Part shown: positions 1-64,000 of the stretch, in pieces
Layout of the letters: the number at the start of each line of letters is the position of its first letter
How positions within the stretch are numbered: the stretch's first letter is position 1
Assembly (NCBI GenBank): GCA_001777575.1
Contig: MFEL01000010.1
Location: 20,661 to 84,660 of the forward strand
Source of the DNA: Candidatus Doudnabacteria bacterium RIFCSPHIGHO2_01_FULL_46_24
Lineage (GTDB): Bacteria; Patescibacteriota; Doudnabacteria; UBA920; O2-02-FULL-48-8
DNA length: 64,000 nt
Direction: 5' to 3'
Made by a program: the position numbers and the translations under genes
Notes under the pieces: generated by a model
What the model was told of the DNA's origin: nothing
What the model saw: only the letters and a program-made list of their open reading frames with translations
Databases searched by the model: none

Positions 1-2328
1 ACTTACCAAAAATTGCTGCTGGACAATTCTTATCTGGATTTTGGCGACTTGATTAATTTCACTTTGAAACTTTTTCGCACTCGTCCGAAAATTCTCAAAC
101 GGTACCAAGCCCAGTATAAATACATTTTGGTGGATGAATTCCAAGATACGGATTTTTCACAATACGAAATGGTCAAGCTGCTGGCCATGCCGCAAAATAA
201 CCTCACGGTGGTTGGTGATGACGACCAGTCCATCTACAAATTCCGCGGCGCATCCGTCTCCAATATTTTGCAATTCAAAAGTGATTTCAAAAAAGCTCAA
301 GAAGTCACTCTGACTGAAAATTACCGCTCCAGCCAAAATATTTTGGATCTGGCTTATAAATTCATCCAGCAAAACAACCCTGAGCGCCTGGAGAGCAAGC
401 TTAAAATCGACAAAAAATTGAAGAGTGATAAAAAAGACCAAGGCCTCATTGAGGTTCTGCATGGCTCCAACATCCACGAAGAAGTGCGCTTGGTGGCTGA
501 TAAAATAAACGAGCTCACAGAGGCCGGTCTAAATTTAAGCGACTTTGCCATTCTGGTCCGAGCCAACGATTCGGCTGAGCCGTTTATCTCCGAATTGAGC
601 CGGCGCGGGGTTGGGTATATTTTTGTCGCCAACAGAGGGCTTTACAGAAAACCTTTTATCCTTGATCTCTTGGCATACTTGCGCCTTCTGGACAACCACC
701 ACGAAAGTGAAAACCTGTTTCGGGTGCTTGCAATGGAGAATTTCAAAATCTCGGATGCGGATTTGATGAACATTACCAGAACCGCGAAAATCAAGGCTCT
801 GTCGGTTTTTCATGTCCTGAGCAATGCCCGCAGTCTGATTAGGCTTGATGCCCCATCGGCCAAAAAAATCGACACGGTTGTGGGATTGATCGAGAAACAC
901 ACAGCGATGGCCCGCAGCACGCCTATATCTGAACTTATTGTTCGGATTCTTGATGATTTGGGTTTAATTAAGGAACTAAGCGCGGACAACGCCGCTGTTT
1001 CTGAGAAACGCAGCATGCTCGAGCAATTCTATAAGAAGGTTATGAGTTTTGAGGATGAGAGCAATGACAAAACCCTCAGAGGCTTTCTTGAAAATTTAAG
1101 GCTGGAGCTGGAAGCTGGGGATTTGGGAGAGCTTTCATACAATCCCGATTTGGGCCCGGAGGCAATGCGCCTCATGACAATCCATTCAGCCAAAGGGCTG
1201 GAGTTCAAATGCGTGTTTGTAGTCAACCTGGTTGACCAAAGATTTCCTTCCAGGGAGCGCCGGGATCAGATCGAAATCCCGTCGGAGTTAGTCAAGGAAA
1301 TCCTGCCGGAAGGGGATGTGCACCTGATGGAAGAGCGGCGGTTGTTTTACGTCGCGTGCACGCGAGCGAAGCAAAATCTCTATCTGACTTGGGCCGACGA
1401 CTACGGCGGCACCACGAACAAAAAGCCTTCCCGATTTTTGATTGAGCTTGATTTTGCCAAGCTCCCCGAAAAGTCCAAACCCGCCGGCGAGGTAATTTTC
1501 AAAAACCCGCCTGCGATCACAGATCACGGATCAAAGATCACGAATCAACTATTCATCCCCGATACTTTTTCGTTTTCTCAAATCAACACTTTTCGCAACT
1601 GTCCTTTGGAATACAAGCTGCGCTATATCTACCAATTGCCCCTTCCAGGTTCTTCGCACTTGTCACTGGGCGATACGGTCCATAAGACGCTCTATAAATT
1701 TTTAAGCCACTATGACCGCCTGAATAAACAAAAACAAGCTGATCTGTTCGGGGCGAAGCAGACCGCATCCGAAGTCCCAGGTTTGGATCTTTTAAAAAAG
1801 TTCTACGAAGAGTCCTGGGTGGACGATTGGTACCCGGACGCCATTGAAAAAAACCACGCCCGCAAGCTCGGGTGGGAGATGTTAGAAACGTTTCACAAAA
1901 GATTTTCGGAGCAACCCTCAACCATCAAATTTCTTGAGCAAAAATTCAAACTGAAACTGGGCAATTTCAAATTCACGGGCAAAATTGACCGCGCGGATCT
2001 CAACAGTGACAACTCGATTGACATCATTGACTACAAAACCGGCAAAATCAAGGAAAAATTGACGGCCGAGGACAAGGATCAACTGTTCATCTACCAATGG
2101 GCGGCGCAGGAGCAATTCAAGGAAAAAGTCCGCACCCTTAAATATTGGTACCTAAAAAGCCTCGGCGACAGTCCGAAATTCCTGGGCAGCAGCCAAGACA
2201 TCGAAAAAGTTAAGGTTAAACTCCTTCAGACCATCGAGCAAATAATCGACGCCATCAAATCAAATTCCTTCCCCAAACTCGACCAAAAAATTTCCCACGA
2301 CTGCAAATACCGTGATTTTATGGTATAA
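1..2328 (+). CDS. UvrD/PcrA/AddA-like ATP-dependent DNA helicase fused to a C-terminal PD-(D/E)XK nuclease domain; 5' end lies outside the window
   Basis: Helicase motifs VVGDDDQSIYKFRGA, TENYRSSQNIL and MTIHSAKGLEFKCVFV; C-terminal nuclease-like block IDYKTGK...DCKYRDF; ORF runs to the window edge. Confidence 0.8.
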   Translation, partial: TYQKLLLDNSYLDFGDLINFTLKLFRTRPKILKRYQAQYKYILVDEFQDTDFSQYEMVKLLAMPQNNLTVVGDDDQSIYKFRGASVSNILQFKSDFKKAQEVTLTENYRSSQNILDLAYKFIQQNNPERLESKLKIDKKLKSDKKDQGLIEVLHGSNIHEEVRLVADKINELTEAGLNLSDFAILVRANDSAEPFISELSRRGVGYIFVANRGLYRKPFILDLLAYLRLLDNHHESENLFRVLAMENFKISDADLMNITRTAKIKALSVFHVLSNARSLIRLDAPSAKKIDTVVGLIEKHTAMARSTPISELIVRILDDLGLIKELSADNAAVSEKRSMLEQFYKKVMSFEDESNDKTLRGFLENLRLELEAGDLGELSYNPDLGPEAMRLMTIHSAKGLEFKCVFVVNLVDQRFPSRERRDQIEIPSELVKEILPEGDVHLMEERRLFYVACTRAKQNLYLTWADDYGGTTNKKPSRFLIELDFAKLPEKSKPAGEVIFKNPPAITDHGSKITNQLFIPDTFSFSQINTFRNCPLEYKLRYIYQLPLPGSSHLSLGDTVHKTLYKFLSHYDRLNKQKQADLFGAKQTASEVPGLDLLKKFYEESWVDDWYPDAIEKNHARKLGWEMLETFHKRFSEQPSTIKFLEQKFKLKLGNFKFTGKIDRADLNSDNSIDIIDYKTGKIKEKLTAEDKDQLFIYQWAAQEQFKEKVRTLKYWYLKSLGDSPKFLGSSQDIEKVKVKLLQTIEQIIDAIKSNSFPKLDQKISHDCKYRDFMV

Positions 2329-2710
2329 TGGAAGCGTGAACACTCTGGCTGCAAAATCTTATTTGTTAATCGCTGACATTGTCTTCGGGGCAAGCCTGGC
2401 CTCAATGATTTTCCTGCTTATGGCAGTCAGTCCCGAATCAGGATTCGTGGTACTTCTGTCTTTTTATTCAATTCTGTTTCTGCTCGTGTTTACGACAGCG
2501 ATGCTGGCTGGATATTATATCCGGCAGTCTCTCGGGAACAGGGAGTTCGCTCTTCAAGACCTTCACGTCTCGGCTCGGCAGGGCTTGTGGCTCGCAATCC
2601 TCGTCACAATATCATTCGTTTTACTTGCACTCGAAATGTTCTCAACCATGCCTGTTGCCCTGCTCACGCTTGCCTTGGTTTTCTTGGAATCATATTTAAC
2701 GCTCAAGTAA
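2312..2710 (+). CDS. small hydrophobic membrane protein, hypothetical
   Basis: Four predicted TM stretches; overlaps the helicase stop by 17 nt; no recognisable motif. Confidence 0.35.
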   Translation: MILWYNGSVNTLAAKSYLLIADIVFGASLASMIFLLMAVSPESGFVVLLSFYSILFLLVFTTAMLAGYYIRQSLGNREFALQDLHVSARQGLWLAILVTISFVLLALEMFSTMPVALLTLALVFLESYLTLK

Positions 2711-3825
2711 TGTCAATGCCAGAAACACAAAGTCAATCCGATGAAGTAAATTATGTTGTCATGCCTCCCTTAGGCAGGAAGCCTGTAGAAACGTCTCAGC
2801 ATCCGCAAGCGCAGTCTCCGGAAGTTGGCGCGCCGTTTGTTCGCAAGTGGTTTTACATTGCCGGAGCCGTGCTTTTGGTGTTGCTTTTGGCACTCCTGTG
2901 GTACTTCAGATTCGCGAATCAGGATGAAACCGATCAACCTATTGCGACGCAAACCCGCCTGCCGAGGGTTTGGTTAAACCAGCATTTTGGATCAGAGGTT
3001 TGCGCTAACGATAAAATTTGTGGCGACACTGCTGATCCTGACGCGGATGGGCTCAGCAACTTCAATGAATTCAAGGAAGGGACCGACCCCAAAAATTCCG
3101 ACACGGATATGGATGGCTTAGCTGACAGCGACGAGCTTACTGTCTTCAAGACAGACCCAAACCTCAAATACACGGACCGGCGCGAGATCGCCGCAACCAA
3201 TGATTACAATGACGCTGTATCGATTGCGAACGGTTATGACCCGCTGACTCCTGGATTTAGGATGACGAAAAGCCGCTTGGCGCAAATAGAAGCGGACACC
3301 AAGCAACATCAATTTCATGAGCCGACAATTTCGACTTTACAAACGCTTAGGCCAGAAGCGCAACCTGCGCCCACCCCAACCTCATTGGCGCCGGTAACCG
3401 CCAGTCGTCAGAACTGCGGCGTGGTCGAAGGCCTTCACCTCCTGGCGGAAAGGGATAAGCTTACAGCAGTCGAAAGTAATTCCCTTAACTGCATTGATCA
3501 GGCCATGATCAGCTGCTTGCCTGCAAAGATCTCTGTGCATAATACACTTGAGTCAACCAAAGAGCTTGGTAACAGCGAGTTTGAAGTTATCGGTAAAGTC
3601 GGCGGTGACTGCAGAATGAAAAATGATCCGCAAGCGCCCACGCAGCTTTCACCTAAACGAACTTGCGGGGTGCCTCTAGCTTTTATTGCAAATCTTGACA
3701 AGCAAGCGAAAGCTCAACCCACAGCCGGACCGGGCATTGTTTTCTTTGCCGTTTCCATTGGCATGAGCTTTGGTGAATTGACTGATTCCGCCACAGGTGA
3801 AAAAATAACCTTTTCTTGCGCATGA
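2710..3825 (+). CDS. membrane-anchored secreted protein with thrombospondin-type-3-like Ca-binding repeats
   Basis: ATG at 2710 (MSMPETQ); TM segment WFYIAGAVLLVLLLALLWYF; repeats DTADPDADGLSNFNEFKEGTDPKNSDTDMDGLADSDE. Confidence 0.5.
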   Translation: MSMPETQSQSDEVNYVVMPPLGRKPVETSQHPQAQSPEVGAPFVRKWFYIAGAVLLVLLLALLWYFRFANQDETDQPIATQTRLPRVWLNQHFGSEVCANDKICGDTADPDADGLSNFNEFKEGTDPKNSDTDMDGLADSDELTVFKTDPNLKYTDRREIAATNDYNDAVSIANGYDPLTPGFRMTKSRLAQIEADTKQHQFHEPTISTLQTLRPEAQPAPTPTSLAPVTASRQNCGVVEGLHLLAERDKLTAVESNSLNCIDQAMISCLPAKISVHNTLESTKELGNSEFEVIGKVGGDCRMKNDPQAPTQLSPKRTCGVPLAFIANLDKQAKAQPTAGPGIVFFAVSIGMSFGELTDSATGEKITFSCA

Positions 3826-4175
3826 GTCTGTTAAGTTGGTTGCATAAATCGAAATTTCCAGGAATAATCGCGGCAAGGGTTACTAAAATTGAAAAACATC
3901 CGAATGCCGATCGGTTGCGAGTCGTCGAATTGACCGACGGTGAAAGAACGATAGCGCCCGTGGTCTGCGGAGCTTTTAATTTTGAAGTTGGCGCCAAGGT
4001 AGCCTTAGCCCTCCCTGGCGCTAAAATTTTGCGTAATATCCATTCCGCAGCGCACGAGCCGTTTGTCTTGCAGAAAGCCACCATTCGCGGCATCGAAAGC
4101 CAGGGGATGATTTGCTCGGCGTTTGAACTGGGCTTATCAGATTCCCCGGCAGGGAATTATGATTTTGGAAGATGA
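3816..4175 (+). CDS. stand-alone tRNA-binding domain protein (PheT B1 / CsaA / Myf-like)
   Basis: KHPNADRLRVVELTDGERTIAPVVCGAFNFEVGAKVALALPGA...IRGIESQGMICSAFELGL matches the tRNA_bind fold of the PheT N-terminus. Confidence 0.7.
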   Translation: MRMSLLSWLHKSKFPGIIAARVTKIEKHPNADRLRVVELTDGERTIAPVVCGAFNFEVGAKVALALPGAKILRNIHSAAHEPFVLQKATIRGIESQGMICSAFELGLSDSPAGNYDFGR

Positions 4176-4226
4176 TGTAAAGATTGGTAAAAGGTTCTCA
4201 AGCGACATGGTAAATTTTCAGTAAAT

Positions 4227-4252
4227 GCTTCACTACTGCAGTGCAGTGAAGC
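4227..4252 (+). promoter_or_regulatory. hairpin GCTTCACT-N10-AGTGAAGC containing the CAGTGCAGTGAAG motif, 27 nt upstream of pheS
   Basis: Perfect 8-bp inverted repeat; the same 13-mer recurs at 16376-16396 upstream of folA. Confidence 0.4.
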
Positions 4253-4278
4253 ATATACATAGCGGAAGTTAATAGTCT

Positions 4279-5409
4279 ATGGCAACAATAAATGTTGATG
4301 CAACCGAAGAAGAAAGGCTCAAGGAACAACTTGAAAAGCGCGCAGACTTTGAAGCGCAGCGAATCAGGCGGTATTTAAGCATGCCGGATTTATCAAGAAC
4401 CGAGGGAAGTCCGATTCAAGAAATTGTCAAGCGCGCAAGCCAGGTCAAAAGCCTGCAGGATTTCGACGTAATTCAAGTGCCGGAAATCGTGCCGGCGCAT
4501 ATCTTGTTTGACCTGTTCAACATGCCGCCGGGACATCCCGCGCGAAGCAAATCGGACACTTACTATGTTGACGAAGAACATGTGCTAAGAACCCATGACA
4601 CGGTTTTCTGGTATTACTATCTGAATGACCCGGCAATCAAACAAAGAATCGCGAATAAAGAAACACTTGGAACTATTTGTTACGGCAAAGTCTACCGCAA
4701 GGATGAGATTGACAGCAGGCACATGAATGTCTTTCACCAATTTGGCGCCTGGCTAATCGCGCCCGATGACAAGCAAATTTTCACTCCCGATGATCTCAAG
4801 CGAGCGCTGGCCGAGGTTGGCACGAGCGTTTTTGGCTCCACCAATTTTCGTTTTTATGACCACAACTTCCCCTATACGGATCCGAGCTTTGAAATGGAAG
4901 CGGAAATTAAAGGACAATGGATGGAAATGGTCGGCTCGGGAATGGTCAGAAAGACCGTGCTTAAAAATTTGGGCTTGGAGGGATATAACGGTTGGGCGTT
5001 CGGCTTCGGCCTGGAAAGGCTGGCGATTGCCAGCATGGATTTGCCGGACATCCGCCTGCTGTGGTCCCAGGACCCGCGCGTGACCAAGCAGCTTAAGCTT
5101 GGCCAAAAATTCGTGGAAGTCAGCAAATACCCGCCGATCACGCGCGACATCTCTTTCATCGTGGATAAAAATTTTGTGCCCAACAATTACTTCGACTTAA
5201 TCCGCGACATCGGCGGCGATCTGGTGGAGCAGGTCGAGCTTTTGGATAAATTTGAAAACGAAGCTAAATTCCACAAAGACAAAATCAGCTACACCTATCG
5301 AGTGGTTTACAGAAGCCCTGAGCGAACCCTTAAAACCGAAGAAGTTGAACCTCTGCAAGCCAAGCTTTATGACGAAACCAAAAAGCAGTTTAACGCAGAG
5401 TTAAGATAA
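4279..5409 (+). CDS. pheS: phenylalanyl-tRNA synthetase alpha-type catalytic subunit fused to a C-terminal FDX-ACB anticodon-binding domain (mitochondrial/monomeric PheRS-like architecture)
   Basis: Class II motif 2 YRKDEIDSRHMNVFHQFG and motif 3 GWAFGFGLERLAIASMDLPDIRLLW; C-terminal ~95 aa (SKYPPITRDISFIVDKN...YRSPERTLKTEEVEPL) resembles the PheT C-terminal FDX-ACB domain. Confidence 0.85.
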   Translation: MATINVDATEEERLKEQLEKRADFEAQRIRRYLSMPDLSRTEGSPIQEIVKRASQVKSLQDFDVIQVPEIVPAHILFDLFNMPPGHPARSKSDTYYVDEEHVLRTHDTVFWYYYLNDPAIKQRIANKETLGTICYGKVYRKDEIDSRHMNVFHQFGAWLIAPDDKQIFTPDDLKRALAEVGTSVFGSTNFRFYDHNFPYTDPSFEMEAEIKGQWMEMVGSGMVRKTVLKNLGLEGYNGWAFGFGLERLAIASMDLPDIRLLWSQDPRVTKQLKLGQKFVEVSKYPPITRDISFIVDKNFVPNNYFDLIRDIGGDLVEQVELLDKFENEAKFHKDKISYTYRVVYRSPERTLKTEEVEPLQAKLYDETKKQFNAELR

Positions 5410-5452
5410 TTGTTTCTGTGGATAACTTGACTACAAAGATCACCTTCGTAAT

Positions 5453-6838
5453 ATGGAAACAGAGCGCAATGTAATAAAAAAAATCTCCTCGGAGGGGGAG
5501 GATTGGGTTAACAGACGCGAATCTGCCAGAGAAGATGAACCGGAACATAAAAGGCAGGATATATTTGGCGCCAACTTTTTGCATTGGTGGAACATTGCGC
5601 ATAAAACAGGCGAGGATTGGTCTAAAATGACCGTTGGTCGTCTTGCGGATCATATCAACAAAACAGCTGACCAAACATGGAAACGGAATTTTAAGCGATT
5701 AGAAGAAGAGATGGTCGCGGGTGCAAAAACGGATCCCTGGTCTTTTCAGCAGTTTTTCGCAAATTATCTGATGGATAGAGTGCCCGATCTTGGGCGATTA
5801 AGTAAGCGCCTCGATTTAAGCATGAAACAGCCAAGAGCGAACCAGGATCTTATCCTGTTGGCGGCTGTGTTTGAGGGAGAAAGAGGAGCTAAAGCCACGG
5901 AACTGGGGATTAGTTTGACTGCGGAATATCAGAATGGCAATAAGATTCTCCCGGCAAAACTCGTGGCTTCAATGATTGATTATCATAGTCAGCATGTGTT
6001 GGAAAGCGAGCGCCAATTTATGGAAATGATCCCGGAATACTTGGACAAGATAAAAACGCTATTACTTGCCGCTTCTAATTCGGGAGAGATTCCGATAAAG
6101 ACAGATACGATTTTAGAACGCCTGGGGGCTTTACGTTTTGCGGTTGTGGACGGCCTGACTGCGAAACTCCGGGACTTTTCCGGCGACTTTAAAGACCACA
6201 CGCATACGATTAGAATCTCGTCTGAAGCCCGGCCCGAGCACGTTGGCATGATTATGTCCCATGAAATTATCCATGCGCTGGCTGGGCAACTGGAATATTC
6301 CAGCGTTTCGAAGGTGTTTGAAGATAATCCTGAACTCTTTGTTCTAGTCGAGCGTCATGAGTTATTAAAAGGCGGCTTGCACTTTAGTAAAGACGTTGGA
6401 GAAAAACAATCGGATTTGCCTTCTCTACGCTTGCGTTGGTTAAACGAAGCATTGACGGAACAAGCGGCAATCGATTTGGTCAAGGGAACGGAATACGTAG
6501 GCTTTGACACTTATGAGCTTGAAAGAAAACTTCTAGATAAACTGGTCGCTCTGGGTATATCAAAATCGTTGCTTTATGAGGCTTATTTTGAAAATTATGC
6601 GGCTGACTCTACCGGCGGACACCGCCTTCCCAAAACGCGGGAGTTATTTGAAACAGTCAATCGTTTGCTTGGCCGCGGCTTTTTGGTTAATCTGGATATT
6701 TATATAAGATCCAATCGAGACGGCGTAAAATTAGCATTGCAGAAATGGGAAGACCTAGGTGCTGAATTTCCGTCATTTATTAACGATTTCGGCGCAGGTA
6801 AAATTAAAGAATTAAGGGATAGTTCGGAATTAAGGTAA
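5453..6838 (+). CDS. hypothetical protein with HExxH...NEAxxE gluzincin-like motif (putative zinc metallopeptidase)
   Basis: MSHEIIHAL, then about 60 aa later WLNEALTEQAA (thermolysin-like NEAxSD pattern); no signal peptide; the start may lie further downstream (next candidate ATG about 5627). Confidence 0.4.
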   Translation: METERNVIKKISSEGEDWVNRRESAREDEPEHKRQDIFGANFLHWWNIAHKTGEDWSKMTVGRLADHINKTADQTWKRNFKRLEEEMVAGAKTDPWSFQQFFANYLMDRVPDLGRLSKRLDLSMKQPRANQDLILLAAVFEGERGAKATELGISLTAEYQNGNKILPAKLVASMIDYHSQHVLESERQFMEMIPEYLDKIKTLLLAASNSGEIPIKTDTILERLGALRFAVVDGLTAKLRDFSGDFKDHTHTIRISSEARPEHVGMIMSHEIIHALAGQLEYSSVSKVFEDNPELFVLVERHELLKGGLHFSKDVGEKQSDLPSLRLRWLNEALTEQAAIDLVKGTEYVGFDTYELERKLLDKLVALGISKSLLYEAYFENYAADSTGGHRLPKTRELFETVNRLLGRGFLVNLDIYIRSNRDGVKLALQKWEDLGAEFPSFINDFGAGKIKELRDSSELR

Positions 6839-6890
6839 CTATACAAAAAGTGCCGATCGGTCAAAAGTGTATAGTGAAAAATTATAATTA

Positions 6891-7187
6891 GTGGCTTGGA
6901 TTATTACATTAGTTATTGCTCTGATTATCGGATACCTGGCGGGCCGGCGGCGGGGAAGGGTTAATTTTGCCTCACCAAACCGGGCGGCGATGGTTCAAAA
7001 ACAAGAACATCTGGACACAATTATGAAATCATTTGCGCCTGGCGATGAGTTGAGCAACGACAAAGTCCAGGATCTACTCCAGGTCTCGGATGCCACAGCA
7101 GAACGGTACTTAAACGAGCTTGAATATCAAGGTAAATTGAGGCAAATCGGCAAAGCCGGAAAATACGTGATTTATCACAAACTTTAA
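6891..7187 (+). CDS. small membrane-anchored winged-helix DNA-binding protein
   Basis: N-terminal TM WIITLVIALIIGYLAG; C-terminal DLLQVSDATAERYLNELEYQGKLRQIGKAGKYVIYHKL resembles a Fic/DeoR-type wHTH. Confidence 0.45.
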   Translation: MAWIITLVIALIIGYLAGRRRGRVNFASPNRAAMVQKQEHLDTIMKSFAPGDELSNDKVQDLLQVSDATAERYLNELEYQGKLRQIGKAGKYVIYHKL

Positions 7188-7188
7188 C

Positions 7189-7216
7189 GCCTCAGCTTCA
7201 TTTGAGGCGTTAAAAA
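7189..7216 (+). terminator. rho-independent terminator
   Basis: AACGCCTCA-gcttcatt-TGAGGCGTT followed by AAAAAT. Confidence 0.6.
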
Positions 7217-7219
7217 TAC

Positions 7220-7251
7220 CTATATTTTTAGGGCAAAAAATGTGCTATAAT
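7220..7251 (+). promoter_or_regulatory. extended -10 promoter (TGCTATAAT) for gyrB
   Basis: TGnTATAAT at 7243-7251, 85 nt upstream of the gyrB ATG. Confidence 0.45.
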
Positions 7252-7271
7252 ATTATGGGTGAATTAGCTAA

Positions 7272-7322
7272 TTGCGGGTTTGCGGATTACGCATTTAATC
7301 CGTAATTCGTTAATTCGCAATT
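7272..7322 (+). repeat. CGGATTACG / AATCCGTAATTCG hairpin repeat in the gyrB 5' UTR
   Basis: Shares words with 11161-11224, 12045-12117, 31822-31856 and 50155-50216. Confidence 0.5.
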
Positions 7323-7336
7323 AAAGAATTATCTAA

Positions 7337-9294
<1,958 letters not shown>

Positions 9295-9295
<1 letters not shown>

Positions 9296-9642
9296 TGCCG
9301 ATTAAAATCGTTACTGATAAAATCAGTCTAGAGGAACTCCGACGGCTTGCAAATGAACGTTTTGGTGATATGGTAAAAGCGGTTGTTGATATTGAGCGAA
9401 AAATCATGGCCGTGGGAGGGCAAATGCACGCAGATGAGGAGGCCTTGCTGTTACAGAAAGATTCAGAGCAGTGCAATCTTTGGGGGATAAATATTTATCC
9501 AGATAAATCAGTGGAAGATTATATCGAATTTGATTCAGTCATTAACCTGCGACCCGCGCAGAACAATAAGACACGGGGCGTGGACGATCCGAAAATTCAA
9601 GAAAAAATTAAGCAGGTCGTTTATGAATTATATTCACGGTAG
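9295..9642 (+). CDS. conserved hypothetical protein
   Basis: ORF of 115 aa starting 1 nt after the gyrB stop; no motif recognised. Confidence 0.45.
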
Positions 9643-9946
9643 CGATATCGTTGAAAAATGGCAAAAGATGTCTCTCTCGGAACAGATGGGGAACATAGGC
9701 AGTGAGGTCAGCCGCTGCCAAAAATGGCAAAACCGAGACCAGAAAATTTTTATGAATGCGTTTTGGCGGGCTTTGGAGCTGCTGGATCTGACTATTTCCG
9801 ATAAGCGATGGCTTAATGGCATCAAGGAAATTACCCGAGTCAAAGAATTGCTTTGTGACATTGTGTTTGGTAAAAATCAATACCGCACCACTCTTGCGGA
9901 TCTTGACCGCTACTTTACCCAATACGCCTTAGCCACCCGCAAATAA
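9623..9946 (+). CDS. possible MazG-like nucleotide pyrophosphohydrolase domain protein
   Basis: ATG at 9623 (MNYIHGS); the SLSEQMGNIGSEVSRC region is weakly MazG-like; low confidence. Confidence 0.3.
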   Translation: MNYIHGSDIVEKWQKMSLSEQMGNIGSEVSRCQKWQNRDQKIFMNAFWRALELLDLTISDKRWLNGIKEITRVKELLCDIVFGKNQYRTTLADLDRYFTQYALATRK

Positions 9947-9976
9947 CAACTCTGTAGCCTGTCTAGGTTCATAGAC

Positions 9977-10004
9977 TTGCTCAAAATAATCAGTATGTTA
10001 TAAT
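9977..10004 (+). promoter_or_regulatory. sigma-70-type promoter (TTGCTC -16- TATAAT, with TG extension) for secE
   Basis: -35 at 9977-9982, -10 at 9999-10004. Confidence 0.5.
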
Positions 10005-10015
10005 GACGTCACTTT

Positions 10016-10034
10016 AAGCCCGCGAGGGCTTTTT
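10016..10034 (+). promoter_or_regulatory. terminator-like hairpin plus U-run in the secE leader (possible attenuator)
   Basis: AAGCCC-GCGA-GGGCTT followed by TTT, 12 nt before the secE ATG. Confidence 0.3.
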
Positions 10035-10045
10035 AATGAGGTGTT

Positions 10046-10234
10046 ATGACAAATCCCATCCAATTCCTAAAAGAGGCCAAAAATGAGCTGTTTAAGGTCG
10101 TTTGGCCGAAGCGTCCTGAAATACTGCGCATCACCCTGGCTGTGATTATCATATCCTTGGTTATCGCTGTTTTCCTGGGCGCTGTGGATTTTGGCCTTAA
10201 TAAACTCATAAATTTCGTCTTGGATAAACAATGA
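10046..10234 (+). CDS. secE: preprotein translocase subunit SecE
   Basis: 62 aa, single TM, N-terminus MTNPIQFLKEAKNELFKVVWP; position upstream of nusG. Confidence 0.85.
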   Translation: MTNPIQFLKEAKNELFKVVWPKRPEILRITLAVIIISLVIAVFLGAVDFGLNKLINFVLDKQ

Positions 10235-10608
10235 TCACTGCCCGCCGCATTGTTTTGTGGTTTGCCGCCATTTTGATCGTGCATGTGGTCGCTGTATATT
10301 TGGATTTGTATGACAGGATTCCGAACATTGACATCCCGATGCATTTCCTGGGAGGCGGCGCCGTAAGCCTTATCTCCATTTACCTCACGAAGAACAGCAA
10401 GTTCAAAACCTGGCAATATCTGATTTTCGTCCTTGGCTTCACGATCATAGTCGGGATCGGTTGGGAATACTTTGAATTCGCTGTTGACCAAATATTTGAG
10501 GATAAGTTTGGTTGGAACCGAATGACGCTTCGAGACACTTTGGGAGATTTGCTTTATGATGGCCTTGGGGCTACAATCTTTTGGGTCGTTTACAAGGATC
10601 GAATATAA
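10231..10608 (+). CDS. hypothetical integral membrane protein inserted between secE and nusG
   Basis: About 4 TM helices; 4-nt overlap with the secE stop. Confidence 0.5.
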   Translation: MITARRIVLWFAAILIVHVVAVYLDLYDRIPNIDIPMHFLGGGAVSLISIYLTKNSKFKTWQYLIFVLGFTIIVGIGWEYFEFAVDQIFEDKFGWNRMTLRDTLGDLLYDGLGATIFWVVYKDRI

Positions 10609-11153
10609 TGGCTAGACAACAGGCAACCGGGGAAAAACATTGGTACGTGCTCCATACCTACTCGGGATACGAAGACAGCGTGGCTTTTAACCTGCACCAA
10701 CGTATCGAATCCATGGGCATGGAAGACAAGATCTTTTCCGTCATGGTCCCGAAGGAGAAGAAGATCAAAATTCGGGAAGGCAAACGCGTAACAATTGAAG
10801 AAAAAATCTTTCCCGGATACGTCTTGGTGGAAATGATCGTCACTGATGACTCATGGTACGTAGTCAGAAACACGCCCAATGTCACCGGCTTCGTCGGTTC
10901 CGGCACGATCCCGACGCCCATCGCAGATGTTGAAATCCAATCTTTGCAGAAGCGCATGGGCGTGGAGGAGCCCAAATACAAGATCGACGTGTCTTTAAGT
11001 GATCTGGTGCGCGTAATGGAGGGGCCGTTTAAGGATTACGAAGGGAAGGTTTCGGAAGTGGATGAAGAAAAAGGCAAGATTAAAGTCATGGTCTCGATCT
11101 TCGGCCGGGAAACGCCGCTTGAGCTTGACTTTTTACAAATTAAGAAGTTATAA
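10608..11153 (+). CDS. nusG: transcription termination/antitermination factor NusG
   Basis: KHWYVLHTYSGYE NGN domain, C-terminal KOW (GPFKDYEGKVSEVD). Confidence 0.9.
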   Translation: MARQQATGEKHWYVLHTYSGYEDSVAFNLHQRIESMGMEDKIFSVMVPKEKKIKIREGKRVTIEEKIFPGYVLVEMIVTDDSWYVVRNTPNVTGFVGSGTIPTPIADVEIQSLQKRMGVEEPKYKIDVSLSDLVRVMEGPFKDYEGKVSEVDEEKGKIKVMVSIFGRETPLELDFLQIKKL

Positions 11154-11160
11154 TGCGAAA

Positions 11161-11224
11161 CTACGAACCGGATTCGAATCTACGAACCGTTCGTAAATTC
11201 GTCTTAAGTTCGTAATTTCGAATT
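11161..11224 (+). repeat. CTACGAACC direct repeat plus TTCGTAA(A/T)TTCG repeats in the rplK leader
   Basis: Direct repeats ctacgaaccg x2 and ttcgtaaattcg / ttcgtaatttcg. Confidence 0.45.
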
Positions 11225-11230
11225 AAATTT

Positions 11231-11656
11231 ATGGCAAAGAAAGTTAAAACAACCGTAAAAATCCAGCTGTCGGCAGGCAAGGCCACGCCGGGACAGCAGC
11301 TTGGGACCTCCCTTGGGCCTCACGGCGTGAATTTGGGCCAGTTCGTCAAGGAATTCAACGATCGCACAGCCTCAATGGGGGACACTGTGGTGCCTGCAGA
11401 AATTACAATTTACGAGGACCGCTCGTTTAGTTTTGTCCTCAAAACACCGCCAGCCGCAGTGCTCATCCGCAAGGCAGCGGGTATAGAAAAGGGCTCGGGA
11501 AACCCGCTTTTGAACAAAGTCGGAAAAATTAATAAAATACAATTAAGAGAGATCGCGGAAACCAAACTACCCGACCTCAACGCCAGCTCAATCGAGGCAG
11601 CTGAGAAAATCGTGGCCGGCACCGCGCGCTCCATGGGTGTTGAAATCAAGGAGTAA
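11231..11656 (+). CDS. rplK: 50S ribosomal protein L11
   Basis: [43 protein letters not shown]. Confidence 0.95.
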
Positions 11657-11660
11657 AAAT

Positions 11661-12029
11661 ATGGCTCTAAATCTTACACTGAGAAAAGTATATCTTTATA
11701 TGTTCGCGATCGTCGGCCTTGTGCTTATTATCATCGGTGCGGTCAGCCTGATCAACCTGGGCCTGAAAACTTGGATTTTCACCAAAGCTGATGACGCTAT
11801 GTGTTATTATGGCCCAAGGTATGCGGCTCCTATGAAGGAGATTGGAACCACGGGACAAACCCAGGAAGAACTGGACCGCCAACGCGCGGAAGATGAACGC
11901 TATTGCAAAGAGGTCACCCGGCCGGCCCAGAAACAAACCCAGGCCGCCATGGCCATCGCCCAGCTGATCGTAGGCATTCCGCTGTTTGGCTATCACTGGA
12001 TGATTATACGCAAAGAAAACCAAATATAA
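11661..12029 (+). CDS. hypothetical small membrane protein inserted between rplK and rplA
   Basis: ATG at 11661; N- and C-terminal TM segments. Confidence 0.5.
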   Translation: MALNLTLRKVYLYMFAIVGLVLIIIGAVSLINLGLKTWIFTKADDAMCYYGPRYAAPMKEIGTTGQTQEELDRQRAEDERYCKEVTRPAQKQTQAAMAIAQLIVGIPLFGYHWMIIRKENQI

Positions 12030-12044
12030 ATAGCTTAATTATTT

Positions 12045-12117
12045 TATTTCGAATTAACGGATTATGTCTTAAACTGCAATTCGCCTGCCTACCGGCAGGC
12101 AGGCAATCCGTAATTAT
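12045..12117 (+). repeat. rplA leader with AACGGATTA / GCAATTCG / CAATCCGTAATT repeat words and palindrome GCCTGCC-tacc-GGCAGGC
   Basis: Hairpin at 12082-12103; could be an L1 autoregulatory site or a terminator for the inserted gene. Confidence 0.4.
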
Positions 12118-12131
12118 TAAATATATCAAAT

Positions 12132-12764
12132 ATGGGCAAACGAATTGAGAACGCCAAGAAAGAAATAGATCTATCCACGCTTTATGAGCCCGCGGAGGCT
12201 ATCGCTTTGGCAAAAAAAACAGCCGGGACTAAATTCACAGGCAATGTGGAAGTTCATACGAGCCTTGGAATTGACCCCAAACAGACTGACCAAACGATTC
12301 GCGCTACGGTGTCCTTGCCGCACGGCACTGGCAAGACCAGAAAAATTGCCGTTTTCAAAGGTGCCGAGGGCGAGGAATTAATCAAAAAAATCAAAGAAAC
12401 CGGCCGGGTCGATTTTGACGTCGCAATCGCTGAGCCGGCTATGATGCCAAAACTGGCCCAAATCGCCAAAATCTTGGGACCGAAAGGCTTGATGCCTAAT
12501 CCAAAGTCAGGCACGGTCACACCGGACACTGCCAAGGCCGCCGAGGAATTCGCCACTGGCAAGATTGAATTCAAAAACGACGATTCCGGAAATGTCCACC
12601 TGATTCTGGGCAAAACCAATTTTGAAGACGAAAAACTTTTGGCCAACTTTCAAACTTTCATCGACGCATTGCGGTCAATCAGACCGGCAAGCCTCAAACG
12701 GGAGTTTATACTTTCAGTGGCCGTGCATGCCACGATGGGACCGTCGATTCGAGTAAAAATTTGA
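12132..12764 (+). CDS. rplA: 50S ribosomal protein L1
   Basis: TKFTGNVEVHTSLGIDPKQTDQTIRATVSLPHGTGK. Confidence 0.95.
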   Translation: MGKRIENAKKEIDLSTLYEPAEAIALAKKTAGTKFTGNVEVHTSLGIDPKQTDQTIRATVSLPHGTGKTRKIAVFKGAEGEELIKKIKETGRVDFDVAIAEPAMMPKLAQIAKILGPKGLMPNPKSGTVTPDTAKAAEEFATGKIEFKNDDSGNVHLILGKTNFEDEKLLANFQTFIDALRSIRPASLKREFILSVAVHATMGPSIRVKI

Positions 12765-12765
12765 A

Positions 12766-13443
12766 ATGAAAGAAGGTAAACTGATTGTCATAGACGGCAT
12801 TGACGGAGCCGGAAAGGCGACGCAAGTCGCTCTTTTAGTTAAGCGGCTCAAAAGGCGACGGATTAAGGCTCAAGGCCTGGACTTTCCCCAGTATGAGACA
12901 TTCTTTGGGCGCCTGGTCACAGAATATCTCAAAGGCGATTTCGGGACACTTGATCCAAAAGTAGCCTCACTTCTTTACGGGGCCAACCGCCTGGAATTTA
13001 AGGATAAAATTTCGAATTGGCTGAAGGGAGGTTATACGGTTGTGCTTAACCGGTACGTCAGTTCCAACCAAATCCACCAGGCGGCAAATATCGAGTCAAA
13101 AAAACAGCGCCGACTGTTTGTGAAATGGATTGCCAAGATGGAATACGGTAATTTCGGCCTGCCTATGCCAGATTTGATCTTGTTTCTCAATCTGCCTGCG
13201 GAAGTCTCGTACCAGCAGGTTCTCAAAAAAACGACCAAAGCCAGAAAATACATTGCCGGCACCAAGCGCGACATCCTGGAATCAGACCTCGAGCATCAGC
13301 GAAGGGCGCTAAAACAAGCCCATGAAGCCCTGAAATCCTACGGCCCCAAATCCAAAATCGTCGAGTGTTTCGACAAGCAACTTCTATCAAAACAGGAAAT
13401 CGGCGACAAAATTTGGCAGCACGTTTCTAAATTGATAAAATAG
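12766..13443 (+). CDS. tmk: thymidylate kinase
   Basis: P-loop LIVIDGIDGAGKATQ. Confidence 0.88.
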   Translation: MKEGKLIVIDGIDGAGKATQVALLVKRLKRRRIKAQGLDFPQYETFFGRLVTEYLKGDFGTLDPKVASLLYGANRLEFKDKISNWLKGGYTVVLNRYVSSNQIHQAANIESKKQRRLFVKWIAKMEYGNFGLPMPDLILFLNLPAEVSYQQVLKKTTKARKYIAGTKRDILESDLEHQRRALKQAHEALKSYGPKSKIVECFDKQLLSKQEIGDKIWQHVSKLIK

Positions 13444-13447
13444 TCGC

Positions 13448-14017
13448 ATGATCCTCTCGGATAAAGACATCAAAAAGGCTCTGGAAGCAGGGCGCATAAA
13501 AATCACGCCCGAGCCCAACCTGGAAGTCCAGCTCGGCTCGTGTTCCATTGACCTGCATCTCGGCGACAAATTCCGAGTGTTTAAGAATTCCAGCATTCCA
13601 TTTATTGATCTTCGTAAAAACATTGAGGTCGATCAGTTTATGGACGAGGTCGAAATAACTGACGACCGGCCGTTTATCATGCAGCCTGGCTCGTTTGCGC
13701 TGGCCAACACCATGGAATCACTCGAATTGGCCGATGATATTCTGGGACGCATCGAAGGTCGAAGCTCGCTTGGCCGACTTGGCATAATTGTCCACGGCAC
13801 AGCCTCGGTCTTTGATCCGGGCTGGATCGGCTACCCAACTATGGAACTTGGGAACTTAGGGACCCTACCGGTCGCGCTATATCCCGGGATGCGCATCTGC
13901 GCCTTCACTTTCGAGGAAGTTTCCAGTAAAGTCGACGTGCCTTACCGCAAAAAAAAGGGTAACAAATACGCCGGCCAAAAAACCCCTTTGGCCTCGAAAT
14001 TAAATCAAGAGATGTGA
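13448..14017 (+). CDS. dcd: dCTP deaminase
   Basis: MILSDKDIKKALEAGRIKITP...SIDLHLG; dUTPase-fold family. Confidence 0.85.
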   Translation: MILSDKDIKKALEAGRIKITPEPNLEVQLGSCSIDLHLGDKFRVFKNSSIPFIDLRKNIEVDQFMDEVEITDDRPFIMQPGSFALANTMESLELADDILGRIEGRSSLGRLGIIVHGTASVFDPGWIGYPTMELGNLGTLPVALYPGMRICAFTFEEVSSKVDVPYRKKKGNKYAGQKTPLASKLNQEM

Positions 14018-14694
14018 CGCAGAGCTATGAAATTGAAATCAAAAGTTTGCTGGGAAGCAGGGAAGCGGCTGAAATATTAGTTGAAAAAATGCGAGCTAGC
14101 GGCGTAAACTTCCTGGAATTCGGCTCGCATAAACAGCTTAACCATTACTTTACAACAGGCAATACTGCCTTACTGCACAGTAATACAGTGAAATATCTGC
14201 CTGAGGGGCAAAAAATCCAATTCAAAAGCATCTGCGATAATGCGACTGAATTTTCCTTAAGGACACGACAAGCGGACAAGGACGTAATGCTTGTCATCAA
14301 GGCCTCAGTTGATGACACGACGAGCTCAAACGGCACAGCGCGCATGGAATTTGAAGCAAAAACTCCCGATTTATCCCTGGATCAGTTGGATAACCTTGTG
14401 CTTAAATCCGGTTTTGGATACCAAGCTAAATGGTCGAGGGAACGACGGGAGTTCAAATACAAAGGCTTAAACGTCACGATTGATAAAAACGCGGGCTACG
14501 GCTATTTGGCAGAGTTTGAGGCGCAGATCACAGACCCGAACATGATAGACACGACCAAAGCCATGATCAGGGGAGTGATGGACGAGCTTGGCACTCCAGA
14601 GCTGACGCAAGAACGACTCGAGCGCATGTTTGCTTTTTATAACGCCAATTGGGAAGATTATTACGGCACAGAAAAAACCTTTACAATCGATTAG
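14014..14694 (+). CDS. CYTH-domain protein (CyaB/ThTPase-like triphosphate tunnel metalloenzyme)
   Basis: N-terminal EIEIK (ExExK) signature; overlaps the dcd stop by 4 nt. Confidence 0.5.
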   Translation: MTQSYEIEIKSLLGSREAAEILVEKMRASGVNFLEFGSHKQLNHYFTTGNTALLHSNTVKYLPEGQKIQFKSICDNATEFSLRTRQADKDVMLVIKASVDDTTSSNGTARMEFEAKTPDLSLDQLDNLVLKSGFGYQAKWSRERREFKYKGLNVTIDKNAGYGYLAEFEAQITDPNMIDTTKAMIRGVMDELGTPELTQERLERMFAFYNANWEDYYGTEKTFTID

Positions 14695-14696
14695 CT

Positions 14697-15686
14697 ATGC
14701 AGCATCCGGAACAACAATATCTTGACCTGCTCAAGGACATCCTGAAAAATGGCTCGGACAAGCCTTTATTTTTTACGCCCGAAGTTTTGGCTCAATACAA
14801 AAAAAAAGGCCAGGAGCCGCCTTTTATCCGCTCGGTCTTCGGCCGGATAATGCGTTTTGACCTCTCAAAAAATTTTCCGCTTCTGACCACAAAAAAAGTT
14901 TTCACGCGGGGAATAATTCATGAATTACTGTGGTTTTTATCCGGCAGCTCGAATATCAAATATCTAGTGGATAATGACGTTCACATTTGGGACGATTGGG
15001 CTTGGAAGCGATATCACAAAATCGCCTTAACCGGCGCGCATCCGGACATAGCCCAGGAAGAATTCATTGCCAAGCTCAAATCCGAATCTTCTGACAGCGA
15101 ATTTGTAAAAACTTGGGGCGACCTAATCACGGTTTATGGAAGAATGTGGCGACGGTGGCCGGCTTCGGACGGCAGGGAAATCGACCAACTCGGTTGGATC
15201 ATTGAGGGCTTAAAAACCAAGCCTTACAGAAAATCTTACGTCTTATCCGCCTGGAATCCGGATTTTATATACCAAATGGCGTCCAAAGGCAATTCTAACG
15301 AAGTACCGCCGTTTTGCCACACCACCTTTCAGTTCGCAGTGGTTAATGGCAAACTGAATTGCGGCATGTTCCAGCGAAGCGGCGACTTGTTTCTTGGCGT
15401 GCCCTTCAACATCGCGAGCTATAGTTTGCTGACCTTGATGATTTCCCAAATCACCGGTATCCCTGTCGGCGAGCTCGTCCACTTTTTCGGGGACGTCCAT
15501 ATTTATTCCAATCACTTTGACGCAGTCAAAACGCAGCTGGCCAGAGAACCGAAATCATGGCCGAGCATGAAATTAAACCCGGAAAGAAAGAATATTAATG
15601 AATTCAGACTGGAAGATTTTACTCTGGAAAACTACAACCCGCACCCGGCCATTAAAGCCGAGATAGCCAACATCGGAGGTTTTTGA
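14697..15686 (+). CDS. thyA: thymidylate synthase ThyA
   Basis: [50 protein letters not shown]. Confidence 0.9.
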   Translation: [329 protein letters not shown]

Positions 15687-16369
15687 TGATCAAGCTCGTA
15701 GCGTTTGACTGGAACGGAACGATATTGTCTGACGCGGCAGCAGTGTCGCGCGCGGATAGTGCGACCGCAAAGCATTTCGGATTCAGCGGCGGGACCATTG
15801 AGGAATACCGTGCAACTTTCACTATTCCAATCCGCAATTATTGGATTGCACGCGGGTTTGACCTGAAATTCTTTGACCGCAATGCCGAAAAAATCCATAA
15901 ATATTTCCTGAACCAGTATGAACCGCTGGAAGATGTCTGCCGCTCTCGGGCCGGAACCAGACCGATTCTCGCTTGGCTGCGAAAGATGCGCATTAAATCA
16001 GTCATTTACAGTAACCACATAATCCCACACATTGAAAAGCAGCTTTGGCGGCTTGAACTTCATGGATATGTAGATAAAATAATGGCGCGTCCGACATCGG
16101 ATGACCATTCACACATGCACAACCGGTTTAAGCAGTTGAAACTATATGACTATGTTAAGAAGTTCAAGTTAAAGCCAAAAGAGGTGCTCCTGGTGGGCGA
16201 TACTGTGGAAGAAATAGAAAATGCCAAATATTACGGATATTATTCTGTAGCATTGACAGGCGGCCACAACAGCACCGTCAGACTCCGCGCCGTCAATCCG
16301 GATTTTCTCATCGACAACCTTAACGAGCTAAAAGTGATTATCCCAGGCCTAAGCAGACAGCGCCTCTAA
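15683..16369 (+). CDS. HAD-superfamily hydrolase
   Basis: Motif I variant FDWNGT at the N-terminus; LVGDT motif. Confidence 0.5.
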   Translation: MMIKLVAFDWNGTILSDAAAVSRADSATAKHFGFSGGTIEEYRATFTIPIRNYWIARGFDLKFFDRNAEKIHKYFLNQYEPLEDVCRSRAGTRPILAWLRKMRIKSVIYSNHIIPHIEKQLWRLELHGYVDKIMARPTSDDHSHMHNRFKQLKLYDYVKKFKLKPKEVLLVGDTVEEIENAKYYGYYSVALTGGHNSTVRLRAVNPDFLIDNLNELKVIIPGLSRQRL

Positions 16370-16375
16370 TACTCT

Positions 16376-16396
16376 ACTGCTTCAGTGCAGTGAAGT
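16376..16396 (+). promoter_or_regulatory. second copy of the TACTGC...CAGTGCAGTGAAG motif, 32 nt upstream of folA
   Basis: 13-mer identical to 4240-4252. Confidence 0.4.
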
Positions 16397-16428
16397 AATT
16401 GTATCATTTATCCTGACAGAAAAAATCT

Positions 16429-16917
16429 ATGAAAATATCCATTGTTGTCGCGGTGGCGAAAAACGGTGTGATCGGGAAGAGCAATGATTTGCCCTTTTAC
16501 ATTCCCGAAGATTTGAAGCACTTCAAAAAGGTCACGGACGGTCATACGGTGCTTATGGGCAAGAAAACCTACGACTCCATTATCAACCGCCTGGGCAAGC
16601 CCTTGCCGAATCGCCGCAGTGTGGTCATCACCAGACAGACTGATTTTCAAGCGCCTGATGGCGTCTTGGTTTTTCACGACCTCAATCAAGCGCTCGCAGC
16701 GCTCGAAATAGATACGGACGTACTGATGGTCATCGGCGGCGGCCAGATCTTTAAGCAGTTTGCAGATATGGGAAAAGTTGATAAAATATACATGACTCAC
16801 GTGCATCGAGAAGTTGACGGTGACGTCAAATTTCCGGATATTGATTTGTCGAAATGGCGGAAAATCAGTGAAGAGCCGCACGAGCAATTCACGTGGGTAG
16901 AATATGAAAAGAGTTGA
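16429..16917 (+). CDS. folA: dihydrofolate reductase
   Basis: ISIVVAVAKNGVIGKSNDLPFYIPEDLKHFKKVT...VIGGGQIF. Confidence 0.9.
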   Translation: MKISIVVAVAKNGVIGKSNDLPFYIPEDLKHFKKVTDGHTVLMGKKTYDSIINRLGKPLPNRRSVVITRQTDFQAPDGVLVFHDLNQALAALEIDTDVLMVIGGGQIFKQFADMGKVDKIYMTHVHREVDGDVKFPDIDLSKWRKISEEPHEQFTWVEYEKS

Positions 16918-16923
16918 ATGTTT

Positions 16924-16993
16924 ATAAAGTTCTGAGTTCTAAGTTTGTAAAGTCAAAAGCAACTTTATGAACTCAGAACTTAGAACTAAATCT
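16924..16993 (+). repeat. AGTTCTGAG/AGTTCTAAG palindromic repeat element, copy A
   Basis: tttataaagttctgagttctaagtttgtaaagtcaaaagcaactttatgaactcagaacttagaact; related copies at 20236-20286 and 59209-59270. Confidence 0.7.
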
Positions 16994-18095
16994 ATGGACA
17001 TTCAAGAGCTGATCAAGAACATCGAACAGCTCCAAGGCGATGCCGAGGCCTTGAAGGAGCACCTTTGAGCTGCCTCAAAATAAACAAAAAATTCTAGAGA
17101 TAGAAGACCGGATGTCAGCCCCTGATTTCTGGTCTGACCCTGCCAGGGCCAAAATCGTAGCCCAAGAATTAGATCGGGTTAAAACTGAGGTGTCAGGATG
17201 GGAAAAATTCGAGCAGGACTTGGCAGAGCTGGCAGGAATGGCTGAAATGGCTCTAAAAGAACAGGATAAAGCCCTGGAAGCCGACCTAATGGCAAAATTT
17301 GGCGATTTAAGAGGCCTATTCGAGCACTTGCGCCTTTCGACCTTTTTGAGCCAAAAATACGATAAAAACAACGCTTTTTTGTCCATCCACGCCGGCGCTG
17401 GGGGAGTGGACGCCCAGGACTGGGCCGAGATGCTGTTGCGCATGTATTTGCGGTTCGCGGAAAAAGAAAAATTCAAGGCATTGGTGGTTGACGAAAGTCG
17501 GGGCTCAGAGGCTGGCATAAAAAGCGCAGTGCTGGAAATTTCCGGCGCATATGCCTATGGTTACCTTAAAAGCGAAGCTGGCGTACACCGCCTGGTCCGG
17601 CTGTCGCCGTATAATCCTGCGCATACGCGCGAGACGTCTTTTGCGCTCGTCGAAGTCCTTCCAGCCATTGAGCAAGAGGAATACAAACTTAACCTAAGCG
17701 ATATTGAGATAGAAGCCAAAACTTCGCGGGGCCACGGCGGTCAAAGCGTCAACACGACTTACTCTGCGATAAGAGCGACCCACATCCCGACCGGAATCAC
17801 GGTTACCATCCAGAACGAACGCAGTCAAGCGCAAAACAAACAACAAGCCTTAAAAATTATATCGTCAAAACTCGCCGCTTTGGAAGAAGAAAAACAGCGC
17901 CAAGAGAAATTGGCCCTGCGCGGCGAGTTTCAGTCTGCCGAATGGGGCAATCAGATCCGATCTTATGTCCTTCACCCCTACAAACTAGTCAAAGACCACC
18001 GCACCGGCTTTGAGACCTCTGACGCCGAGTCTATTTTGGACGGAGAATTGGAGGAATTCATCAAGTCATATCTCGAGCATACGAAACAAAAGTAA
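16994..18095 (+). CDS. prfB: peptide chain release factor 2 with programmed +1 ribosomal frameshift: join(16994..17065,17067..18095)
   Basis: Frame-0 MDIQELIKNIEQLQGDAEALKEHL ends at CTT TGA (17063-17068), preceded by the SD-like AGGAG; the +1 frame continues ELPQNKQKILEIEDRMSAPDFW; GGQ motif present; SPY replaces the canonical SPF. Confidence 0.9.
17051..17069 (+). promoter_or_regulatory. RF2 autoregulatory frameshift site (internal SD AGGAG, CTT TGA G)
   Basis: aaggagcacCTTTGAg; arrangement analogous to E. coli AGGGGGuauCUUUGAC. Confidence 0.85.
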
Positions 18096-18096
18096 T

Positions 18097-18105
18097 CTGT
18101 TATAA
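18097..18105 (+). promoter_or_regulatory. TGTTATAAT extended -10 element, 7 nt before the ftsE ATG (possible leaderless transcript)
   Basis: The same nonamer occurs before secE and hppA. Confidence 0.3.
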
Positions 18106-18112
18106 TTAGATC

Positions 18113-18790
18113 ATGATCAAATTCGACAAGGTCACAAAGGCTTACGGAAAAATTGCCGCGCTCAAAGACATAAGCATCGGCATCCAAAAAGGCGAATTTT
18201 TGTCTGTAGTCGGCCAGTCCGGCGCTGGGAAATCAACCTTGATTAAATTAATCATCGGTGAAGAGCGCCCGGATTCAGGACGCATTTTGATCGATGACAT
18301 TGATGTGGCCAAAATCCGATCATCCGACATTCCTTATCTTCGGCGCAAGATCGGCGTGGTCTTCCAGGACATCAAACTTCTGCCCAGCAGGACCGCTTTT
18401 GAAAATGTCGCCTTTGCATTGGAAGTATCCGGCGAGAAAGAATCTAAAATCAAAACCGAAGTTCCTAAAATCCTGGAACTGGTCGGGCTTTCTGACAAAA
18501 CCGATGCTTTCCCCAACGAAATGTCCGGCGGTGAGAAGCAGCGCGTGGCAATCGCGCGGGCTTTGGCACACAAGCCGGTGCTGCTTTTGGCTGACGAACC
18601 GACCGGGAACCTCGACTCCATCAACGCCTGGGAGATTATCCAGGTGCTTTTGAAAATCAACAGCAAAGGTACAACTGTAGTTCTGGCCACTCACGCCAAG
18701 GACTTGGTCAACTCAATCAAAAAGCGCGTTGTGACGATTGAGAAAGGCCAGGTTGTTTACGATCAGGAAAAAGGGAAATACGTCCTATGA
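18113..18790 (+). CDS. ftsE: cell division ATP-binding protein FtsE
   Basis: Walker A GQSGAGKST, ABC signature LSGGEKQR, Walker B LLLADEP. Confidence 0.9.
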   Translation: MIKFDKVTKAYGKIAALKDISIGIQKGEFLSVVGQSGAGKSTLIKLIIGEERPDSGRILIDDIDVAKIRSSDIPYLRRKIGVVFQDIKLLPSRTAFENVAFALEVSGEKESKIKTEVPKILELVGLSDKTDAFPNEMSGGEKQRVAIARALAHKPVLLLADEPTGNLDSINAWEIIQVLLKINSKGTTVVLATHAKDLVNSIKKRVVTIEKGQVVYDQEKGKYVL

Positions 18791-19707
18791 ATTTTTCAAC
18801 ATTTAACAGGCTGATCAGATCAGGCAGTACCAATTTTTTACGCAACCTTGGGGTGTCGCTTTCAGCCACCGCGATTATGGTTGTGACACTGTTCATTATC
18901 TCCACCGTACTGGTGCTTTATGCGCTGACTGACCTCTCGCTCAACAATGCCCGAGACCGCGTCGGGATCTCGGTCTACTTCAGCGACTCCGCGTCGACTG
19001 AAGAAATAGGCAGCGCCCGCGAGCAAATCCAAGCTTATCCCGGAGTCCGCTCCATAACTTTCACGTCCAAGGAACAAGCCCGTGACCGCTACATCGAACG
19101 GAACAAGAACCGGCCGCGCGCACTGGAGGCGCTTAAAGAACTGGACCGCGATACTGACCCGTTTCCCAATTCTCTGGCCATAACCGCGGATGAATTTTCA
19201 AATTACGAGAGCATCGTCAATTACATCAAAAGCGATCGATTTAAGTCGTATCTTTTGGAAGATGGCGTGCGTGACAACCGTAAAATCATTGACCGCTTGT
19301 CGCGCTTAACCGACGTGGTTAGGCAATTGGGGATAGCCCTAACCGTGGTATTCATCGCCGTCACCATCATGGTCATGTTCAACACCATCAGGCTGACTAT
19401 CTACAACCGGCGCGAAGAAGTGGAAATCATGCGCCTGGTCGGGGCGACCAACTGGTACATTCGCATGCCTTTCATCATCGAGTCGATCATTTATGCCTTA
19501 TTGGCGACCTTTATCACATCACTGGCGATGCTCCTGCTGCTTTCACTGACCTCCTCCCGGATTGAAACCTTTTTGGACCTCAAAAACTTAGGCGGCAATC
19601 TCATTCGGGGCATCTTTCCTTATTTGGTCGTGATAAACCTGTTTACCGGAATCGCGCTGGGGGTCATCGCCTCGACTATTGCCATGCGCCGTTACCTTAA
19701 GATATAA
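18787..19707 (+). CDS. ftsX: cell division permease-like protein FtsX
   Basis: 4-TM topology with a large periplasmic loop; follows ftsE with a 4-nt overlap. Confidence 0.85.
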   Translation: MNFSTFNRLIRSGSTNFLRNLGVSLSATAIMVVTLFIISTVLVLYALTDLSLNNARDRVGISVYFSDSASTEEIGSAREQIQAYPGVRSITFTSKEQARDRYIERNKNRPRALEALKELDRDTDPFPNSLAITADEFSNYESIVNYIKSDRFKSYLLEDGVRDNRKIIDRLSRLTDVVRQLGIALTVVFIAVTIMVMFNTIRLTIYNRREEVEIMRLVGATNWYIRMPFIIESIIYALLATFITSLAMLLLLSLTSSRIETFLDLKNLGGNLIRGIFPYLVVINLFTGIALGVIASTIAMRRYLKI

Positions 19708-19711
19708 TAGT

Positions 19712-19820
19712 TATGAATCCCGTTAGAAATTCACTTTCAAGTTTTTTTAGCATGAATTTGTTTTATGAAATGGGCCAGGGTAAACAGCGTTCACAGCAAT
19801 TAAATTTCTAAACGGGATGA
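19712..19820 (+). repeat. inverted-repeat (MITE-like) element, copy 1: TIRs TATGAATCCCGTTAGAAATT / AATTTCTAAACGGGATGAA
   Basis: About 19-bp terminal inverted repeats flanking about 70 bp; the 3' TIR contains the rplI ATG (19817); second copy at 40021-40130. Confidence 0.75.
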
Positions 19821-20242
19821 AAATCATCCTAACCAAGGACGTTCCGGGATTTGGCAGAGCCGGAGAAATCAAGGAGGCCAGCGACGGCTATGCCCGAAAT
19901 TTTCTGCTCCGCAGACGCTTGGCGCTGCCTGCAACCGCTGAACTTCTTGCCAAGGTGCAGATTGAAGAACAGACGCGCCAAAACAGGCTAAAAGAACAGG
20001 AAGAATCAGCCGGGGCACTTAAATACAAACTGGAAGCGAAAACATTCGTCGTTAAAGCCAAAGCAAACAAGGACAGGCTATTTGCGGCCATTCATGAAAA
20101 AAACATTGCTGCGGCAACCGGTTTGGATGCGAAGCAGATTGTCATAAGTGAACCGATCAAAACTTTGGGCATGCACGAAGTAGAAGCCAAACTGTTTGAG
20201 AATATTAAAGCTAAAATTAAAATTAGCGTCGAAAGTTTATAA
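19817..20242 (+). CDS. rplI: 50S ribosomal protein L9
   Basis: [31 protein letters not shown]. Confidence 0.9.
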
Positions 20243-20286
20243 AGTTACTTTTGACTTTACTCACTTAGAACTCAGAACTTAGAACT
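20236..20286 (+). repeat. AGTTCTGAG-family repeat, copy B (partial, reverse orientation)
   Basis: tttataaagttacttttgactttactcacttagaactcagaacttagaact ends exactly at the pyrG ATG. Confidence 0.7.
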
Positions 20287-21918
20287 ATGCTTAAGAATAA
20301 GCGAAGCACTAAATACATCTTTGTTTCCGGCGGCGTCATTTCCGGTCTTGGTAAAGGCATCACCGCGGCATCCATTGCCGCTATTTTAAAAAGCAAAGGC
20401 TTCAAAGTTTCCCCTGTGAAAGTTGACATGTACCTGAATTTCGATGCCGGCACCATCCGCCCGCAGGAGCACGGGGAAGTTTTTGTCACGGACGATGGGG
20501 TAGAGACCGACCAAGATTTGGGCCACTATGAGCGTTTTTTGGACACCGACCTTTCCAAAGTCAACTACATTACCACTGGACAAGTTTATTCCGAAGTTCT
20601 GCGCCGCGAGCGCGCCTTTGAATACGACGGTGAGGATGTGGAAGCCATCCCGCACATCACAGACGAAATCATCCGCCGGTTCAAGCTCGCCGGCAAAAAC
20701 GCCGATTTTGTCATTATTGAGCTGGGCGGCACGGTCGGCGAGTATCAAAACGCGATTTTTTTCGAGGCCTCCCGATTGATGAAATTGCGAAACCCCAATG
20801 ACATCTTGCAGGTACACGTCGCGTATCTGCCAATACCCGGAAATTTAGGCGAGATGAAATCCAAACCAGTCCAGCAGTCAGTCCGGCTGCTAAACTCCAT
20901 GGGCATTGAGCCGGATTTTATTGTGGCCCGCGCTTCCTACCCGGTGGACGACCGACGCAAAGAGCGGATAGCGCTTTTTTGCAATGTCAAAAAAGAGGAT
21001 GTCATTTCCAATCCTGATGTGCCGTCCATTTACGAAGTGCCGCTAATTCTGCAACAGCAGAAGTTAGGAGAGAAAATTCTGGCCAAACTGGGCTTGTCGC
21101 CGGGCAAAAAAGACCTTTCCCCCTGGAAGAGACTAGCCAGGGTCTTCAAAACCGTTCGCAAAGAAGTCAGAATCGCAGTGGTCGGTAAATATTTTGCCAC
21201 CGGCGATTATCATTTGTCAGACGTATACGTCTCCATTATCGAAGCCCTGAAGGCCGCGTCGTGGGCGAACAAGGTCAAGCCCAAGCTAGTTTGGTTTGAT
21301 TCGGAAAAATTGGAAAAAACCGGCGCCGAAGTCCTTAAGAGTTTTGATGGTATTGTCATTACCCCCGGATTCGGAAAAAGGGGAGTGGAAGGGCTCATCC
21401 AAGCCATCACCTATGCCCGCACTAAAAAAATTCCGTATTTAGGGCTGTGCTACGGCATGCAAATGGCCACGATTGAATTCGCCAGAAACGTTTTGGGGCT
21501 CAAAGGCGCCCACACCACCGAGGTAGACCCAAAAACGCCGCATCCGATAATCCACATTATGCCAGACCAGGAAAAGAAACTTTTGAAAAAAGATTACGGC
21601 GCCTCTATGCGCTTAGGAGCCTGGCCGTGCAACCTTAGGGAGGGCACGCTAGCTTATAAAGCTTACGGCGAGAAAAAAATCCTGGAGCGCCACCGCCACC
21701 GCTATGAATTTAACAACAAGTACCGCAAACAATTCGAAGCTAAAGGCTTCATCTTCTCCGGCACCACGCCTGACGGCCTGCTGATTGAGATTATAGAACT
21801 CAAAGATCACCCCTTCTTCGTCGGCACCCAATTCCACCCTGAATTCAAATCCCGCCCGTTAAATCCCGGCCCCTTGTTCAAAGAATTCATCAAAGCCGCG
21901 GTTAAAAATAAAAAATAA
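20287..21918 (+). CDS. pyrG: CTP synthase
   Basis: YIFVSGGVISGLGKGITAASIA; GATase LGLCYGMQ; HPEF. Confidence 0.95.
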   Translation: MLKNKRSTKYIFVSGGVISGLGKGITAASIAAILKSKGFKVSPVKVDMYLNFDAGTIRPQEHGEVFVTDDGVETDQDLGHYERFLDTDLSKVNYITTGQVYSEVLRRERAFEYDGEDVEAIPHITDEIIRRFKLAGKNADFVIIELGGTVGEYQNAIFFEASRLMKLRNPNDILQVHVAYLPIPGNLGEMKSKPVQQSVRLLNSMGIEPDFIVARASYPVDDRRKERIALFCNVKKEDVISNPDVPSIYEVPLILQQQKLGEKILAKLGLSPGKKDLSPWKRLARVFKTVRKEVRIAVVGKYFATGDYHLSDVYVSIIEALKAASWANKVKPKLVWFDSEKLEKTGAEVLKSFDGIVITPGFGKRGVEGLIQAITYARTKKIPYLGLCYGMQMATIEFARNVLGLKGAHTTEVDPKTPHPIIHIMPDQEKKLLKKDYGASMRLGAWPCNLREGTLAYKAYGEKKILERHRHRYEFNNKYRKQFEAKGFIFSGTTPDGLLIEIIELKDHPFFVGTQFHPEFKSRPLNPGPLFKEFIKAAVKNKK

Positions 21919-21942
21919 ACGGTTGGGCGCAGTCCTTAATGG

Positions 21943-21986
21943 CTTCTATTCTAAAGGCTCAACCGCGGTTGAGCCTTTAGTGTTTT
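21943..21986 (+). terminator. rho-independent terminator after pyrG
   Basis: AAAGGCTCAACC-gcg-GGTTGAGCCTTT followed by agtgTTTTTg. Confidence 0.8.
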
Positions 21987-22112
21987 TGCATCAAAAACTA
22001 GACTTAAAATCAAAGATTATACTAATATAGGCTCTACAAGGAGGCGCTATGACGCAAGATGAGATCAAGAATCGGAAAGCGGAGCTCGACCTTCAGCGGG
22101 CTATAGCAAGCG

Positions 22113-22277
22113 ATGAACAAGAGGCAAGTCGAGCGAATTATCAGTAAACTTCAATCCGGGTGCAAGCACCCGAACGCGACTAGGGTCAGCGGCAACGACT
22201 GCAGCACCGAAACCTGCCTTGACTGTGGGCGTGTTCGTACCTGGAAACTCGATGGGCTAGCCATAATGATAAGCTAG
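22113..22277 (+). CDS. small Cys-rich ORF (54 aa, zinc-ribbon-like); it overlaps a 32-aa ORF (22049-22147) that has a strong SD
   Basis: MNKRQVERIISKLQSGCKHPNATRVSGNDCSTETCLDCGRVRTW...; the alternative 32-aa ORF MTQDEIKNRKAELDLQRAIASDEQEASRANYQ is preceded by AAGGAGG. Confidence 0.25.
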   Translation: MNKRQVERIISKLQSGCKHPNATRVSGNDCSTETCLDCGRVRTWKLDGLAIMIS

Positions 22278-22295
22278 ATTCCAGTCTGCGTCCTC

Positions 22296-22336
22296 ACCCC
22301 TGCAAACTCTGGCCTTGCAGGATTTTTATTTATCAA
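22296..22336 (+). terminator. rho-independent terminator
   Basis: CCTGCAA-actctggcc-TTGCAGG followed by aTTTTTaTTTaT. Confidence 0.7.
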
Positions 22337-22425
22337 GCAAATAATACCATGTTACTTAGCGTGGTAGTAGATGTAAAAAAAATAAAAAAGCCGCGGGTTG
22401 CGACTTGACTGGTTCGAGTAGGAAC

Positions 22426-22752
22426 TTAGCGTGTAGCCAAGTCCAAAATATGCTTCAACACCCTCCTTCTCCGTTCTCCGGCCTGGTGCAGAAGCAAATG
22501 AGTCTCATCAGCCTTCAGCTTCCGAAGTACAATCTCAACTTGCTGAGGAGAGCCCTGCAGGCTGTAGTTGTTGTTCTTCCGTAAAAGCTGAACTCCATTG
22601 AAAAGCATAGCCAGCTTCGGGTTGCAGACCGGGTCGCGAAATCTCGCGCGATTGAGCGTTCTGAGCTCCGACTTGCTTCCAACGATCGCAACTGCTTGCT
22701 GCACGCTGATTGGATGGCGAACTTCCGCAGCTAAGACATCGGGCGCTTTCAC
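22426..22752 (-). CDS. hypothetical protein with a C-terminal Rx4H motif (possible HEPN-like)
   Basis: GTG start preceded by AAGGGGG; RRRRVLKH near the C-terminus; its own TATACT -10 after the rpmA terminator. Confidence 0.35.
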   Translation of the reverse strand: MKAPDVLAAEVRHPISVQQAVAIVGSKSELRTLNRARFRDPVCNPKLAMLFNGVQLLRKNNNYSLQGSPQQVEIVLRKLKADETHLLLHQAGERRRRVLKHILDLATR

Positions 22753-22777
22753 GACACCCCCTTGGAGTTTGCGCTCA

Positions 22778-22812
22778 GTATATCATAAAAAAACCGCCCT
22801 AGTTCTTGGGCG
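22778..22812 (-). terminator. rho-independent terminator overlapping the rpmA stop
   Basis: Minus-strand CCGCCC-aagaacta-GGGCGG followed by TTTTTTT. Confidence 0.6.
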
Positions 22813-23083
22813 GTTCAATATGCACGAATTTTCGCTTATGCAGCTCACCGTCAAAGCCGCGGACTTTTTTGCTGGTGAATTTGACCGCGCCAGCAGCCAC
22901 GGCATAGAGACTGTCATCATTGCCGCGGCGAACATTTTTGCCCGGATGCCATTTGGTGCCGCGCTGTTTGATGATAATATTGCCGATTTTGGCTATCTGA
23001 CCGCCAAAAAGCTTGACACCCAATCTTTTGGATTGCGAATCACGCCCCAGCGCTGTACTGCCCCCGGCTTTTTTATGAGCCAT
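22799..23083 (-). CDS. rpmA: 50S ribosomal protein L27
   Basis: [29 protein letters not shown]...[20 protein letters not shown]. Confidence 0.95.
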
Positions 23084-23089
23084 ATGTGT

Positions 23090-24445
23090 TCAATTTTCAA
23101 GTTCTAAATTGCCAATTAAAACTTGATCATTATTTGATAATTGATCATTGCTAATTGTTAATTCTTCTTGCAATTTTCCGTATTGAAAAATTATTATTTC
23201 CCGTGCTACCACTTGATCCTTGCGGTCGTAGACGGTTGAGCCGCGCTCGGTAATTTTCAAAAATTTGTACTTCTTGGCAATGTCTTTGGGCAGCGGATCC
23301 ACAACAGTATAGCCGGAAGTGAGAGCAAAGTCAATGCTGGGCATATACTCATACTCGCTGGCTCTCAACTTATATGCCGGCAGACACATGACCACGCGGC
23401 ATCCGGACTGTAAAAATTTGGCAAATTCCTTAAAGACTTGGCTGTAAAGTTTTGTCAGCATTTTGAAATTTGCAGCCATCTCAGTCTTTTTTGGAACTTG
23501 GCCGTAAATGGGTCCAAGCGTGCCTTCGGTAATGATGGCTTTAATGTCGAACTTAGGCAGTTGCAAAGAAATTTCCGCGGCGTCGGATTGAAACAGCTTA
23601 TAACGCCCGATTGCGATATGGTAGCGGTTGCGAAACCATTCCAAATTTTTTTCGCTGTTCTCAATAGCTTTACTGTCTAGGTCCGAACCCACGACGCGCA
23701 AACCCAGCAAAGTCGCTTCCTGCAAGATCGTGCCGGAGCCGCAAAAAGGATCGAGGACGTAATCCAGCGGTTTGAAGTTGCCGCCCAGATTGATCATGGA
23801 TTGCGCCACTTTCGGCGGAATCATGCCCGCTTTTTCATCCCTGGCCGGGCGTTGGTAATCGCGACGACCATAGTCCTCGTAATTCTGCACGGATATGGTT
23901 TTGCCTATAAACACCCTCTGGGTGCCCGACACCACCACGATCTCCGCCCCTTTGGCCAAAATTTGGTTTTCAGTGACCTGCACTGACGACAAAGCCTGCG
24001 AGGGAAATAGCGGGATCACGGCGCGCACGCTGAGCGCGTCTTCTTGCAAAATCTTCTTGATTAGAAAAGCGACCCGGGTCGCTTCCTCGCGAAATCGAAG
24101 GGCCGGATCAAGAGTATAAATCGAAACGCCAAATTGTTTTTTGCCGGTGTAGGGCGTAAAATAATCGTTATTGATTTTCTTGAACGTAAAATAAGGGCCG
24201 AGGACTTGCGAGGGGTATTCCTTGCCCTTCTTTTGAAAAGTGTCAATAAGTCGTATAATCTTAATAACGCCGCCCAGACGAGGCTGAAGCTTTTCGGGGT
24301 TAAGTGGCTGGTCAAGCTCCAAGACCACGACTTCAGGGCCGCAAGCCATGACTTTATAGGCAAAGCCGGAATTTTTCAAAACCTCCAACAGCTCGGCAAG
24401 CGACAGGGTATACACCCGGCCCAAAATAAATGCGTATCTATGCAT
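23090..24445 (-). CDS. RNA methyltransferase, DPFCGSGT (N6-adenine/N2-guanine) class, RlmL/Trm14/THUMP-like
   Basis: SAM-motif VLDPFCGSGTILQEA; the first ATG at 24445 sits inside the palindrome ATGCAT (the alternative TTG at 24475 would give the 461-aa ORF). Confidence 0.55.
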   Translation of the reverse strand: MHRYAFILGRVYTLSLAELLEVLKNSGFAYKVMACGPEVVVLELDQPLNPEKLQPRLGGVIKIIRLIDTFQKKGKEYPSQVLGPYFTFKKINNDYFTPYTGKKQFGVSIYTLDPALRFREEATRVAFLIKKILQEDALSVRAVIPLFPSQALSSVQVTENQILAKGAEIVVVSGTQRVFIGKTISVQNYEDYGRRDYQRPARDEKAGMIPPKVAQSMINLGGNFKPLDYVLDPFCGSGTILQEATLLGLRVVGSDLDSKAIENSEKNLEWFRNRYHIAIGRYKLFQSDAAEISLQLPKFDIKAIITEGTLGPIYGQVPKKTEMAANFKMLTKLYSQVFKEFAKFLQSGCRVVMCLPAYKLRASEYEYMPSIDFALTSGYTVVDPLPKDIAKKYKFLKITERGSTVYDRKDQVVAREIIIFQYGKLQEELTISNDQLSNNDQVLIGNLELEN

Positions 24446-24820
24446 AAATTCAAAGAATTCGTAAAAAACCACCAACTAAAAATTGCGCTTTCTATAGGCT
24501 ATTTGCTGGTGGCCAGCCTGGCATTTGGATTGGGAAGGCTCACGGCGTTCAAATACGATGCCCCGGAAATTAATATTGAGCAGGCTTTCAGCGCGCCCAC
24601 CAATTATAGCGGAAGTGTCGCGGGAATTCAAACCGAAACTACTTCATCGACTAGCCCGACTGCCGATGATTGTCCCGGCAAAATCAAGGGCAACATCAGC
24701 TCAACCGGAAAAATTTATCATATGCCAGGCGGCGCGTTTTACAACCGCACAAACCCGGAAATCTGCTTTACGACCGAATCCGAAGCCCAAGCCGCCGGAT
24801 TCAGGAGGTCAAGTCGATGA
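24440..24820 (+). CDS. small secreted or membrane-anchored protein with a conserved C-terminal Cys-pair domain
   Basis: N-terminal hydrophobic anchor LKIALSIGYLLVASLAFGL; C-terminal CPGKIKGNISSTGKIYHMPGGAFYNRTNPEICFTTESEAQAAGFR. Confidence 0.35.
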   Translation: MHKFKEFVKNHQLKIALSIGYLLVASLAFGLGRLTAFKYDAPEINIEQAFSAPTNYSGSVAGIQTETTSSTSPTADDCPGKIKGNISSTGKIYHMPGGAFYNRTNPEICFTTESEAQAAGFRRSSR

Positions 24821-25998
24821 ATCGAATTTATCTCGACTACGCGGCAACCACGCCCCTTGACCCCGCTGTATCGAAAACCATACGGGACTTCGAATTGAAA
24901 TATTTAGGCAACCCAAGCTCGGTCCATCGCGAAGGGCAGCAGGCTCGGGCCGAAATAGATTTTGCCCGCGCCGCCATTGCCAAATTCCTCAATGCCAAAC
25001 CTCAAGAAATAATTTTTACATCAGGAGCCACAGAAGCAAACAATCATGCTATCAAGGGAGTGGTCAGCCGCGCCCTTTTTGACTGGGGGATGCGGCCGCA
25101 TATCATTACAACCGAACTTGAGCATCATTCCGTTTACAATGTCGTCAAGGAAATGGAAAAAAGGGGAGTGGTGGAAGCGACCTTCATTAAGCCAAGTTCA
25201 GACGGCCTGATTTCCGCTGACCAAGTGATCAAGGAAATCAAGAATAATACCGTCTTAATCTCCGTTATTTTCGTCTCCAACGAGATCGGCTCCGTCCTGC
25301 CAATCAGAGAAATAGGCAAGCAACTATCATCTATCAACTCTCATCTATCAACTAACCGAAAAGTTTTTTTCCACGTTGACGCCGTCCAGGCCGCTAAATT
25401 CTACAATCTCAACGTCGAAAAACTAGGATGCGACCTCATGACTATTACTGCCCACAAACTTTACGGCCCCAAGGGAGTTGGGGCACTATATATGAGAACA
25501 GGGCTTAAAATCGATAATTTGATGTCTGGCGGGGCTCAAGAATACGCCATGAGGCCGGGCACCCAAAATACGGCTGGGATCATCGGTTTTGCCAAGGCAG
25601 TTAAACTGTTAGGCGGTTTGGAAGAGCGCGAAGCTTTGGGTAAAAAAATTGGCGAATTACGTAATCAATTACGTAATTCAATCGAATCAATTCCCGGCGT
25701 TGAAATGAATGGTCCGATGGGGGACTGTCGAAGCCCGGACAACTTAAGCGTTACCGTGCGCGACATTGACCAAGACAGCCTGATTACCGCTCTGGATCTA
25801 GCCGGCATCGCGGCTTCCACCGGCTCGGCCTGCGTTTCCGGCTCATCCGAGCCCTCCCACGTCATCCAAGCGCTTGGTAAAATTACAGACAGCCAGTCAG
25901 CCACAGTTAGATTCACTTTGGGTAAATTCACTACTGAAAAAGAGATTAAACAAATACTCAAAATTTTTCCCGAAATTGTAAACAGGCTTAGGAAATAA
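24817..25998 (+). CDS. cysteine desulfurase (class V aminotransferase, IscS/NifS-like)
   Basis: ATG at 24817 preceded by AGGAGG; YLDYAATTPLDP; SGATEANN; a PLP lysine region in AHKLYGPKG. Confidence 0.9.
   Translation: MNRIYLDYAATTPLDPAVSKTIRDFELKYLGNPSSVHREGQQARAEIDFARAAIAKFLNAKPQEIIFTSGATEANNHAIKGVVSRALFDWGMRPHIITTELEHHSVYNVVKEMEKRGVVEATFIKPSSDGLISADQVIKEIKNNTVLISVIFVSNEIGSVLPIREIGKQLSSINSHLSTNRKVFFHVDAVQAAKFYNLNVEKLGCDLMTITAHKLYGPKGVGALYMRTGLKIDNLMSGGAQEYAMRPGTQNTAGIIGFAKAVKLLGGLEEREALGKKIGELRNQLRNSIESIPGVEMNGPMGDCRSPDNLSVTVRDIDQDSLITALDLAGIAASTGSACVSGSSEPSHVIQALGKITDSQSATVRFTLGKFTTEKEIKQILKIFPEIVNRLRK
25318..25360 (+). repeat. in-frame ATCAACTATCA-type short repeat inserted in the cysteine desulfurase CDS
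   Basis: caactatcatctatcaactctcatctatcaacta encodes QLSSINSHLSTN; related to 34262-34312 in fmt. Confidence 0.6.
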
Positions 25999-26000
25999 AA

Positions 26001-26031
26001 AAAGGGGACAGCCATAGACTGTCCCGACTGC
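26001..26031 (-). terminator. terminator for the minus-strand gene at 26048-26902 (hairpin plus T-run on the minus strand)
   Basis: GGGACAG-ccataga-CTGTCCC with AAAAAAA upstream on the plus strand (a T-run on the minus strand). Confidence 0.55.
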
Positions 26032-26047
26032 GGCGATCGGTCCGTCG

Positions 26048-26902
26048 CTAGTCCAACTTCAACTTGCCGACCGCCTTGCGCCACTTCCTGAGCAAGCCGT
26101 CGAGCCTCCTATTCTCCGCCCGAAGGCGCTTGTTTTCCTCGAGAACCTCGAGCGTAGCCGTTGCGATCAGCTCGATGTTCTCAGCCAGGAATACGGCCGA
26201 GTCCTTCTGCGCCGCTTCCTGCTTCAGCACGCGCTTCCGCTGGCGTACCGACTTCCGCGTCGTCTTTTTGGCAGGCTTGGCCGTGACCACGCCCGCTGCC
26301 TGGCGGGCCTTGCGGATCGCTTGCGCCAAGCCGCCGAGCGTGGCGTCCTTGTAGCCAGTCTCATGTACCTTGCCAAGGATTGCCTTAGCAGAGGCCTGAC
26401 AACTCAGGGCGGCATTGTCCAGCGTGGCTGCAAACTTCCACAACTGCTGCAAGCCAAGCTTGGTGTACTTATCTTTGCCATGCTTGGTAGCACTGGCTGT
26501 TGCCGGGGTCATACGCACCTCCTTCGGAATTGCCGCCACCAGCCTGGCTGGCAGAACGGCGGTTGTGATTGGCACTGTTGCCGGAGCCGGCTTGATCGGC
26601 CTCCGGTAGGCCAGAATCAGGTTCTTGATCTGACCAATTTCCATCAGCTGGACCGAGAACGCGATCCCTTGCCGCTTCGCCATCTTCTTCACCCGTTCTA
26701 CGATAGGATGGGAAAGATACTTGGCAAAGTACACCTGAAACACCGAACCCGGAATATCACTCTTGCGTTCCCCATCCTGGTCGCTCCAGAAGATTACCTT
26801 CGGATCGCGCCAAAGCTCGGCCCAGTCCCTAGGCAGCCCCCCAACGACGAGTATATGTCCGCGTCGCACTCTGATATCACCTCCTTCAAACGTGCCAGTC
26901 AC
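26048..26902 (-). CDS. DUF2325-like domain protein with a C-terminal basic region plus leucine-zipper-like coiled coil (high GC)
   Basis: HILVVGG...DIPGSVFQVYFAKYLSHPIVERVKKMAKRQGIAF resembles DUF2325; C-terminus KKTTRKSVRQRKRVLKQEAAQK followed by LEENKRLRAENRRLDGLLRK; GC about 60 percent against a background of about 47 percent. Confidence 0.5.
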   Translation of the reverse strand: MTGTFEGGDIRVRRGHILVVGGLPRDWAELWRDPKVIFWSDQDGERKSDIPGSVFQVYFAKYLSHPIVERVKKMAKRQGIAFSVQLMEIGQIKNLILAYRRPIKPAPATVPITTAVLPARLVAAIPKEVRMTPATASATKHGKDKYTKLGLQQLWKFAATLDNAALSCQASAKAILGKVHETGYKDATLGGLAQAIRKARQAAGVVTAKPAKKTTRKSVRQRKRVLKQEAAQKDSAVFLAENIELIATATLEVLEENKRLRAENRRLDGLLRKWRKAVGKLKLD

Positions 26903-27060
26903 GAACTAATAAACCTACCATAACCGAGTAATTTTGTCCAGGCGCCACGGATGTGCAGGATTGACTTTGTCGGAGATTTTTGTTATACTTATCCGTTCTT
27001 TCGTATATGAGTCCCAAGGAGGACTTTTTGCGCGCCATACCGGCGCGCGTGGAGGCAACG

Positions 27061-28137
27061 ATGAGACGCTTGCTCGTAGCGGTCGCGCTCGTGGCATTTC
27101 TGCTCGGTATCGTGACTGGAGCAAAAGCTGGCGGAGTGGAACGGACCATCTTGTCGCTGGACCTCAACAGCGACGGTCGGGAGGATCTGCTCGTATACGA
27201 CCCGACGACCGGCGCGTTCACACGAGTGTTCCAGTATCCCGGCTGGCCATACGCCGCGCCGACCGAATACTGGCTGCCAGGGATGAATGTGGTCATGGGA
27301 TTTCTGGACGAGGATGCCTCGCCAGACGTGATCTTCTACGACCCGGCAACCGGCCTGGTCTGGCAGGCTCTCAACTACGCTGGGACGCTATATGTTACCA
27401 CCGTCACGTCCTGGCCCAGGGGCATGCTGGCGTACCCGTTTGACCACAACGGCGACGGGGCTACGGATTTCTTCCTGTACAACCGGGTAACAGGGGAGTG
27501 GTCACTCCAGCTCAACACCTGGAACGGCTACTTCACGGAAGTCAACGGCCGGTGGTCTGAGGGCTGGGAGATACGAGTGGGTAACTTCTCCGCCTTCGAT
27601 CATAACCAGGACCTGCTCCTGTACAACCGGGAGACAGGCGTCTGGTACAAGGCCCTGTCTGACGGCTTCGGCGGGTTCTATTACTCACAGCCTGGCCGCT
27701 GGTCGCCGGGATGGAACGTGTCCATCGGGCGATTCAATATCGACGCGGCCGATGACGTGTTCCTCTACAACCCTGTAACCGGAGTCTGGTTTCGGGTCTT
27801 CTCGGATGGCTGGACCGGCTTCTACTGGTACGAGAGGGGGGGATGGTCGGCGGGGTGGAGTGTTCTCATCGCGAGGCTGGAAAAACGCGGCCTCGATGAC
27901 CTGATTCTCTACCATGCTGGCACTGGCGCTGGGTTCGCCTGCGTAACGCAAGCCTACGCCGGCTTCAGGTACCATCGGCTGACGCTGTACAATAGTGCCG
28001 TGCCGATGGTGCAGGACTTCAGCGGGGATCGGCTGTCCGATCTGCTGCTGTGGATTGACCTGACCAACCCGGTCGGGTTCAGTCGGTACAAGTCCGTGCT
28101 AAGAGGAGGCAACTTCGACCACCTTGAGTGGTGGTAG
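27061..28137 (+). CDS. secreted FG-GAP/VCBS-like repeat protein, predicted 7-bladed beta-propeller (high GC)
   Basis: Signal peptide MRRLLVAVALVAFLLGIVTGAKA; 7 repeats of about 50 aa with D-x-[DN]-x-D-G-x-x-D-L/F plus the hydrophobic YNxxTGxW pattern. Confidence 0.6.
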   Translation: MRRLLVAVALVAFLLGIVTGAKAGGVERTILSLDLNSDGREDLLVYDPTTGAFTRVFQYPGWPYAAPTEYWLPGMNVVMGFLDEDASPDVIFYDPATGLVWQALNYAGTLYVTTVTSWPRGMLAYPFDHNGDGATDFFLYNRVTGEWSLQLNTWNGYFTEVNGRWSEGWEIRVGNFSAFDHNQDLLLYNRETGVWYKALSDGFGGFYYSQPGRWSPGWNVSIGRFNIDAADDVFLYNPVTGVWFRVFSDGWTGFYWYERGGWSAGWSVLIARLEKRGLDDLILYHAGTGAGFACVTQAYAGFRYHRLTLYNSAVPMVQDFSGDRLSDLLLWIDLTNPVGFSRYKSVLRGGNFDHLEWW

Positions 28138-28166
28138 CTACGCCGAGCCGACTCGACGCAGCAAGG

Positions 28167-28212
28167 GTCGCGCGGCAGGGTTCAGCCCCTGACCGCGCGA
28201 CCCTTCTTTTTT
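28167..28212 (+). terminator. rho-independent terminator
   Basis: GGGTCGCGCGG-17nt-CCGCGCGACCC followed by TTCTTTTTTT. Confidence 0.85.
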
Positions 28213-28399
28213 TGAAAAACCGTTCCACGCCATATTCGATTTTTACGCTAGGGAAGTGTCCCCAGAATATCTAATATCTGATTTCTAAAACAGAAAGAGC
28301 GTATTATCGAAGCGATAAGAAAGCTAAGGGGAGTGGGCTGAAAGAGGCTTATTCTGAGATATTAAGCTCGCCGCACAATGGCACTTGGACGACTAGCTA

Positions 28400-28930
28400 T
28401 TATATGGAATTAAATTTAAAAGGGTTTGGTCTAGATGATTTATATTCCAGCATTTGGTTTCTTATCTTATGCAACTCTTTTTCAATATCTGGCTCTAAAT
28501 GATTAGAAATGAATCCTCGCACACCTTTTTTGACATTAATATTTTTCAAACGTGCGCCTGAGATTAACTCTACTCCCCTACTCCAAAGCTTAAAATCCGA
28601 CGCTTTCTTCCCACGTAAGGGATGTTTATTAAATAATGGAATAAATATTTCTCTCAACAGCTTTGGATTCTGTACAGAATACCTTGCTAACTTGCCACCG
28701 TTAACGAAAGTCACTGATCCGCATCCAAGCGTATCTCTAATTTTATGCAAAAGATTGGCATCATCGGAGCGTAAAACTATTGCGAACTCTGCATTCCAGT
28801 AAAAATATTCTCTCGTCTTCCCATTTCTTATCTTTCTATCCAATCTATACTTCAGAGCAAAACAACCCTCACCTTCAACAAATCCGGCTAAGTAATCGCC
28901 AGGCAATTTATCAATAGTTTCAGGCTGCAT
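28400..28930 (-). CDS. LAGLIDADG-family homing endonuclease (single-motif, homodimer type), free-standing
   Basis: DYLAGFVEGEGCFAL motif; 176 aa; AT-rich (about 33 percent GC); starts 9 nt after the M23 peptidase stop. Confidence 0.75.
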   Translation of the reverse strand: MQPETIDKLPGDYLAGFVEGEGCFALKYRLDRKIRNGKTREYFYWNAEFAIVLRSDDANLLHKIRDTLGCGSVTFVNGGKLARYSVQNPKLLREIFIPLFNKHPLRGKKASDFKLWSRGVELISGARLKNINVKKGVRGFISNHLEPDIEKELHKIRNQMLEYKSSRPNPFKFNSI

Positions 28931-28938
28931 GATCTAAA

Positions 28939-30255
28939 CTACAAAAATTCCAGAGGGTTGTAAGTGTAGCCGTAAGGCACTCGGTAAGGGCCAAAGACGT
29001 TTGTAAATTGCCCATCTGCCACGCCATAGCCTTCTTCGTCAAATAAGGTGAAGTGCAGGTGGTAACCGCGGTGCGAACCGTAAAGCAACCTGGTCGTATT
29101 GCCGGTATTGCCCTCAAAGCCGACGAGGTCGCCCATTTTGACTGTCTGTCCGACCTTGGCCTTAAAACTGCTCATATGCGCGTACAGACTGATAAGCGCC
29201 CGCCCGCCGGAACTTATGGTGTGCTTGATCGTCACCCAATTGCCATAAGCGCCCGCTCCGGTGCCGGCGTCGATCACCACGCCATCAGCCGCGGCGTAGA
29301 TTGGCGTGCCGGCCGGACCTGCAATGTCAATGCCATTATGGAAATTGTAGCCAAGCGCGGTAAATCCGGTATTGCCATAGCCTTGGGTCAAAACCCCGTC
29401 CATGGGCCAGGCCAGCAGGCCTTTCCTGGCCGGCAGCCGCCTGTTGCCGAGTTTGCTGCGCAGTTCCACTTCCAAATCGTAAATTTCGCGCGAGATTTGT
29501 TCTTCCAAACCTTTCTGCTCGGCCAAAAGTCTCTGGTAAACTTTTTCCTGGCCGCGGGTCTGGTCCAAAATCTGCTGCTTGGCCGTGCGCTGGCCTCTTA
29601 AACCGGCTTCGGCCTCCTCCAGCTGGCCGAGCAAATCATCCAATTTTGCTTTCTGCTTCTTTAAGTCGAATTGCCTTTGTTCAAGGTCTTGCTTAAGCCT
29701 TTTAATCTCGCCAAGCGCCTCATTCGTCTGATCCTGGATGGTGGTGGTGTATTGAATTTGATCAATGAATTCCGTAAGGTTGTCATTTTCCAAGGCGATT
29801 TCCAGCGGGCTCATTTCGTCCAGTTCATTGAGCTGGCGGATCAACTGTATGAGGTTTTCCTTGGTCTTCTTGATATCAGCTTGGGTTTTCACGATTTGGT
29901 CAGTGACCTCGGCAATTTCCAGGTTCGTCTCGTCAATTTTTTCGCGGTTGGCCTCGATCTGCGCTTCAGTCTCGGCGATTTCTAAATTGACCAATTTGAT
30001 TTCATTGCCCAACGAGCTGGCTTTGGCCTTGGTTTCCTTGATTTCGGACTGAATGCCGGATATTTTTTTGTTGATTTCATTCAGTTTCTGCTGTTTCTCT
30101 TGTTTGAGTTTCTGCAGTTCGTCAACGCTTTGGCCTGCTACCGGGGCATTAGAGTATAATCCAAACGCGAGCATTAGTGCCAATGCCCCGCTTAACCATA
30201 TTCGCTTGCCTGCCCCGTTAGAAAACCCGACGCAGGATATGTTAAATATACTCAA
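28939..30255 (-). CDS. M23-family peptidoglycan metalloendopeptidase with a long N-terminal coiled coil (EnvC-like)
   Basis: N-terminal signal/TM, about 250-aa coiled coil; C-terminal LytM domain HNGIDIAGPAGTPIYAAADG...HLHF. Confidence 0.85.
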   Translation of the reverse strand: MSIFNISCVGFSNGAGKRIWLSGALALMLAFGLYSNAPVAGQSVDELQKLKQEKQQKLNEINKKISGIQSEIKETKAKASSLGNEIKLVNLEIAETEAQIEANREKIDETNLEIAEVTDQIVKTQADIKKTKENLIQLIRQLNELDEMSPLEIALENDNLTEFIDQIQYTTTIQDQTNEALGEIKRLKQDLEQRQFDLKKQKAKLDDLLGQLEEAEAGLRGQRTAKQQILDQTRGQEKVYQRLLAEQKGLEEQISREIYDLEVELRSKLGNRRLPARKGLLAWPMDGVLTQGYGNTGFTALGYNFHNGIDIAGPAGTPIYAAADGVVIDAGTGAGAYGNWVTIKHTISSGGRALISLYAHMSSFKAKVGQTVKMGDLVGFEGNTGNTTRLLYGSHRGYHLHFTLFDEEGYGVADGQFTNVFGPYRVPYGYTYNPLEFL

Positions 30256-30356
30256 CGCAGCAATTTGCCAGTTATTACAGGTTTTGAGTTTTCTCTTTGT
30301 TTTTCTAACGGGGTAAATTTTGATTTCAAGTAAGAAATCATCCTGTATATATTATA

Positions 30357-31802
30357 TCACGATTGGAATAATTTTTCAATGGCCGTATTTAATCTTTTCA
30401 AAATTATTTCCTTACCGTTTGGCAAAACAGCAAACGCATCCATGATTTCAAACGGCCCGGGGCTGGCTTCCAATCCAGTCAAAGCCACCCTAAGCGGCCA
30501 GAGTATAGCACCTTTGTCTTTATCCCCGATCTCGGCAAAAAAAGCATTTTGAATTTCTTCTTTGGAAATTGGGAATTGGCAATTGATAATTATTTTTTTA
30601 GCAATTTCTAGTGATTCGCTTAATTGGCGATTATCCACCTTTTTCCACCGAAGCATCTCTGGGTCATATGCAGGATCGCTAAAAAAATATTTGACCCTCT
30701 CCCCTATCTCAGAGAGCTTCTTAAGCCTCGCTTGTTCCAAAAGCAAAATCCTCAGCAAAAATTCTTTGGGATATTTTTCAAGCTCAAACCCCGCCCTGAT
30801 TAAGTACGGACTAATTCGCGCGAATAAGTCCTCGACTTTCAGGCTGCGGATATAAACTCCATTGAGCCAATCCAGTTTTTCCGGATCAAACACTGCGCCG
30901 GCTTTATTGAGCTTATCCAGGGAAAATTCTTCAGTCAGTTCGCGAAGGTTAAAAATTTCCTGCTCGGTTTTGGGGTTCCAGCCAAGCAGAGCGACGAAGT
31001 TAAGCAGGGCCTCGGGCAAATAACCTTGCTCCAAAAAATCTTTGACCGCAACATCGCCTTCCCGCTTGGAAAGTTTTTTGCGCGTTTTGGAAAGCAGCAG
31101 CGGCAGATGCACGAATTGAGGCAGCGGCCAGCCGAAAAATGAGTAAAGCAAAATATGCTTCGGCGCCGAAGGTACCCACTCCTCTCCCCTAATGACATGG
31201 GTGATGCCCATCAAATGATCATCAACCGTCGCCGCCAAATGGTAAGTCGGAAAACCGTCAGATTTCAAAAGCACCTGGTCATCCAAATCGTCCGATGAAA
31301 CGGAAATTTGCCCATGAATCACATCGGCAAAACTTATCCGCTGGCCGGCAGGTACGTTCATCCGGATTACGTGTGGCTCATTAGCTCGCAGTTTCGCTTC
31401 TGTTTCATCCTTTGAAAGCTTAAGACAATGTTTGTCATATTTAGGCGGCTGCTTGTTCTCCTGCTGCTGTTTGCGCAATTGATCAAGTCTCTCTGGCGCG
31501 CAAAAACAATGGTAGGCATGGCCTTTGTCTATAAGTTCCTGTGCGTGTTTGAAGTAAATGTCCAGTCGCTGCGACTGCAAAATAGGGCCTTCATCGAAGT
31601 TAAGCCTGAAATCCTTGAGGGTCTGCACGATATTCTCAAGTGATCCCGGCACAGTTCTTTTGACATCCGTGTCTTCGATGCGCAGGATAAATTTGCCGTT
31701 GTTTTTCCTGGCCCACAAAAATTCATAAAGCGCGGTGCGCAATCCGCCGATATGCAAAAATCCCGTGGGACTTGGAGCAAACCTGGTTCGTACTTCGGGC
31801 AT
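30357..31802 (-). CDS. gltX: glutamyl-tRNA synthetase
   Basis: RFAPSPTGFLHIGGLRTALY (HIGH), KKLSKREG (KMSKS). Confidence 0.95.
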   Translation of the reverse strand: MPEVRTRFAPSPTGFLHIGGLRTALYEFLWARKNNGKFILRIEDTDVKRTVPGSLENIVQTLKDFRLNFDEGPILQSQRLDIYFKHAQELIDKGHAYHCFCAPERLDQLRKQQQENKQPPKYDKHCLKLSKDETEAKLRANEPHVIRMNVPAGQRISFADVIHGQISVSSDDLDDQVLLKSDGFPTYHLAATVDDHLMGITHVIRGEEWVPSAPKHILLYSFFGWPLPQFVHLPLLLSKTRKKLSKREGDVAVKDFLEQGYLPEALLNFVALLGWNPKTEQEIFNLRELTEEFSLDKLNKAGAVFDPEKLDWLNGVYIRSLKVEDLFARISPYLIRAGFELEKYPKEFLLRILLLEQARLKKLSEIGERVKYFFSDPAYDPEMLRWKKVDNRQLSESLEIAKKIIINCQFPISKEEIQNAFFAEIGDKDKGAILWPLRVALTGLEASPGPFEIMDAFAVLPNGKEIILKRLNTAIEKLFQS

Positions 31803-31821
31803 AATTATTTATTGCTGACTA

Positions 31822-31856
31822 AGGATTACGAATTGTCAATCCGTAATCCGTAATTC
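31822..31856 (+). repeat. GGATTACG-aattgtcaat-CCGTAATCC hairpin (CGGATTACG repeat family) in the gltX 5' region
   Basis: 8-bp stem; the same word family as 7272-7322. Confidence 0.5.
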
Positions 31857-32665
31857 TTCAATTTATATTTATACACTTTCCAAATAAACACCGGCACCGC
31901 GTTCCACATTCGCTTAATCCGCCACGGCTGGGTGATCAGCCGCCACAGCCACTCCAAGCCCATGTCATGCAAGAACTTGGGCGCCTGGGGCTGTTTTCCG
32001 GCGATATAATCGAATGTGCCGCCCAAACCAATGGCGACTTTAACGTTCAATTTTTGAAGATTTTGGGCCAGCCACATCTCTTGCTTGGGCGGCGAATAAG
32101 CTATAAGCAGTATATCAGAATTACTCTGGTTTATCCTCTCGACCAGAGCGTCGTCAAATTCACAGTCAGACAAGGCCAGATTAATCCTTAATTCTTTATT
32201 CTGACTCCTTAATTCTTCTCCAGCTTTTCCTGCAACATCATCGGTTCCGCCGACCAGGGCCAAAGAGTAGCCGCGGTCAGCCGCAAGTTTAGCGATATCC
32301 CAAATTAAATGGCTGCCGGTGACCTGTTCTTTTATGACCGACCGAATCCAAGCGGGATAAAAAATTATTGCGGCAAGCGAGAGAATAAGATTTGAAAAAT
32401 GAAAATTGAAAATTGAAAATTGTTTCTTTCGTTGCAACGAAAGAAACTTAGCTGCCCAAAGTATACCAATGCCGTCCGGCAATGAAAGATTCGCGCTGTT
32501 AAGGACTTTTTTATAATTTTCGTCCCGTTGAGCAAATACAATCAGCTCTGAATATGGCGTAGTGACCAGGTGCGGCTGACCGTTTTGAACAAATTGATCA
32601 ATCGCGGCAATAGCCTCCTGCTTCAATACGCTGACAACCTGCACACCGGCAATGTCTATTTTCAT
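31826..32665 (-). CDS. WecB/TagA/CpsF-family glycosyltransferase
   Basis: LSLPDGIGILWAAKFL, GGTDDVAGKAGEEL, 279 aa; carries an in-frame repeat insertion. Confidence 0.75.
   Translation of the reverse strand: MKIDIAGVQVVSVLKQEAIAAIDQFVQNGQPHLVTTPYSELIVFAQRDENYKKVLNSANLSLPDGIGILWAAKFLSLQRKKQFSIFNFHFSNLILSLAAIIFYPAWIRSVIKEQVTGSHLIWDIAKLAADRGYSLALVGGTDDVAGKAGEELRSQNKELRINLALSDCEFDDALVERINQSNSDILLIAYSPPKQEMWLAQNLQKLNVKVAIGLGGTFDYIAGKQPQAPKFLHDMGLEWLWRLITQPWRIKRMWNAVPVFIWKVYKYKLKNYGLRIDNS
32394..32447 (+). repeat. in-frame insertion in the WecB/TagA CDS: (GAAAATT)x3 tandem repeat plus perfect palindrome GTTTCTTTCG-ttgcaa-CGAAAGAAAC
   Basis: Encodes LQRKKQFSIFNFHF on the minus strand; reading frame preserved. 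Confidence 0.6.
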
Positions 32666-33192
32666 TTCAAAGTTATTTCAATCAATTGTGTGTGGTGAGC
32701 GTGGTGCAACAAAAGTTTGCTCTCATAGAGCACGACTCTGTCAGCCATAAAACTTAGCTGTCTTAATTCTTCATTCGGGAAGTCTTCGATTTTCCGGTCC
32801 TTGAACATGACTTTGTCCATGTGCAAATTCGAGAGTTTGACATGCGGGTAATAGATCCGATCCTGAAACAGGAAGCCTGAATCATGAAACAGGACCTCAA
32901 GCTGAGACTGCAGCTTGCCCAAGGCAGGATTGGGCTTAAGCGTCATGTGTATCTGTTGGTGGAATTTCACCAGCTTGTCAAACTGGATTTCAAAAGGCTT
33001 GGCCTCAATCACCGCTTGGGAAAAAATCTCTTTAACTTTTTTCTGTTCATCATCAATTAACTCGCCGAAAAAATTTAGAGTAATATGGAGGTTTGTCGTG
33101 TTGATATAAGGCACTGGCAATCGTCCCTGAAAGATTTGAGTAGCCCTATCCTTAATTTCTTTTGGCAATGATATTGCTGTAAAAATACGCAT
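32662..33192 (-). CDS. RNA 2',3'-cyclic phosphodiesterase (2H family, LigT/ThpR-like)
   Basis: MRIFTAISLP start; HITL motif and a second HVKL motif; the ORF-track 5' extension (33193-33372) is probably non-coding. Confidence 0.55.
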   Translation of the reverse strand: MRIFTAISLPKEIKDRATQIFQGRLPVPYINTTNLHITLNFFGELIDDEQKKVKEIFSQAVIEAKPFEIQFDKLVKFHQQIHMTLKPNPALGKLQSQLEVLFHDSGFLFQDRIYYPHVKLSNLHMDKVMFKDRKIEDFPNEELRQLSFMADRVVLYESKLLLHHAHHTQLIEITLK

Positions 33193-33488
33193 AAAGACAT
33201 GGAAATTATAGCATATATCTGATAAACTTAGGTCATGCAGATTAATCGGCAATTCAAGAGAGATCACCACCTCCATTCGCCCGCCCACGTCTTGGCTGAA
33301 GAGCTTTCGGTCAAGCTTGATGACAAAAAGCATTTCGGGTTTTATTTGAAAATGGCGCTTATCCATGACCACAGTCTGCTGCGCAGAATCGCGGGTGAAG
33401 TCCTCGAAAGCAAGTCAACCAAAAAACCCGGCGCGCTCTTCGCTTACCTAGTTAAGAAATCAAAGACGCCTGATGTCAAAGGGAATCT

Positions 33489-33992
33489 TTGACACTTATG
33501 ATTCTTGAAATAATCACTGTTCCCAATCCAATCCTGACCACAAAAACCCAGCCGGTTGCCAAAATCACGCCGGACGTTTTGAAATTGGCGCAAGACATGA
33601 TTGAAACATGCAAACAAGCCCAAGGCATTGGCCTAGCCGCTCCCCAAATCGGCAAATCAATCCGCCTCTGCGTCGTCAATCTGGAGCACATGGGTATTCC
33701 GCTGTTTGCGCTCATCAATCCCAAAATTAAAAAAAAATCTTGGAAAAAGTCCGAAATGGAAGAAGGTTGTCTGTCAATCCCGGGAATTTACGGCATCGTC
33801 AGGCGACCGGATAAAATTAAGGTTGGAGCTTTGAATCTCAAAGGCCAAGAAAATGAGCTCTCGGCCGACGGTTTGCTAGCCCGCGTGATCCAGCACGAAG
33901 TGGATCACTTGGACGGGATTTTAATCACATCGAAGCTGGTCAGGCGAACAGACGGGACAGAAACCAAAGATAGGAAAAAATTAAAAGATTAG
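33489..33992 (+). CDS. def: peptide deformylase
   Basis: GIGLAAPQIG, EEGCLSIPG, HEVDHLDG. Confidence 0.92.
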   Translation: MTLMILEIITVPNPILTTKTQPVAKITPDVLKLAQDMIETCKQAQGIGLAAPQIGKSIRLCVVNLEHMGIPLFALINPKIKKKSWKKSEMEEGCLSIPGIYGIVRRPDKIKVGALNLKGQENELSADGLLARVIQHEVDHLDGILITSKLVRRTDGTETKDRKKLKD

Positions 33993-34080
33993 CGGTTACG
34001 ATGCCCGTATCGTGAGGTGTTCGACGCCTGACGTAACCTCAAGACGATACTGGATTCGTTACCGTAAGACACTAAACTAT

Positions 34081-35004
34081 ATGGCGCATAAAATAGTCTT
34101 TGCAGGCACAACTGATTTTGGCATCCCGACTCTCGAAATACTAAATACTAAATACCAAATACTGGCCATTGTCACCCAACCTGATCGACCCGCTGGAAGA
34201 AAAAAAGCGCTCTCCCCTTCCCCGATCAAACTGTGGGCCGAAAAAAATAACATTCCGGTTTTACAACCCGAGGAACTATCAACTATCACCCATCAACTAT
34301 CAACTTTAGAGCCCGGTCTTTTGCTTGTCGCCGCGTACGGCCAGATCATTCCCAAGGATATCCTCGACATCCCTAAATTCGGCTCAATCAACATTCACGG
34401 ATCCCTCCTTCCCAAATACCGTGGAGCTAGCCCGATCCAAGCGGCGATATTGCGCGGAGAAACCGAAACCGGCATCACGCTTATCAAAATGGACGAGAAA
34501 ATGGATCATGGCCCTGTTATCGCCCAAGCAATGATGACGATTGATGATAATGATGACTTCATAACTCTTTACAAAAAACTCTCGGATCTCTCAGCCGACT
34601 TGGTCATGGAAACCCTACCCAAGTGGTTTACCGGCCAAATGAGAAGTACCGAGCAGCGTCATGAGCAAGCTACTTACACCAAGCTTTTTGCGCACAGCGA
34701 TGGCCGGGTCGACTGGGCTACACCGGCTGTTGAGGTAGATCGAAAAGTCAAAGCCTTGAATCCTGAACCGGGCGTGTGGACTACGCTTGACAAAAAATCT
34801 GTTAAAATACTAAAAACAAAAGCGCTGCCTGATGCCAAAATTGAGCTTCCCGGAAAAATTTACGAAAGCGGCAATGAAATGCTGGTCAAATGCCAACTGG
34901 GGAGCCTGCAAATTCTCTATCTGCATCCGGAAGGCCGCAAACCCATGACCGGCCGCGACTTCTTAAACGGCCTGAAGTCAAGATCTAACGCAATGTTTAT
35001 ATAA
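34081..35004 (+). CDS. fmt: methionyl-tRNA formyltransferase
   Basis: MAHKIVFAGTTDFGIPTLE start; formyltransferase core SLLPKYRGASPIQ; C-terminal domain. Confidence 0.9.
   Translation: MAHKIVFAGTTDFGIPTLEILNTKYQILAIVTQPDRPAGRKKALSPSPIKLWAEKNNIPVLQPEELSTITHQLSTLEPGLLLVAAYGQIIPKDILDIPKFGSINIHGSLLPKYRGASPIQAAILRGETETGITLIKMDEKMDHGPVIAQAMMTIDDNDDFITLYKKLSDLSADLVMETLPKWFTGQMRSTEQRHEQATYTKLFAHSDGRVDWATPAVEVDRKVKALNPEPGVWTTLDKKSVKILKTKALPDAKIELPGKIYESGNEMLVKCQLGSLQILYLHPEGRKPMTGRDFLNGLKSRSNAMFI
34262..34312 (+). repeat. in-frame ATCAACTATCA-type short repeat inserted in the fmt CDS
   Basis: gaactatcaactatcacccatcaactatcaacttta encodes EELSTITHQLSTL; same repeat words as 25318-25360. Confidence 0.6.
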
Positions 35005-35006
35005 AA

Positions 35007-37457
35007 ATGGAAACAACGGGCTTAACCACAACTGAAGCTAAAGCGCTTCTGAATAAAATCGGGCCGAATAAAATTTCGATTGAACACAGGTTCAGCTTTT
35101 TTGGCTTGCTGTTTTCGGAAACTTTCAATTTGCTCAACATTCTACTGATGATCGCTTCTGCGGTATCGCTTATGATCGGCGACCTTCTCGATTCAATCCT
35201 CATCTTCGCCATCGTCATCCTCAACACCATTATTTCTTTTTGGCAGGAATACAAAGCCGAGCGCACGCTCCAAGAATTGCGCAACTTAACCCACACATAC
35301 GTCAAAGTCCTGCGGGACGGCAAAATGTCCCAAATTGACAGCGTCGAGCTGATCCCCGGCGATGTCATTCATCTGGAAAGCGGCGACAAGATTCCTGCCG
35401 ACGGCGTCATATTCCAATCCTACGGCTTGGAAGCAAACGAAGCTTCCTTAAGCGGCGAATCGCTCCCGGTATTTAAGCGTTCCGAAGCCGGACACAATCA
35501 AGTTTTCGCCGGCACACTGATTTCCGCCGGACACGGCATTGTCTTGGTTTCAGCTACCGGCATGTCCACCAGATTCGGACGCATCGCCCTTTCGCTCAAG
35601 GGTATCAAAGAAACCGAAACTCCGCTACAGAAACAGATAAAGCATCTGGCCCTAAATATCGGCTTAATCGCCCTGGCGTTGAGCGTTTTGATTTATTTTG
35701 TTGGGGTCTCACTGGGCCAAAGAGCCGTGGACATGTTTTTAACTTCGGTCAGCGCCGCGGTGGCGGCCATTCCAGAGGGGTTGCCAGCGATCATTCTTAT
35801 TACGCTGGCTGTGGGGGTGCGGCGCATGGCCCAGCGGAAAGCCGTGATCCGAAAAATAATCGCGGTGGAAGCGTTGGGTGCGGTCAATGTCATTGCCACG
35901 GACAAAACCGGGACCCTGACCAAAGGCGAGATGCGGGCTGAAAAACTCTACGTTTTAGGCAAACATTACACCCCGCAGTCTATCAAAACAGCTCTGAATC
36001 AGCCAAAAATGAAAAAATTCCTCGACGCGTTGGTAATTCCCAATACGGCCAGCCTGCTTTACCGCTTCGATCATGGGACCAAAGCCGTTTTGGGCGATTC
36101 CACCGAAGGAGCGCTGCTGCAGTTGGCTGAGTTTTTGGGAATCAACACCGAACTGCACAAAGCAAGCGCCGAAATATTGGAAGAATTTTCTTTTGACCAA
36201 AAACGAAAAAGCATGAGCATGGTCGTCCGCAAAGACGGCAAAGTAGAAGCTCTGGTCAAGTCCTCGCCGGAATTTATGGTCTCTGCCTCAACCAGGATCC
36301 CGCAAGATGATCGAATCAAAATTCTTACGGAAGAAGATAAGCAACAACTTGCCGACGTCTATTCATCACTGACCAAATCGGGCTACCGCGTCTTGGGCTT
36401 CGGGTATAAGCCGATGGATGAGCAGACCGGCTACAGACGCGATGAAATTGAATCCGATCTGATTTTCCTGGGGTTCATTGCGCTCTCCGATCCCATTCGG
36501 GATGAAGTCAAAGAATCCATCCGGCTGGCCAAGCAGGCCGGTATTATGACTGTCATGATCACCGGCGACAATGAACTGACTGCTCATGCGGTTGCCGTCA
36601 AACTGGAGCTGGCCGAAGAGGGCGATGAAATCATAACCGGGAAAGACTTGGAAAAAATCAGCGACGAACAATTAAAAAATATAATCCAGAAGGTGCGCGT
36701 GTTCGCCCGAACCAATCCCGAAGACAAACTGCGCATTGTCAAAGCCTTTCAACAGCTCGGGTTGTCGGTGGCCGTGACCGGCGACGGCGTCAATGACGCC
36801 CTGGCGCTGAAGCAGGCTGAAGTGGGTGTGGCCATGGGTAAAAAAGGCACGGACGTGGCCAAAGAAGCCGCCGACATTGTTATCACTGACGACAATTACG
36901 CCACCATTGTCAAAGCCATCGAGGAAGGGCGCACGATCTACGACAATGTCCTCAAATCCATCCGTTACCTGATCTCCACCAACATTTCCGAGCTGCTCAC
37001 GATCTTAATTGCGCTAATCTTGGGCCTCCCCTCTCCCCTCCTGCCCGCCCAAATATTGTGGATCAATTTGGTCTCCGACGGATTTCCGGCAATCGCTCTG
37101 GCTTTGGACCCCAAAGATCCCATGGCTATGAAAAAACTTCCCCGCTCCAAAGAACATCGGCTTCTGAATCTTAACTCTCTGGCTTTGCTTATCGGCATCG
37201 GGCTTGCGGTTTCGCTGATCGCCCTCATAGTCTATTGGCACACTTATAAATCCTCGGGCAACCTCGCATTCGCCAGGACCTGGACTTTCAGCACGCTGAT
37301 TTTGCTTCAAATGCTCGTGGCCTTCATCATCCGCGGCAACCGCAAACACGCCAACCAAAAACTGGTCGCGGCCGTGGTCTTCACCCTCGCCATCCAAGCC
37401 CTCATTTTGGTCAACCCGATCTTCTACCCCATATTCAAAATCGAAAAAATCTGGTGA
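35007..37457 (+). CDS. P-type cation-transporting ATPase (type IIA Ca2+/Mg2+-like)
   Basis: DKTGTLT, TGDN, GDGVNDA, 10 TM. Confidence 0.9.
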   Translation: METTGLTTTEAKALLNKIGPNKISIEHRFSFFGLLFSETFNLLNILLMIASAVSLMIGDLLDSILIFAIVILNTIISFWQEYKAERTLQELRNLTHTYVKVLRDGKMSQIDSVELIPGDVIHLESGDKIPADGVIFQSYGLEANEASLSGESLPVFKRSEAGHNQVFAGTLISAGHGIVLVSATGMSTRFGRIALSLKGIKETETPLQKQIKHLALNIGLIALALSVLIYFVGVSLGQRAVDMFLTSVSAAVAAIPEGLPAIILITLAVGVRRMAQRKAVIRKIIAVEALGAVNVIATDKTGTLTKGEMRAEKLYVLGKHYTPQSIKTALNQPKMKKFLDALVIPNTASLLYRFDHGTKAVLGDSTEGALLQLAEFLGINTELHKASAEILEEFSFDQKRKSMSMVVRKDGKVEALVKSSPEFMVSASTRIPQDDRIKILTEEDKQQLADVYSSLTKSGYRVLGFGYKPMDEQTGYRRDEIESDLIFLGFIALSDPIRDEVKESIRLAKQAGIMTVMITGDNELTAHAVAVKLELAEEGDEIITGKDLEKISDEQLKNIIQKVRVFARTNPEDKLRIVKAFQQLGLSVAVTGDGVNDALALKQAEVGVAMGKKGTDVAKEAADIVITDDNYATIVKAIEEGRTIYDNVLKSIRYLISTNISELLTILIALILGLPSPLLPAQILWINLVSDGFPAIALALDPKDPMAMKKLPRSKEHRLLNLNSLALLIGIGLAVSLIALIVYWHTYKSSGNLAFARTWTFSTLILLQMLVAFIIRGNRKHANQKLVAAVVFTLAIQALILVNPIFYPIFKIEKIW

Positions 37458-37461
37458 ACAA

Positions 37462-37492
37462 AAAAATCCCCCTTTCGGGGGATTTTTTTGAA
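37462..37492. terminator. bidirectional rho-independent terminator
   Basis: AAAAAATCCCCC-tttc-GGGGGATTTTTTT between convergent genes. Confidence 0.85.
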
Positions 37493-37493
37493 A

Positions 37494-37907
37494 TTACATT
37501 TGCGGATTGCCCATGCCACCGCTTGGCATGGATGAACCTTTGCTCATAGACGCATAAAGCGCCCAAGCGCCCACCACCACGTGCAACAAAGAATCAGCAG
37601 GATTTTCCAGATTTGCGCCCAAGAACGACTGGGAGATGATAAAGCTGTACAGGCCGATTAATACTGCCACCGCTCCCACCACCATGGCCAGAGTTTTCTG
37701 CGCGGCAGCCGGCAGGGTGTACGCCGCGAGCAAAGCGACTACGCCAATCACGATATGCGTCCAGTTCTCGGCGTTATCAAACCACCAGCCTGAGCCGAAA
37801 ATGCTTTGCTCGGCTGTCGGTCCGATGAGGAAAAAACCCAATACGCCGACAACTACCAGGATCACGCCGCCCCAGACCAAAAATTGCTTAGGATTCAAGT
37901 TTATCAC
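37494..37907 (-). CDS. hypothetical membrane protein
   Basis: 4 TM helices, 137 aa. Confidence 0.5.
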   Translation of the reverse strand: MINLNPKQFLVWGGVILVVVGVLGFFLIGPTAEQSIFGSGWWFDNAENWTHIVIGVVALLAAYTLPAAAQKTLAMVVGAVAVLIGLYSFIISQSFLGANLENPADSLLHVVVGAWALYASMSKGSSMPSGGMGNPQM

Positions 37908-38058
37908 CCCCTTTACATGCGATTATTCTAAGGCAGGTCTAAATTTATGGCAATTCACCCCGTTACAGTTTCAGAGTATTTTCGTTAGAAAAAGGCATTT
38001 TGTTACATTTTATCCACTTTAGTTATCAACAAATTATTTTTAAAAACTATAACGGGGT

Positions 38059-39246
38059 TCAGTTATCAACAGAGGTGATTTTGTAAATTACCCCGGACTT
38101 GTCGTCAGAGACATAAAGCCCCCGGTTATAAAAAACCACATCCACCGGCCGGCCTAAGACAGTGTTACCTTGCAGCCAACCGGTGATGAAGTCCTCAAAC
38201 TCCTCAAAGTTGCCTTTTGAGTCCAATTTTACGCGCACCAATTTGTAACCGGTTGGATCCGACCGATTCCAGGAGCCGTGAAAAGCCACTATCAGATCAT
38301 GCCAGTAATCCTCAGGCCAGCCTTCTTCCGGCACAAACGCCAAGCCAAGCGGCGCGGAATGCGCCGGCATTTCGACTTTTGGCGCCTCTGAATCTTGGCA
38401 TGGATCGCGGATGTACTGATTTTTATCAAAATTCCGATCGTTGACCTTATTGCCATAACAAATCGGCCAGCCGTAATCCTTTCCTTCTGCCAGAATGTTG
38501 ATCTCTTCCGGCGGCAGGTTGTCGCCCAAATTGTCGCGACCCATGTCCGTGCCCCACATCCGGCCATCCACATAGCTCCAGGTAAAAAATACGGTGTTGC
38601 GCAAACCGGACGCGAATTTTTTGAAATCCGACCCGTCCGGATTCATGCTGTAAACCGCCGCCCTGCGAAGATCACCTTCGTTGCAGACATTGCAGGAAGA
38701 GCCGATTGATACGTACAACCTCAGATCTTCCGGGCCAAACCCCAGAGTGCGGGTGAAATGCCCGCCGCCTGATGGCAAGTCCGCAATCTTCTGCCCCGGA
38801 TCATCGGAATTGAGGGTAACGCGGGTGATTTTATTTTCCTCGGCGAAATAAAGCAGGCCAGGTGTCCGATAATCAAAAGCCAAGCCGTGTGGCTTGCGCA
38901 AATTCCGAAAAATGTCATGCTGGGCAATAACCCGGCCGTCCTTCATCTCAAGCTGGGTGATGACCCCTGCTGAAGTCCTGGATACCCACATATTGCCCGA
39001 GCCATCAAACGCCATCACTCTCGCTCCGGGCAATCCTTTGGCAAAAATTTCAATGGAAAAACCATCCGGCAACTTAAGTGGCATGCCGGTGGTGTTCTGA
39101 GGCGTATCATTTTTTAGATCAGTCTCAGCCGGCGGATTCACCGCGGGTCTCACCCCACGCAAGTTTTGCCAATAGAAAAGTATCCCTGCTAAAACGGCAA
39201 CGCCGACTATCGTGATTCCTAAATTTTTAAGTGTTGAGTTATTCAT
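38059..39246 (-). CDS. PQQ-dependent sugar (glucose/sorbosone) dehydrogenase-like beta-propeller, membrane anchored
   Basis: N-terminal TM; PHGLAF, GKDYGWPICYG motifs. Confidence 0.65.
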   Translation of the reverse strand: MNNSTLKNLGITIVGVAVLAGILFYWQNLRGVRPAVNPPAETDLKNDTPQNTTGMPLKLPDGFSIEIFAKGLPGARVMAFDGSGNMWVSRTSAGVITQLEMKDGRVIAQHDIFRNLRKPHGLAFDYRTPGLLYFAEENKITRVTLNSDDPGQKIADLPSGGGHFTRTLGFGPEDLRLYVSIGSSCNVCNEGDLRRAAVYSMNPDGSDFKKFASGLRNTVFFTWSYVDGRMWGTDMGRDNLGDNLPPEEINILAEGKDYGWPICYGNKVNDRNFDKNQYIRDPCQDSEAPKVEMPAHSAPLGLAFVPEEGWPEDYWHDLIVAFHGSWNRSDPTGYKLVRVKLDSKGNFEEFEDFITGWLQGNTVLGRPVDVVFYNRGLYVSDDKSGVIYKITSVDN

Positions 39247-39384
39247 GCTATTAACCCGGACCCATCCCCGAGGCGGGCGTTAAGAGAGAAATCGGGGATC
39301 TTACTGAGTCCTCGGCAAGATCCCGGATCCGCCGCTCTCCTGTCCCATACCGGGCGGTCCGGGATGGGACGCGAGGGCTTAATG

Positions 39385-40026
39385 TTAAACCTCAAGCCAA
39401 TTCTGCTCTCGCAAATCATTGAATTCAATGTCTGCCTTGGGTAAAAAAGTTTTGGGAATTCCGTGATGACCGCTAAACATGCTGATATTAATCATGGCAT
39501 CATGAACCGGAAACGCGATTTTGGGTTTGATTGCTATGGCATAATCAACCGCATCAGAAATTTTGAGCCACGGCCCGGCCACTGGCAGCGCCAAAATTTC
39601 AACCGATTTTTTCGGGTTATAAAGGCTGTCGCCAGGGTAAAACAATCGATCAGCAATCATAAACCCTGTGTTTTGGACCTGTCCATATTCCTGATAAATC
39701 ACGGCATGTTTTTCGCCGTGCCCTTCGAGTGTAATGCCCTTGAAATTTTCGCTCTGTCCATGCTCAAGCAAGCTAAAAGATATCTCGGCTTCTGACAAAA
39801 TTTTGCCAACGGCTGAATTGGTCCATATAACAGCCGCGGGATTATTCTGCAAAATTTTTTTGACCGAGTCCATGTGCAAATGATCCGAATGTTCGTGGGT
39901 GATCAAAACCAAATCAATATTTTTGATTTCATTCTGGGCCGTACTCCAAGCGCCGGGATCAGTCAAAATCCTGACTCCATTTTCTTCGATAAGCAAACAG
40001 CAATGTCCCGGTTTTGTAATCTTCAT
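39385..40026 (-). CDS. metallo-beta-lactamase-fold hydrolase
   Basis: LVLITHEHSDHLH (HxHxDH); start ATG lies within the repeat TIR. Confidence 0.8.
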   Translation of the reverse strand: MKITKPGHCCLLIEENGVRILTDPGAWSTAQNEIKNIDLVLITHEHSDHLHMDSVKKILQNNPAAVIWTNSAVGKILSEAEISFSLLEHGQSENFKGITLEGHGEKHAVIYQEYGQVQNTGFMIADRLFYPGDSLYNPKKSVEILALPVAGPWLKISDAVDYAIAIKPKIAFPVHDAMINISMFSGHHGIPKTFLPKADIEFNDLREQNWLEV

Positions 40027-40130
40027 CCCGTTTAGAAATTTAATTGCCTAGATTAATAGTTGAAACTTGATATTCCTGTTTAGCGATGCCTCCTTGAAGC
40101 TAGTCTAAAAAATTTCTAACGGGATTCATA
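40021..40130 (-). repeat. inverted-repeat (MITE-like) element, copy 2, inverted relative to copy 1
   Basis: TIRs CTTCATCCCGTTTAGAAATTT (40021-40041) and AATTTCTAACGGGATTCATA (40111-40130), identical to the copy-1 TIRs; the MBL start codon lies in the TIR. Confidence 0.75.
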
Positions 40131-40276
40131 ATTGATCAATTTTGGCAGCCATAATAAAATCATTTTCCGAAAGCCCGCCGATGGCATGCCAGATTCGCAC
40201 GGCACGCATTTTTTGTGAATCAATTTCATATAGGCATTTTAGCACAAAAAAACAAGCAAAATCTGGAAGCCAACAC

Positions 40277-40483
40277 CTACTCGAGGTGGGAACGGATAGC
40301 TTGAACCTGATTTGGGGTCAGGTCCTTCACCGGGATCCGATCTCGGCAACGGAATCCATTCAGCAAAATATCCTGAATAATTCCGTAATGGGGCTCAACT
40401 CCGTGAGTGATGTCGTGCGCGTGCTTGACTTGTGCCAGGCTGTAAAAGCCGTCTTCCGCTTGCTTGGTTGCAAGAACTCTCAT
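40277..40483 (-). CDS. small protein (68 aa), weakly HicB/UPF0150-like
   Basis: Strong SD GGAAGGAGGG and a TATAAT -10 upstream; ATKQAEDGFYSL resembles the HicB N-terminus; no partner toxin found. Confidence 0.4.
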   Translation of the reverse strand: MRVLATKQAEDGFYSLAQVKHAHDITHGVEPHYGIIQDILLNGFRCRDRIPVKDLTPNQVQAIRSHLE

Positions 40484-40515
40484 GATCCCTCCTTCCTTTG
40501 TGCTAAGATTATAGC

Positions 40516-42168
40516 ATGAGCTTGCTTAACACAAAAACGAAAATTGCCCTCATCTTTGCGGCTGTCGGTTTAATTCTTTATGCCAACAGCTTAAATAACC
40601 AAATGTTTTGGGATGACCAGGACATCATCCTTAACAACCAGTATGTCCAAAATTTCGATTGGCCGAAGTTTTTCAGCGAAAACCAGATCGCGGGCGCGGG
40701 GCTTACCAGCAACTACTGGCGGCCGCTGATGCTGACGGCGTTCTCAATTGAGTGGCAGCTCTGGAATGACTGGGCTCCCGGATACCACTTGATAAATCTC
40801 TTATTGCACATCGCCAATACTATCTTACTGTACAGTATTACAGTAAGGTTATTTCGCTTGCCCTGGGTTTCTTTTCTGACAAGCTTAATCTTCCTCATCC
40901 ATCCGCTGCAGACCGAGGCGGTCACCTATGTCTCCGGCCTGGCCGATGTGCTTTCAACTTTTTTTATTTTCTTAGGCATATTATTTTACTGCAAATTTCG
41001 GCTTACCCAAAATAGCGGTCACAATTTTAGGTACTTCCATAAATACTACGGTTACACTTTACTTTGCTATATCGCAGCTATACTTTCCAAAGACACGGCT
41101 GTGGTTATGCCGGCCATGCTGGCCCTGACAGATTTTTTTGCCCTGCCCTCAGAGCTTACGGTCAAGCAACGTCTGTTCAAAGTTGTCAAAAATATCTGGC
41201 CATTTTTCCTGCTGGCCGGCCTCTACCTGCTTCTGCGCGCCACCGCGCTTAACTTCAGCAACACCTTCAATGTTTATGGCGAAGAAAATCTGTTTACGGA
41301 AAATTTTGGCGTCCGGCTGCTGGCTTTCTTCCGCGCCATGGCAATTTATTTCCAACTTTTGTTTTGGCCGAATAATCTGCATATGGAGCGCGGCTTCGAC
41401 ATTCCCCACAACCTACTCATTCCGGACGTCTTTGTTGGGGGCTTACTCGTCTTTGGCCTAATAACCGCGGCCTTTTTATGCATCAAAAAATACCCAATCA
41501 TAAGTTTTGGGATTTTCTGGTTCTTCATCCGCCTGTTTCCCAATTCCAACCTCCTCATTCCGAATTCGGGCCTGATTTACGAGCATTGGATGTACGTGCC
41601 GATGATTGGAATATTTTTGGTCATGTCTTATCTTGCGTTAAATGTAGCGGAGGCCTTTAGGCCTCCATTATGGAAACCTAAAGGTTTCCGCTACATACTT
41701 GCATTGCTGCTTATATTCTATCTCGCGATTTTGGGCAAAAAAACCATTGCCCGCAACAATGACTGGCAAGACCCAATCACTTTTTACAACCAAACGCTTA
41801 AGTATTCCCAAACTTATCGCGTCTTAAACAACCTCGGTATGGCCTATGCCGACGCCAAGCTGTCTGCCGAAGCGATTGAAACTTACCAAAAAGCCATCAA
41901 CCTGGACGCCCACAACGCCGTGGCTTACCACAACCTCGGCAACTCCTATAAAGAAATTGGCAACCGCGGGCAGGCGGTCAAAAACTTCGAAACCGCCATC
42001 GAAAAGCAGCCTGATTTCTTCTTCTCTTACTACGCGCTCGCTCAGCTCTATCTGGACGAAAAAAACTATGCCTCGGCAATCAGTGTTCTTGAAAAATTAC
42101 AGAAGTTAAATCCAGCAGACCAGAAAATAGCGAGGTTAATTGAACAAATAAAAAGGCTCCGCAAATAG
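40516..42168 (+). CDS. TMTC-like multi-pass membrane protein (DUF1736, GT39/PMT-like) with C-terminal TPR repeats
   Basis: YWRPLMLTAFSIEWQLW...HLINLLLH; about 11 TM; 4-5 TPR repeats at the C-terminus. Confidence 0.7.
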   Translation: MSLLNTKTKIALIFAAVGLILYANSLNNQMFWDDQDIILNNQYVQNFDWPKFFSENQIAGAGLTSNYWRPLMLTAFSIEWQLWNDWAPGYHLINLLLHIANTILLYSITVRLFRLPWVSFLTSLIFLIHPLQTEAVTYVSGLADVLSTFFIFLGILFYCKFRLTQNSGHNFRYFHKYYGYTLLCYIAAILSKDTAVVMPAMLALTDFFALPSELTVKQRLFKVVKNIWPFFLLAGLYLLLRATALNFSNTFNVYGEENLFTENFGVRLLAFFRAMAIYFQLLFWPNNLHMERGFDIPHNLLIPDVFVGGLLVFGLITAAFLCIKKYPIISFGIFWFFIRLFPNSNLLIPNSGLIYEHWMYVPMIGIFLVMSYLALNVAEAFRPPLWKPKGFRYILALLLIFYLAILGKKTIARNNDWQDPITFYNQTLKYSQTYRVLNNLGMAYADAKLSAEAIETYQKAINLDAHNAVAYHNLGNSYKEIGNRGQAVKNFETAIEKQPDFFFSYYALAQLYLDEKNYASAISVLEKLQKLNPADQKIARLIEQIKRLRK

Positions 42169-42205
42169 TGGAAATTTTTGTGTCATCCTGAACTTGTTTC
42201 AGGAT

Positions 42206-42646
42206 CTATCCCCAGAGCGCGAGGATGACTCCAAACATGAGCAACTGGACCAGGTAATATCCGCTGTTTAAGCTCCACAACTTCCAGCTCTTCTGGCCCC
42301 AAAGCACATCGCTCATGGTCACAGGCAGCACAAACCCCAGCCACATCCAGAAGCCGGTGGAAAGCCCGGCGGCATATCCTTCGACATTCATATACGAACT
42401 GGCAAACACCAGCGCGTGCGCCAAAACATAGGCCATAACCAATGCTCCGACAAATGACAAAGCATAGCTTTTGATCATACCCTTTTTGGCTTCAGCCATT
42501 TGCTCCGGATTCATCTTGTCCCAGCCCATCAAACGCATCCACATTTTGCCGAACACCGGCCCGTACCACAAAGAACCCAAGGCAATGCTGACCACTCCAC
42601 AAACCAGCACGGCCCAATAATTCAAAGGCACTGCTTGCATATACAT
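42206..42646 (-). CDS. hypothetical membrane protein (DUF1761-like)
   Basis: 4 TM helices, 146 aa. Confidence 0.45.
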   Translation of the reverse strand: MYMQAVPLNYWAVLVCGVVSIALGSLWYGPVFGKMWMRLMGWDKMNPEQMAEAKKGMIKSYALSFVGALVMAYVLAHALVFASSYMNVEGYAAGLSTGFWMWLGFVLPVTMSDVLWGQKSWKLWSLNSGYYLVQLLMFGVILALWG

Positions 42647-42785
42647 TTCCTTATTTAATAATCTGCTTTAATTATACATCCCAATTAAATCCCGGCCAAC
42701 TTAGCTATGGTGTTCATGTGCTCAATATACTACAATCAAATTATTCCAGTACTTACTACGGACATAACAAGGAGGTAAAAACGGA

Positions 42786-44162
42786 ATGTGCGCCATATTT
42801 GGCATCACAGGAACCAATACAGCGGCTAACAGCGCATTCTTCGGTTTGCACGCCATGCAACACCGAGGACAGGAATCCGCAGGCATCGCCAGTCACGACG
42901 GCGAACTGATCCACAAGGTCGCCGGCATGGGGTATGTCGATGACGTTTTCCCCGATGAAAAAGTCCTCGGCACCCTGACAGGCAAAACCGCCATCGGCCA
43001 TACCCGCTACTCGACTACCGGCACCAGCCGGCTCAAGAACGCCCAGCCGTTCGAAATCAAATGCAAGCACGGGCGGTTCGCAATCGCCCACAACGGAAAC
43101 CTGACGAACACCGACGCGCTGCGAGCAGATCTGGAAGGGGAAGGAGCTATCTTCCAGACCGAATCCGACACTGAGGTCATTCTTCACCTCTATGCCCGCG
43201 CAAACGCCACCAACTCCCAGGAAGCCATCATCCGGGCTTTGACCCAGGTCGAAGGCTCATACGCGCTGGTGATGTTGACTCCTGACGGACTGGTCGCAGC
43301 TCGCGACCCGAGGGGTTTCAAGCCCCTGGTCATCGGCAGGCTCGATGATTCATGGATCGTGGCTTCCGAAACCTGCGCCCTCGATATCCTGGAGGCGAAA
43401 TACGTGCGCGATGTTGAGCGCGGAGAAATCGTGTTCTTCACCGCAAACGGCATGCCCAAGAGCATCCGCCCCTTCGGCAAGCTTCCACCACAAGCCGCCT
43501 GCATCTTTGAGCACGTTTACTTCGCACGGCCCGACAGCTACATTTTCGGCAACGCCAGCGTTTCGGTCCACCGACAGCGGTTCGGATATTTGCTGGCAAA
43601 ACAGTCTCCGGCGGATGCCGACATCGTGGCTGCAGTGCCGGATTCGGGAGTCCATGCGGCATTAGGCTTCGCCGAAGGCTCAGGCCTTCCCTACAAAGTC
43701 GCGCTGACCCGCAACCACTATGTCGGCAGGACATTCATCAACCCCTCCGGGGACGGCCGCAGGATCGGGGTGCGGATGAAGCTCAATCCCATTCGCAGCG
43801 TGGTCGAAGGCAAGCGCATCGTGCTTGTGGATGACTCCATCGTCCGCGGCATTACCAGCCGCAAGATCGTTCGTCTGGTCAAAACGGCCGGAGCGAAGGA
43901 AGTCCATGTGCGGATCAGCTGCCCGCCAACGATCGCGCCGTGCCACTACGGCATCGACACCCCTGATTTCAACGAACTGATTGCGTCGAGCAACAGCGTT
44001 GAGGAAATCTGCCGCTTCATCGAAGCCGACAGCTTGGCGTATCTTAAGCTCGATGCAACTCTGGCGGCAGTGGATGGTACGGAAGGAGGTTTCTGCACCG
44101 CTTGCTATACCGGCGACTACCCTGTTCTGCCCCACGGCGCCATTCCGCTTCGACCCGCTTAG
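42786..44162 (+). CDS. purF: amidophosphoribosyltransferase (class II glutamine amidotransferase + PRTase), high GC
   Basis: N-terminal MCAIFGI (Ntn Cys), VDDSIVRGITS PRTase motif, C-terminal Cys cluster; GC about 58 percent. Confidence 0.85.
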   Translation: MCAIFGITGTNTAANSAFFGLHAMQHRGQESAGIASHDGELIHKVAGMGYVDDVFPDEKVLGTLTGKTAIGHTRYSTTGTSRLKNAQPFEIKCKHGRFAIAHNGNLTNTDALRADLEGEGAIFQTESDTEVILHLYARANATNSQEAIIRALTQVEGSYALVMLTPDGLVAARDPRGFKPLVIGRLDDSWIVASETCALDILEAKYVRDVERGEIVFFTANGMPKSIRPFGKLPPQAACIFEHVYFARPDSYIFGNASVSVHRQRFGYLLAKQSPADADIVAAVPDSGVHAALGFAEGSGLPYKVALTRNHYVGRTFINPSGDGRRIGVRMKLNPIRSVVEGKRIVLVDDSIVRGITSRKIVRLVKTAGAKEVHVRISCPPTIAPCHYGIDTPDFNELIASSNSVEEICRFIEADSLAYLKLDATLAAVDGTEGGFCTACYTGDYPVLPHGAIPLRPA

Positions 44163-45380
44163 GCAAATCGCCCAGCTGGTCTTTTTTTATGCGAAAAAAA
44201 AGGCTTCCAAACAGGCGGAAGCCGGGGTAACGAACAAAACGTGGTTGGGATCAGGCTCGCGGCCGGAGGCCGCGTATGGGTATGGGACCATACGCTAGGC
44301 GCTGATCAAACGCCATGAAAGCCACAAGCCCGACCCCTTCCACGGGCTGCAAGAGCAGGATCACAGGCTCTAATGAAAGACGCTTAAGCGGCAACTTGAG
44401 CGTCCGAGCCACAATCGATTCAGTAAGAAGGCTGGTGTGGCCTTGGAACAACGCTTATGGTCGGGCATATGAACCCTCCACAAACTTGGGCAGTTCCTCG
44501 CCGCCCTAAGTCCCATGCCGCCTTCTCGCTTTCGCAGCCACGCTTAAAGTCACTTGGGGCGGGGTTGCCATCGTGACTCGAAAATCCTAGAGCAGCGGGT
44601 CGAACGGCTCATCAGTCGCATCAGTGATGCTCTGTCGCATCCCTTCCCCGGAACGCAGCTGTCCTGTCAGATCCGGAGTCGCAGCAGCGTCTGACTGGTT
44701 CCTCCGATCAGCCAAGACCTGGGCATATGCGATCCTGCGATGGGTCGCGAGCCACTCATCGATTTCCGCGCGCCTGTAGTTATTCGCGTCACTCATTCGA
44801 TTCCTCCATCAAAGTGCTTCAAGCATAACAAAAAATTCAAGCCAACGCAAAATCCCCGTCAAATTTCCAGTACCTGGTAAGAGGTAATGTTTTCAACTTA
44901 AACACTAAAACGATCCATATGCAGAATCAATTAGATATTTATTAAAATAAAAAAGCAAGAGCCTTGAGCCTTGCTGAAAACGAAGGTCGCCTTTATGTCT
45001 ATGGAATTTCGACCGGTTCGGCGCGCTGCGCGAGATGGAGAAAGCGTTCCTCGGACGGGTGTAAGCAGATGCACACGACGCCATTATCACCAACCTGTGC
45101 GTACTCGGGGGTGAAGAGGAAGCGAAAGAAATAGGAGCTGACGAGAATTACAGCGTCCCAACGCACGCTTTTGTCAGAGGGCACATGGAACATGAATTCG
45201 AACACTCTCCTCCCCTCGCAAGCGTCAAATGCCCTGCGTCGAACACAATAGCCGTTACTCCCGATGTGTCATCAACGGCATCCGCTATCTTCTGTGCAGT
45301 CTGAGTCATGTTTCCTCCTTGTGTCATTGATAGTATACCCTTGAATCATTAGGCAAAAACAGATAAAATAATACCGCTAT

Positions 45381-45454
45381 TCCGGGATCGTCTAACGGTA
45401 GGACGGCGGACTCTGAATCCGCTAATCTTGGTTCGAATCCAAGTCCCGGAGCCA
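45381..45454 (+). tRNA. tRNA-Gln (anticodon CUG)
   Basis: Acceptor TCCGGGA/TCCCGGA, D-arm TCGTCTAACGGTAGGACG, anticodon stem GCGGA-ctCTGaa-TCCGC, T-arm TTGGTTCGAATCCAAG, CCA encoded. Confidence 0.88.
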
Positions 45455-45456
45455 AA

Positions 45457-45492
45457 AAAAAATCCCGCCAAGGCGGGACTTTTGCGTTTTTA
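45457..45492. terminator. bidirectional rho-independent terminator
   Basis: AAAAAAAATCCCGCC-aag-GGCGGGACTTTTGCGTTTTT. Confidence 0.8.
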
Positions 45493-46092
45493 GAACCCCA
45501 AAACTTCGTTGACGAAAATCAGGTGGATCCGGCCGGGTTTGACTTCTTTGTTGATGATCAAAAGTTTGCTGACGTTGGAACCCATGCCATAGGCTTTCTG
45601 AGCTCGGGCGTCTTCCAGAGGCAAAACATACTCGTGGATTCTTTTTATTCCCTCATCCACATTGGCTACTATTTTTTGAGCGCCCACAACCCAAATCACA
45701 TGATCCGCGCCGTAGACATATGAAGGAAGCTGGCTGCCGGTGTTGGACGCGATCAAAACACTGCCGTCCATAGTTACGGCATGCACCGAACCTATGGTCC
45801 ATTCTGGCGCTGCCCCTGATTTTTGCTTTTCCCTTTGGCTCTGGTCTTTAAACTTTGCTCTGGCGGGATTATATTTGCTTGAGCCATTGATCTCGTCTGC
45901 AATGCCAAGGGTACTCAAAGTAACGGAGGTTTGGGTCATAATATCCGCGCCTTCCGGCAGCAATTCAAACACCCGCCGTTTGGCATCAGCGCCTATCTCC
46001 ACAAACTCCGCCTCAATGCCATTCTCCTTGAGGGCTTCAATTGTATTCTGGATATTTTTTTGAGATGCCAGTTTGGAATATTCTTTCAACAT
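45490..46092 (-). CDS. LUD-domain (LutC/YkgG-like) protein
   Basis: 200 aa; C-terminal pattern VIWVVGAQKIV...LIINKE. Confidence 0.6.
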   Translation of the reverse strand: MLKEYSKLASQKNIQNTIEALKENGIEAEFVEIGADAKRRVFELLPEGADIMTQTSVTLSTLGIADEINGSSKYNPARAKFKDQSQREKQKSGAAPEWTIGSVHAVTMDGSVLIASNTGSQLPSYVYGADHVIWVVGAQKIVANVDEGIKRIHEYVLPLEDARAQKAYGMGSNVSKLLIINKEVKPGRIHLIFVNEVLGF

Positions 46093-46160
46093 ATTTTTTC
46101 TTTCTTATATTAGTTATTTTTTAGAAATTTCATATATCAATCTCGTACAAACTGTTCACT

Positions 46161-46188
46161 TACTACCATGATACTTATCATGGTAGTA
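46161..46188. promoter_or_regulatory. 28-bp perfect palindrome TACTACCATGATA-ct-TATCATGGTAGTA (candidate operator)
   Basis: Lies between the LUD gene start and the TrpR-like gene end; near-identical copy at 46719-46745. Confidence 0.6.
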
Positions 46189-46206
46189 TTAACCCGAAAA
46201 ATTAAA

Positions 46207-46716
46207 TCATTGAGTAAGTAACTTATTTAACTCTGATGTCAAATGGGTTTTAGTTCTTAGCTGCTCAACAACCTTTAAGAGCCGCTGTTTTTCTCGCTTC
46301 TTAGCAGATTTTATAATCTCTTTCAAAAGCAGTTCTGGCCAAAAATACATCGGGTACTTCTTTTTAAGCTGGGAGTAGGGTTTGGCCAGTTCATCATCTG
46401 ACTTATTCCTGCTAGCGCATCTTTTAATAACTTCGCGATAGCCGTCTCCATAAAGCTCCAACCATGTTTGCACTCGCGCGATCGTGCCGGGGCCTGCCTT
46501 CAACCTTGACCTGATTTGATCATAGGTCAGGCCTTCGATCAGAAGTTCTGCTATTTGCAGGCGTCTAGCCAGCATTAATACTTCGACTTCAGAAAGTAAA
46601 TCCCTCAAAAAGTTGGCTGCTTCTTGGGAACTGTGCAGCGTTGTGATTGCTTTCGCAAGTTTGATAAAAAGTTCGTTCTGCTCCTGCTTCTTTAATTTAT
46701 ATTTCAAATTATGCAT
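46207..46716 (-). CDS. TrpR/YerC/YecD-family DNA-binding protein
   Basis: LSEVEVLMLARRLQIAELLIEGLTYDQIRSRLKAGPGTIARVQ. Confidence 0.7.
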   Translation of the reverse strand: MHNLKYKLKKQEQNELFIKLAKAITTLHSSQEAANFLRDLLSEVEVLMLARRLQIAELLIEGLTYDQIRSRLKAGPGTIARVQTWLELYGDGYREVIKRCASRNKSDDELAKPYSQLKKKYPMYFWPELLLKEIIKSAKKREKQRLLKVVEQLRTKTHLTSELNKLLTQ

Positions 46717-46718
46717 AT

Positions 46719-46745
46719 GCTACCATGATACTTATGATGGTAGTA
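46719..46745. promoter_or_regulatory. second copy of the palindromic operator (1 mismatch), abutting the start codon of the TrpR-like gene
   Basis: GCTACCATGATACTTATGATGGTAGTA. Confidence 0.6.
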
Positions 46746-46842
46746 TTTGTCAAACAATAAAATAGCTATTTGAATAAAATGTTATTTTCCAGTAAGCTTA
46801 AGCCTAAGAACTTATTATAAGTGGAATAATGTCATCCTGATG

Positions 46843-46851
46843 TGTTATAAT
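46843..46851 (+). promoter_or_regulatory. TGTTATAAT extended -10 for hppA
   Basis: 25 nt upstream of the ATG at 46876. Confidence 0.45.
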
Positions 46852-46875
46852 TGATAATACTATTATTTTTTTATT

Positions 46876-48876
46876 ATGCTCACAGAAACAAGTATTGTTT
46901 GGTTTGCAATTATCGCAGGCTTAGCCGCGATTGTTTATGGGTTCATTCTTACGCGGCTGGTCTTGAAAAAACCGTCGGGTGACGACAAAATGCGCTCCAT
47001 CGCCGCGGCCATCCAGGAAGGCGCATCTGCTTACCTTACGCGGCAATACAAAACCGTGGGGACAGTCGCAGCCGTGCTGGCGGTTTTGATTTATTTCTTT
47101 TTCAACATCCAGACCGCACTTGGTTTTTTGCTGGGAGCTATAGCTTCTGCCCTGGCTGGCTTCATCGGAATGTACGTGGCTGTGCGCGCCAATGTCCGAA
47201 CTGCCGAGGCGGCCAAAGTCGGATTGAAACCGGCTTTTGCCCTGGCTTTCAAGGGTGGTGCTGTAACCGGCTTGTTTGTGGTGGGTTTGGGGCTTCTGGC
47301 CGTGACTTTGTTTTTCGAATGGACGAATCATGATATCCCGCCCTTGATCGGCCTAGGTTTTGGCGCCAGCTTGATTTCAGTGTTTGCGCGCTTAGGCGGC
47401 GGCATCTTTACCAAAGGTGCGGATGTGGGCGCGGACTTGGTGGGTAAAATTGAAGCCGGGATTCCGGAAGATGACCCCAGAAACCCGGCCGTGATCGCGG
47501 ACAATGTCGGTGATAACGTCGGCGATGACGCGGGTATGGCCGCTGACCTTTTTGAGACCTATGCCGTGACCACGATTGCCGCCATGATTTTGGGCAGCAT
47601 CTTGTTTAGCAATAATGAAGTCTTTGTGCTTTATCCCCTGGCTCTGGGTGCAGTGTCCATATTCGCCTCAATTATTGGCAGCTTCTTTGTCAGGCTCACA
47701 GGCAAAGCCATTATGACCGCATTATACAAAGGCTTGGCCGTTTCGGGAGTCTTAGCTGCCATCGGCTTCTACTGGGTCACCAAAAGCTTATTTATCCCCT
47801 TCTTTAGCCAGAGCTTGTTTTATTCAACGCTGGTCGGCTTAGGAGTGACAGCGCTGATGGTTGTCATTACCGAATATTACACTTCCAAAAAATTCAAACC
47901 AGTCAAGTCAATTGCCCAGGCTTCCACCACAGGCCACGGCACCAATATCATCACGGGCCTGGCAGTTTCGATGCAGTCAACGGCTCTGCCGGTGCTGACG
48001 ATCGTTGCCGGAGTCATGCTCTCTTATCATTTCGGAGGCATTTACGGTTCAGCCATTGCCGTAGTTTCCATGCTCTCCATGGCTGGCATAATCGTAGCCA
48101 TAGACGCATTTGGGCCGATTACCGATAATGCCGGCGGAATCGCGGAAATGGCCGGACTGCCTGAGAACGTCCGACAATCAACGGATGCCTTGGATGCCGT
48201 GGGTAATACTACCAAAGCTGTGACCAAAGGTTATGCCATTGCCTCGGCCGGACTGGCTGCCGTCGTTTTATTCGCTTCATACACCGAGGAGCTTAAGCGC
48301 CTTGGGCAGAATTTAACTTTTGACCTTTCTGACGTGCAAGTGCTGGCCGGCTTGATCATCGGCGGCCTACTCCCCTATCTGTTCGCTTCCATGGCCATGC
48401 AGGCCGTGGGCAAAGCCGGGCACGCGGTGGTGGAGGAAGTCCGCAGACAATTCAAAGAAATTCCCGGCATTATGGAAGGCACCAGCAAACCTGATTACGG
48501 CAAAGCCGTGGACATTGTGACCAAAGCCGCAATCAAGGAAATGGTTATCCCCGCTTTGCTTCCGGTGGTGGTGCCAATCTTGGTCGCTGTGATTCCGTTT
48601 CTCGGTTTGAAAGCTCTCGGTGGTGTATTGGTTGGCTCAATCGTCACAGGACTTTTCGTCGCCATTTCTATGACCTCAGGCGGCGCGGCCTGGGACAATG
48701 CCAAAAAATTTATAGAGGAAGGTAACTTTGGCGGCAAGAAATCTTTTGCCCACCAAGCGGCCGTAACCGGCGACACTGTCGGCGACCCGTACAAAGACAC
48801 GGCCGGCCCAGCGATTAACCCCATGATTAAGATCATAAATATCGTCGCACTGCTAATTATCGGATTGCTGGTCTAA
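46876..48876 (+). CDS. hppA: membrane-bound proton-translocating inorganic pyrophosphatase
   Basis: [27 protein letters not shown], 15-16 TM. Confidence 0.95.
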
Positions 48877-48884
48877 AAAACCTT

Positions 48885-48935
48885 CAACGCCTCATATGCA
48901 TGTGAGGCGTTGAATTTTGTCGTATTTTCGGGTAT
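48885..48935 (+). terminator. rho-independent terminator
   Basis: CAACGCCTCA-tatgcatg-TGAGGCGTTG followed by aatTTTgtcgtaTTTT. Confidence 0.8.
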
Positions 48936-48967
48936 GCTTATGTTATTCCAAGCCCAAGGAGGCTTCT

Positions 48968-49399
48968 ATGAGACAGCGGGTTATTCCCACTGTAAGTCAA
49001 CAGCAAAGGCTGGTTCTTGACCAGGATTGCGCCATCGGAATCATTCCTCGCCCTGGGACATGCCGCGCACTCGAACTGGTCATCCATCACGGCATGATTT
49101 ATCCGGCTCTCATCCTGCGCCGAAGCCGGTACAGCAAGCTGATTGTGTTTGACCAGGCCTTCTCCGGTTTGGATACAAAGGAAGCCCGAGCCCGCTTCCT
49201 AGAAAGCACCGTTATCCGATTCGACGAAGGCGAACCGGGGGCCGATATCTGCATTCTCCTCAACTTCGACGACCAGTGGCTGGAACAGTGGGTTTCTCCA
49301 GACTCACTCAAGCTGTTCCTTGCAAACGAAAACGACGTCCCGCCTATGCACCCGGCACGAGCCTCCGACCTCGAAGATTCAGCATTCGCGTTCTGCTGA
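48968..49399 (+). CDS. hypothetical protein (high GC)
   Basis: Strong SD AAGGAGG 7 nt upstream; 143 aa; GC about 58 percent. Confidence 0.45.
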   Translation: MRQRVIPTVSQQQRLVLDQDCAIGIIPRPGTCRALELVIHHGMIYPALILRRSRYSKLIVFDQAFSGLDTKEARARFLESTVIRFDEGEPGADICILLNFDDQWLEQWVSPDSLKLFLANENDVPPMHPARASDLEDSAFAFC

Positions 49400-49485
49400 T
49401 GCTAGACTTTTTGGGGTTATTTTTTTCGCAAACGATATTATACTTTTTTGCCCGTACGAGCAGAAAGGTATAATATCAAAAACCG

Positions 49486-50697
49486 CTAAAAAACTTTATC
49501 TATCACTCCGCCGCCCAGAAGCTCATCGCCCTGGTAAATCACCGCTGCCTGCCCAGGTGTTATCGCCCTCTGGGGTTGATCAAAGACTATTTTTAATCTG
49601 TTTTCTGTTTCCTGTTTACTGATTACTGCTGGATAATTCAGATGATGATACCGGATGCTAACCCCGGCTTCCAACGAAAACTCAGGAACATTGCCTACCC
49701 AACTGACATCAGTAATCGTAAATTCTTTTTTCCAGAGCTGGGGATCGTTCTGATCATTACTTACAAACAGCCGGTTAGTTTCAAAGTCCTTATTGACGAC
49801 GTAATAAGGACCATCGCCGCCCAAACCCATGCCCTCTCTTTGGCCGATCGTATAATAGGGCAAACCATCATGCTGCCCGATTACCTGGCCTGAAGTAGCA
49901 ACTATCTCTCCTGCTACGGCCGGGATTTTTTCTTTCAAAAATTCTCTGACATTAATTTTGCCGATGAAACAAATCCCTTGGGAATCTTTTTTGGCATAAT
50001 TGGGCAATCCAAACTTTTTGGCTATTTGACGAACTTTTGACTTCTTGTATTCCCCTATCGGAAACAAAATTTTTGCCAGCTGTTCTTGTTTCAAAGTGTA
50101 AAGAAAGTAGCTTTGGTCTTTAGCTGGGTCAATCCCTTTGCGCAATTGATAAATTTTAGGATTGCGGATTGCGGATTGCGGATTGGCTTTTAATTCGTAA
50201 TTCGTAATTCGTAATTTTTTAATTCTGGCATAATGCCCCGTCGCGACATAATCCGCGCCAAGGGATAAGGCCTTGTCCAAAAATAACTTAAATTTAATCT
50301 CGCGATTGCACATCACATCCGGATTGGGCGTCCGACCGGCTGCATATTCGCGCAAAAAATACTCCACCACTTTCTCGTAATACTCTTTTTCAAAATTCCA
50401 GACGTAAAACGAGATGTCCAAAACCTTGGCCACTTTTCTGGCATCCTCAGCGTCCTCGACCCAAGTGCAGCCAAAGTCTCCCCGCCCAGTTCTGCTGGGC
50501 GAGGCTCCCGCTCCAGAGCGAGGCTCGCTCAACTCTGTTGAGCGGCGCCCCGATTTCGGGGCGGCAAAATCCTGCGACCAATTCTTCATAAACACGCCAA
50601 TAACATCATAGCCCTGCTTCTTAAGCAAAGCTGCAGCCACGGAGGAGTCAACTCCCCCACTCATGCCCACGACAATTTTTTGCTTGGGGTTGGACAT
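49486..50697 (-). CDS. mnmA: tRNA-specific 2-thiouridylase MnmA with two in-frame repeat insertions
   Basis: PP-loop VGMSGGVDSS, GHYAR, DQSYFL. Confidence 0.9.
   Translation of the reverse strand: MSNPKQKIVVGMSGGVDSSVAAALLKKQGYDVIGVFMKNWSQDFAAPKSGRRSTELSEPRSGAGASPSRTGRGDFGCTWVEDAEDARKVAKVLDISFYVWNFEKEYYEKVVEYFLREYAAGRTPNPDVMCNREIKFKLFLDKALSLGADYVATGHYARIKKLRITNYELKANPQSAIRNPKIYQLRKGIDPAKDQSYFLYTLKQEQLAKILFPIGEYKKSKVRQIAKKFGLPNYAKKDSQGICFIGKINVREFLKEKIPAVAGEIVATSGQVIGQHDGLPYYTIGQREGMGLGGDGPYYVVNKDFETNRLFVSNDQNDPQLWKKEFTITDVSWVGNVPEFSLEAGVSIRYHHLNYPAVISKQETENRLKIVFDQPQRAITPGQAAVIYQGDELLGGGVIDKVF
50155..50216 (+). repeat. in-frame tandem repeats (GCGGATT)x3 plus (AATTCGT)x3 inside mnmA
   Basis: Encodes ITNYELKANPQSAIRNPKI on the minus strand; same words as the UTR hairpin repeats (CGGATTACG family). 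Confidence 0.65.
50478..50570 (+). repeat. in-frame GC-rich palindromic insertion inside mnmA
   Basis: Three hairpins: GAGCGA-ggc-TCGCTC, CGCTCAAC-tctg-TTGAGCG and GCCCCG-attt-CGGGGC; encodes AAPKSGRRSTELSEPRSGAGASPSRTGRGDFG. Confidence 0.6.
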
Positions 50698-50746
50698 ATA
50701 ACCATCGGCGTCTAGTATAAATAAAAAAGAGTCATGCTTCAAGCAG

Positions 50747-50929
50747 CTAGGCGCCGTTTGCGATGACTTTGTTGACTTGCCCCAGGGCAACGTGCAGCGC
50801 TCTCGCGATCTCCCGCTGTGATGCTCCTCTTGCTGCCAGTTGCCTGATAGCCCGGTCTCTGCGCTTTTTGAGTCGCATCAACTCTCTACGGAAATTGAAC
50901 TCCATGCTCGTCTCTAATGCCATGTTCAC
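50747..50929 (-). CDS. small HTH protein (sigma region-4 / Fis-like HTH)
   Basis: ASQREIARALHVALGQVNKVI; about 58 aa. Confidence 0.35.
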   Translation of the reverse strand: MNMALETSMEFNFRRELMRLKKRRDRAIRQLAARGASQREIARALHVALGQVNKVIANGA

Positions 50930-50966
50930 CCTCCTTCAGAATCATGGCTATGTTAGCAGATTATTC

Positions 50967-51713
50967 TTATTTTGTCACACGATCTAAAATCTCGTCTGCC
51001 TGCATCAACTGTTGCGAAGTGTTGATGCCGAACGCTTCCAAAGGATCAACGGGAATGGTTTCAATCCTGGTGCCGTTTCGGATGCCGATTTCCAATAGAT
51101 CGGTCAAATAAAACTCACCATGTTTGTTTTGGCGCACAGCATCGATATTTCGCTTAAGCCATTCGGTCTGGAATAAATAAATGCTGGGATTGACTTCTAA
51201 AATATTCTTTTCCTGATCGCTTGCGTCGACAAGTTCCACATTTCTAACCAAATTGCCGTTTTCTCGAAGCAGCCGGCCGAAGCCGAAATGGGAAGCGTAA
51301 ATCCCTTCAAAGTGCGGCACTGTGCTTGAGAACATGGTAAATTCCAAGTTTCGTTGTAAATGATGCTGTATAAGCCTCTGCAGGCTCTGGGATTTTATAA
51401 ACGGCATGTCGCCATACAATATCAGCGCGTGTTCAGCGCTTACATGGGGAACAGCGGCCTTCACAGCCGCGCCCGTGCCATGCTCGTCGTTCTGAAACAC
51501 ATACTTAAACGAGCTTCCCAATGCCGACTGAACCAGCTGATATTTGTGCTTAACAACAACGATCGGCCTGGATTCCAAGCCAAGTTTTTCAACTTCTTTC
51601 AAGAGCCAAGAGATCAACGGCACGTTTTTCAGATGGACCAAAACCTTGGGCAAATCTGAAGCTCCCATTCTTGTCCCCTTGCCTCCGGCTAGAATTATCG
51701 GTTGAACATTCAT
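50967..51713 (-). CDS. sugar-phosphate nucleotidyltransferase (GlmU N-terminal-like)
   Basis: IILAGGKGTRMG; native-like GC (about 46 percent). Confidence 0.75.
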   Translation of the reverse strand: MNVQPIILAGGKGTRMGASDLPKVLVHLKNVPLISWLLKEVEKLGLESRPIVVVKHKYQLVQSALGSSFKYVFQNDEHGTGAAVKAAVPHVSAEHALILYGDMPFIKSQSLQRLIQHHLQRNLEFTMFSSTVPHFEGIYASHFGFGRLLRENGNLVRNVELVDASDQEKNILEVNPSIYLFQTEWLKRNIDAVRQNKHGEFYLTDLLEIGIRNGTRIETIPVDPLEAFGINTSQQLMQADEILDRVTK

Positions 51714-51763
51714 GCAATTGTTATGTTAAAAAGAAGAGAGGGGAAGAAGCAGGCCTTCCCCAT

Positions 51764-52825
51764 TCACACTACCGGCTGCGGATTGTGCTCGATGCGCCAC
51801 AGCAACTGCAGCCGCAAAAATGCATCGGCACGCACTTGCTGCCAGCACCAGCCTTCAAACTCTGGGTCCCGAGGAAGAGCCGAGAACAGCAGAAACCCAG
51901 CACCCTCATCTGCCCAAAGGAATTGATCCGGGCCCATCGGCGACCCGATGCCAACGCCGTACTCTGCACGCCATTGTCGGACGAATTGGAGGATCCGCTC
52001 CATGTCATCGTCCCATTCCAGCGGACGCAGCTCAGTCATAGCCACCTCTCTGGTTCTGATTACAGCTCGAACTTCGTCCAGCTCCTCGCTGGTGTTGACT
52101 CCGAGCGCTTCGCTTGCGTCTTCCAGAGGCACTTCCAGGATCTTCGCACCCTGGTCGTGCGCGATCAACAGCAGCTTGGGCAAGTGCAGCTCCGGCGGAT
52201 GGCCGTCGCCTTTGTCTACAGGTGGGATGTGCGACAAGTTTTGAGCCAGCCACTTCCGCTTAAAGACATACAGCGATGGATTTACAGTCGCCGCTCCCGA
52301 AAGCATCCGGCCGGCAAGCTCTGATGGTTCAAACGCTGCCAAAATGGCGCCGCGCTCATCCCGGGCGATACGACCGTACCGCTCGGTACTGTGTCCCGGC
52401 CGCAAACGCAGCGTGACCATGCTGATTGCAGCATCGCCATCATTTAAGTGTGCCTTTGCCAATCTCCGCAGGGTGTCCGGCCTCCACAAAGGCATGTCGC
52501 CAAATGTGACGAGCACGTCTGCAGCATCGCCGAGCTCTGGCAGGGCACAACGTACGGCGTCAGCAGCCCCATATCTTCCCGCCTGCTCAACGATTCGCAA
52601 GCCGCGGCATTCAAAGGGTTCCAGCGCTTTCCGAATCTGCGCACCGTAACCATTGTTGCCAACAACAACGGCAAGCTGATCCTCAATGCCTGCTTCCAGC
52701 ACGATACGGATGATCCGCTGAATCATCAGTTCGTCGCCGGTCGTTTCCAGTACTTTCGGGCTGGAACGAACAGGGCAGACTGACCCCCAGCCGGCAGCTG
52801 GAATAACACACGCAAGCTTTCCCAC
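51764..52825 (-). CDS. second sugar-phosphate nucleotidyltransferase paralog with an extra about 100-aa C-terminal domain (high GC)
   Basis: VIPAAGWGS; shared EALGVNT/EAFGINT block with the neighbouring paralog; GC about 60 percent. Confidence 0.7.
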   Translation of the reverse strand: MGKLACVIPAAGWGSVCPVRSSPKVLETTGDELMIQRIIRIVLEAGIEDQLAVVVGNNGYGAQIRKALEPFECRGLRIVEQAGRYGAADAVRCALPELGDAADVLVTFGDMPLWRPDTLRRLAKAHLNDGDAAISMVTLRLRPGHSTERYGRIARDERGAILAAFEPSELAGRMLSGAATVNPSLYVFKRKWLAQNLSHIPPVDKGDGHPPELHLPKLLLIAHDQGAKILEVPLEDASEALGVNTSEELDEVRAVIRTREVAMTELRPLEWDDDMERILQFVRQWRAEYGVGIGSPMGPDQFLWADEGAGFLLFSALPRDPEFEGWCWQQVRADAFLRLQLLWRIEHNPQPVV

Positions 52826-52876
52826 GATGTCCTCCTTCGTGTTTCCCAGCCAAAACTGGTTTCCAAGTTCAATCGG

Positions 52877-53623
52877 CTATAATTTGCTCCAATTGAACTC
52901 AAAAATGAGTTTCTGCGTCTCAGCAATTTCCCGATTTTGAATTAGCACACCGACCGGATTGTCAGTGTTGTCCAGACTGATATGCGCGACCTTGCCGTCA
53001 TAAATCAGTTCGTAAGTCGCGTCGAGGCCGGTTTTTCGGCTCGCTATCCACCTTCTTTCATCCAGGCCGACCAGCTGCCCGCCTTCTCCTAAGGATATGG
53101 TCTGCACGGCAATTCCCCGCTTGATGCGCTTGCTGCTGAAATCCGGCATGGCAGCATAGACATTTTTACGGACACTGGCCGAGGAAAAAACATAGTATTT
53201 TTTTTCTGAAGCCTTTTCCATGCTATCCAGCACGTCCTGAAGTATGGCCCGAATGCCCTCCGGTCCTTCGTAGAGCTTGACCACAGGTTTGCCTCCCCTT
53301 TTTTCAAAAATCAACTTAAGCTCAGGTAGGGTTTCTTCCACTTGCTTTTTGACCTTTTCAAGTTCCTTTTGCTTTCGCTCAACCAGCATAAGGATTTTCT
53401 CCGGGTCGCTGGCCACAAAATATTGGTGCGTGGTCTTGTCCAAATAATTCACCAAGTCCAACTCAAGCAGTCTCTTGAGAATGTCATATGTGGTACCGCG
53501 ATTGATCTTGGAATGCTGCGCCAGGGTTCGTACCGGCACGGCGCCCAATTCTATAAGACACAGATAAATCGCGATCTCCTTGTCAGTCAAGCCTATTTCT
53601 TTAAGCAAGCTTTCAGTTTGCAT
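52877..53623 (-). CDS. TrmB-family transcriptional regulator
   Basis: N-terminal wHTH LGLTDKEIAIYLCLIELGAVPVRTLAQHSKINRGTTYDILKRL; TrmB C-terminal domain. Confidence 0.8.
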   Translation of the reverse strand: MQTESLLKEIGLTDKEIAIYLCLIELGAVPVRTLAQHSKINRGTTYDILKRLLELDLVNYLDKTTHQYFVASDPEKILMLVERKQKELEKVKKQVEETLPELKLIFEKRGGKPVVKLYEGPEGIRAILQDVLDSMEKASEKKYYVFSSASVRKNVYAAMPDFSSKRIKRGIAVQTISLGEGGQLVGLDERRWIASRKTGLDATYELIYDGKVAHISLDNTDNPVGVLIQNREIAETQKLIFEFNWSKL

Positions 53624-53684
53624 GGCATAGCCATTTTACTTTTTTCGTCGGGCAGGTGTCAAATTTATTTCTGCAGTAAATCGA

Positions 53685-53735
53685 AAATAGCCTCAAATAT
53701 GAGGCTATTTTACGATTTTTCTTGTCAATCTAAAA
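53685..53735. promoter_or_regulatory. two palindromes between the ATPase operon end and the trmB start: TAGCCTCA-aat-ATGAGGCTA (terminator-like) and TTGTCAAT-ctaaa-ATTGACAA (operator-like)
   Basis: 8-bp perfect arms each. Confidence 0.45.
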
Positions 53736-53743
53736 TTGACAAA

Positions 53744-55510
53744 TTAAAATTTTACCGTCTCGCCAGGCTGGATATGTCCTGTCTGGTCATGACTTTTATC
53801 CACAGGTAAATCTGCTTCTTGCTGCGGCTTTTTTAAGGATTCCGCCAGACCCTTGCTCAGGGTTTCAACTGCAGACTCTGTTTTCTTCGTCTGCTGATTG
53901 AGTACCTTGTCCCAAACCGGATTATCCGGCTTTTTCTCATTACTTCTTCGGGTGGAATGCTCTTGGGTTTGCTTTTGCCTTCTCTCAATCTGCCTGCGAT
54001 CCTCTCGCTGAGGTTTCTTTTGCTCAGTTGGCTTAAACGGTGCGGTGCGGTCAGTCTTTGGTTCAAGCGGGTCTGCCTGCCCAGCATCAGCTTGGTGCTG
54101 GGTCTGCCTGATGGCTTGGGCGCTCCCTGCCGTTACACGCTCGCGATAGCGCAGCTCTTCCTGCAGGTCTTGCTGGTCCACCGCCGCACTCTCGGCCTGG
54201 GCAGCCTCTGCATGAAACTCAGCGCCCATCCATTTGTTGATTTTTTCCTCGATCACAGACCTGGGCGTGGCGTAACGCTCTCTGGAAACTTTAATCACTT
54301 TTTCGGTGTTACCGGTGGGAACCGAGATTGGGGGCAGAGTGGTTGCGGAAAACGGATGCGAGGCCACACCGTTAATCATCAGTTTGAGATAAATATTGTA
54401 CTTGGCTAAATTCACCAAATCATTCATCGTATATTCCGGCTCAAATTCCTTTTCCAGAAACTCGGCATCTTCCGCTCCCATCCTGAAACAAACCATGGTC
54501 CCGACGTTGCCGAAAATGGCGTCCCGAACCGTTGTGTTTCGCTCAAATACCAGCTGGCCGATATACTGGTGCGCCACGATTAGGTTGAGTCGGTACTTCC
54601 TGGCTTCGGATAATATATTGGCAAAAGAATTGGTCGCGAAATTTTGGAACTCGTCGACGTAAAGGTAAAAATCTTCGCGAGTTTCCTCGGGTATATCCAC
54701 CCGGCTCATGGCCGCCAGCTGCAATTTGGTGATGAGCATCGCACCCAGCAGGGCGGAGTTGTCTTCCCCAATGCGGCCCTTGGACAGGTTGATCAAAAAG
54801 ATCTTCTTGTTATCCATAATATCGCGCAAATCTATGGCGCTTTTAGTCTGGCCGACTATGTTGCGGATGATGGCCGAGGAAAGAAATTGCCCAACCTTGT
54901 TTTGGATAGGGGCAATGGCTTCGTTTCGGAATTTATCGTTATAATTGGCAAATTCGTCCACCCAAAAAGACTTGACCACCGGGTCTTTGATATTGTCCAC
55001 AATTTTTTTTCGGTAAGCTTTATTGACCAGCATCCGCGCAATCCCAAGCATGGTGTTGCCGGGAGAGTCAAGCAGGGCCAAAATCGTGTTGCTTAAAATA
55101 TATTCCATCCTGGCCGACCACACTCCGGCCCAGATTTTGGTAAACACCCCCATCAATCCCGAGGCGACCAAATGCTTGTATTTGGGATCCACCGCTTCCA
55201 GCGGATTGAACGCGATCGGAAAGTCCAAATCAGCCGGATTGAAATAAACCACGTCATTGACTCTGTCGGAGGGGATATATTCCAAGACTTTTTCCACCGA
55301 ATCGCCGTGCGGATCGACAAACGTCACGCCGTGTCCGTTTTGGATATCCTGAACGACCATATTCTCGATCAAAGTGGTTTTACCCATGCCGGTTTTTCCA
55401 ATGATGTACATGTGCCGGCGCCGGTCGTCTTGGCGGATGCCAAAAGGCGTTTCGCGGTTGCGAAAATTGGTTTTGGCGAACAAGATGATATCGTTATTCT
55501 GGTCCATAAT
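53744..55510 (-). CDS. FtsK/HerA-superfamily P-loop ATPase (DUF87 / T4CP-like), lacking its own TM anchor, with a long disordered Q/E/K-rich C-terminal tail
   Basis: Walker A IIGKTGMGKTT, FVDPHGD, Walker B LYVDEFQNF, AHQYIGQL; probable start MDQNND at 55510, 1 nt after the upstream stop. Confidence 0.7.
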   Translation of the reverse strand: MMDQNNDIILFAKTNFRNRETPFGIRQDDRRRHMYIIGKTGMGKTTLIENMVVQDIQNGHGVTFVDPHGDSVEKVLEYIPSDRVNDVVYFNPADLDFPIAFNPLEAVDPKYKHLVASGLMGVFTKIWAGVWSARMEYILSNTILALLDSPGNTMLGIARMLVNKAYRKKIVDNIKDPVVKSFWVDEFANYNDKFRNEAIAPIQNKVGQFLSSAIIRNIVGQTKSAIDLRDIMDNKKIFLINLSKGRIGEDNSALLGAMLITKLQLAAMSRVDIPEETREDFYLYVDEFQNFATNSFANILSEARKYRLNLIVAHQYIGQLVFERNTTVRDAIFGNVGTMVCFRMGAEDAEFLEKEFEPEYTMNDLVNLAKYNIYLKLMINGVASHPFSATTLPPISVPTGNTEKVIKVSRERYATPRSVIEEKINKWMGAEFHAEAAQAESAAVDQQDLQEELRYRERVTAGSAQAIRQTQHQADAGQADPLEPKTDRTAPFKPTEQKKPQREDRRQIERRQKQTQEHSTRRSNEKKPDNPVWDKVLNQQTKKTESAVETLSKGLAESLKKPQQEADLPVDKSHDQTGHIQPGETVKF

Positions 55511-55511
55511 T

Positions 55512-56822
55512 TTAACCAATCGGTAAATCAGCCGGCGGAGCTGATTTGACTGCCTGAACTTTTTCAAGCTGGGAGACCCTGACATTCGGCGCAACTGGGA
55601 AATGAAAAACCGTGGCGAGCTCTTCGGTATTCATATAGTTCTCTCCAGTTCCCTGCCAAATTTTTCGCCCGAGGAAATAATGCCACATATGGCGCTTGCG
55701 GACCAAGGTTTGGTGGCGCAAAGCCGGGGCTTCCAAAGTTGGCGACAGCTTATAATCCGGGTTGGTCCAGGTGTGGGCGATATCCGGCTTAAGGCCGTTC
55801 AAATTCACATCATCAAAATTGCGGAATGCGCCAATAATCTCCGGCACGCGCAATGATCGGTTGAACTTGTCCTTGGGCGCCAGATAAAGCAGGCGAAGTT
55901 TGAACTTGTAATAAATTTTGCCAAGAGCATTCTCCACGTCTGCAATAATTTTTTTTTCCACGTCGCTTTTGTGCAGCATCAGAGTCGGCGGCTCTTCCTT
56001 GACATGCTGTTGTTCCACTTCTGCTTCAACTCCCATAATATCATGCACTAAAATATCCATAAAATACCTGGGAATGGAGATAACACTGTTAAACCAGCCG
56101 TTCTTATGTTCAGAGCGAGCGCCCTTGAGTTCGTCCAAAAGATACTTGGTGTTTTTTTTCCAGTCGTCATTAATCGGCTGGATGCAAAGCTGGTAAGCCA
56201 GCAGTTCCCAGGGTTGAATATTGCTCATAACTTCAATAATATTGGATACCGGGTCAATGAATGTCTCCTGCTCCTTGTGTTCAAATCCCATAATCAGCCG
56301 GATGGGATAGGCATTGTCTTTTTTTTTGTTCAGCTGTGTGCCCCAAAATTCAAAATCAGCGGATTGAGGATAATACTCATGCGGCATATTCCTGAGGTAG
56401 TCTTCGGTTTCACTAATCTCGGCTCTTGGGTACTGGGCGAAAATAGCGCTCTCCAAAAGCGCGCGATAACGCTTTGGTATTTTGAATATGTACGAAACCT
56501 TGCCGCCGAGAGAAACAATTTCGCAAGACAACCACAACACGCTCTTGCCGCCAAATAGAGTTTCACCGAAGCTGTAATTGGTATGGATTGCGTGGAGCGC
56601 GGCGAATACTTGCTCCATGGCTAACGACGAGCGCTCGTTCAGGTCATGAATTTTAAGCTCCAAGAAAATCCATTCAATGCTGTTAATATAAGCCGTATTG
56701 TTTTTGATCGTGGTCAGCTTGTACCACATCCAAAGCAGCAGGCCCAAAAAAAATACCCAGCCAAATGGGACCAAGCCGTAATCCACCGCAAAACTGAATA
56801 AATCTCGTAGCGCTTGAATCAT
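55512..56822 (-). CDS. hypothetical membrane protein (N-terminal TM), partner of the ATPase
   Basis: TM GLVPFGWVFFLGLLLWMW followed by an about 400-aa soluble domain with no known motif. Confidence 0.5.
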   Translation of the reverse strand: MIQALRDLFSFAVDYGLVPFGWVFFLGLLLWMWYKLTTIKNNTAYINSIEWIFLELKIHDLNERSSLAMEQVFAALHAIHTNYSFGETLFGGKSVLWLSCEIVSLGGKVSYIFKIPKRYRALLESAIFAQYPRAEISETEDYLRNMPHEYYPQSADFEFWGTQLNKKKDNAYPIRLIMGFEHKEQETFIDPVSNIIEVMSNIQPWELLAYQLCIQPINDDWKKNTKYLLDELKGARSEHKNGWFNSVISIPRYFMDILVHDIMGVEAEVEQQHVKEEPPTLMLHKSDVEKKIIADVENALGKIYYKFKLRLLYLAPKDKFNRSLRVPEIIGAFRNFDDVNLNGLKPDIAHTWTNPDYKLSPTLEAPALRHQTLVRKRHMWHYFLGRKIWQGTGENYMNTEELATVFHFPVAPNVRVSQLEKVQAVKSAPPADLPIG

Positions 56823-56828
56823 GGAAAA

Positions 56829-57929
56829 TTAAACCAAAGTGAATTTATCTTTGCCGACTTTCTGAAAACGCTTCTTATTGGACAGGCCGACGAGGATCGT
56901 ATTGCGCTTGACCATGCGGCGTTTCAACACCTCGTTGATGATCTCATCGCGGGAAAGCGGCCGCTGAGCGGCGGTCAACGTTTCTATAATCACATCGGCA
57001 ACTACGCCTTTTTTATACCCCCATTCGGAAAGCGCATAAATCCCCCGGCCGATCAGGACAAACCGGTTATCTTTAATCAGCTCATTATGGACCGTCTCCT
57101 GATAGGCTGTCCGGTGGTCAAACTTACGCGCGTTGATCATCTTGGTGATGATCGAATAGTGCTCCGGTTTGCCGTGATGCTTCAAAACCAGATAAGCCTT
57201 GTCGCCCACATCCCGCGGCCTGACTTCATTCCAACTGGCCAGACCGATTTCTCCAAACGGATTGATCAGAATTTGTTTGGATAAGCTTAGATAGCTTTTC
57301 AACACCTTGTCGGTCAGCTCAAACTGGTGTCGCCGATAATAGTCAGTGTCCTTGAGTTTGGCGCTTAAGTCATCCTGCTTAAACACACGGCCCTCTGCCT
57401 TCAAAATATCAATCAGGACTGCTATAGTTCCGGTAAGCCGCTCTTCGTTAAACCCGGCCAATGCAAAAGCATGGTAGTAATCGCCGGTCTCTTTCCATTC
57501 ATGAAACTGCTCGCCCACCGCCAGTAAAAACTTAACTGCCTGGCGATCTTTCTCGTTTTCTTTACCGGGCAAGAGAGTTTCCAGGAAAAATTCCTCAGAC
57601 ATGACATCCCCATACTCGGCAATAGTGTCGAAAATCAAGCGCAGCGCCGCTTCCAGCTCTGTCCCGCCTTTGTGTCGCAGAGCCTCAATCGAATCCTTTT
57701 CAATTTGCCGCACCCTTTCTCTGGTGAGATTGTGCTGTGTGCCAATCGCCTCGAGTGTGGAAAGTTCCCGTCCTTCCAGCCCGAACCGCCGGACAAGTAT
57801 TTCCCTGTCTCGTTCTTTGAGCATTGCCAAAAGTTTGCTTACAATCCCTTCCGGCTCAAAGGACGAAAGGCTGCTCTGGGTCTGCGAACCCATGATAGTA
57901 TCAAGTATGTTGGAAGATAATTCTGTCAT
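56829..57929 (-). CDS. DNA-binding protein: sigma-70 region 4 HTH plus C-terminal HARE-HTH domain
   Basis: REILVRRFGLEGRELSTLEAIGTQHNLTRERVRQIEKDSIEALRH (sigma region 4); GKPEHYSIITKMINA...RFVLIGRGIYALSEWGY matches the HARE-HTH signature of RNAP delta/ASXL/restriction-enzyme HTH. Confidence 0.6.
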   Translation of the reverse strand: MTELSSNILDTIMGSQTQSSLSSFEPEGIVSKLLAMLKERDREILVRRFGLEGRELSTLEAIGTQHNLTRERVRQIEKDSIEALRHKGGTELEAALRLIFDTIAEYGDVMSEEFFLETLLPGKENEKDRQAVKFLLAVGEQFHEWKETGDYYHAFALAGFNEERLTGTIAVLIDILKAEGRVFKQDDLSAKLKDTDYYRRHQFELTDKVLKSYLSLSKQILINPFGEIGLASWNEVRPRDVGDKAYLVLKHHGKPEHYSIITKMINARKFDHRTAYQETVHNELIKDNRFVLIGRGIYALSEWGYKKGVVADVIIETLTAAQRPLSRDEIINEVLKRRMVKRNTILVGLSNKKRFQKVGKDKFTLV

Positions 57930-58011
57930 ATATTACAGTATAGCACAAAACTAGATTTCTGTCAACTCCTAATGGATTGACCTCTAAATAACTACCAGGC
58001 ATAATTTCTTT

Positions 58012-58227
58012 ATGAATACCCCAGAAGCCCGGCGATTCGAAACGCCCAGCATAGCTCACGAGGATCGCGACTGCGCACTGTGCGGCCAGCCAGAGGGCAC
58101 CAATCCCTCCTGTGATGCCTGCGCGAGGATCATGGGCGCCCAAAGGAGGGATCAGATGCTCCGCGATATTGAAGCGGAGGGAAAACGTCTTGGTTTAGGA
58201 AAAACTAAGCGAAATAAAAGACGCTAA
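58012..58227 (+). CDS. small zinc-ribbon protein with a basic tail (high GC)
   Basis: CALCG-x10-CDAC; its own TTGACC -18- ATAATT promoter (57978-58006) and terminator. Confidence 0.45.
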   Translation: MNTPEARRFETPSIAHEDRDCALCGQPEGTNPSCDACARIMGAQRRDQMLRDIEAEGKRLGLGKTKRNKRR

Positions 58228-58246
58228 CCCTTTCAACGTATAAATA

Positions 58247-58272
58247 CCTCCGGTCCGGAGGATATTTTTTTG
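58247..58272 (+). terminator. rho-independent terminator
   Basis: CCTCCGG-t-CCGGAGG followed by atatTTTTTTT. Confidence 0.7.
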
Positions 58273-58309
58273 CCAAATGTTTTTTTAAGCCAACACGAAC
58301 CGCAAGAGA

Positions 58310-59209
58310 TTATCCCGAGCGACGCCTTTGCCAATTGTGCCACACCAAAAGCAACGGCGAGGCGATGAAAATCGAAGAATAAGTCCCAGCCGTGATGCCA
58401 ACCAAAAGCGCCAGCACGAACCAGCGAATAGTTTCGCCGCCGAACAAAAGCAGAGCCAGTAGCACGAAAATCACGGTTAAGGAAGTGTTAATGGATCGCA
58501 CTAACGTCTGGTTGATGCTGTTACTGATAATTTCCGATAACGGCAGTCCACCGCTGATTCGCAGATTCTCGCGGATGCGGTCAAAGACCACGATGGTGTC
58601 ATGCACCGAAAAGCCCAGCACAGTCAAGAGGGCTGTAATAAACAAACTGTCGATTTCGACGTGCAAGAACCGGCCCAAAATCGCAAACACGCCGATGACA
58701 ATCATCAAATCATGGACCAGGGCAACGATCGCGGCGATGCCGAATTTCCAAGATGACACGGGTTTGGAAACTTTTCTGAAAGCGTAGGCAATGTAGAAAA
58801 TGATGCCGAAACTGACCACGATCAGCTGCAACATGGCGGACGAGCGTAGCTCCCTGCCGATAACCGGACCGATGGAAGTAAACTGCTCCTCCTCCACCAA
58901 GCCGTATTTGTCCCCTAAAACCTGAAGCAGTCGGTCATGTTCTTTTTTTTCCATGGGCGGCGTTCGGACAATCGCCGACCTCTCCCCTGCCGGCTGGACA
59001 ACCAAATCGCCGAAATTGCTGTCACCCAAGAAGCCTCTGATTTCAGCCGCACTCGGCACATTGTCGCCAAACTTGACTTGGGTTAACGTTCCGCCATTAA
59101 AATCGATGCCAAAATTCAAGCCAAAGGCGATCAATGCCGCGATGCTGATTGCCAGGGCAACGCCTGAGACTAAAAACCAAAATTTGTAGTGCTTAATGAT
59201 GTTTAGCAT
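58310..59209 (-). CDS. secF: protein translocase subunit SecF
   Basis: 6 TM, ALVHDLMIVIGVFAI. Confidence 0.9.
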   Translation of the reverse strand: MLNIIKHYKFWFLVSGVALAISIAALIAFGLNFGIDFNGGTLTQVKFGDNVPSAAEIRGFLGDSNFGDLVVQPAGERSAIVRTPPMEKKEHDRLLQVLGDKYGLVEEEQFTSIGPVIGRELRSSAMLQLIVVSFGIIFYIAYAFRKVSKPVSSWKFGIAAIVALVHDLMIVIGVFAILGRFLHVEIDSLFITALLTVLGFSVHDTIVVFDRIRENLRISGGLPLSEIISNSINQTLVRSINTSLTVIFVLLALLLFGGETIRWFVLALLVGITAGTYSSIFIASPLLLVWHNWQRRRSG

Positions 59210-59270
59210 AGTTCTGAGTTCTAAGTTTCTAAAGTTAAACGCAACTTTATGAACTTAGAACTTTATAAAC
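59209..59270 (-). repeat. AGTTCTGAG-family repeat, copy C, between the secD stop and the secF start
   Basis: tagttctgagttctaagtttctaaagttaaacgcaactttatgaacttagaactttataaac; abuts the secF ATG. Confidence 0.7.
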
Positions 59271-59272
59271 TT

Positions 59273-60613
59273 TCAACTTTCCTCTGACATTTTTGGCACG
59301 CCGTACAGCCAATGATGCACTAAGAGATTATGCCCCACCAAAAGTCTTAAGAAAGTCCGCGTGAGCGTGATTGCGGTGAACATGGAAACGATGATGCCGA
59401 TGGACAGGGTGATGGCAAAACCGCGGATGATACTGGAGCCGAAGTAACCCAAGATAAAGGTGGTGATCAAGCTGGAGAAGTTGGAATCGCGGACGGACAG
59501 CCAGGCGCGCTTAAATCCCTCCTCCACCGCCTGCTCCAAGGTCCGACCCTTGCGCAATTCTTCCTTCAGGCGTTCAAAAATTAAAATATTGGCATCCACC
59601 GCCATGCCGATGGACAGGATAAAGCCGGCAATGCCCGCTAGCGTAAATGTGATGCCGAAAACTTTGAACAAGGCAATGCTGAGAGCGGTATAAATGGAAA
59701 GTGCGATGACGGCCAACAAACCGGGCAGGCGGTAGTAAACAATCATGAATAGGGCGATAATGGCAAAACCGATCAAACCGGCAGCCACGCTTTTCTGAAC
59801 CGATGCCAGTCCCAATGTAGCGCCGACATTCTGCTGTTGGATAAGTTTGATCGGCACTGGCAAAGCTCCCGAGTTGAGCCTGGTCACCAATTCCTTGGCT
59901 TCCTGCACCGTAAATTGACCGGTAATCACGGCCCGGCCATCAGTGATGGCGGTTTGCACCGTGGGTGCGGATAAAATTTGGCCGTCGAGGAAAATAGCCA
60001 CCCGCTTGCCGATATTGCGCTGAGTGATGTCAGCGAACTTTTTGGTCCCTTCAGCGTCGAACTGCAGCGAAATCTGAGGGACTCCGGTCCGTTGATCAAA
60101 TTCCAAACTCGCGCGCTTGAATTCCTTGCCGGTTAAACCTGTGGGGATAAAGGCCTGGTCAGCGCTGATAGTCACTTCGCCATTCACATCCGGGGTCACT
60201 TCGGGCGGATTGGGGTTTTCTACGCGGAATTCCAAAAACGGCGTTTGGCCGATCAGCTTGATCGCTTCATCGATGTCTTTCACCCCGGGCAATTCGATAA
60301 TGATGCGATCTGTTCCCGAGACCTGCACCAAGGGTTCGGATACGCCAAAGGCATTGACGCGCCGCTCGATAACGTCCCGGGCCGAATTCATGGCGTCGGC
60401 ACGGGCGTCTTGAGGAATGTCTTTGAGGTTACCCTCATAGACCAAGTGGGTGCCGCCCTGTAAATCTAAGCCCAAATTGAGCTTGAACTGCTTCTCAAAA
60501 TTGATTCTGGCCCATTTCAGGCTGATTTTACTCCCAGCCGGCAAGGCAATATAAAAAACCGCCCCAGCCAGCAGCAGAATCAGGATAAATTTGAAATATA
60601 AACCCTTGCGCAT
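59273..60613 (-). CDS. secD: protein translocase subunit SecD
   Basis: N-terminal TM, periplasmic domain, 6 C-terminal TM; LDLQGGTHLVYE. Confidence 0.9.
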   Translation of the reverse strand: MRKGLYFKFILILLLAGAVFYIALPAGSKISLKWARINFEKQFKLNLGLDLQGGTHLVYEGNLKDIPQDARADAMNSARDVIERRVNAFGVSEPLVQVSGTDRIIIELPGVKDIDEAIKLIGQTPFLEFRVENPNPPEVTPDVNGEVTISADQAFIPTGLTGKEFKRASLEFDQRTGVPQISLQFDAEGTKKFADITQRNIGKRVAIFLDGQILSAPTVQTAITDGRAVITGQFTVQEAKELVTRLNSGALPVPIKLIQQQNVGATLGLASVQKSVAAGLIGFAIIALFMIVYYRLPGLLAVIALSIYTALSIALFKVFGITFTLAGIAGFILSIGMAVDANILIFERLKEELRKGRTLEQAVEEGFKRAWLSVRDSNFSSLITTFILGYFGSSIIRGFAITLSIGIIVSMFTAITLTRTFLRLLVGHNLLVHHWLYGVPKMSEES

Positions 60614-60682
60614 TGTTTGAGGTATTATAATGCTAATTTTTTATTTCCGCAACTGGGAATGCCAAGCGACAAAAGGATAGTT

Positions 60683-61843
60683 TCATAATTTAATTAAGGA
60701 ATTAAGAAATGCTCTGCTTGCAGCTCTGTCAATTTTGTTGTTTGGCGAAAAAATCAATCTGCCGATTGTCTCACCCTCAAATTGCGTTACCCCGCGAGAG
60801 TTTCTGCCCGACCAATGTTTGAGCAAAATCGTTGACTTTAATAAATTAACCTGAAACATTGAAATTAAAACCTTGTTCACTATTTTATTCGTCTCAATTC
60901 CGATAAAATAAAACATGAACACCGATTTGTCGGTTGCCAGAAATTCGAGCAGCTTATCAATGTTGTATCCCTTAGGATTTGAGCTAAGCACCATTATCTT
61001 TGTTTTGACATCTGTTGCCGTGTCATATTTATCGAATGTGCAAATATAATCGGCAAGTCTATTTTTTGTCCTGAATCCCGGAATAACATTACTACTATCG
61101 TGTAGTGCCTTAACTAAACTTTCTCTCAATTTTTCATCCTCACCTGCAATCAGATATTCAATAATTCTCCCCCTGATATTCACGTTTTCAATAAAGCCAG
61201 CAATCAGAATTTCGGTTTTATACTTCTCAACCTTGGCGTCTAACTCCGCCTTCAATTGCGAATATTCTTTTGATCCCACAAAATCAGCCGCTCGTTCGGG
61301 TGCGTTTTGTATCACCTTTTTTGCGGCTGATGAAACTTCAAACTTTTTACCCGAAGGACTGATGTTTGTGGTCGCTTCTACAAGTCGAGCAAGGTTGCCT
61401 TCAAAGCCCAATTCGGCATGAATACTAAATAGCTTCTCAAAATTCTCTGGTGAATTTGTTAAATCCCCGAACTTTTTTGCAATATCCGAACCGTTAATAC
61501 TTCCACGGATATTATCAATCCGCAGTAATTGAGAACTATGACTTATTTTTTGCAAAAAAGTTGTATTTGCTAAATAAAGGACATTCTTTAACGGCGTTAT
61601 TAAGCAAACAATAAACGGCAAGTCATCATATTTTTGTAGATTTGAAAGTGAAATTACGGTATTTGAAAAACTCAACGAGGAAGAATAGCTGAAACGAACA
61701 GAAAAATGCTTTGAATAATAGACCGATTTATCTTTAGTCAGCTTGAATTTTTTCTGCACTTCACTAATCAAGTTTGCTTTATTGGCAACCCCGCCTTTCG
61801 ATTTTATGAAGTTGATAAATAAAACTATATCTTCGTGCATCAT
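60683..61843 (-). CDS. hypothetical protein, candidate type II restriction endonuclease (AT-rich)
   Basis: Immediately downstream of, and 4-nt overlapping with, the DNA MTase gene; no conserved motif; GC about 33 percent. Confidence 0.35.
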   Translation of the reverse strand: MMHEDIVLFINFIKSKGGVANKANLISEVQKKFKLTKDKSVYYSKHFSVRFSYSSSLSFSNTVISLSNLQKYDDLPFIVCLITPLKNVLYLANTTFLQKISHSSQLLRIDNIRGSINGSDIAKKFGDLTNSPENFEKLFSIHAELGFEGNLARLVEATTNISPSGKKFEVSSAAKKVIQNAPERAADFVGSKEYSQLKAELDAKVEKYKTEILIAGFIENVNIRGRIIEYLIAGEDEKLRESLVKALHDSSNVIPGFRTKNRLADYICTFDKYDTATDVKTKIMVLSSNPKGYNIDKLLEFLATDKSVFMFYFIGIETNKIVNKVLISMFQVNLLKSTILLKHWSGRNSRGVTQFEGETIGRLIFSPNNKIDRAASRAFLNSLIKL

Positions 61844-62850
61844 AGTAATTTTGAATTAAACAGATTTCCCGATTTTTCCTGATCTTTCTTTCCATTTCCG
61901 TTCATCTGTTCATTGAGCGTATTTCTTTCCCAAAAAACGCCGTCAGAATATCCTTGTATAATTTTATTCTGTCGCGCATTTTCTAAGCGTTTTTCTGCTA
62001 AACAGCAATATAGCTCATCTATATCAATGCCAACATATTTACGCCCTAACTTATGCGCGACAACAGACGTTGTTCCCGAACCCAAAAATGGATCAAAAAC
62101 AACATCATTTGGCCTTGAGCTCGCTAAAATTATTTTGGCTACAAGTTTTTCCGGTTTTTGGGTCGGGTGGTCCGTATTTTCAGGCATAGACCAAAACGGG
62201 ATTGCAATATCGGTCCAAACATTCGAGGGATGAGTGATTCTATATTTCCCGTCGCCGTTATCTTCCCAATCTTTAGGTTTTCCGTTCTCGTCTTTATACG
62301 GCGCGATAACTTTACGCTTCATTTTTACCGCTTCAACATCAAAATGATAGTCGTCTGACAAAGTGCAGAACCAAATATCTTCAGAGCAATTTTTCCAGTT
62401 TGATTTTGCGCCTCGCCCTTTTTCTCGTTCAAAAGTAATGCGATTTTGAATTTGAAAATACTTTTTTGCAACGTTTAAAATTGCTCCGGACGACTTCCAG
62501 TCTCCGCAAATATAGATCGAAGCGTGGGGTTTTAAAAGACGAATAATTTTTTGAACCCATGAATCCAGCCACTCCTCGTATTTTTCTGACTCCATTGCTT
62601 TAAATGAAGTAAGGTTGAACGTTTTGTTTAGATTGTATGGAGGGTCAACAAAAACAAGATCAACAAACTTATCGGGCAAATGTTCCAGCGCTTCAAAAAT
62701 ATTTTGATGTATTGTTTTGTTTTCTATCTCGTTCAAAGATGCCGGCTTGTCCAGTTTTATTAAACGCTGTTTGAGCATTGAAATATCCTCATCACTCAAA
62801 GTCATGGTGCGATTTCGGGGCGCTCTTTGTTTTTGGGATATTTCATTCAT
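61840..62850 (-). CDS. site-specific DNA methyltransferase, beta-class N6A/N4C (motif IV DPPY before motif I FxGxG)
   Basis: LVFVDPPYNL and later VVFDPFLGSGTT. Confidence 0.85.
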   Translation of the reverse strand: MNEISQKQRAPRNRTMTLSDEDISMLKQRLIKLDKPASLNEIENKTIHQNIFEALEHLPDKFVDLVFVDPPYNLNKTFNLTSFKAMESEKYEEWLDSWVQKIIRLLKPHASIYICGDWKSSGAILNVAKKYFQIQNRITFEREKGRGAKSNWKNCSEDIWFCTLSDDYHFDVEAVKMKRKVIAPYKDENGKPKDWEDNGDGKYRITHPSNVWTDIAIPFWSMPENTDHPTQKPEKLVAKIILASSRPNDVVFDPFLGSGTTSVVAHKLGRKYVGIDIDELYCCLAEKRLENARQNKIIQGYSDGVFWERNTLNEQMNGNGKKDQEKSGNLFNSKLL

Positions 62851-62898
62851 TCTTTTATAAGTATACTCCGGGATTAGCTTTAAAAAAAGTGGTTTAAT

Positions 62899-63078
62899 TC
62901 ACAAGCCTGGCTTCACATTGACTCTTAAAGGCCTCTCAGCAGCGCTGGCGACCGGGACAACTGCCGATGAGCCAGGTCCCAGCGGCTGTCCCTCTGTCTG
63001 CCTACTGCTCCATAACAAAACGGCGAGGATTATTATTCCAAGGGCGATGACGATTTTGATAATCAAAGATTTGTTCAT
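62899..63078 (-). CDS. small secreted/membrane peptide (59 aa)
   Basis: MNKSLIIKIVIALGIIILAVLLWSS signal-anchor; just downstream of cls. Confidence 0.3.
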   Translation of the reverse strand: MNKSLIIKIVIALGIIILAVLLWSSRQTEGQPLGPGSSAVVPVASAAERPLRVNVKPGL

Positions 63079-63079
63079 A

Positions 63080-64000
63080 TCACATAAAATGGTGGGCAGG
63101 CCAGGTCAATAACTCCAGAACTTTCTGGCGCCAAGGCCTTTTCCCCCATTCAAACGGTGACACGACCTTGGCAAATTGCAAGTCATCCAAAAATTGCTGC
63201 TTGAGCTCTCGATTGAAATTTTTGTTGGTGCTGACGATGTTGGCCTCGTATTGAAACTTAAAACTGAGGTTGTCGAGGTTGGCGCTGCCCACCGACCCCC
63301 ACTCGTCATCAATGATCGCGGTTTTGGTATGGAGGATAGTTTTTTGATAGCGATAAATCTTGATTCCGGCATTGAAAGCCAGACCGAAGTACGAGCTGGC
63401 GGCGATATCCAATGATCTAAGGTCAGAAAATTCCGGCAGCAGCAATATGACTTCCACTCCCCGCCGGGCCGCCAGGCGCAGGCTGCGGAAAAATCCCCAA
63501 TCCGGCACAAAATATGGGGTCGTCAAATAAATGTAGCGTCTCGCCCCACGGATGGCGTCGATTAAGGAATCACGGATGTGGCGCTGGCTGCCCATCGGCC
63601 GCAAAATCGGCGAATTGGTCACATACCAGAATCCTGGAGCGGGTACAATGTCGTCCTTCAAATCCAAAAATTTGCTCTTGACCGTGGTCTCCCACATGCC
63701 GACAAAGCAGGCTTCCATGGATTTCACGATTGGGCCGGTGAAACGAATATTAGTGTCGCGCCAGTCCGCCATCTGGAATTTAACGCCCAAACTTCCGGTG
63801 TGCCCAATTTGAGAATCGACGATTAGCAATTTCTTATGGTCGCGGAAAAACCAGGACGTGAAATTGGTCAGCCGCCAGGGGCTGATGGGGTTGAAAAACA
63901 TCACCTGAATCCCGGCTTCCGAGAGTTTTTTGGGATATTGCGAGTTATAAAGGTTCCAGCTGCCCACGGCGTCGCACAAAAGTCTGATGCGTACGCCATG
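63080..64000 (-). CDS. cls: cardiolipin synthase / phospholipase D-family protein, C-terminal part (N-terminus beyond the window)
   Basis: HKD motif HKKLLIVDSQIGHTGSLG; ORF open to the window end. Confidence 0.8.
   Translation of the reverse strand, partial: HGVRIRLLCDAVGSWNLYNSQYPKKLSEAGIQVMFFNPISPWRLTNFTSWFFRDHKKLLIVDSQIGHTGSLGVKFQMADWRDTNIRFTGPIVKSMEACFVGMWETTVKSKFLDLKDDIVPAPGFWYVTNSPILRPMGSQRHIRDSLIDAIRGARRYIYLTTPYFVPDWGFFRSLRLAARRGVEVILLLPEFSDLRSLDIAASSYFGLAFNAGIKIYRYQKTILHTKTAIIDDEWGSVGSANLDNLSFKFQYEANIVSTNKNFNRELKQQFLDDLQFAKVVSPFEWGKRPWRQKVLELLTWPAHHFM

What the first reader, a model, noticed from the sequence alone, without database searches (positions are those of the whole stretch)
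3816..5409. Mitochondrial-type PheRS architecture: PheS core fused to an FDX-ACB domain, preceded by a stand-alone PheT-B1-like tRNA-binding domain; no pheT
The 376-aa protein has the class II PheS catalytic motifs (YRKDEIDSRHMNVFHQFG; GFGLERLAI). Its last ~95 aa (PPITRDISFIVDKN...YRSPERTLKTEEVEPL) look like the ferredoxin-fold anticodon-binding domain, which in bacteria sits at the C-terminus of the beta subunit PheT. PheS core plus FDX-ACB is the layout of the monomeric mitochondrial PheRS. Directly upstream is a 119-aa gene encoding only a tRNA_bind (PheT B1-like) domain. No full-length pheT occurs in the 64 kb. This suggests a minimised or split PheRS rather than the canonical (alpha-beta)2 enzyme.
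Basis: partly seen in the sequence, partly recalled or inferred. Interest (0 to 1): 0.7.

Follow-up and report, generated by a model that had tools for sequence, protein, structure and literature searches.

The report
Single-chain mitochondrial-type PheRS in CPR bacteria
This Doudnabacteria (CPR) genome, like hundreds of other Parcubacteria, encodes a one-chain phenylalanyl-tRNA synthetase built like the mitochondrial enzyme (catalytic core plus anticodon-binding domain, no proofreading domain), so a layout regarded as organelle-specific seems to be the everyday enzyme of a large bacterial radiation.

Summary
ORF 4279-5409 (376 aa) is a PheS-type class II core fused to an FDX-ACB domain. It scores twice as high against human mitochondrial PheRS as against any bacterial PheS, and its model superposes full-length on 3CMQ. 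The upstream ORF is a tRNA_bind OB fold, but it corresponds to PheT domain B2, not B1. In this lineage a 1-nt insertion truncates it. No editing (B3/B4), B5 or B6/7 segment of PheT occurs in the 64 kb window or in 1.38 Mb of related loci.

The enzyme is no oddity of this genome. At least 585 matches in GTDB species genomes encode it at 63-80% identity, next to gyrB in 71 of 80 loci, and it is more conserved than GyrB. The B2-like gene is adjacent only in Doudnabacteria-type genomes (25 of ~76 loci). It is fused in-frame to the synthetase in 8 independent clusters, so it is a linked but optional accessory.

Relatives also occur in huge phages, giant viruses and eukaryotes. The CPR clade is separate from these.

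Untested: whether a canonical pheST exists elsewhere in these genomes. No description was found in the literature searched, and NCBI labels the protein "hypothetical". Verdict: new variant of a known kind, moderately high interest.

The parts
4279..5409 (+). Single-chain PheRS gene (376 aa plus stop): PheS-type class II catalytic core fused to an FDX-ACB anticodon-binding domain
   Evidence: ORF; Pfam PF01409 + PF03147; best PDB matches are human mitochondrial PheRS; AF2 model pLDDT 95.3, pTM 0.90; Foldseek top hit 3CMQ/5MGW, TM 0.79
4396..5091 (+). Catalytic core (aa 40-271), including motif 2 (aa 139-156, nt 4693-4746), the FPY Phe-pocket motif (aa 197-199) and motif 3 (aa 242-250, nt 5002-5028)
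   Evidence: Pfam tRNA-synt_2d, 172 bits. R140, F197-P198-Y199, A240 and R247 align to E. coli R195, F248-P249-F250, A294 and R301, and are 100% conserved in 240 family members
5122..5406 (+). FDX-ACB (ferredoxin-fold anticodon-binding) domain, aa 282-376, the equivalent of PheT domain B8
   Evidence: Pfam PF03147, 83.3 bits; TIGR00472 pheT_bact positions 693-798; tblastn E. coli PheT 699-794 maps to 5116-5406
3822..4175 (+). Truncated stand-alone tRNA_bind (PheT B2-like OB-fold) gene, 117 aa (119 aa from the TTG at 3816)
   Evidence: Pfam PF01588, 55.4 bits; best NCBIfam match is pheT_bact positions 41-131; tblastn E. coli PheT 42-133; the alignment shows the C-terminal strand is missing
4153..4224 (+). 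Frameshifted remnant of the small gene's C-terminal tail (GIMILEDDVKIGKRFSSDMVNFQ*), in the +1 frame relative to the upstream ORF. The apparent cause is a 1-nt insertion in the GGG run near 4150-4155.
   Evidence: Three-frame translation and comparison with intact relatives. The DNA is identical in four independent assemblies, L001-L004.
7337..9295 (+). gyrB, the conserved housekeeping neighbour of the single-chain PheRS gene (context only)
   Evidence: Pfam on the called genes of L001; a gyrB homologue lies within 10 kb of the PheRS gene in 71 of 80 related loci

Best explanation
ORF 4279-5409 encodes the working, housekeeping phenylalanyl-tRNA synthetase of this Doudnabacteria genome. It is a single-chain enzyme homologous over its whole length to mitochondrial PheRS (FARS2/MSF1).

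Shown: the PheS-type core carries the full ATP- and Phe-binding inventory. The C-terminal FDX-ACB domain is the same anticodon-reading module that sits at the end of PheT in ordinary bacteria. No editing domain (B3/B4) is present.

Inferred by homology with the human enzyme: it works alone, without a beta subunit. It rests in a closed state with the anticodon-binding domain packed on the core, and opens on tRNA-Phe binding. It relies on active-site discrimination rather than proofreading against Tyr.

Shown: this enzyme type is inherited as a core gene, next to gyrB, across the Parcubacteria supergroup.

The upstream gene is a PheT-B2-like OB-fold tRNA-binding protein. In Doudnabacteria-type genomes it is an optional accessory of this synthetase, shown by adjacency and recurrent fusion. 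Its role as an added tRNA-affinity module, in trans or fused in cis, is inferred. In the lineage of this window it has lost its last strand to a frameshift and may be decaying.
For: - Domains and scores.
- Twofold higher score to human mtPheRS than to any bacterial PheS, with alignment through the linker and the anticodon-binding domain.
- Confident model (pLDDT 95.3, pTM 0.90) that matches closed-state 3CMQ at TM 0.79 and open-state 3TUP at TM 0.59.
- All key catalytic positions are 100% conserved. The window protein departs from the >=90% family consensus at only 2 of 376 positions.
- Perfectly covarying pocket positions 107/156: D/G in 121 sequences, T/D in 119, no other combination. This argues for selection on a working Phe pocket.
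The best 80 are all Patescibacteria at 63-80% identity.
- gyrB lies within 10 kb in 71 of 80 loci, and the PheRS is more conserved (64-75%) than GyrB (51-57%) outside Doudnabacteria.
- No PheT B3/4, B5 or B6/7 in the window or in 1.38 Mb of related loci.
- Small gene: adjacent in 25 loci, intact in 24 of them, fused in L070 and in 8 independent clusters of 504-520 aa.
Against: - The rest of the genome could not be searched, so a canonical pheS-pheT pair elsewhere is not excluded.
- The protein falls below every curated NCBIfam cutoff: pheS_mito 220 vs 258; SrmL 224 vs 300; pheS 159 vs 237.
- NCBI curators call a bacterial family of the same layout a 'mystery ligase', a precedent for a paralogue of unknown function.
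- There are no biochemical data. Oligomeric state and substrate are inferred from homology.
- The accessory gene is frameshifted here and absent near the gene in most lineages, so its contribution is uncertain.
- The fusion model's pTM of 0.72 gives no confident docking geometry.
Confidence: 0.7

Rival explanations
1. Accessory paralogue. The genome has a normal (alpha-beta)2 PheRS elsewhere, and this single-chain protein is a second, specialised ligase, comparable to NCBIfam's 'PheS-related mystery ligase SrmL'. It might have a different substrate, or act as a stress- or antibiotic-resistant backup.
For: The best NCBIfam hit by score is SrmL (223.7 bits), a bacterial family with the same two-domain layout and unknown role. 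Whole-genome absence of pheST was not tested. Other bacteria, e.g. an Oligoflexia MAG (P0246), carry related proteins.
Against: - The score is below the SrmL cutoff of 300, and none of 10 relatives tested reached it.
- The Phe-specificity Ala (E. coli A294) and the FPF-type pocket are invariant.
- The gene is present at 63-80% identity across many Parcubacteria lineages, in conserved synteny with gyrB, and is more conserved than GyrB. That is the pattern of a core essential gene, not of an accessory one.
- A redundant 3.4-kb pheST operon would be unexpected in ~1-Mb streamlined genomes (inference).
Confidence: 0.2
2. Recent foreign acquisition. The gene came from a eukaryote, giant virus or huge phage and sits in a mobile or prophage region. 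It would say nothing about the ancestral state of CPR bacteria.
For: Relatives at 33-40% identity are on 46 IMG/VR contigs, many of 200-536 kb, and in giant viruses such as Yasminevirus. Identity to the window protein does not track GyrB identity exactly among Doudnabacteria, which allows some lateral exchange within the group.
Against: - The neighbours are housekeeping genes: uvrD-like helicase, gyrB, secE-nusG-rplK-rplA.
- The CPR sequences form a clade with 100% bootstrap support, inside an 88% bacterial clade that is separate from the eukaryote/virus/phage group.
- The closest non-CPR relatives are only 35-45% identical.
- GC content around the gene is the same as the rest of the window.
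Confidence: 0.05
3. The upstream OB-fold protein is a general, PheRS-independent tRNA-binding protein or chaperone (Trbp111/CsaA/YtpR type) that happens to lie next to the synthetase gene.
For: It also scores against YtpR (73 bits) and other tRNA_bind families. Most lineages with the single-chain PheRS lack it nearby, and it is disrupted in this genome with no visible effect on the synthetase gene.
Against: - Its best match is the PheT B2 segment (93.9 bits).
- It is immediately upstream on the same strand in 25 loci.
- It is fused in-frame to the synthetase in 8 clusters that have diverged to 66% identity, from four data sources.
Confidence: 0.15

Closest known systems
Mitochondrial phenylalanyl-tRNA synthetase (human FARS2, yeast MSF1; TIGR00469 pheS_mito; 'PheRS-M' in AARS Online, PMC11580382)
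   Same: Same two-domain chain: PheS-type core, short PDIRLxW linker, FDX-ACB. No editing domain and no beta subunit. Best sequence match in the PDB (200 bits) and full-length fold match to closed-state 3CMQ (TM 0.79).
   Different: It is bacterial and chromosomal, with no targeting peptide. It lacks a ~40-residue insertion of the human enzyme (human residues ~165-204). It scores below the TIGR00469 cutoff (220 vs 258). It forms a separate, well supported clade. In some genomes it is accompanied by or fused to a B2-like OB domain, which the mitochondrial enzymes examined here lack.
Canonical bacterial PheRS, (alpha-beta)2, PheS + PheT (TIGR00468 / TIGR00472; e.g. E. coli 3PCO, T. thermophilus 1PYS)
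   Same: The catalytic core is homologous to PheS (31% identity to E. coli PheS). The FDX-ACB domain matches PheT B8 and the small protein matches PheT B2.
   Different: PheT domains B1, B3/B4 (editing), B5 and B6/7 are absent. B8 is attached to the alpha-type chain. Most of the long N-terminal coiled coil of PheS is missing (the E. coli alignment starts at PheS residue 64). There is no adjacent pheT.
NCBIfam NF051887 'PheS-related mystery ligase SrmL'
   Same: The profile aligns over both domains (profile positions 14-346 of 349), so SrmL shares the PheS-core + FDX-ACB layout and is bacterial.
   Different: The score of 223.7 is below the cutoff of 300. None of 10 relatives tested reached it either. 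What SrmL does and which organisms carry it could not be established here; no paper was found.
Stand-alone or appended tRNA_bind OB-fold proteins (PheT domain B2, Trbp111, CsaA, YtpR, C-terminal domain of MetRS/EMAP II; Pfam PF01588)
   Same: The small protein is a PF01588 OB fold. Like these, it is expected to bind tRNA non-specifically and raise a synthetase's affinity for tRNA (established knowledge for Trbp111/Arc1p/MetRS-C; Roy & Ibba 2006 for PheT B2, as cited in PMC5370408).
   Different: It is closest to PheT B2 rather than to YtpR or CsaA. It is encoded next to, or fused to the N-terminus of, a single-chain PheRS. That arrangement was not found described in the literature searched.
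Single-chain PheRS genes of huge phages and giant viruses
   Same: Same two-domain architecture. Several pass the pheS_mito cutoff (P0260, P0262, P0273, P0284). They sit on phage-like contigs of 160-536 kb and in Yasminevirus.
   Different: Only 33-40% identical to the window protein. They group with the eukaryotic enzymes rather than with the CPR clade in the rough tree.

Membership tests
Mitochondrial-type single-chain PheRS (PheRS-M / TIGR00469) | PheS-type class II catalytic core with motifs 2 and 3 and the Phe pocket | tested here: met
   PF01409, 172 bits. R140, FPY197-199, A240 and R247 align to E. coli R195, FPF248-250, A294 and R301, and are invariant in the family.
Mitochondrial-type single-chain PheRS (PheRS-M / TIGR00469) | FDX-ACB anticodon-binding domain fused to the C-terminus of the catalytic chain | tested here: met
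   PF03147, 83.3 bits at residues 282-376. The alignment with human mtPheRS is continuous through the linker and the anticodon-binding domain.
Mitochondrial-type single-chain PheRS (PheRS-M / TIGR00469) | Whole-chain fold and domain arrangement as in solved mtPheRS | tested here: met
   Model pLDDT 95.3, pTM 0.90. Foldseek top hits 5MGW/3CMQ: E 1.6e-35, TM 0.79, rmsd 3.2 over ~386 columns.
Mitochondrial-type single-chain PheRS (PheRS-M / TIGR00469) | Score at or above the curated TIGR00469 cutoff (258.35 bits) | tested here: not met
   220.0 bits. A 57%-identical relative (P0241) reaches 264.3, and phage-type relatives reach 260-308.
Mitochondrial-type single-chain PheRS (PheRS-M / TIGR00469) | No editing (B3/B4) domain and no beta subunit needed | tested here: inconclusive
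   No B3/4, B5 or B6/7 in the protein, the 64-kb window or 1.38 Mb of related loci. The rest of the genome was not searchable.
Mitochondrial-type single-chain PheRS (PheRS-M / TIGR00469) | Monomeric quaternary structure and Phe-tRNA-Phe synthesis | not testable with these tools
   Needs SEC-MALS or native MS, plus aminoacylation assays.
NCBIfam NF051887 SrmL ('PheS-related mystery ligase') | Score at or above the curated cutoff (300 bits) | tested here: not met
   223.7 bits.
Canonical bacterial PheS (TIGR00468) | Score at or above the curated cutoff (237.45 bits) | tested here: not met
   159 bits, covering residues 9-272 only.
Canonical bacterial PheS (TIGR00468) | Encoded next to a full-length pheT | tested here: not met
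   No pheT within 64 kb here or within 10 kb in 80 related loci.
PheT, bacterial beta subunit (TIGR00472), for the small protein | Score at or above 402.65 bits, with B1-B8 domains | tested here: not met
   93.9 bits, matching profile positions 41-131 only, i.e. the B2 segment.
tRNA_bind OB-fold domain (Pfam PF01588), for the small protein | Score at or above the gathering cutoff (27 bits) | tested here: met
   55.4 bits, but matching profile positions 2-76 of 96. The missing end corresponds to the frameshifted tail.
YtpR family tRNA-binding protein (NF045760), for the small protein | Score at or above the curated cutoff (100 bits) | tested here: not met
   73.2 bits.

The most novel reading that the evidence does not exclude
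The whole Parcubacteria supergroup (hundreds to thousands of species) has replaced the universal bacterial (alpha-beta)2 PheRS with an editing-free single-chain enzyme as its only PheRS. This bacterial clade is the sister group of the mitochondrial, viral and phage enzymes rather than a derivative of them. The 'mitochondrial' PheRS architecture would then have been invented outside eukaryotes and imported, instead of arising by domain loss and fusion during mitochondrial evolution. The Doudnabacteria B2-core-B8 fusions would be snapshots of how PheT was dismantled or re-assembled.
Probability: 0.35. Interest if true: 0.8.

Novelty: new variant of a known kind. Interest (0 to 1): 0.6.

Why it matters
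From established knowledge and the reviews read here (e.g. PMC3275996, PMC11580382), PheRS comes in three forms: bacterial (alpha-beta)2, archaeal/eukaryotic (alpha-beta)2, and a monomeric form assigned to mitochondria.

If the single-chain enzyme is the sole PheRS of Parcubacteria, three things follow:
1. A major bacterial radiation translates Phe codons without PheRS editing. That bears on translational fidelity in ultra-small symbionts.
2. The origin of mitochondrial PheRS becomes testable with a bacterial sister group and with phage and giant-virus intermediates.
3. Annotation and marker-gene pipelines mishandle these genomes. NCBI calls the gene 'hypothetical protein'. JGI calls the 130-aa OB protein 'beta chain'. 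The protein fails the TIGR00468 cutoff. This can affect completeness estimates and phylogenomic matrices.

The B2-like partner and its fusions also give a natural system for asking what the poorly understood B2 domain of PheT does.

Tried and rejected
1. Literature. Ten full-text searches and several papers read found no description of a CPR or Parcubacteria single-chain PheRS, and nothing on 'SrmL'. An aaRS phylogeny paper (DOI 10.1007/s00239-016-9768-2) is not held. Absence from this library does not prove novelty.

2. Whole-genome search for pheT. No tool reads whole genomes. The single genome-contig scan went to the distribution of the single-chain gene. I had no CPR PheT sequence to use as a query, and an E. 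coli PheT query would have returned only enterobacteria.

3. Expected versus observed pheT in the 80 flanks. Even if every genome had a randomly placed pheT, only about 2 would be expected, so observing 0 is not significant. I do not use it as evidence of absence.

4. Promoter/terminator scan of 2300-7400. Counts were within the shuffle expectation and say nothing about co-transcription.

5. Rejected: the Gly at position 156 (E. coli E210) is a sign of decay. It is a subfamily trait that covaries perfectly with Asp at 107.

6. Rejected: the window is phage or eukaryotic contamination. The gene content is an ordinary CPR chromosome.

7. GenBank phage collection. Only one weak, near-full-length hit, LR745206.1 (635 kb, 29% identity). 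The other hits are canonical pheS in records that look like bacterial DNA.

8. Long (500-870 aa) representatives. The ones tested carry unrelated extra domains (AlaRS core, TACO1, methyltransferase), most likely gene-model fusions (my reading). They are not tRNA_bind fusions.
Full report
**What is there.** The window comes from a Candidatus Doudnabacteria genome (CPR/Patescibacteria). The 376-aa product is 100% identical to a protein of 'Candidatus Doudnabacteria bacterium RIFCSPLOWO2_02_FULL_...' that NCBI names 'hypothetical protein', and it lies on contig MFFG01000014.1 of assembly GCA_001777815.1. The large one (4279-5409) has a PheS-type class II core (PF01409, residues 40-271, 172 bits) and a C-terminal FDX-ACB domain (PF03147, residues 282-376, 83 bits against a cutoff of 31). 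The small one (3816/3822-4175) is a tRNA_bind OB fold (PF01588, 55 bits). tblastn with E. coli PheT, taken from NC_000913.3, hits the window at only two places. PheT residues 42-133 map to the small ORF and residues 699-794 map to the tail of the large ORF. Nothing matches the editing domain, B5 or B6/7. Pfam scans of 30 further ORFs show an ordinary CPR chromosome: RF, FtsEX, PyrG, GluRS, Fmt, MnmA, SecDF, H+-PPase and a T4SS coupling protein. There is no PheT and no free-standing editing factor. The only RNA gene found is tRNA-Gln.

**Corrections to the observation.** The small protein aligns to positions 41-131 of the PheT profile. In the T. thermophilus nomenclature this is the OB-fold domain B2, not B1 (established knowledge; PMC5370408 also calls it B2). 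The gene is also damaged in this lineage. Its relatives are 130-145 aa and end with '...G(K)GI(M/V)(I/L)L..D..LG..F...MI..', which also aligns to E. coli PheT. Here the frame breaks after '...LSDSPAG', and the missing tail (GIMILEDDVKIGKRFSSDMVNFQ*) is readable in the +1 frame at 4153-4224. A 1-nt insertion in a G run explains the break. The DNA is identical in four independent assemblies, and the 117-aa product is recorded on 18 contigs. It is therefore a real allele of this population rather than a one-off assembly error. All 24 other adjacent copies examined are intact.

**What the large protein is.** Against the PDB it scores about 200 bits (E 2e-58) with human mitochondrial PheRS and at most 106 bits with any bacterial PheS. 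The human alignment runs through the linker (PDIRLLWSQDPRVTKQL versus PDIRLFWCEDERFLKQF) and the whole anticodon-binding domain. An AlphaFold2 model built on a 47-sequence alignment is confident (pLDDT 95.3, pTM 0.90). Foldseek places it on human mtPheRS in the closed state (3CMQ/5MGW: TM 0.79, rmsd 3.2 Å over ~386 columns). The tRNA-bound open state 3TUP gives TM 0.59, and bacterial PheS chains cover only the core. In an alignment with E. coli PheS and 240 family members, four features are 100% conserved: the motif 2 arginine (R140, E. coli R195), the FPF-type pocket (F197-P198-Y199), the alanine that sets Phe specificity in E. coli (A240, E. coli A294; established knowledge) and the motif 3 arginine (R247, E. 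coli R301). The window protein differs from the ≥90% consensus at only two positions. One apparent defect is Gly156 where E. coli has E210. It is a subfamily trait. Positions 107 and 156 are D/G in 121 sequences and T/D in 119, and never T/G or D/D. One fusion protein shows D/G on the other subfamily's background. I read this as a relocated carboxylate in the amino-acid pocket. That reading is an inference, and I could not inspect coordinates.

**How widespread it is.** The protein search returned thousands of relatives, and the best 120 are 74-100% identical. The best 80 (63-80% identity) are all Patescibacteria. Their titles include Doudna-, Giovannoni-, Yanofsky-, Nomura-, Zambryski-, Wolfe-, Taylor- and Vogelbacteria, Paceibacterota and Minisyncoccia. 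A gyrB homologue lies within 10 kb in 71 of these 80 loci. Outside the Doudnabacteria-type genomes the synthetase is 64-75% identical to the window protein, while GyrB is only 51-57% identical. This is the behaviour of a vertically inherited, strongly constrained core gene.

**The small gene as partner.** A B2-like gene lies directly upstream on the same strand in 25 of about 76 loci with room for it, plus one at 677 bp. These are the Doudnabacteria-type genomes. The remaining ~50 loci have none within 10 kb, including some close Doudnabacteria relatives (L017, L084). In L070 the two genes are one reading frame, with the small gene's stop codon and the large gene's start codon both gone. A search with that 507-aa protein found eight distinct clusters of 504-520 aa carrying PF01588+PF01409+PF03147. 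They are 66-97% identical to the query and come from NCBI, JGI, ENA and Logan. A fusion that persists through that much divergence is good evidence that the two proteins act together. A model of the fusion folds well per domain (pLDDT 88.7), with an OB barrel at residues ~8-125. Its pTM of 0.72 does not support a fixed docking pose. The likely role is an auxiliary tRNA-binding module, as known for PheT B2, Trbp111 and MetRS C-terminal domains (inference from established knowledge). It is optional: it is absent near the gene in most lineages and broken here.

**Relatives outside CPR.** At 50% clustering only 198 clusters reach E ≤ 1e-30. They include:
- eukaryotic mitochondrial enzymes: fern, amphioxus, choanoflagellate, Allomyces, Schizosaccharomyces Msf1, locust;
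- a giant virus, Yasminevirus;
- an Oligoflexia MAG;
- short 345-357-aa proteins that pass the pheS_mito cutoff.

Two of these lineages (P0284, and P0399 from the P0262 cluster) sit on 160- and 341-kb contigs that look like huge phages. IMG/VR holds 46 such loci, many on 200-536-kb contigs. A bootstrapped neighbour-joining tree on 228 core columns, rooted with E. coli PheS, gives three results. CPR plus two metagenomic sequences has 100% support. A wider bacterial clade that includes the Oligoflexia protein has 88%. The eukaryote + virus + phage group has only ~55% (an earlier version is). This is a rough tree with a single outgroup. It argues against a recent import from eukaryotes or viruses, but it does not settle where the architecture arose.

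**Membership.** The protein has the architecture, fold and residues of the mitochondrial type but misses the curated TIGR00469 cutoff (220 vs 258). It also misses the cutoffs of SrmL (224 vs 300) and canonical pheS (159 vs 237). That explains the 'hypothetical protein' label at NCBI. JGI labels it 'alpha chain' and labels the OB protein 'beta chain'. I therefore describe it as working like, and homologous to, mitochondrial PheRS, forming its own bacterial subfamily.

**What remains open.** The case for 'sole housekeeping PheRS' rests on four things:
- conservation, synteny and taxonomic breadth;
- intact catalytic residues;
- the known self-sufficiency of the mitochondrial homologue;
- the small size of these genomes.

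I put it at about 0.7. The main rival is a paralogue that coexists with pheST, as the SrmL name suggests happens elsewhere. I put that at about 0.2.

**Verdict.** The enzyme kind is known. Its apparent role as the standard PheRS of a large bacterial radiation is a new variant, and so are the B2-like partner and its fusions. Interest 0.6.

Noticed in passing
window 4140-4224: The tRNA_bind gene carries a frameshift: an apparent 1-nt insertion in a GGG run. Its last ~24 codons are still readable in the +1 frame. The site lies inside a 7-bp hairpin (GATTCCC-CGGCA-GGGAATT, 4140-4158). The DNA is identical in four independent assemblies. All 24 other adjacent homologues examined are intact.
   Followed up: yes
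L070 9608-11131 (CAYLIB010000005.1); proteins P0405-P0412: Natural in-frame fusion of the B2-like OB domain, the PheS core and FDX-ACB (504-520 aa). It occurs in eight independent protein clusters that have diverged to 66% identity.
   Followed up: yes
window 4279-5409, residues 107 and 156 (also 110 and 195): The family splits about 50:50 into D107/G156 and T107/D156 types with perfect covariation; E. coli has T170/E210 at these positions. This looks like a relocated active-site carboxylate. P0407 shows D/G on the other subfamily's background.
   Followed up: partly
L090 (160-kb contig), L091 (341-kb contig), L092-L137 (IMG/VR): Single-chain PheRS genes of the pheS_mito type sit on huge-phage-like contigs (PhageMetallopep, PcfJ, Thy1, dCMP deaminase, mostly ORFans) and in giant-virus MAGs and Yasminevirus. 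46 IMG/VR loci were found.
   Followed up: partly
window 5453-6838 (+): A 461-aa ORF lies between the PheRS gene and gyrB. It has no Pfam hit and no tblastn match in any of the 80 related loci. It contains an HExxH motif (HEIIH), so it may be a lineage-specific metalloprotease-like insertion into otherwise conserved synteny.
   Followed up: no
window 26000-28200: This segment has 58.8% GC against ~47% elsewhere. It holds a 385-aa ORF (26980-28137) with repeated D-x-N-x-D-G...Y-N-x-x-T-G-x-W units that resemble FG-GAP/beta-propeller repeats, and a 284-aa ORF on the other strand. Neither has a Pfam hit, and no tandem DNA repeats were found. It may be an acquired island.
   Followed up: partly
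L039 and L068 (JACQLT010000001.1 and JACQLT010000003.1): One Parcubacteria MAG carries two copies of the single-chain PheRS gene (68% and 66% identical to the window protein), each at a contig end. This is either a mixed bin or a real duplication.
   Followed up: no
L010-L089, comparison of PheRS and GyrB identities: Among Doudnabacteria-type loci the PheRS and GyrB identities to the window are discordant. For example L041 has GyrB 82% but PheRS 69%, while L011 has GyrB 67% but PheRS 80%. This hints at exchange of the synthetase gene between related lineages, or at the two subfamily types segregating independently of organismal relatedness.
   Followed up: no
window 53744-55594 (-): A TrwB/VirD4-type type IV secretion coupling protein is followed by unannotated ORFs. 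This is consistent with the conjugation-like T4SS reported for Patescibacteria, and is unrelated to the finding.
   Followed up: no

Follow-up and report, generated by a model that had tools for sequence, protein, structure and literature searches.

Probable MITE-like insertion elements at start codons in Doudnabacteria and other Patescibacteria

Two loci in the analyzed stretch of 64,000 nucleotides from a Candidatus Doudnabacteria genome (the window) are probably copies of a non-autonomous, palindromic, MITE-like insertion element, a reading to which we give a probability of about 0.6. A terminal inverted repeat of 14 bp, 5'-ATCCCGTTAGAAAT ... ATTTCTAACGGGAT-3', placed around an arbitrary AT-rich interior, defines the family to which they belong. 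It is apparently an undescribed and very widespread family of palindromic insertion elements of the CPR/Patescibacteria, landing exactly on start codons. These bacteria represent a large part of bacterial diversity and have tiny, streamlined genomes. In the literature searched, no MITE or repeat family was described for them, and nothing relevant was found for the arm sequence, for start-codon MITEs or for such an element.

Elements in the window

The original prediction of two inverted-repeat loci in opposite orientation is borne out at 19713–19821 (plus strand, copy 1) and 40022–40129 (minus strand, copy 2). It had described terminal repeats of about 19 bp; the inverted repeat itself stands, while its length is 14 bp (ATCCCGTTAGAAAT) family-wide and the outer ATGAA belongs to a direct repeat. 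The arms at both loci read ATCCCGTTAGAAAT ... ATTTCTA(A)ACGGGAT. Exact matches to AATCCCGTTAGAAATT occur in the window exactly twice (19716–19731, plus; 40111–40126, minus), as do exact matches to AATTTCTAAACGGGATGAA (19803–19821, plus; 40022–40040, minus), for which 0 of 100 shuffles gave two matches. The pattern ATCCCGTT[N]AGAAA is matched four times, compared to 0.01 expected. The interiors differ between the two copies, as had been noted, and show no alignment except for ∼8 nt beside the gene-side arm.

Copy 1 is located between the ftsX stop codon (19705–19707) and the rplI ATG at 19817, with the layout TT ATGAA T CCCGTTAGAAAT (73 nt) ATTTCTAAACGGG ATGAA AATC. Its left direct repeat ATGAA (19713–19717, plus) corresponds to the original rplI start position, a single ATGAA/ATGAAA being present at the empty sites of L207 and L214. 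This repeat is followed on the same strand by the gene-distal arm ATCCCGTTAGAAAT (19717–19730), a 73-nt interior (19731–19803) that aligns neither with copy 2 nor with the orthologous L210 element, and the gene-proximal arm ATTTCTAAACGGGAT (19804–19818), which has one extra A compared to the family consensus. The last AT of this arm provides the A and T of the start codon of rplI (19817–20242, plus; ribosomal protein L9), whose ATGAA is the right direct repeat. A 32-codon ORF (19713–19811, plus) extends from the left ATG across the element and stops at a TAA in the proximal arm, 5 nt short of the rplI ATG. A putative promoter-like site, TTGCCA-18-TATAAT (19679–19708, plus; 11 of 12 consensus positions), lies inside the 3' end of ftsX and ends 4 nt before the left ATG; the TTGCC..TATAAT upstream of copy 1 is kept in relatives, but the coding sequence constrains it too.

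Copy 2 has the same layout on the minus strand, before an MBL-fold hydrolase gene (39385–40026, ATG at 40026). It comprises a left direct repeat ATGAA (40125–40129), whose TGA (40128–40126) is the stop codon of a remnant pterin-4a-dehydratase gene, the gene-distal arm ATCCCGTTAGAAAT (40112–40125), a 72-nt interior (40040–40111) and the gene-proximal arm ATTTCTAAACGGGAT (40025–40039) with the same extra A as copy 1; the ATGAA of the hydrolase gene (40026–40022) is the right direct repeat. The claim that an arm supplies the ATG of the adjacent gene is thus literally correct for the A and T of the codon, at both rplI and the hydrolase gene. The pterin-4a-carbinolamine dehydratase gene upstream of copy 2 (∼40126–40230, minus) looks like an internally deleted remnant, with N-terminal MKLIHKKCVPCE... 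and C-terminal ...HAIGGLSENDFIMAAKIDQL* in different frames, the intact gene of relatives being ∼105 aa.

The prediction had counted two copies in the window. Both are confirmed, and an additional, degenerate copy with arms CCCGTTAGAAAA and TTTTTCTAACGGG and no ATG repeat is located at 30214–30312 (minus), in the predicted 5' end of an M23-peptidase gene (28939–30255); it is assigned to the same family with lower confidence. Another family member is found at an M23 peptidase start in L107. The M23-peptidase ORF near the third copy seems to start at a TTG within the element.

A second, different inverted-repeat family, composed of heptads (T/C)AGAACT, was noticed at window positions 16926–16988, 20258–20286 and 59210–59262, directly before the starts of prfB (ATG 16995), pyrG (ATG 20287) and a gene at 58310–59209 (minus), with seven matches to the pattern compared to 0.8 expected. 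The prfB gene contains the usual CTT TGA programmed +1 frameshift site at 17060–17070; because of this frameshift, the gene begins only at 17112 in the ORF list, downstream of its true start at ATG 16995. Within one strain population, contig L201 differs from L202/L203 (positions 5102–5983; window ∼21918–22104) by ∼695 nt between pyrG and rpmA, as derived from gene coordinates.

A family associated with start codons

A genome-wide search for the terminal repeat, which had been suggested as a check, was run across genomes and found dozens of further copies. We scanned one genome per species with the pattern ATCCCGTT[N]AGAAATT, requiring one exact 15-mer arm, so that the resulting set of at least 120 loci is a biased sample. 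At least about 53–55 of these loci have paired inverted arms 14–270 nt apart; the single arms at the remaining loci look like the chance matches expected for a 15-mer. Among the matches listed, the paired loci are mostly from Patescibacteria by record title, including Saccharibacteria, Nomura-, Kaiser-, Yanofsky-, Zambryski-, Doudna-, Moranii-, Campbell-, Colwell-, Kerfeld- and Portnoybacteria, and Paceibacterota. Carriers outside the CPR, with labels taken from MAG records, are a few Planctomycetota (Sedimentisphaerales, Phycisphaerae, Planctomycetaceae), one Omnitrophota and one Stahlbacteria, and only three viral contigs contain copies.

The elements are 38–296 bp in length and contain only incidental short ORFs. 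Their arms are near-invariant, and the consensus of 47 gene-oriented elements reads A-T-G-A-A-T, CCCGTTAGAAAT ... ATTTCTAACGGG, A-T-G-A-A. The interiors (14–270 nt) are AT-rich and unrelated, with no conserved motif at a fixed position and no alignment between loci. A curated structured RNA, such as an Rfam leader or riboswitch, was considered and rejected: no Rfam family was matched, whether the gathering threshold or E up to 10 was applied, and RNAalifold detected 0 compensatory pairs in 15 aligned members.

An arm abuts the ATG (twice GTG) of a long ORF (60–750 aa) in 47 of about 60 distinct elements, and in those 47 the base after ...CGGG is the A of the start codon. The genes affected include dnaA, dnaN, smc, uvrD, recR, rarA, secG (twice), hpf (twice), rplI (three lineages), murF and ftsI, as well as pyk, pgm, galU, corA, hisA, rsmE and an M23 peptidase gene. 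We discarded a regulon or operator interpretation, since these are functionally unrelated, ordinary genes of many kinds. About half of the elements are within 30 nt downstream of a co-directional ORF. The ATGA stop/start overlap was also considered as a general target and rejected, as it is present in only 5 of 47.

Only 2–3 elements are located at an ATGAA other than a gene start, so the association with start codons is stronger than a 5-nt target alone would give. Other intergenic ATGAA are, by our estimate, about as numerous, and the near-exclusive association with true starts, left unexplained by such a target, counts against a mobile element. Such an association would require an enzyme with further specificity, or selection by which copies at other places are lost or eroded.

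Evidence for mobility

The flanking 5 nt are identical on both sides in 32 of 47 elements, and these repeats co-vary (ATGAA in 24, ATGGA in 6, as well as ATGAG and ATGTA). Elements away from start codons have other repeats, such as TTTA, TCAA and CATA. The repeat length is not strictly constant, varying between 0 and 5 nt under one boundary model, which counts against the mobile reading; under a T..A boundary model, 34 of 47 elements give a 4-nt repeat. The bases beside CCCG and CGGG are always T and A. Because of this invariance, the simplest reading is that the element has 14-bp ends AT... ...AT and a 2-bp duplication (GA, GG, GT, TT, CA, AT); alternatively, it has T...A ends and a 4-bp duplication.

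Integration takes place within the start-codon region, typically at AT-GA-A, and duplicates a short target of minimally 2 bp, usually GA; since the element has A..T ends, the duplication looks 4–5 bp long (TGAA/ATGAA). The far side keeps the original ATG together with its native upstream signals, such as an ATGA overlap, a TATAAT box located 6–8 nt upstream, or the stop codon of the gene before. On the gene side, a new ATG is formed from the terminal AT of the element and the duplicated G, and the reading frame of the gene is therefore untouched.

Comparison with orthologous loci revealed clean empty sites in relatives at both window loci. The relatives were obtained by a protein search and contig look-up; a metagenome search with the L9 protein returned only relatives of ≤43% identity. 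The ftsX-rplI site is empty in L207–209 (ftsX-TAA-TA-ATGAAGG) and L214 (TAA-TACAGAC-ATGAAAG), and filled in L210, with the same extra-A arm as in copy 1; a possible collapsed relic is present in L211, which contains ATGAAGCGTTAACGGAAATGAAGG. The MBL gene has no element in relatives with 82% and 66% protein identity, of which L221 retains an intact ATGA stop/start overlap; copy 2 is therefore a fairly recent insertion. The secG site is filled in two Yanofskybacteria (L049, L093), where the elements are 95% identical at the nucleotide level compared to 77% for the gene, and empty in L222, a closer relative, as well as in L223 and L224. Two public gene calls at these loci deserve mention: at L207 (1071–1085), the call starts at a downstream TTG (TTGTCA) and not at the ATG (ATGAAGGTT), and at L220 (∼1170–1200), the MBL gene call starts at a downstream TTG, 10 codons short.

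Further signs of movement come from the arrangement of copies. One is nested (L107), others are in tandem (L015, L072, L076), and several elements are found within single 8-kb loci (L055, L076, L107), with 2–3 in the 64-kb window. Two loci of one MAG, L070 and L090, have paralogous interiors (85% over 53 nt). Arm-2 bp-arm junctions are seen in L055 (...CGGGAT GA ATCCCG...) and L015 (...CGGGAT TC ATCCCG...), and solo gene-side arms adjoin an ATG in L080 and L055. The empty sites, together with the nested, tandem and paralogous copies, indicate a mobile insertion, not an inherited leader. Thus, of the two readings first proposed, that of a MITE-like mobile element is favored by the further copies, the empty sites, the co-varying direct repeats and the arrangements above, while an ancient conserved leader is not supported, given the unrelated host genes, the absence of the element in close relatives and a stem without covariation. 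As in MITEs, we find terminal inverted repeats, a flanking duplication, a small size with no transposase ORF, and both empty sites and multiple copies.

The arms pair at ∼95–100% over exactly 14 positions (ATCCCGTTAGAAAT and ATTTCTAACGGGAT), and at the next position pairing is down to background. Arm mismatches comprise 4 G·U and 9 A·C, with no bias towards wobble pairs. Judged from the invariance across phyla, the sharp 14-bp limit, the missing compensatory changes and the lack of wobble bias, the arms look like protein-recognized DNA ends. They may be recognition sites for a putative trans-acting transposase or recombinase. A candidate would be an enzyme with a 2-bp stagger, for example IS30-family-like or a serine recombinase, with which the arm-2 bp-arm junctions in L055 and L015 would fit. 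IS30-family elements produce 2–3 bp duplications and IR-2 bp-IR junction intermediates. The minimal 2-bp duplication and the junctions resemble those of this family; no IS30-like transposase or autonomous copy was found here.

No autonomous copy, and no transposase or recombinase with these ends, was detected in the sample, where the search reached arms up to 300–4000 nt apart (600 nt in collections) and greater distances inside the fetched 8-kb loci, and this counts against the mobile reading. Unpaired arms with distant partners were considered as autonomous copies and rejected, being either chance matches in non-CPR genomes or separated by ordinary genes, and a Pfam analysis of the neighbors of multi-element loci identified only housekeeping genes. 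A 14-bp end that stays invariant between phyla, with unrelated interiors, is also unusual for MITE families, and a fixed polarity (described below) is not expected of a symmetric cut-and-paste transposon without selection or a directional recombinase; both count against mobility.

Among known systems, the closest parallels are bacterial MITEs, especially Correia of Neisseria (also ERIC/IRU, RUP and MITEAba12), which likewise are non-coding and small (∼100–150 bp), end in inverted repeats and duplicate a short target. Correia elements have a 26-bp terminal inverted repeat and a TA duplication and are found in Neisseria; in the present family, the ends are ATCCCGTTAGAAAT, the duplication is GA or TGAA, and the hosts are Patescibacteria. 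Correia-type MITEs similarly have many copies just upstream of genes that are co-transcribed as hairpins. The present elements differ from Correia, ERIC and RUP in their end sequence, in a start-codon target (ATGAA) instead of TA, and in an element end that rebuilds the ATG. They also differ in their unrelated interiors, their fixed polarity, the occurrence of the same ends in many Patescibacteria classes and other phyla, and the lack of a known parent IS. Effects of Correia on expression include promoters, an IHF site and RNase III processing (PMC10969869).

Rickettsia palindromic elements (RPE) and mitochondrial byp elements are similar in being palindromic mobile inserts tolerated in or at coding sequence. 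In byp elements and in the phage T4 gene 60 bypass, identical codons are present on both sides of a hairpin-forming gap, like the flanking ATGs here. Unlike RPE and byp, the present elements are inserted at the very start of the gene and not in frame (104 nt between the two ATGs of copy 1), with no evidence of bypassing.

Expression of the downstream genes and alternative readings

Once transcribed, the two arms of each window copy could pair as a 14-bp helix in which the A and U of the AUG take part. The suggestion that the leaders form a long stem-loop over the start codon was examined by RNA folding: the helix over the AUG is present, with modest z-scores of −0.9 and −2.4. Of 56 long window ORFs, only ∼10 have an SD-like motif no more than 20 nt from the start, and many have a TATAAT-like box 6–8 nt before the ATG, which suggests that the window genome uses leaderless or non-SD initiation. 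The searched literature contained nothing relevant on leaderless initiation or SD usage in CPR. A comparison of the arms with the 3' end of 16S rRNA, using a single CPR 16S end, gave no convincing complementarity. The 16S 3' end of a Nomurabacteria MAG (L071, ∼686–770), ...GGTCGTGGAATAATTCAATTTG, has no CCUCC anti-Shine-Dalgarno after the conserved TGGA.

If such a helix is transcribed in a host mostly without Shine-Dalgarno sites, expression may need one of three routes. In the relay that we favor, ribosomes would start at the retained left AUG, which in copy 1 opens the 32-codon ORF, and melt the helix. Alternatively, an internal decoy box could pair with the far arm, as in other members and not clearly in the window copies, or transcription could start inside the element. 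A left-ATG ORF running to the arm TAA, 4–5 nt before the gene ATG, is shared by copy 1, L210 (read by eye) and seven other elements; most stop earlier. As a general mechanism, this relay was rejected, being available in only about 9 of about 45 elements.

The decoy box, [AG][AG][CT]GGG[AG]T, is complementary to the outer 8 nt of the far arm (AUCCCGUU) if G·U pairs are counted. Of 50 interiors, 15 contain it (shuffle mean 0.5, maximum 3), mostly 0–30 nt after the far arm, compared to 2 of 50 for the mirror-image box of opposite sense (shuffle mean 0.9). Opposite U7, the box has a purine in every case (12 A, 11 G), while the arms always have A there. No clear decoy box is seen in copies 1 and 2 of the window. 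All four Doudnabacteria copies carry the extra A in the arm next to the gene; this, together with the box bias, indicates that the orientation of the element is fixed relative to the gene. In the part of the family that contains it, the box is best read, from its sequence pattern, as a sense-strand pairing signal, in RNA or single-stranded DNA, and it hints at a sense-strand fold that may keep the start codon usable.

These features can be combined into a more tentative extension of the mobile reading, in which a recombinase or transposase system would integrate a hairpin at AT-GA-A across the Patescibacteria as a start-codon-homing element, with the damage neutralized by the rebuilt ATG, the left-ATG ribosome relay and the polar decoy box. 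We consider this extension possible, and favor it less than mobility as such.

It is unlikely, in our judgment, that the element is a host cis-regulatory RNA, in which the far arm pairs with the start-codon arm (OFF) or with the decoy box (ON), read by a conserved RNA-binding factor or the ribosome, with mobility being historical and secondary. The OFF state would correspond to the helix holding the A and U of the AUG, but the low z-scores of the window leaders, a fixed 14-bp stem with no compensatory changes, and A·C mismatches at least as common as G·U in the arms argue against this reading. The ON state would account for the box bias (15 vs 2 of 50 interiors) and for the A/G pattern opposite U7, a wobble-tolerant signature of the sense strand, and yet the window copies themselves have no clear box. 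The higher conservation of the secG element (95%) than of its gene (77%), the solo gene-side arms at an ATG (L080, L055) and the rare use of SD sites by the window genome would also be consistent with regulation; however, the element is absent from close relatives at all three sites examined, the host genes have no function in common, and no Rfam match is obtained even at E up to 10.

We also find it quite improbable that the element is a mobile promoter or leaderless-start cassette, with an outward promoter in the AT-rich interior or at the TAATTT/AAATTT of the arm's inner edge and transcripts that begin at or just before the rebuilt ATG. Such a cassette would explain the start-codon association by selection, since only insertions with the arm exactly on a start codon would keep the gene expressed, and outward promoters are known in other bacterial MITEs such as Correia (PMC10969869); here, however, neither a −35 nor a −10 is conserved at a set position of the interior, and a promoter scan found none inside the window copies, the sole match being upstream of copy 1. 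The gene-side arm always ends at the ATG and leaves no room for an SD site, in a window where ∼10 of 56 genes are SD-like and many TATAAT-like boxes are located 6–8 nt before the ATG, and solo gene-side arms persist beside an ATG, as would be expected of a cassette; nevertheless, only a minority of elements have the arm's best −10-like hexamer, which is 8 nt away from the ATG.

Integron attC and other folded single-strand sites share with the present elements conserved inverted outer boxes around a variable centre (RYYYAAC / GTTRRRY, resembled by TTCTAAC / GTTAGAA), an extrahelical base on one arm that gives polarity, and a strand-specific fold signal. An attC site was rejected, given the reversed box order (GTTAGAA ... 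TTCTAAC), the absence of a nearby integrase or cassette array, and the start-codon location. More generally, a site-specific recombination switch (inverton) or attC-like site, whose arms would serve as recombinase sites to flip or exchange the interior, is very improbable: the same inverted repeat with variable centres at many loci, the likeness of GTTAGAA / TTCTAAC to attC R'/R'' boxes, the identical arms with unrelated interiors at orthologous rplI sites, and the palindromic arm-GA-arm junction in L055 fit it, but the whole unit is absent from relatives and flanked by direct repeats, orthologous elements in the assembled contigs are collinear, not inverted, with six strain contigs identical, many interiors, at 14–50 nt, are probably too short to be inverted as double-stranded DNA, the boxes stand in the opposite order to those of attC, the neighbors are core syntenic genes (ftsE-ftsX-rplI-pyrG at the rplI site) and not cassettes, and in the Doudnabacteria copies it is invariably the gene-side arm that has the extra A.

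The preferred reading remains that of a MITE-like insertion element, and one 14-bp end is kept across many CPR classes and some Planctomycetota, on the starts of essential genes (dnaA, dnaN, rplI, secG, ftsI). If this reading is true, the family marks a broadly shared recombination system and offers a natural experiment on how translation that is leaderless or independent of SD sites copes with a stable hairpin over the AUG. It would also serve as a warning for gene callers, as several public models start at the wrong codon near elements (for example, L207 and L220). If the start-codon-homing reading is true as well, these elements would constitute a new class that parasitizes, and maybe tunes, translation initiation in organisms largely without Shine-Dalgarno initiation.

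Follow-up and report, generated by a model that had tools for sequence, protein, structure and literature searches.

The window analysed here, 64,000 nt of contig MFEL01000010.1 (positions 20,661-84,660, forward strand) from a Candidatus Doudnabacteria genome of the CPR/Patescibacteria, raises the question of how two unrelated genes, one for a cysteine desulfurase and one for the formyltransferase Fmt, came to carry the same short repeat. An earlier note on this DNA had read the two segments (25318-25360 and 34262-34312) as copies of a 9-11 nt unit inserted into both genes, adding residues to both proteins in the manner of the Rickettsia palindromic elements. Both sequences were found together with the peptides given for them (QLSSINSHLSTN and EELSTITHQLSTL), and their similarity exceeds chance: the 9-mer CTATCAACT occurs four times in the 64 kb, always within these two sites; the expected count is 0.22, and none of 100 shuffles reached four. 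The unit itself is corrected by TRF to 7 nt, with the consensus AACTATC present in 4.9 copies in the desulfurase gene (site A) and in 4.6 copies in fmt (site B). Aligned ungapped, the sites agree at 26 of 32 positions and have the same strand, unit and codon phase at LST, while their super-periods differ (14 nt at site A, 21 nt at site B; TRF). The stem search listed no hairpin at either site, both being direct repeats without an inverted repeat.

The shared unit stands, and the inserted element does not. Site A (residues 169-180 of a protein with a Pfam Aminotran_5 match, E = 1e-75) occupies the end of helix 163-174 and the loop after it in the AF2 model, and site B (residues 65-75, ELSTITHQLST) lies on helix 66-76, confidently modelled with a pLDDT of about 94-97. 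In alignments of 120 homologs for each protein, the Fmt region NIPVLQP..VAAYGQ measured 32 aa in 119 of 120 (the E. coli length is about equal), and the desulfurase segment, at 37 aa, was at most 2 aa above the commonest length of 35 aa and aligned throughout, with LAEINAKQKHK-type sequence of relatives. Orthologs hold homologous segments at the same positions, contrary to a lineage-specific insertion, and in-frame insertion at sites A and B is ruled out by these alignments together with those of CPR and E. coli Fmt: the arrays lie on a pre-existing helix (B) or helix and loop (A). The array of site A is also present in two relatives (L089 and L091) and that of site B is kept in L091 and L215. 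No length variants were found at either site, the sequences being identical in all assemblies of the population (7 other assemblies). One Fmt cluster member (P0130, 227 aa) is truncated, beginning just past site B; it was considered as a frameshift variant and set aside as a gene-calling quirk, its contig (L087) being 100% identical to the window.

Table 1. Tandem arrays and associated elements located in the 64,000-nt window, by position (L091 is a syntenic relative).
Position	Strand	Feature	Location and product	Basis
1515..1541	+	(GATCACA)x3.9 array	UvrD/PD-(D/E)XK helicase-nuclease gene	TRF
16927..16987	.	Hairpin, both arms (AGTTCTN) heptamer arrays, repeat family D1	Intergenic	TRF, folding
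23134..23163	-	AATTATC-like array	Near C-terminus of methyltransferase gene (23090-24475); encodes ELTISNDQLSNN	TRF
25321..25354	+	Site A, (AACTATC)x4.9 array caactatcatctatcaactctcatctatcaacta	Cysteine desulfurase gene (24817-25998)	TRF
30562..30585	-	(CAATTNC)x3.4 array	gltX (30357-31802)	TRF
31838..31854	-	(ATTACGG)x2.4 array	C-terminus of wecG; +6 aa vs L091	TRF
32181..32217	-	Degenerate (AAGAATT)x5.3 array	wecG; no length change	TRF, L091 comparison
32392..32447	-	(CAATTTT)x4.4 array (32392-32422), palindrome directly after (32422-32447)	WecG/TagA glycosyltransferase gene (31826-32665)	TRF, stem search, folding
34136..34163	+	(AAATACT)x4 array	fmt, residues 19-28 (EILNTKYQIL)	TRF
34274..34305	+	Site B, (AACTATC)x4.6 array aactatcaactatcacccatcaactatcaact	fmt (34081-35004)	TRF
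49597..49621	-	(CAGNAAA)x3.6 array	Near C-terminus of mnmA	TRF
50159..50216	-	Two adjoining perfect arrays, (AATTACG)x3.7 and (CAATCCG)x3.9	mnmA (49486-50697); encode LRITNYELKANPQSAIRNP	TRF, 100% matches
50478..50570	-	GC-rich in-frame insertion, not a heptamer array	Just before the catalytic-Cys region of MnmA	alignment, stems, folding

Sites A and B belong to a numerous class (Table 1). TRF recovered 20 period-7 arrays from the window, whereas 30 dinucleotide shuffles gave 1.03 on average and never more than 2. A stricter test (at least 13 of 14 matches) returned 5, 5 and 2 arrays at lags 7, 14 and 21; the only others were single arrays at lags 16 and 19, all remaining lags between 2 and 20 being empty. 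The lag-7 signal disappeared from the window once the arrays were masked, which rules out a diffuse genome-wide bias, and a 50-kb E. coli control containing def-fmt held no period-7 array. The arrays are thus strictly 7-nt periodic, discrete and built from many units (about 16 different ones among the 20 in the window, and 142 canonical ones among 213 arrays); no over-represented 7-mer was found, so a single dominant heptamer is ruled out as well. Fourteen of the 20 lie in coding sequences, their hosts being fmt, mnmA, gltX, wecG and the genes of the cysteine desulfurase, a UvrD-like helicase and a P-type ATPase, with no association to surface or host-interaction functions. That most arrays sit within genes follows from a genome that is 91% coding, and the six intergenic ones, confined to the non-coding 9% of the window, make the density higher there than in coding DNA.

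Beyond the window, 1.2 Mb of CPR loci yielded strict counts of 46, 36 and 14 at lags 7, 14 and 21 (every other lag 10 or fewer), and relatives within Doudnabacteria carry 2.3-4.1 period-7 arrays per 10 kb, the class being wide but patchy across the CPR loci examined. Arrays of the AACTATC type also occur outside genes in Doudnabacteria relatives (an inverted pair at 6424-6492 in L215, and 1221-1250 in L216), and a metagenome scan for the AACTATC array gave at least 120 matches, on contigs of every GC content. AACTATC is nonetheless ruled out as a globally favoured unit, since composition-matched units are equally common in viral contigs ((AACTATC)3 in 14 contigs, against 47, 6 and 17 for the control units).

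The claim that small in-frame repeats pervade the housekeeping genes of this genome holds for the array class as a whole, and for the lengthening of WecG, MnmA and the methyltransferase, while sites A and B drop out of it as insertions. The methyltransferase, whose AATTATC-like units are one mismatch from AACTATC, is 5 aa longer than in the syntenic relative L091. The repeat and 10-bp palindrome noted earlier in the WecB/TagA gene were recovered as a period-7 array of 4.4 copies followed by a 10-bp stem with a 6-nt loop, the array adding 7 aa (exactly 21 nt, three units) in comparison with L091. The perfect mnmA arrays account for about 15 aa in excess of solved MnmA structures (PDB alignment), and in one assembly (L088) each has one unit fewer (-7 and -7 nt) in an otherwise identical stretch of 4.7 kb; the deletions shift the frame and split mnmA, a record that comes from a single assembly and from assembled sequence rather than reads. 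At the gltX position the relative L091 is likewise 7-periodic with diverged sequence. Other arrays leave length unaltered. One is the (AAATACT) array of fmt, which shows no length difference from relatives and in the AF2 model runs from the last part of helix 12-21 through a turn into strand 26-31; its third unit carries a T-to-C change that turns TAC-TAA into TAC-CAA and so removes an in-frame TAA.

Two further kinds of structure accompany these arrays. The intergenic (AGTTCTN) hairpin lies downstream of a gene ending at 16917 and has a sister copy at 59210-59263 and a weaker one at 20220-20286 (fold energies of -30.0 and -22.9 kcal/mol were obtained for these hairpins). The GC-rich hairpin insertion that the earlier note had pointed out in mnmA proved genuine: it adds 28 aa relative to 108 of 120 relatives, contains three perfect 7-bp stems and folds as four tandem hairpins (z = -4.7). 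Its modules H1 and H4 are common to two mnmA orthologs (L213 and L214), near-identical between these diverged genes, and occur nowhere else in 216 loci. The block is marked by GCCGCCCCGNNNNCGGGGCG followed by CTCGCCCAGC; a search of Rfam returned no match, and a known RNA family was discarded on that basis. It is a different kind of element from the heptamer arrays.

The helix of Fmt that carries site B has been affected repeatedly. In 16 of 66 CPR fmt genes the lag-7 nucleotide matching at this helix lies above the 95th percentile of controls, with a different unit in each (e.g., CAAATCT, ATTCTNG, AAATTTC and ATAWCAG in other relatives), and the signal extends to the protein, where lag-7 amino-acid matches average 2.18 against 1.62 +/- 0.07 under a column-permuted null, without an excess at any other amino-acid lag in the helix.

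We consider it probable that the genome-wide set of heptanucleotide tandem arrays to which sites A and B belong, a form of long simple-sequence repeat, was generated by slippage or misalignment in a 7-nt register and then filtered according to reading frame and to what the protein tolerates. The arrays would be created and homogenised by slippage of primer on template, or by transient misalignment, and selection would retain only versions without a stop in any of the three reading phases, whose frame is intact and whose peptide the protein can accommodate. The frame would survive a net gain or loss of 21 nt, which equals three units or 7 aa and makes about two turns of an alpha-helix, and it would likewise survive changes that compensate one another; the unit common to both sites would reflect the ordinary recurrence of units within a genome rather than one element inserted twice. 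Slippage combined with selection would account for the position of in-place arrays on variable surface segments, for the array imperfections that remove stops or restore needed residues, for the +/-7 nt variation of the young, perfect mnmA arrays, and for the co-variation of residues i and i+7 in the Fmt helix across relatives. Read antisense, AACTATC contains stops in all three frames, which imposes the sense orientation inside genes. One difficulty is that single steps of +/-7 nt are frameshifts, so that arrays arising in place in important genes would seem to have to pass through lethal intermediates; a route by misalignment and substitution to such in-place arrays is conjecture.

Four other explanations were weighed against slippage with selection. 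That (AACTATC)n, and perhaps other arrays, are functional nucleic-acid elements kept by selection on DNA or mRNA strikes us as unlikely, even though several observations speak for it; such an element might serve as a binding platform on which a protein recognises 7-nt units, or its rare codons might be clustered so as to delay translation at the boundary between domains. Within arrays, 27 of 36 codons were identical in a species comparison with saturated synonymous sites (background 40%, p = 2e-5), and three further comparisons, likewise above background, gave 12/14, 12/17 and 19/31; these counts cover all arrays of the window, and among arrays picked after inspection the effect had been stronger. 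Sites A and B use CTA, the rarest Leu codon (5%), for all four of their Leu residues, and relatives retain it. The array at 34136 and that of L216 match at 100% of 32 nt, whereas the products compared at that locus share only 67% of their amino acids, and the intergenic AACTATC-type arrays of relatives also fit a role at the nucleotide level. Cold-shock-type OB-fold proteins, each of which binds about one heptamer, would be an example of such a reader. For CspB, PMC4679880 mentions the binding of heptamers. Neutral slippage predicts neither the synonymous excess nor the use of CTA, and we leave room for nucleotide-level selection on this account. Against a functional element stand the quite different units at the Fmt helix of other relatives, where no specific motif is conserved, the diversity of units without any over-represented 7-mer, and the lack of enrichment of (AACTATC)3 over controls in viral contigs; moreover, amino-acid identity is lower inside the arrays (0.28-0.61) than outside (0.63-0.75). 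We know of no binding protein or phenotype for heptamer arrays.

The remaining three carry far less weight with us. A Rickettsia-type element, small and either mobile or palindromic, inserted in frame in both genes and adding surface peptides, would find parallels in the true in-frame additions elsewhere in the window (28 aa and about 15 aa in MnmA, 7 aa in WecG) and in the near-identical hairpin modules of mnmA, and is nevertheless very improbable for sites A and B, given the constant length of Fmt, the mere 2 aa by which the desulfurase departs from its commonest length, the missing inverted repeat, the unequal super-periods and variant units that are inherited orthologously. If one site had served as template for the other across the 9 kb between them, through micro gene conversion or template switching, this would account for the 26 of 32 identities and the common strand, unit and phase, yet such identity is automatic for two arrays of the same unit. 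Same-unit pairs make up 3.0% of array pairs within loci and 0.62% between loci, and at 0.62% per pair the 18 well-separated arrays of the window should yield about one, which makes the sharing of a unit by sites A and B unsurprising. Each site is, in addition, nearer to its own ortholog (L089, L091, L215) than to the other site, with variant units of its own (CTC at A, CCC/TCC at B), so that any copying must predate these species splits; recent conversion is ruled out by the orthologous inheritance of these variants, and the two sites evolve independently in four relative loci (L089, L091, L215, L216). Ectopic copying can accordingly be given very little credence. Least credible is chance, codon bias or peptide convergence, in which two amphipathic helices would both need an L-S-T pattern: both segments are helical in the AF2 models, and the Fmt family keeps some i/i+7 similarity even under the column-permuted null, but the recurrence of CTATCAACT and the shuffling controls contradict it, the codons used are rare rather than preferred, and codon periodicity cannot produce a 20-fold excess at period 7, which is not divisible by 3.

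Slippage with selection may have a wider reach. It is possible, if rather doubtful, that a lineage-wide mutational process of the CPR/Patescibacteria turns existing coding DNA into 7-nt-periodic sequence, through misalignment in a 7-nt register, and that this is possibly a property of the replicase or of the reduced repair set of CPR. Were this so, heptad-periodic peptides that fit alpha-helices would be produced (three units equal seven codons), and essential proteins would have their variable helices overwritten and homogenised time and again, as at the Fmt helix in 16 of 66 CPR lineages. Arrays would also resist synonymous change, because each position of the unit is read in all three codon phases, and where an array is perfect, a housekeeping gene such as mnmA would become switchable via frameshifts of +/-7 nt.

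Since 2007 prokaryotes have been known to carry 7-nt tandem repeats in excess, and the arrays of this window are a local example of this, unusually common here inside essential genes. According to the summaries in PMC4692102 and PMC4679880, Mrazek, Guo and Shah (PNAS 2007) found heptanucleotide repeats to be the most abundant class of long SSRs and proposed polymerase slippage; a 2015 paper stated that no detailed literature on heptameric repeats existed at that time and named slippage as the sole mechanism proposed (PMC4692102). We found no literature on heptamer repeats in CPR. As far as those summaries describe the class, the likeness is close: tandem 7-nt units in few copies, an excess of this period, many units and a higher density in intergenic DNA. 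Sites A and B likewise consist of at least about three head-to-tail copies and stand out over shuffles and other periods; change by whole units was seen at the perfect mnmA arrays of L088, with sites A and B unchanged in 7 other assemblies (assemblies, not reads). The arrays differ from the class in lying mostly inside housekeeping genes, in replacing protein segments without change of length in several cases, in affecting one protein helix repeatedly across a phylum-level radiation and in their conserved synonymous sites.

This lineage is consequently a compact natural system, with dozens of arrays per 100 kb in well-understood essential genes, comparable orthologous sites, a recurrent hot spot (the Fmt helix) and a visible polymorphism of +/-7 nt, and it renders testable the origin of the arrays, the reason for period 7 and a possible influence on protein evolution by heptad-periodic rewriting of helices. 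For practical purposes, repeats inside the genes of these genomes should not be taken for insertions of mobile elements, and variation in array length can yield apparent pseudogenes and contig breaks in MAGs.

Families built on a single heptamer, such as the cyanobacterial STRR, the TAACTGA repeat of Beggiatoaceae and cyanobacteria (PMC4679880) and the GGGAATC / GGGGAYT repeats of Xanthomonas and Nostoc (PMC4692102), resemble the window arrays in period, in tandem arrangement and in forming some inverted pairs as hairpins, those of the window being the hairpins with (AGTTCTN) arms (16927-16987 and 59210-59263). A further resemblance is at the peptide level, between LSVISYQ, encoded by the reverse of TAACTGA, and QLSTINY, encoded by AACTATC. 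In the STRR, TAACTGA and GGGAATC families a genome has one dominant unit or a few, mostly in intergenic DNA, whereas the window arrays are diverse in unit and mostly genic. Rickettsia palindromic elements are a dispersed palindromic family of roughly 100-150 bp that adds residues to proteins. The arrays share with them the presence of in-frame repeats in housekeeping genes that are not destroyed, and depart from them at sites A and B, which are direct, non-palindromic repeats of 32-34 nt that add no residues to Fmt; the likeness that the earlier note had drawn fails for arrays whose units vary, and only the mnmA hairpin block, found just in mnmA orthologs, behaves in a comparable way.

Phase-variable contingency loci, of which Haemophilus offers examples, carry SSR tracts within genes or ahead of them (PMC2651432, PMC8262952). 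The tract inside an ORF and the shift of frame upon copy change have their counterpart in the mnmA arrays, one unit apart in one assembly with the gene truncated; the differences lie in the hosts, which here are housekeeping genes of translation and tRNA modification and not surface or host-interaction genes, and in the degenerate, invariant state of sites A and B. Borg tandem repeats are described in PMC9879509 as a source of new intrinsically disordered protein regions, and on that description they parallel the present arrays as pervasive, fast-evolving tandem repeats in the ORFs of an uncultivated subsurface lineage; in contrast to the Borg repeats of that account, the unit in the window is 7 nt, the arrays are short, and those of sites A and B re-write structured helices in place.

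The window population belongs to Candidatus Doudnabacteria (CPR/Patescibacteria) from the Rifle aquifer metagenomes; its DNA is also found in ENA, JGI and Logan assemblies, and its Fmt and cysteine desulfurase are identical to NCBI MAG proteins under the Doudnabacteria name. An earlier note had described one stretch in each gene (site A, desulfurase; site B, fmt) as built from a shared repeat, and both strings that it quoted are present. This description was largely right, save for the unit, put at 9-11 nt: TRF resolves both sites as period-7 arrays with consensus AACTATC (4.9 copies at site A, 4.6 at site B). Aligned without gaps the sites match at 26/32 positions, as expected of two imperfect arrays of one unit. 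Each site holds two copies of the 9-mer CTATCAACT, making four in the whole 64 kb (expected 0.22; 0/100 shuffles reached four).

The note further took both segments for in-frame insertions resembling Rickettsia palindromic elements (RPE). For these two sites that interpretation is wrong: ortholog alignments rule out insertion, since homologous segments occupy the matching positions. The Fmt stretch from NIPVLQP to VAAYGQ measures 32 residues in 119/120 homologs, and a segment of roughly this length is also present in E. coli Fmt and in more remote CPR relatives; the desulfurase stretch from NEIG to DAVQ counts 37 residues in the window, most commonly 35 in 120 relatives and 29 in E. coli IscS, and the alignment pairs the window's QLSSINSHLSTNRK with sequence of LAEINAKQKHK type. 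Confident AlphaFold models (41-sequence alignments; mean pLDDT 94.9 and 89.7) place site B on helix 66-76 in the N-terminal Fmt domain, and site A at the end of helix 163-174 and in the loop preceding the strand with the HVDAVQ motif. The other fmt array, (AAATACT)x4 at 34136, covers residues 19-28 (end of helix 12-21, turn, start of strand 26-31).

The two sites are part of a genome-wide class of period-7 arrays, of which TRF detects 20 in the window (mean 1.03, maximum 2, in 30 dinucleotide-preserving shuffles). An independent test (at least 13/14 matches at a fixed lag, hereafter strict) recovered five loci each at lags 7 and 14, two at lag 21, single loci at lags 16 and 19, and zero at the remaining lags from 2 to 20 (shuffle means <=0.08). 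With the arrays masked (890 nt), lag 7 no longer stood out from the other lags not divisible by three, so discrete arrays, not a diffuse bias, are the source of the signal. A 50-kb E. coli control containing def-fmt held no period-7 array, its repeat periods being mostly multiples of three. Fourteen of the 20 arrays lie within genes of clear Pfam identity; the other six fall in the non-coding 9% of the window, hence array density is still greater in intergenic DNA. The units are diverse, with no over-represented 7-mer. Some intergenic arrays supply both arms of terminator-like hairpins, and the hairpins with (AGTTCTN)n arms resemble terminators made up of heptamer repeats. We also observed an AATTACG/CGTAATT unit at several places, including a perfect palindrome in the desulfurase gene whose stem measures 10 bp (GAATTACGTAATCAATTACGTAATTC).

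Coordinates of the features (window positions unless a compared locus is named)
Feature	Position	Strand	Remarks
Cysteine desulfurase gene (Aminotran_5)	24817-25998		contains site A
Site A array	25321-25354		(AACTATC)n
fmt	34081-35004		contains site B; adjoins def
Site B array	34274-34305		(AACTATC)n
Genes with period-7 arrays (basis Pfam)			UvrD-like helicase, methyltransferase, desulfurase, GltX, WecG (3), Fmt (2), P-type ATPase, MnmA (3)
(AGTTCTN)n hairpins, intergenic	16927-16987; 59210-59263; 20220-20286		downstream of genes; -30 kcal/mol (first), -23 kcal/mol (second)
AATTACG/CGTAATT copies	25654-25679; 7283-7317; 31838-31854; 50191-50216		first, desulfurase palindrome; last, perfect mnmA array
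mnmA hairpin block	50478-50570	-	GC-rich in-frame insertion, 84 nt/28 aa; flanked by FMKNW and the GCTW cysteine, immediately preceding the catalytic-Cys region
Palindrome copies	46148-46190; 46705-46747; 22329-22371		first two flank gene 46207-46716; third weaker
GC-rich ORF	26980-28137	+	144-nt (48 aa) repeats, form DLLLYNxxTGxW
tRNA gene	45381-45451	+	only Rfam gathering-score match in window
Inverted pair (TAGTTGA)x4.7 + (ACTATCA)x4.4	L215 6424-6492		AACTATC-type, Doudnabacteria relative; outside genes, upstream of def-fmt region
Array (CTATTAA)x4.3	L216 1221-1250		AACTATC-type, Doudnabacteria relative; outside genes, before arfC

The pervasive in-frame insertion proposed in the note fails at the Fmt and desulfurase sites and finds support in WecG, the methyltransferase and MnmA, all of which are lengthened. 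Measured against the syntenic relative L091, WecG is longer by exactly 7 aa at array 32392-32422 (three units, or 21 nt) and by 6 aa at its C-terminal array; the gain at the methyltransferase array is 5 aa. The adjacent perfect MnmA arrays, (AATTACG)x3.7 and (CAATCCG)x3.9, provide ~15 aa more than solved MnmA structures and occupy a loop of 21 to 47 residues among relatives. No length change against the relatives compared was seen for arrays 34136, 32181 (degenerate, wecG) and 30562 (gltX). The GC-rich hairpin insertion noted in mnmA is likewise real: it folds into four tandem hairpins (-61 kcal/mol, z = -4.7) and is absent from 108/120 relatives. Its modules FAAPKSGR and ASPSRTGRG are near-identical in nucleotides in two diverged orthologs (L213 and L214), one of which carries an altered loop on an unchanged stem. 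The block, which has no Rfam match, is an element distinct from the heptamer arrays and the most RPE-like in behaviour within the window; neither its modules elsewhere nor a dispersed family was found in the 216 fetched loci.

Separately, a palindrome of ~43 nt (TACTACCATGATA..TATCATGGTAGTA, 11-bp stem) is repeated on either side of one gene, where the pair looks like an operator. A GC-rich ORF without Pfam match (58.8% GC at 26-28 kb, ~48% elsewhere) may have been horizontally acquired; by eye, its repeats resemble propeller repeats of FG-GAP/VCBS type.

Evidence for probable slippage comes from L088, another assembly of this population. Over 4.7 kb it departs from the window only in mnmA, where each of the two perfect arrays is one unit shorter (L088 1950-2150 vs window 50159-50216). 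With these 14 nt missing, a TAA arises and mnmA is broken into two ORFs (155 and 249 aa); in an NCBI MAG contig, too, a partial mnmA begins at this point. The degenerate arrays (sites A and B, wecG) showed no variation in seven other contigs. A 227-aa Fmt cluster member (P0130) starting just after site B was rejected as a variant: the DNA of its contig (L087, k141_2040959) is 100% identical to the window's fmt, and P0130 is thus a truncated gene call. Reading frame also constrains the units. An in-frame TAA is expected at every third unit of (AAATACT)n, and the sole variant unit, AAATACC, stands exactly where TAC-TAA would otherwise arise; on the opposite strand, AACTATC meets stops in every frame, which restricts genic arrays of this unit to the sense orientation and explains why the three related window arrays all have it.

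The arrays are conserved at the nucleotide level. Site A differs at 1/30 nt from L089, although the two desulfurases share only 78% amino-acid identity. Site B is almost unchanged in L215 and L091, and array 34136 matches L216 at all 32 nt. Over all window arrays, picked regardless of conservation, identical residues share the same codon in 27/36 cases in L091 (background 40%, p = 2e-5), 12/14 in L089 (p = 0.003), 12/17 in L215 (p = 0.012) and 19/31 in L216 (p = 0.055), with amino-acid identity lower inside the arrays (0.28-0.61) than outside (0.63-0.75). All four leucines in sites A and B use CTA, the rarest Leu codon (5%). Homogenisation of units could possibly produce such conservation, as each unit position would be read in three codon phases and none would be wholly synonymous. 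Alternatively, selection may act directly on the DNA or RNA; a role as a specific motif is disfavoured by L216, L008 and L009, which carry different units at the matching Fmt site.

Repeated local homogenisation would be expected to leave the i/i+7 pattern found at the Fmt helix. Usable alignments were obtained for 66 CPR fmt genes; in these, site-B helix DNA has a mean lag-7 match of 0.329 (0.271 in control windows of the same genes), and 16 genes exceed the control 95th percentile (3.3 expected). The units vary (AAATTTC in a Shapirobacteria, AACTACC in two Patescibacteria, CAAATCT, AAGCTAA, ATTCTNG and others), as do the residue pairs among Doudnabacteria lineages (LST/LST, ILDS/ILDS, IRDL/IRDL, KIQDL/KIQDL, ISNL/ISNL). 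Lag-7 residue matches in Doudnabacteria Fmt average 2.18, where a column-permuted null gives 1.62 +/- 0.07, although the z-score overstates significance because the sequences are phylogenetically related; no other lag shows an excess over this null.

In 1.2 Mb of CPR loci the strict test yields 46 arrays at lag 7, 36 at lag 14, 14 at lag 21 and at most 10 at each other lag, with at least one in 25/82 loci. Four Doudnabacteria relatives hold 2.3-4.1 period-7 arrays per 10 kb, period 7 being their commonest TRF period. As to why sites A and B share a unit, each resembles its own ortholog more than it does the other site, variant units included, so recent copying between them is rejected. Array pairs in CPR loci have the same canonical unit in 3.0% of cases within a locus vs 0.62% between loci (odds ratio 5, p = 7e-6), and even at the latter rate about one same-unit pair is expected among the 18 separated window arrays. 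Among the matches listed, (AACTATC)3 is widespread in metagenomes, and among viral contigs (14 carry it) it is no commoner than composition-matched stop-free control units (47, 6 and 17). The recurrence of AACTATY arrays at other sites in Doudnabacteria relatives is only suggestive of a clade-level unit preference.

Our literature search returned nothing connecting CPR bacteria with heptamer repeats. The window arrays are nonetheless of a known kind, heptanucleotide SSRs, the subject of Mrazek, Guo and Shah (2007) as summarised in PMC4692102 and PMC4679880, where the sequence-specific families STRR, TAACTGA and GGGAATC are described as mainly intergenic. Unlike these families, the window arrays are mostly genic, and they represent an unusual form of this class in being often in place, conserved at synonymous sites and found repeatedly at a single protein helix throughout a radiation.
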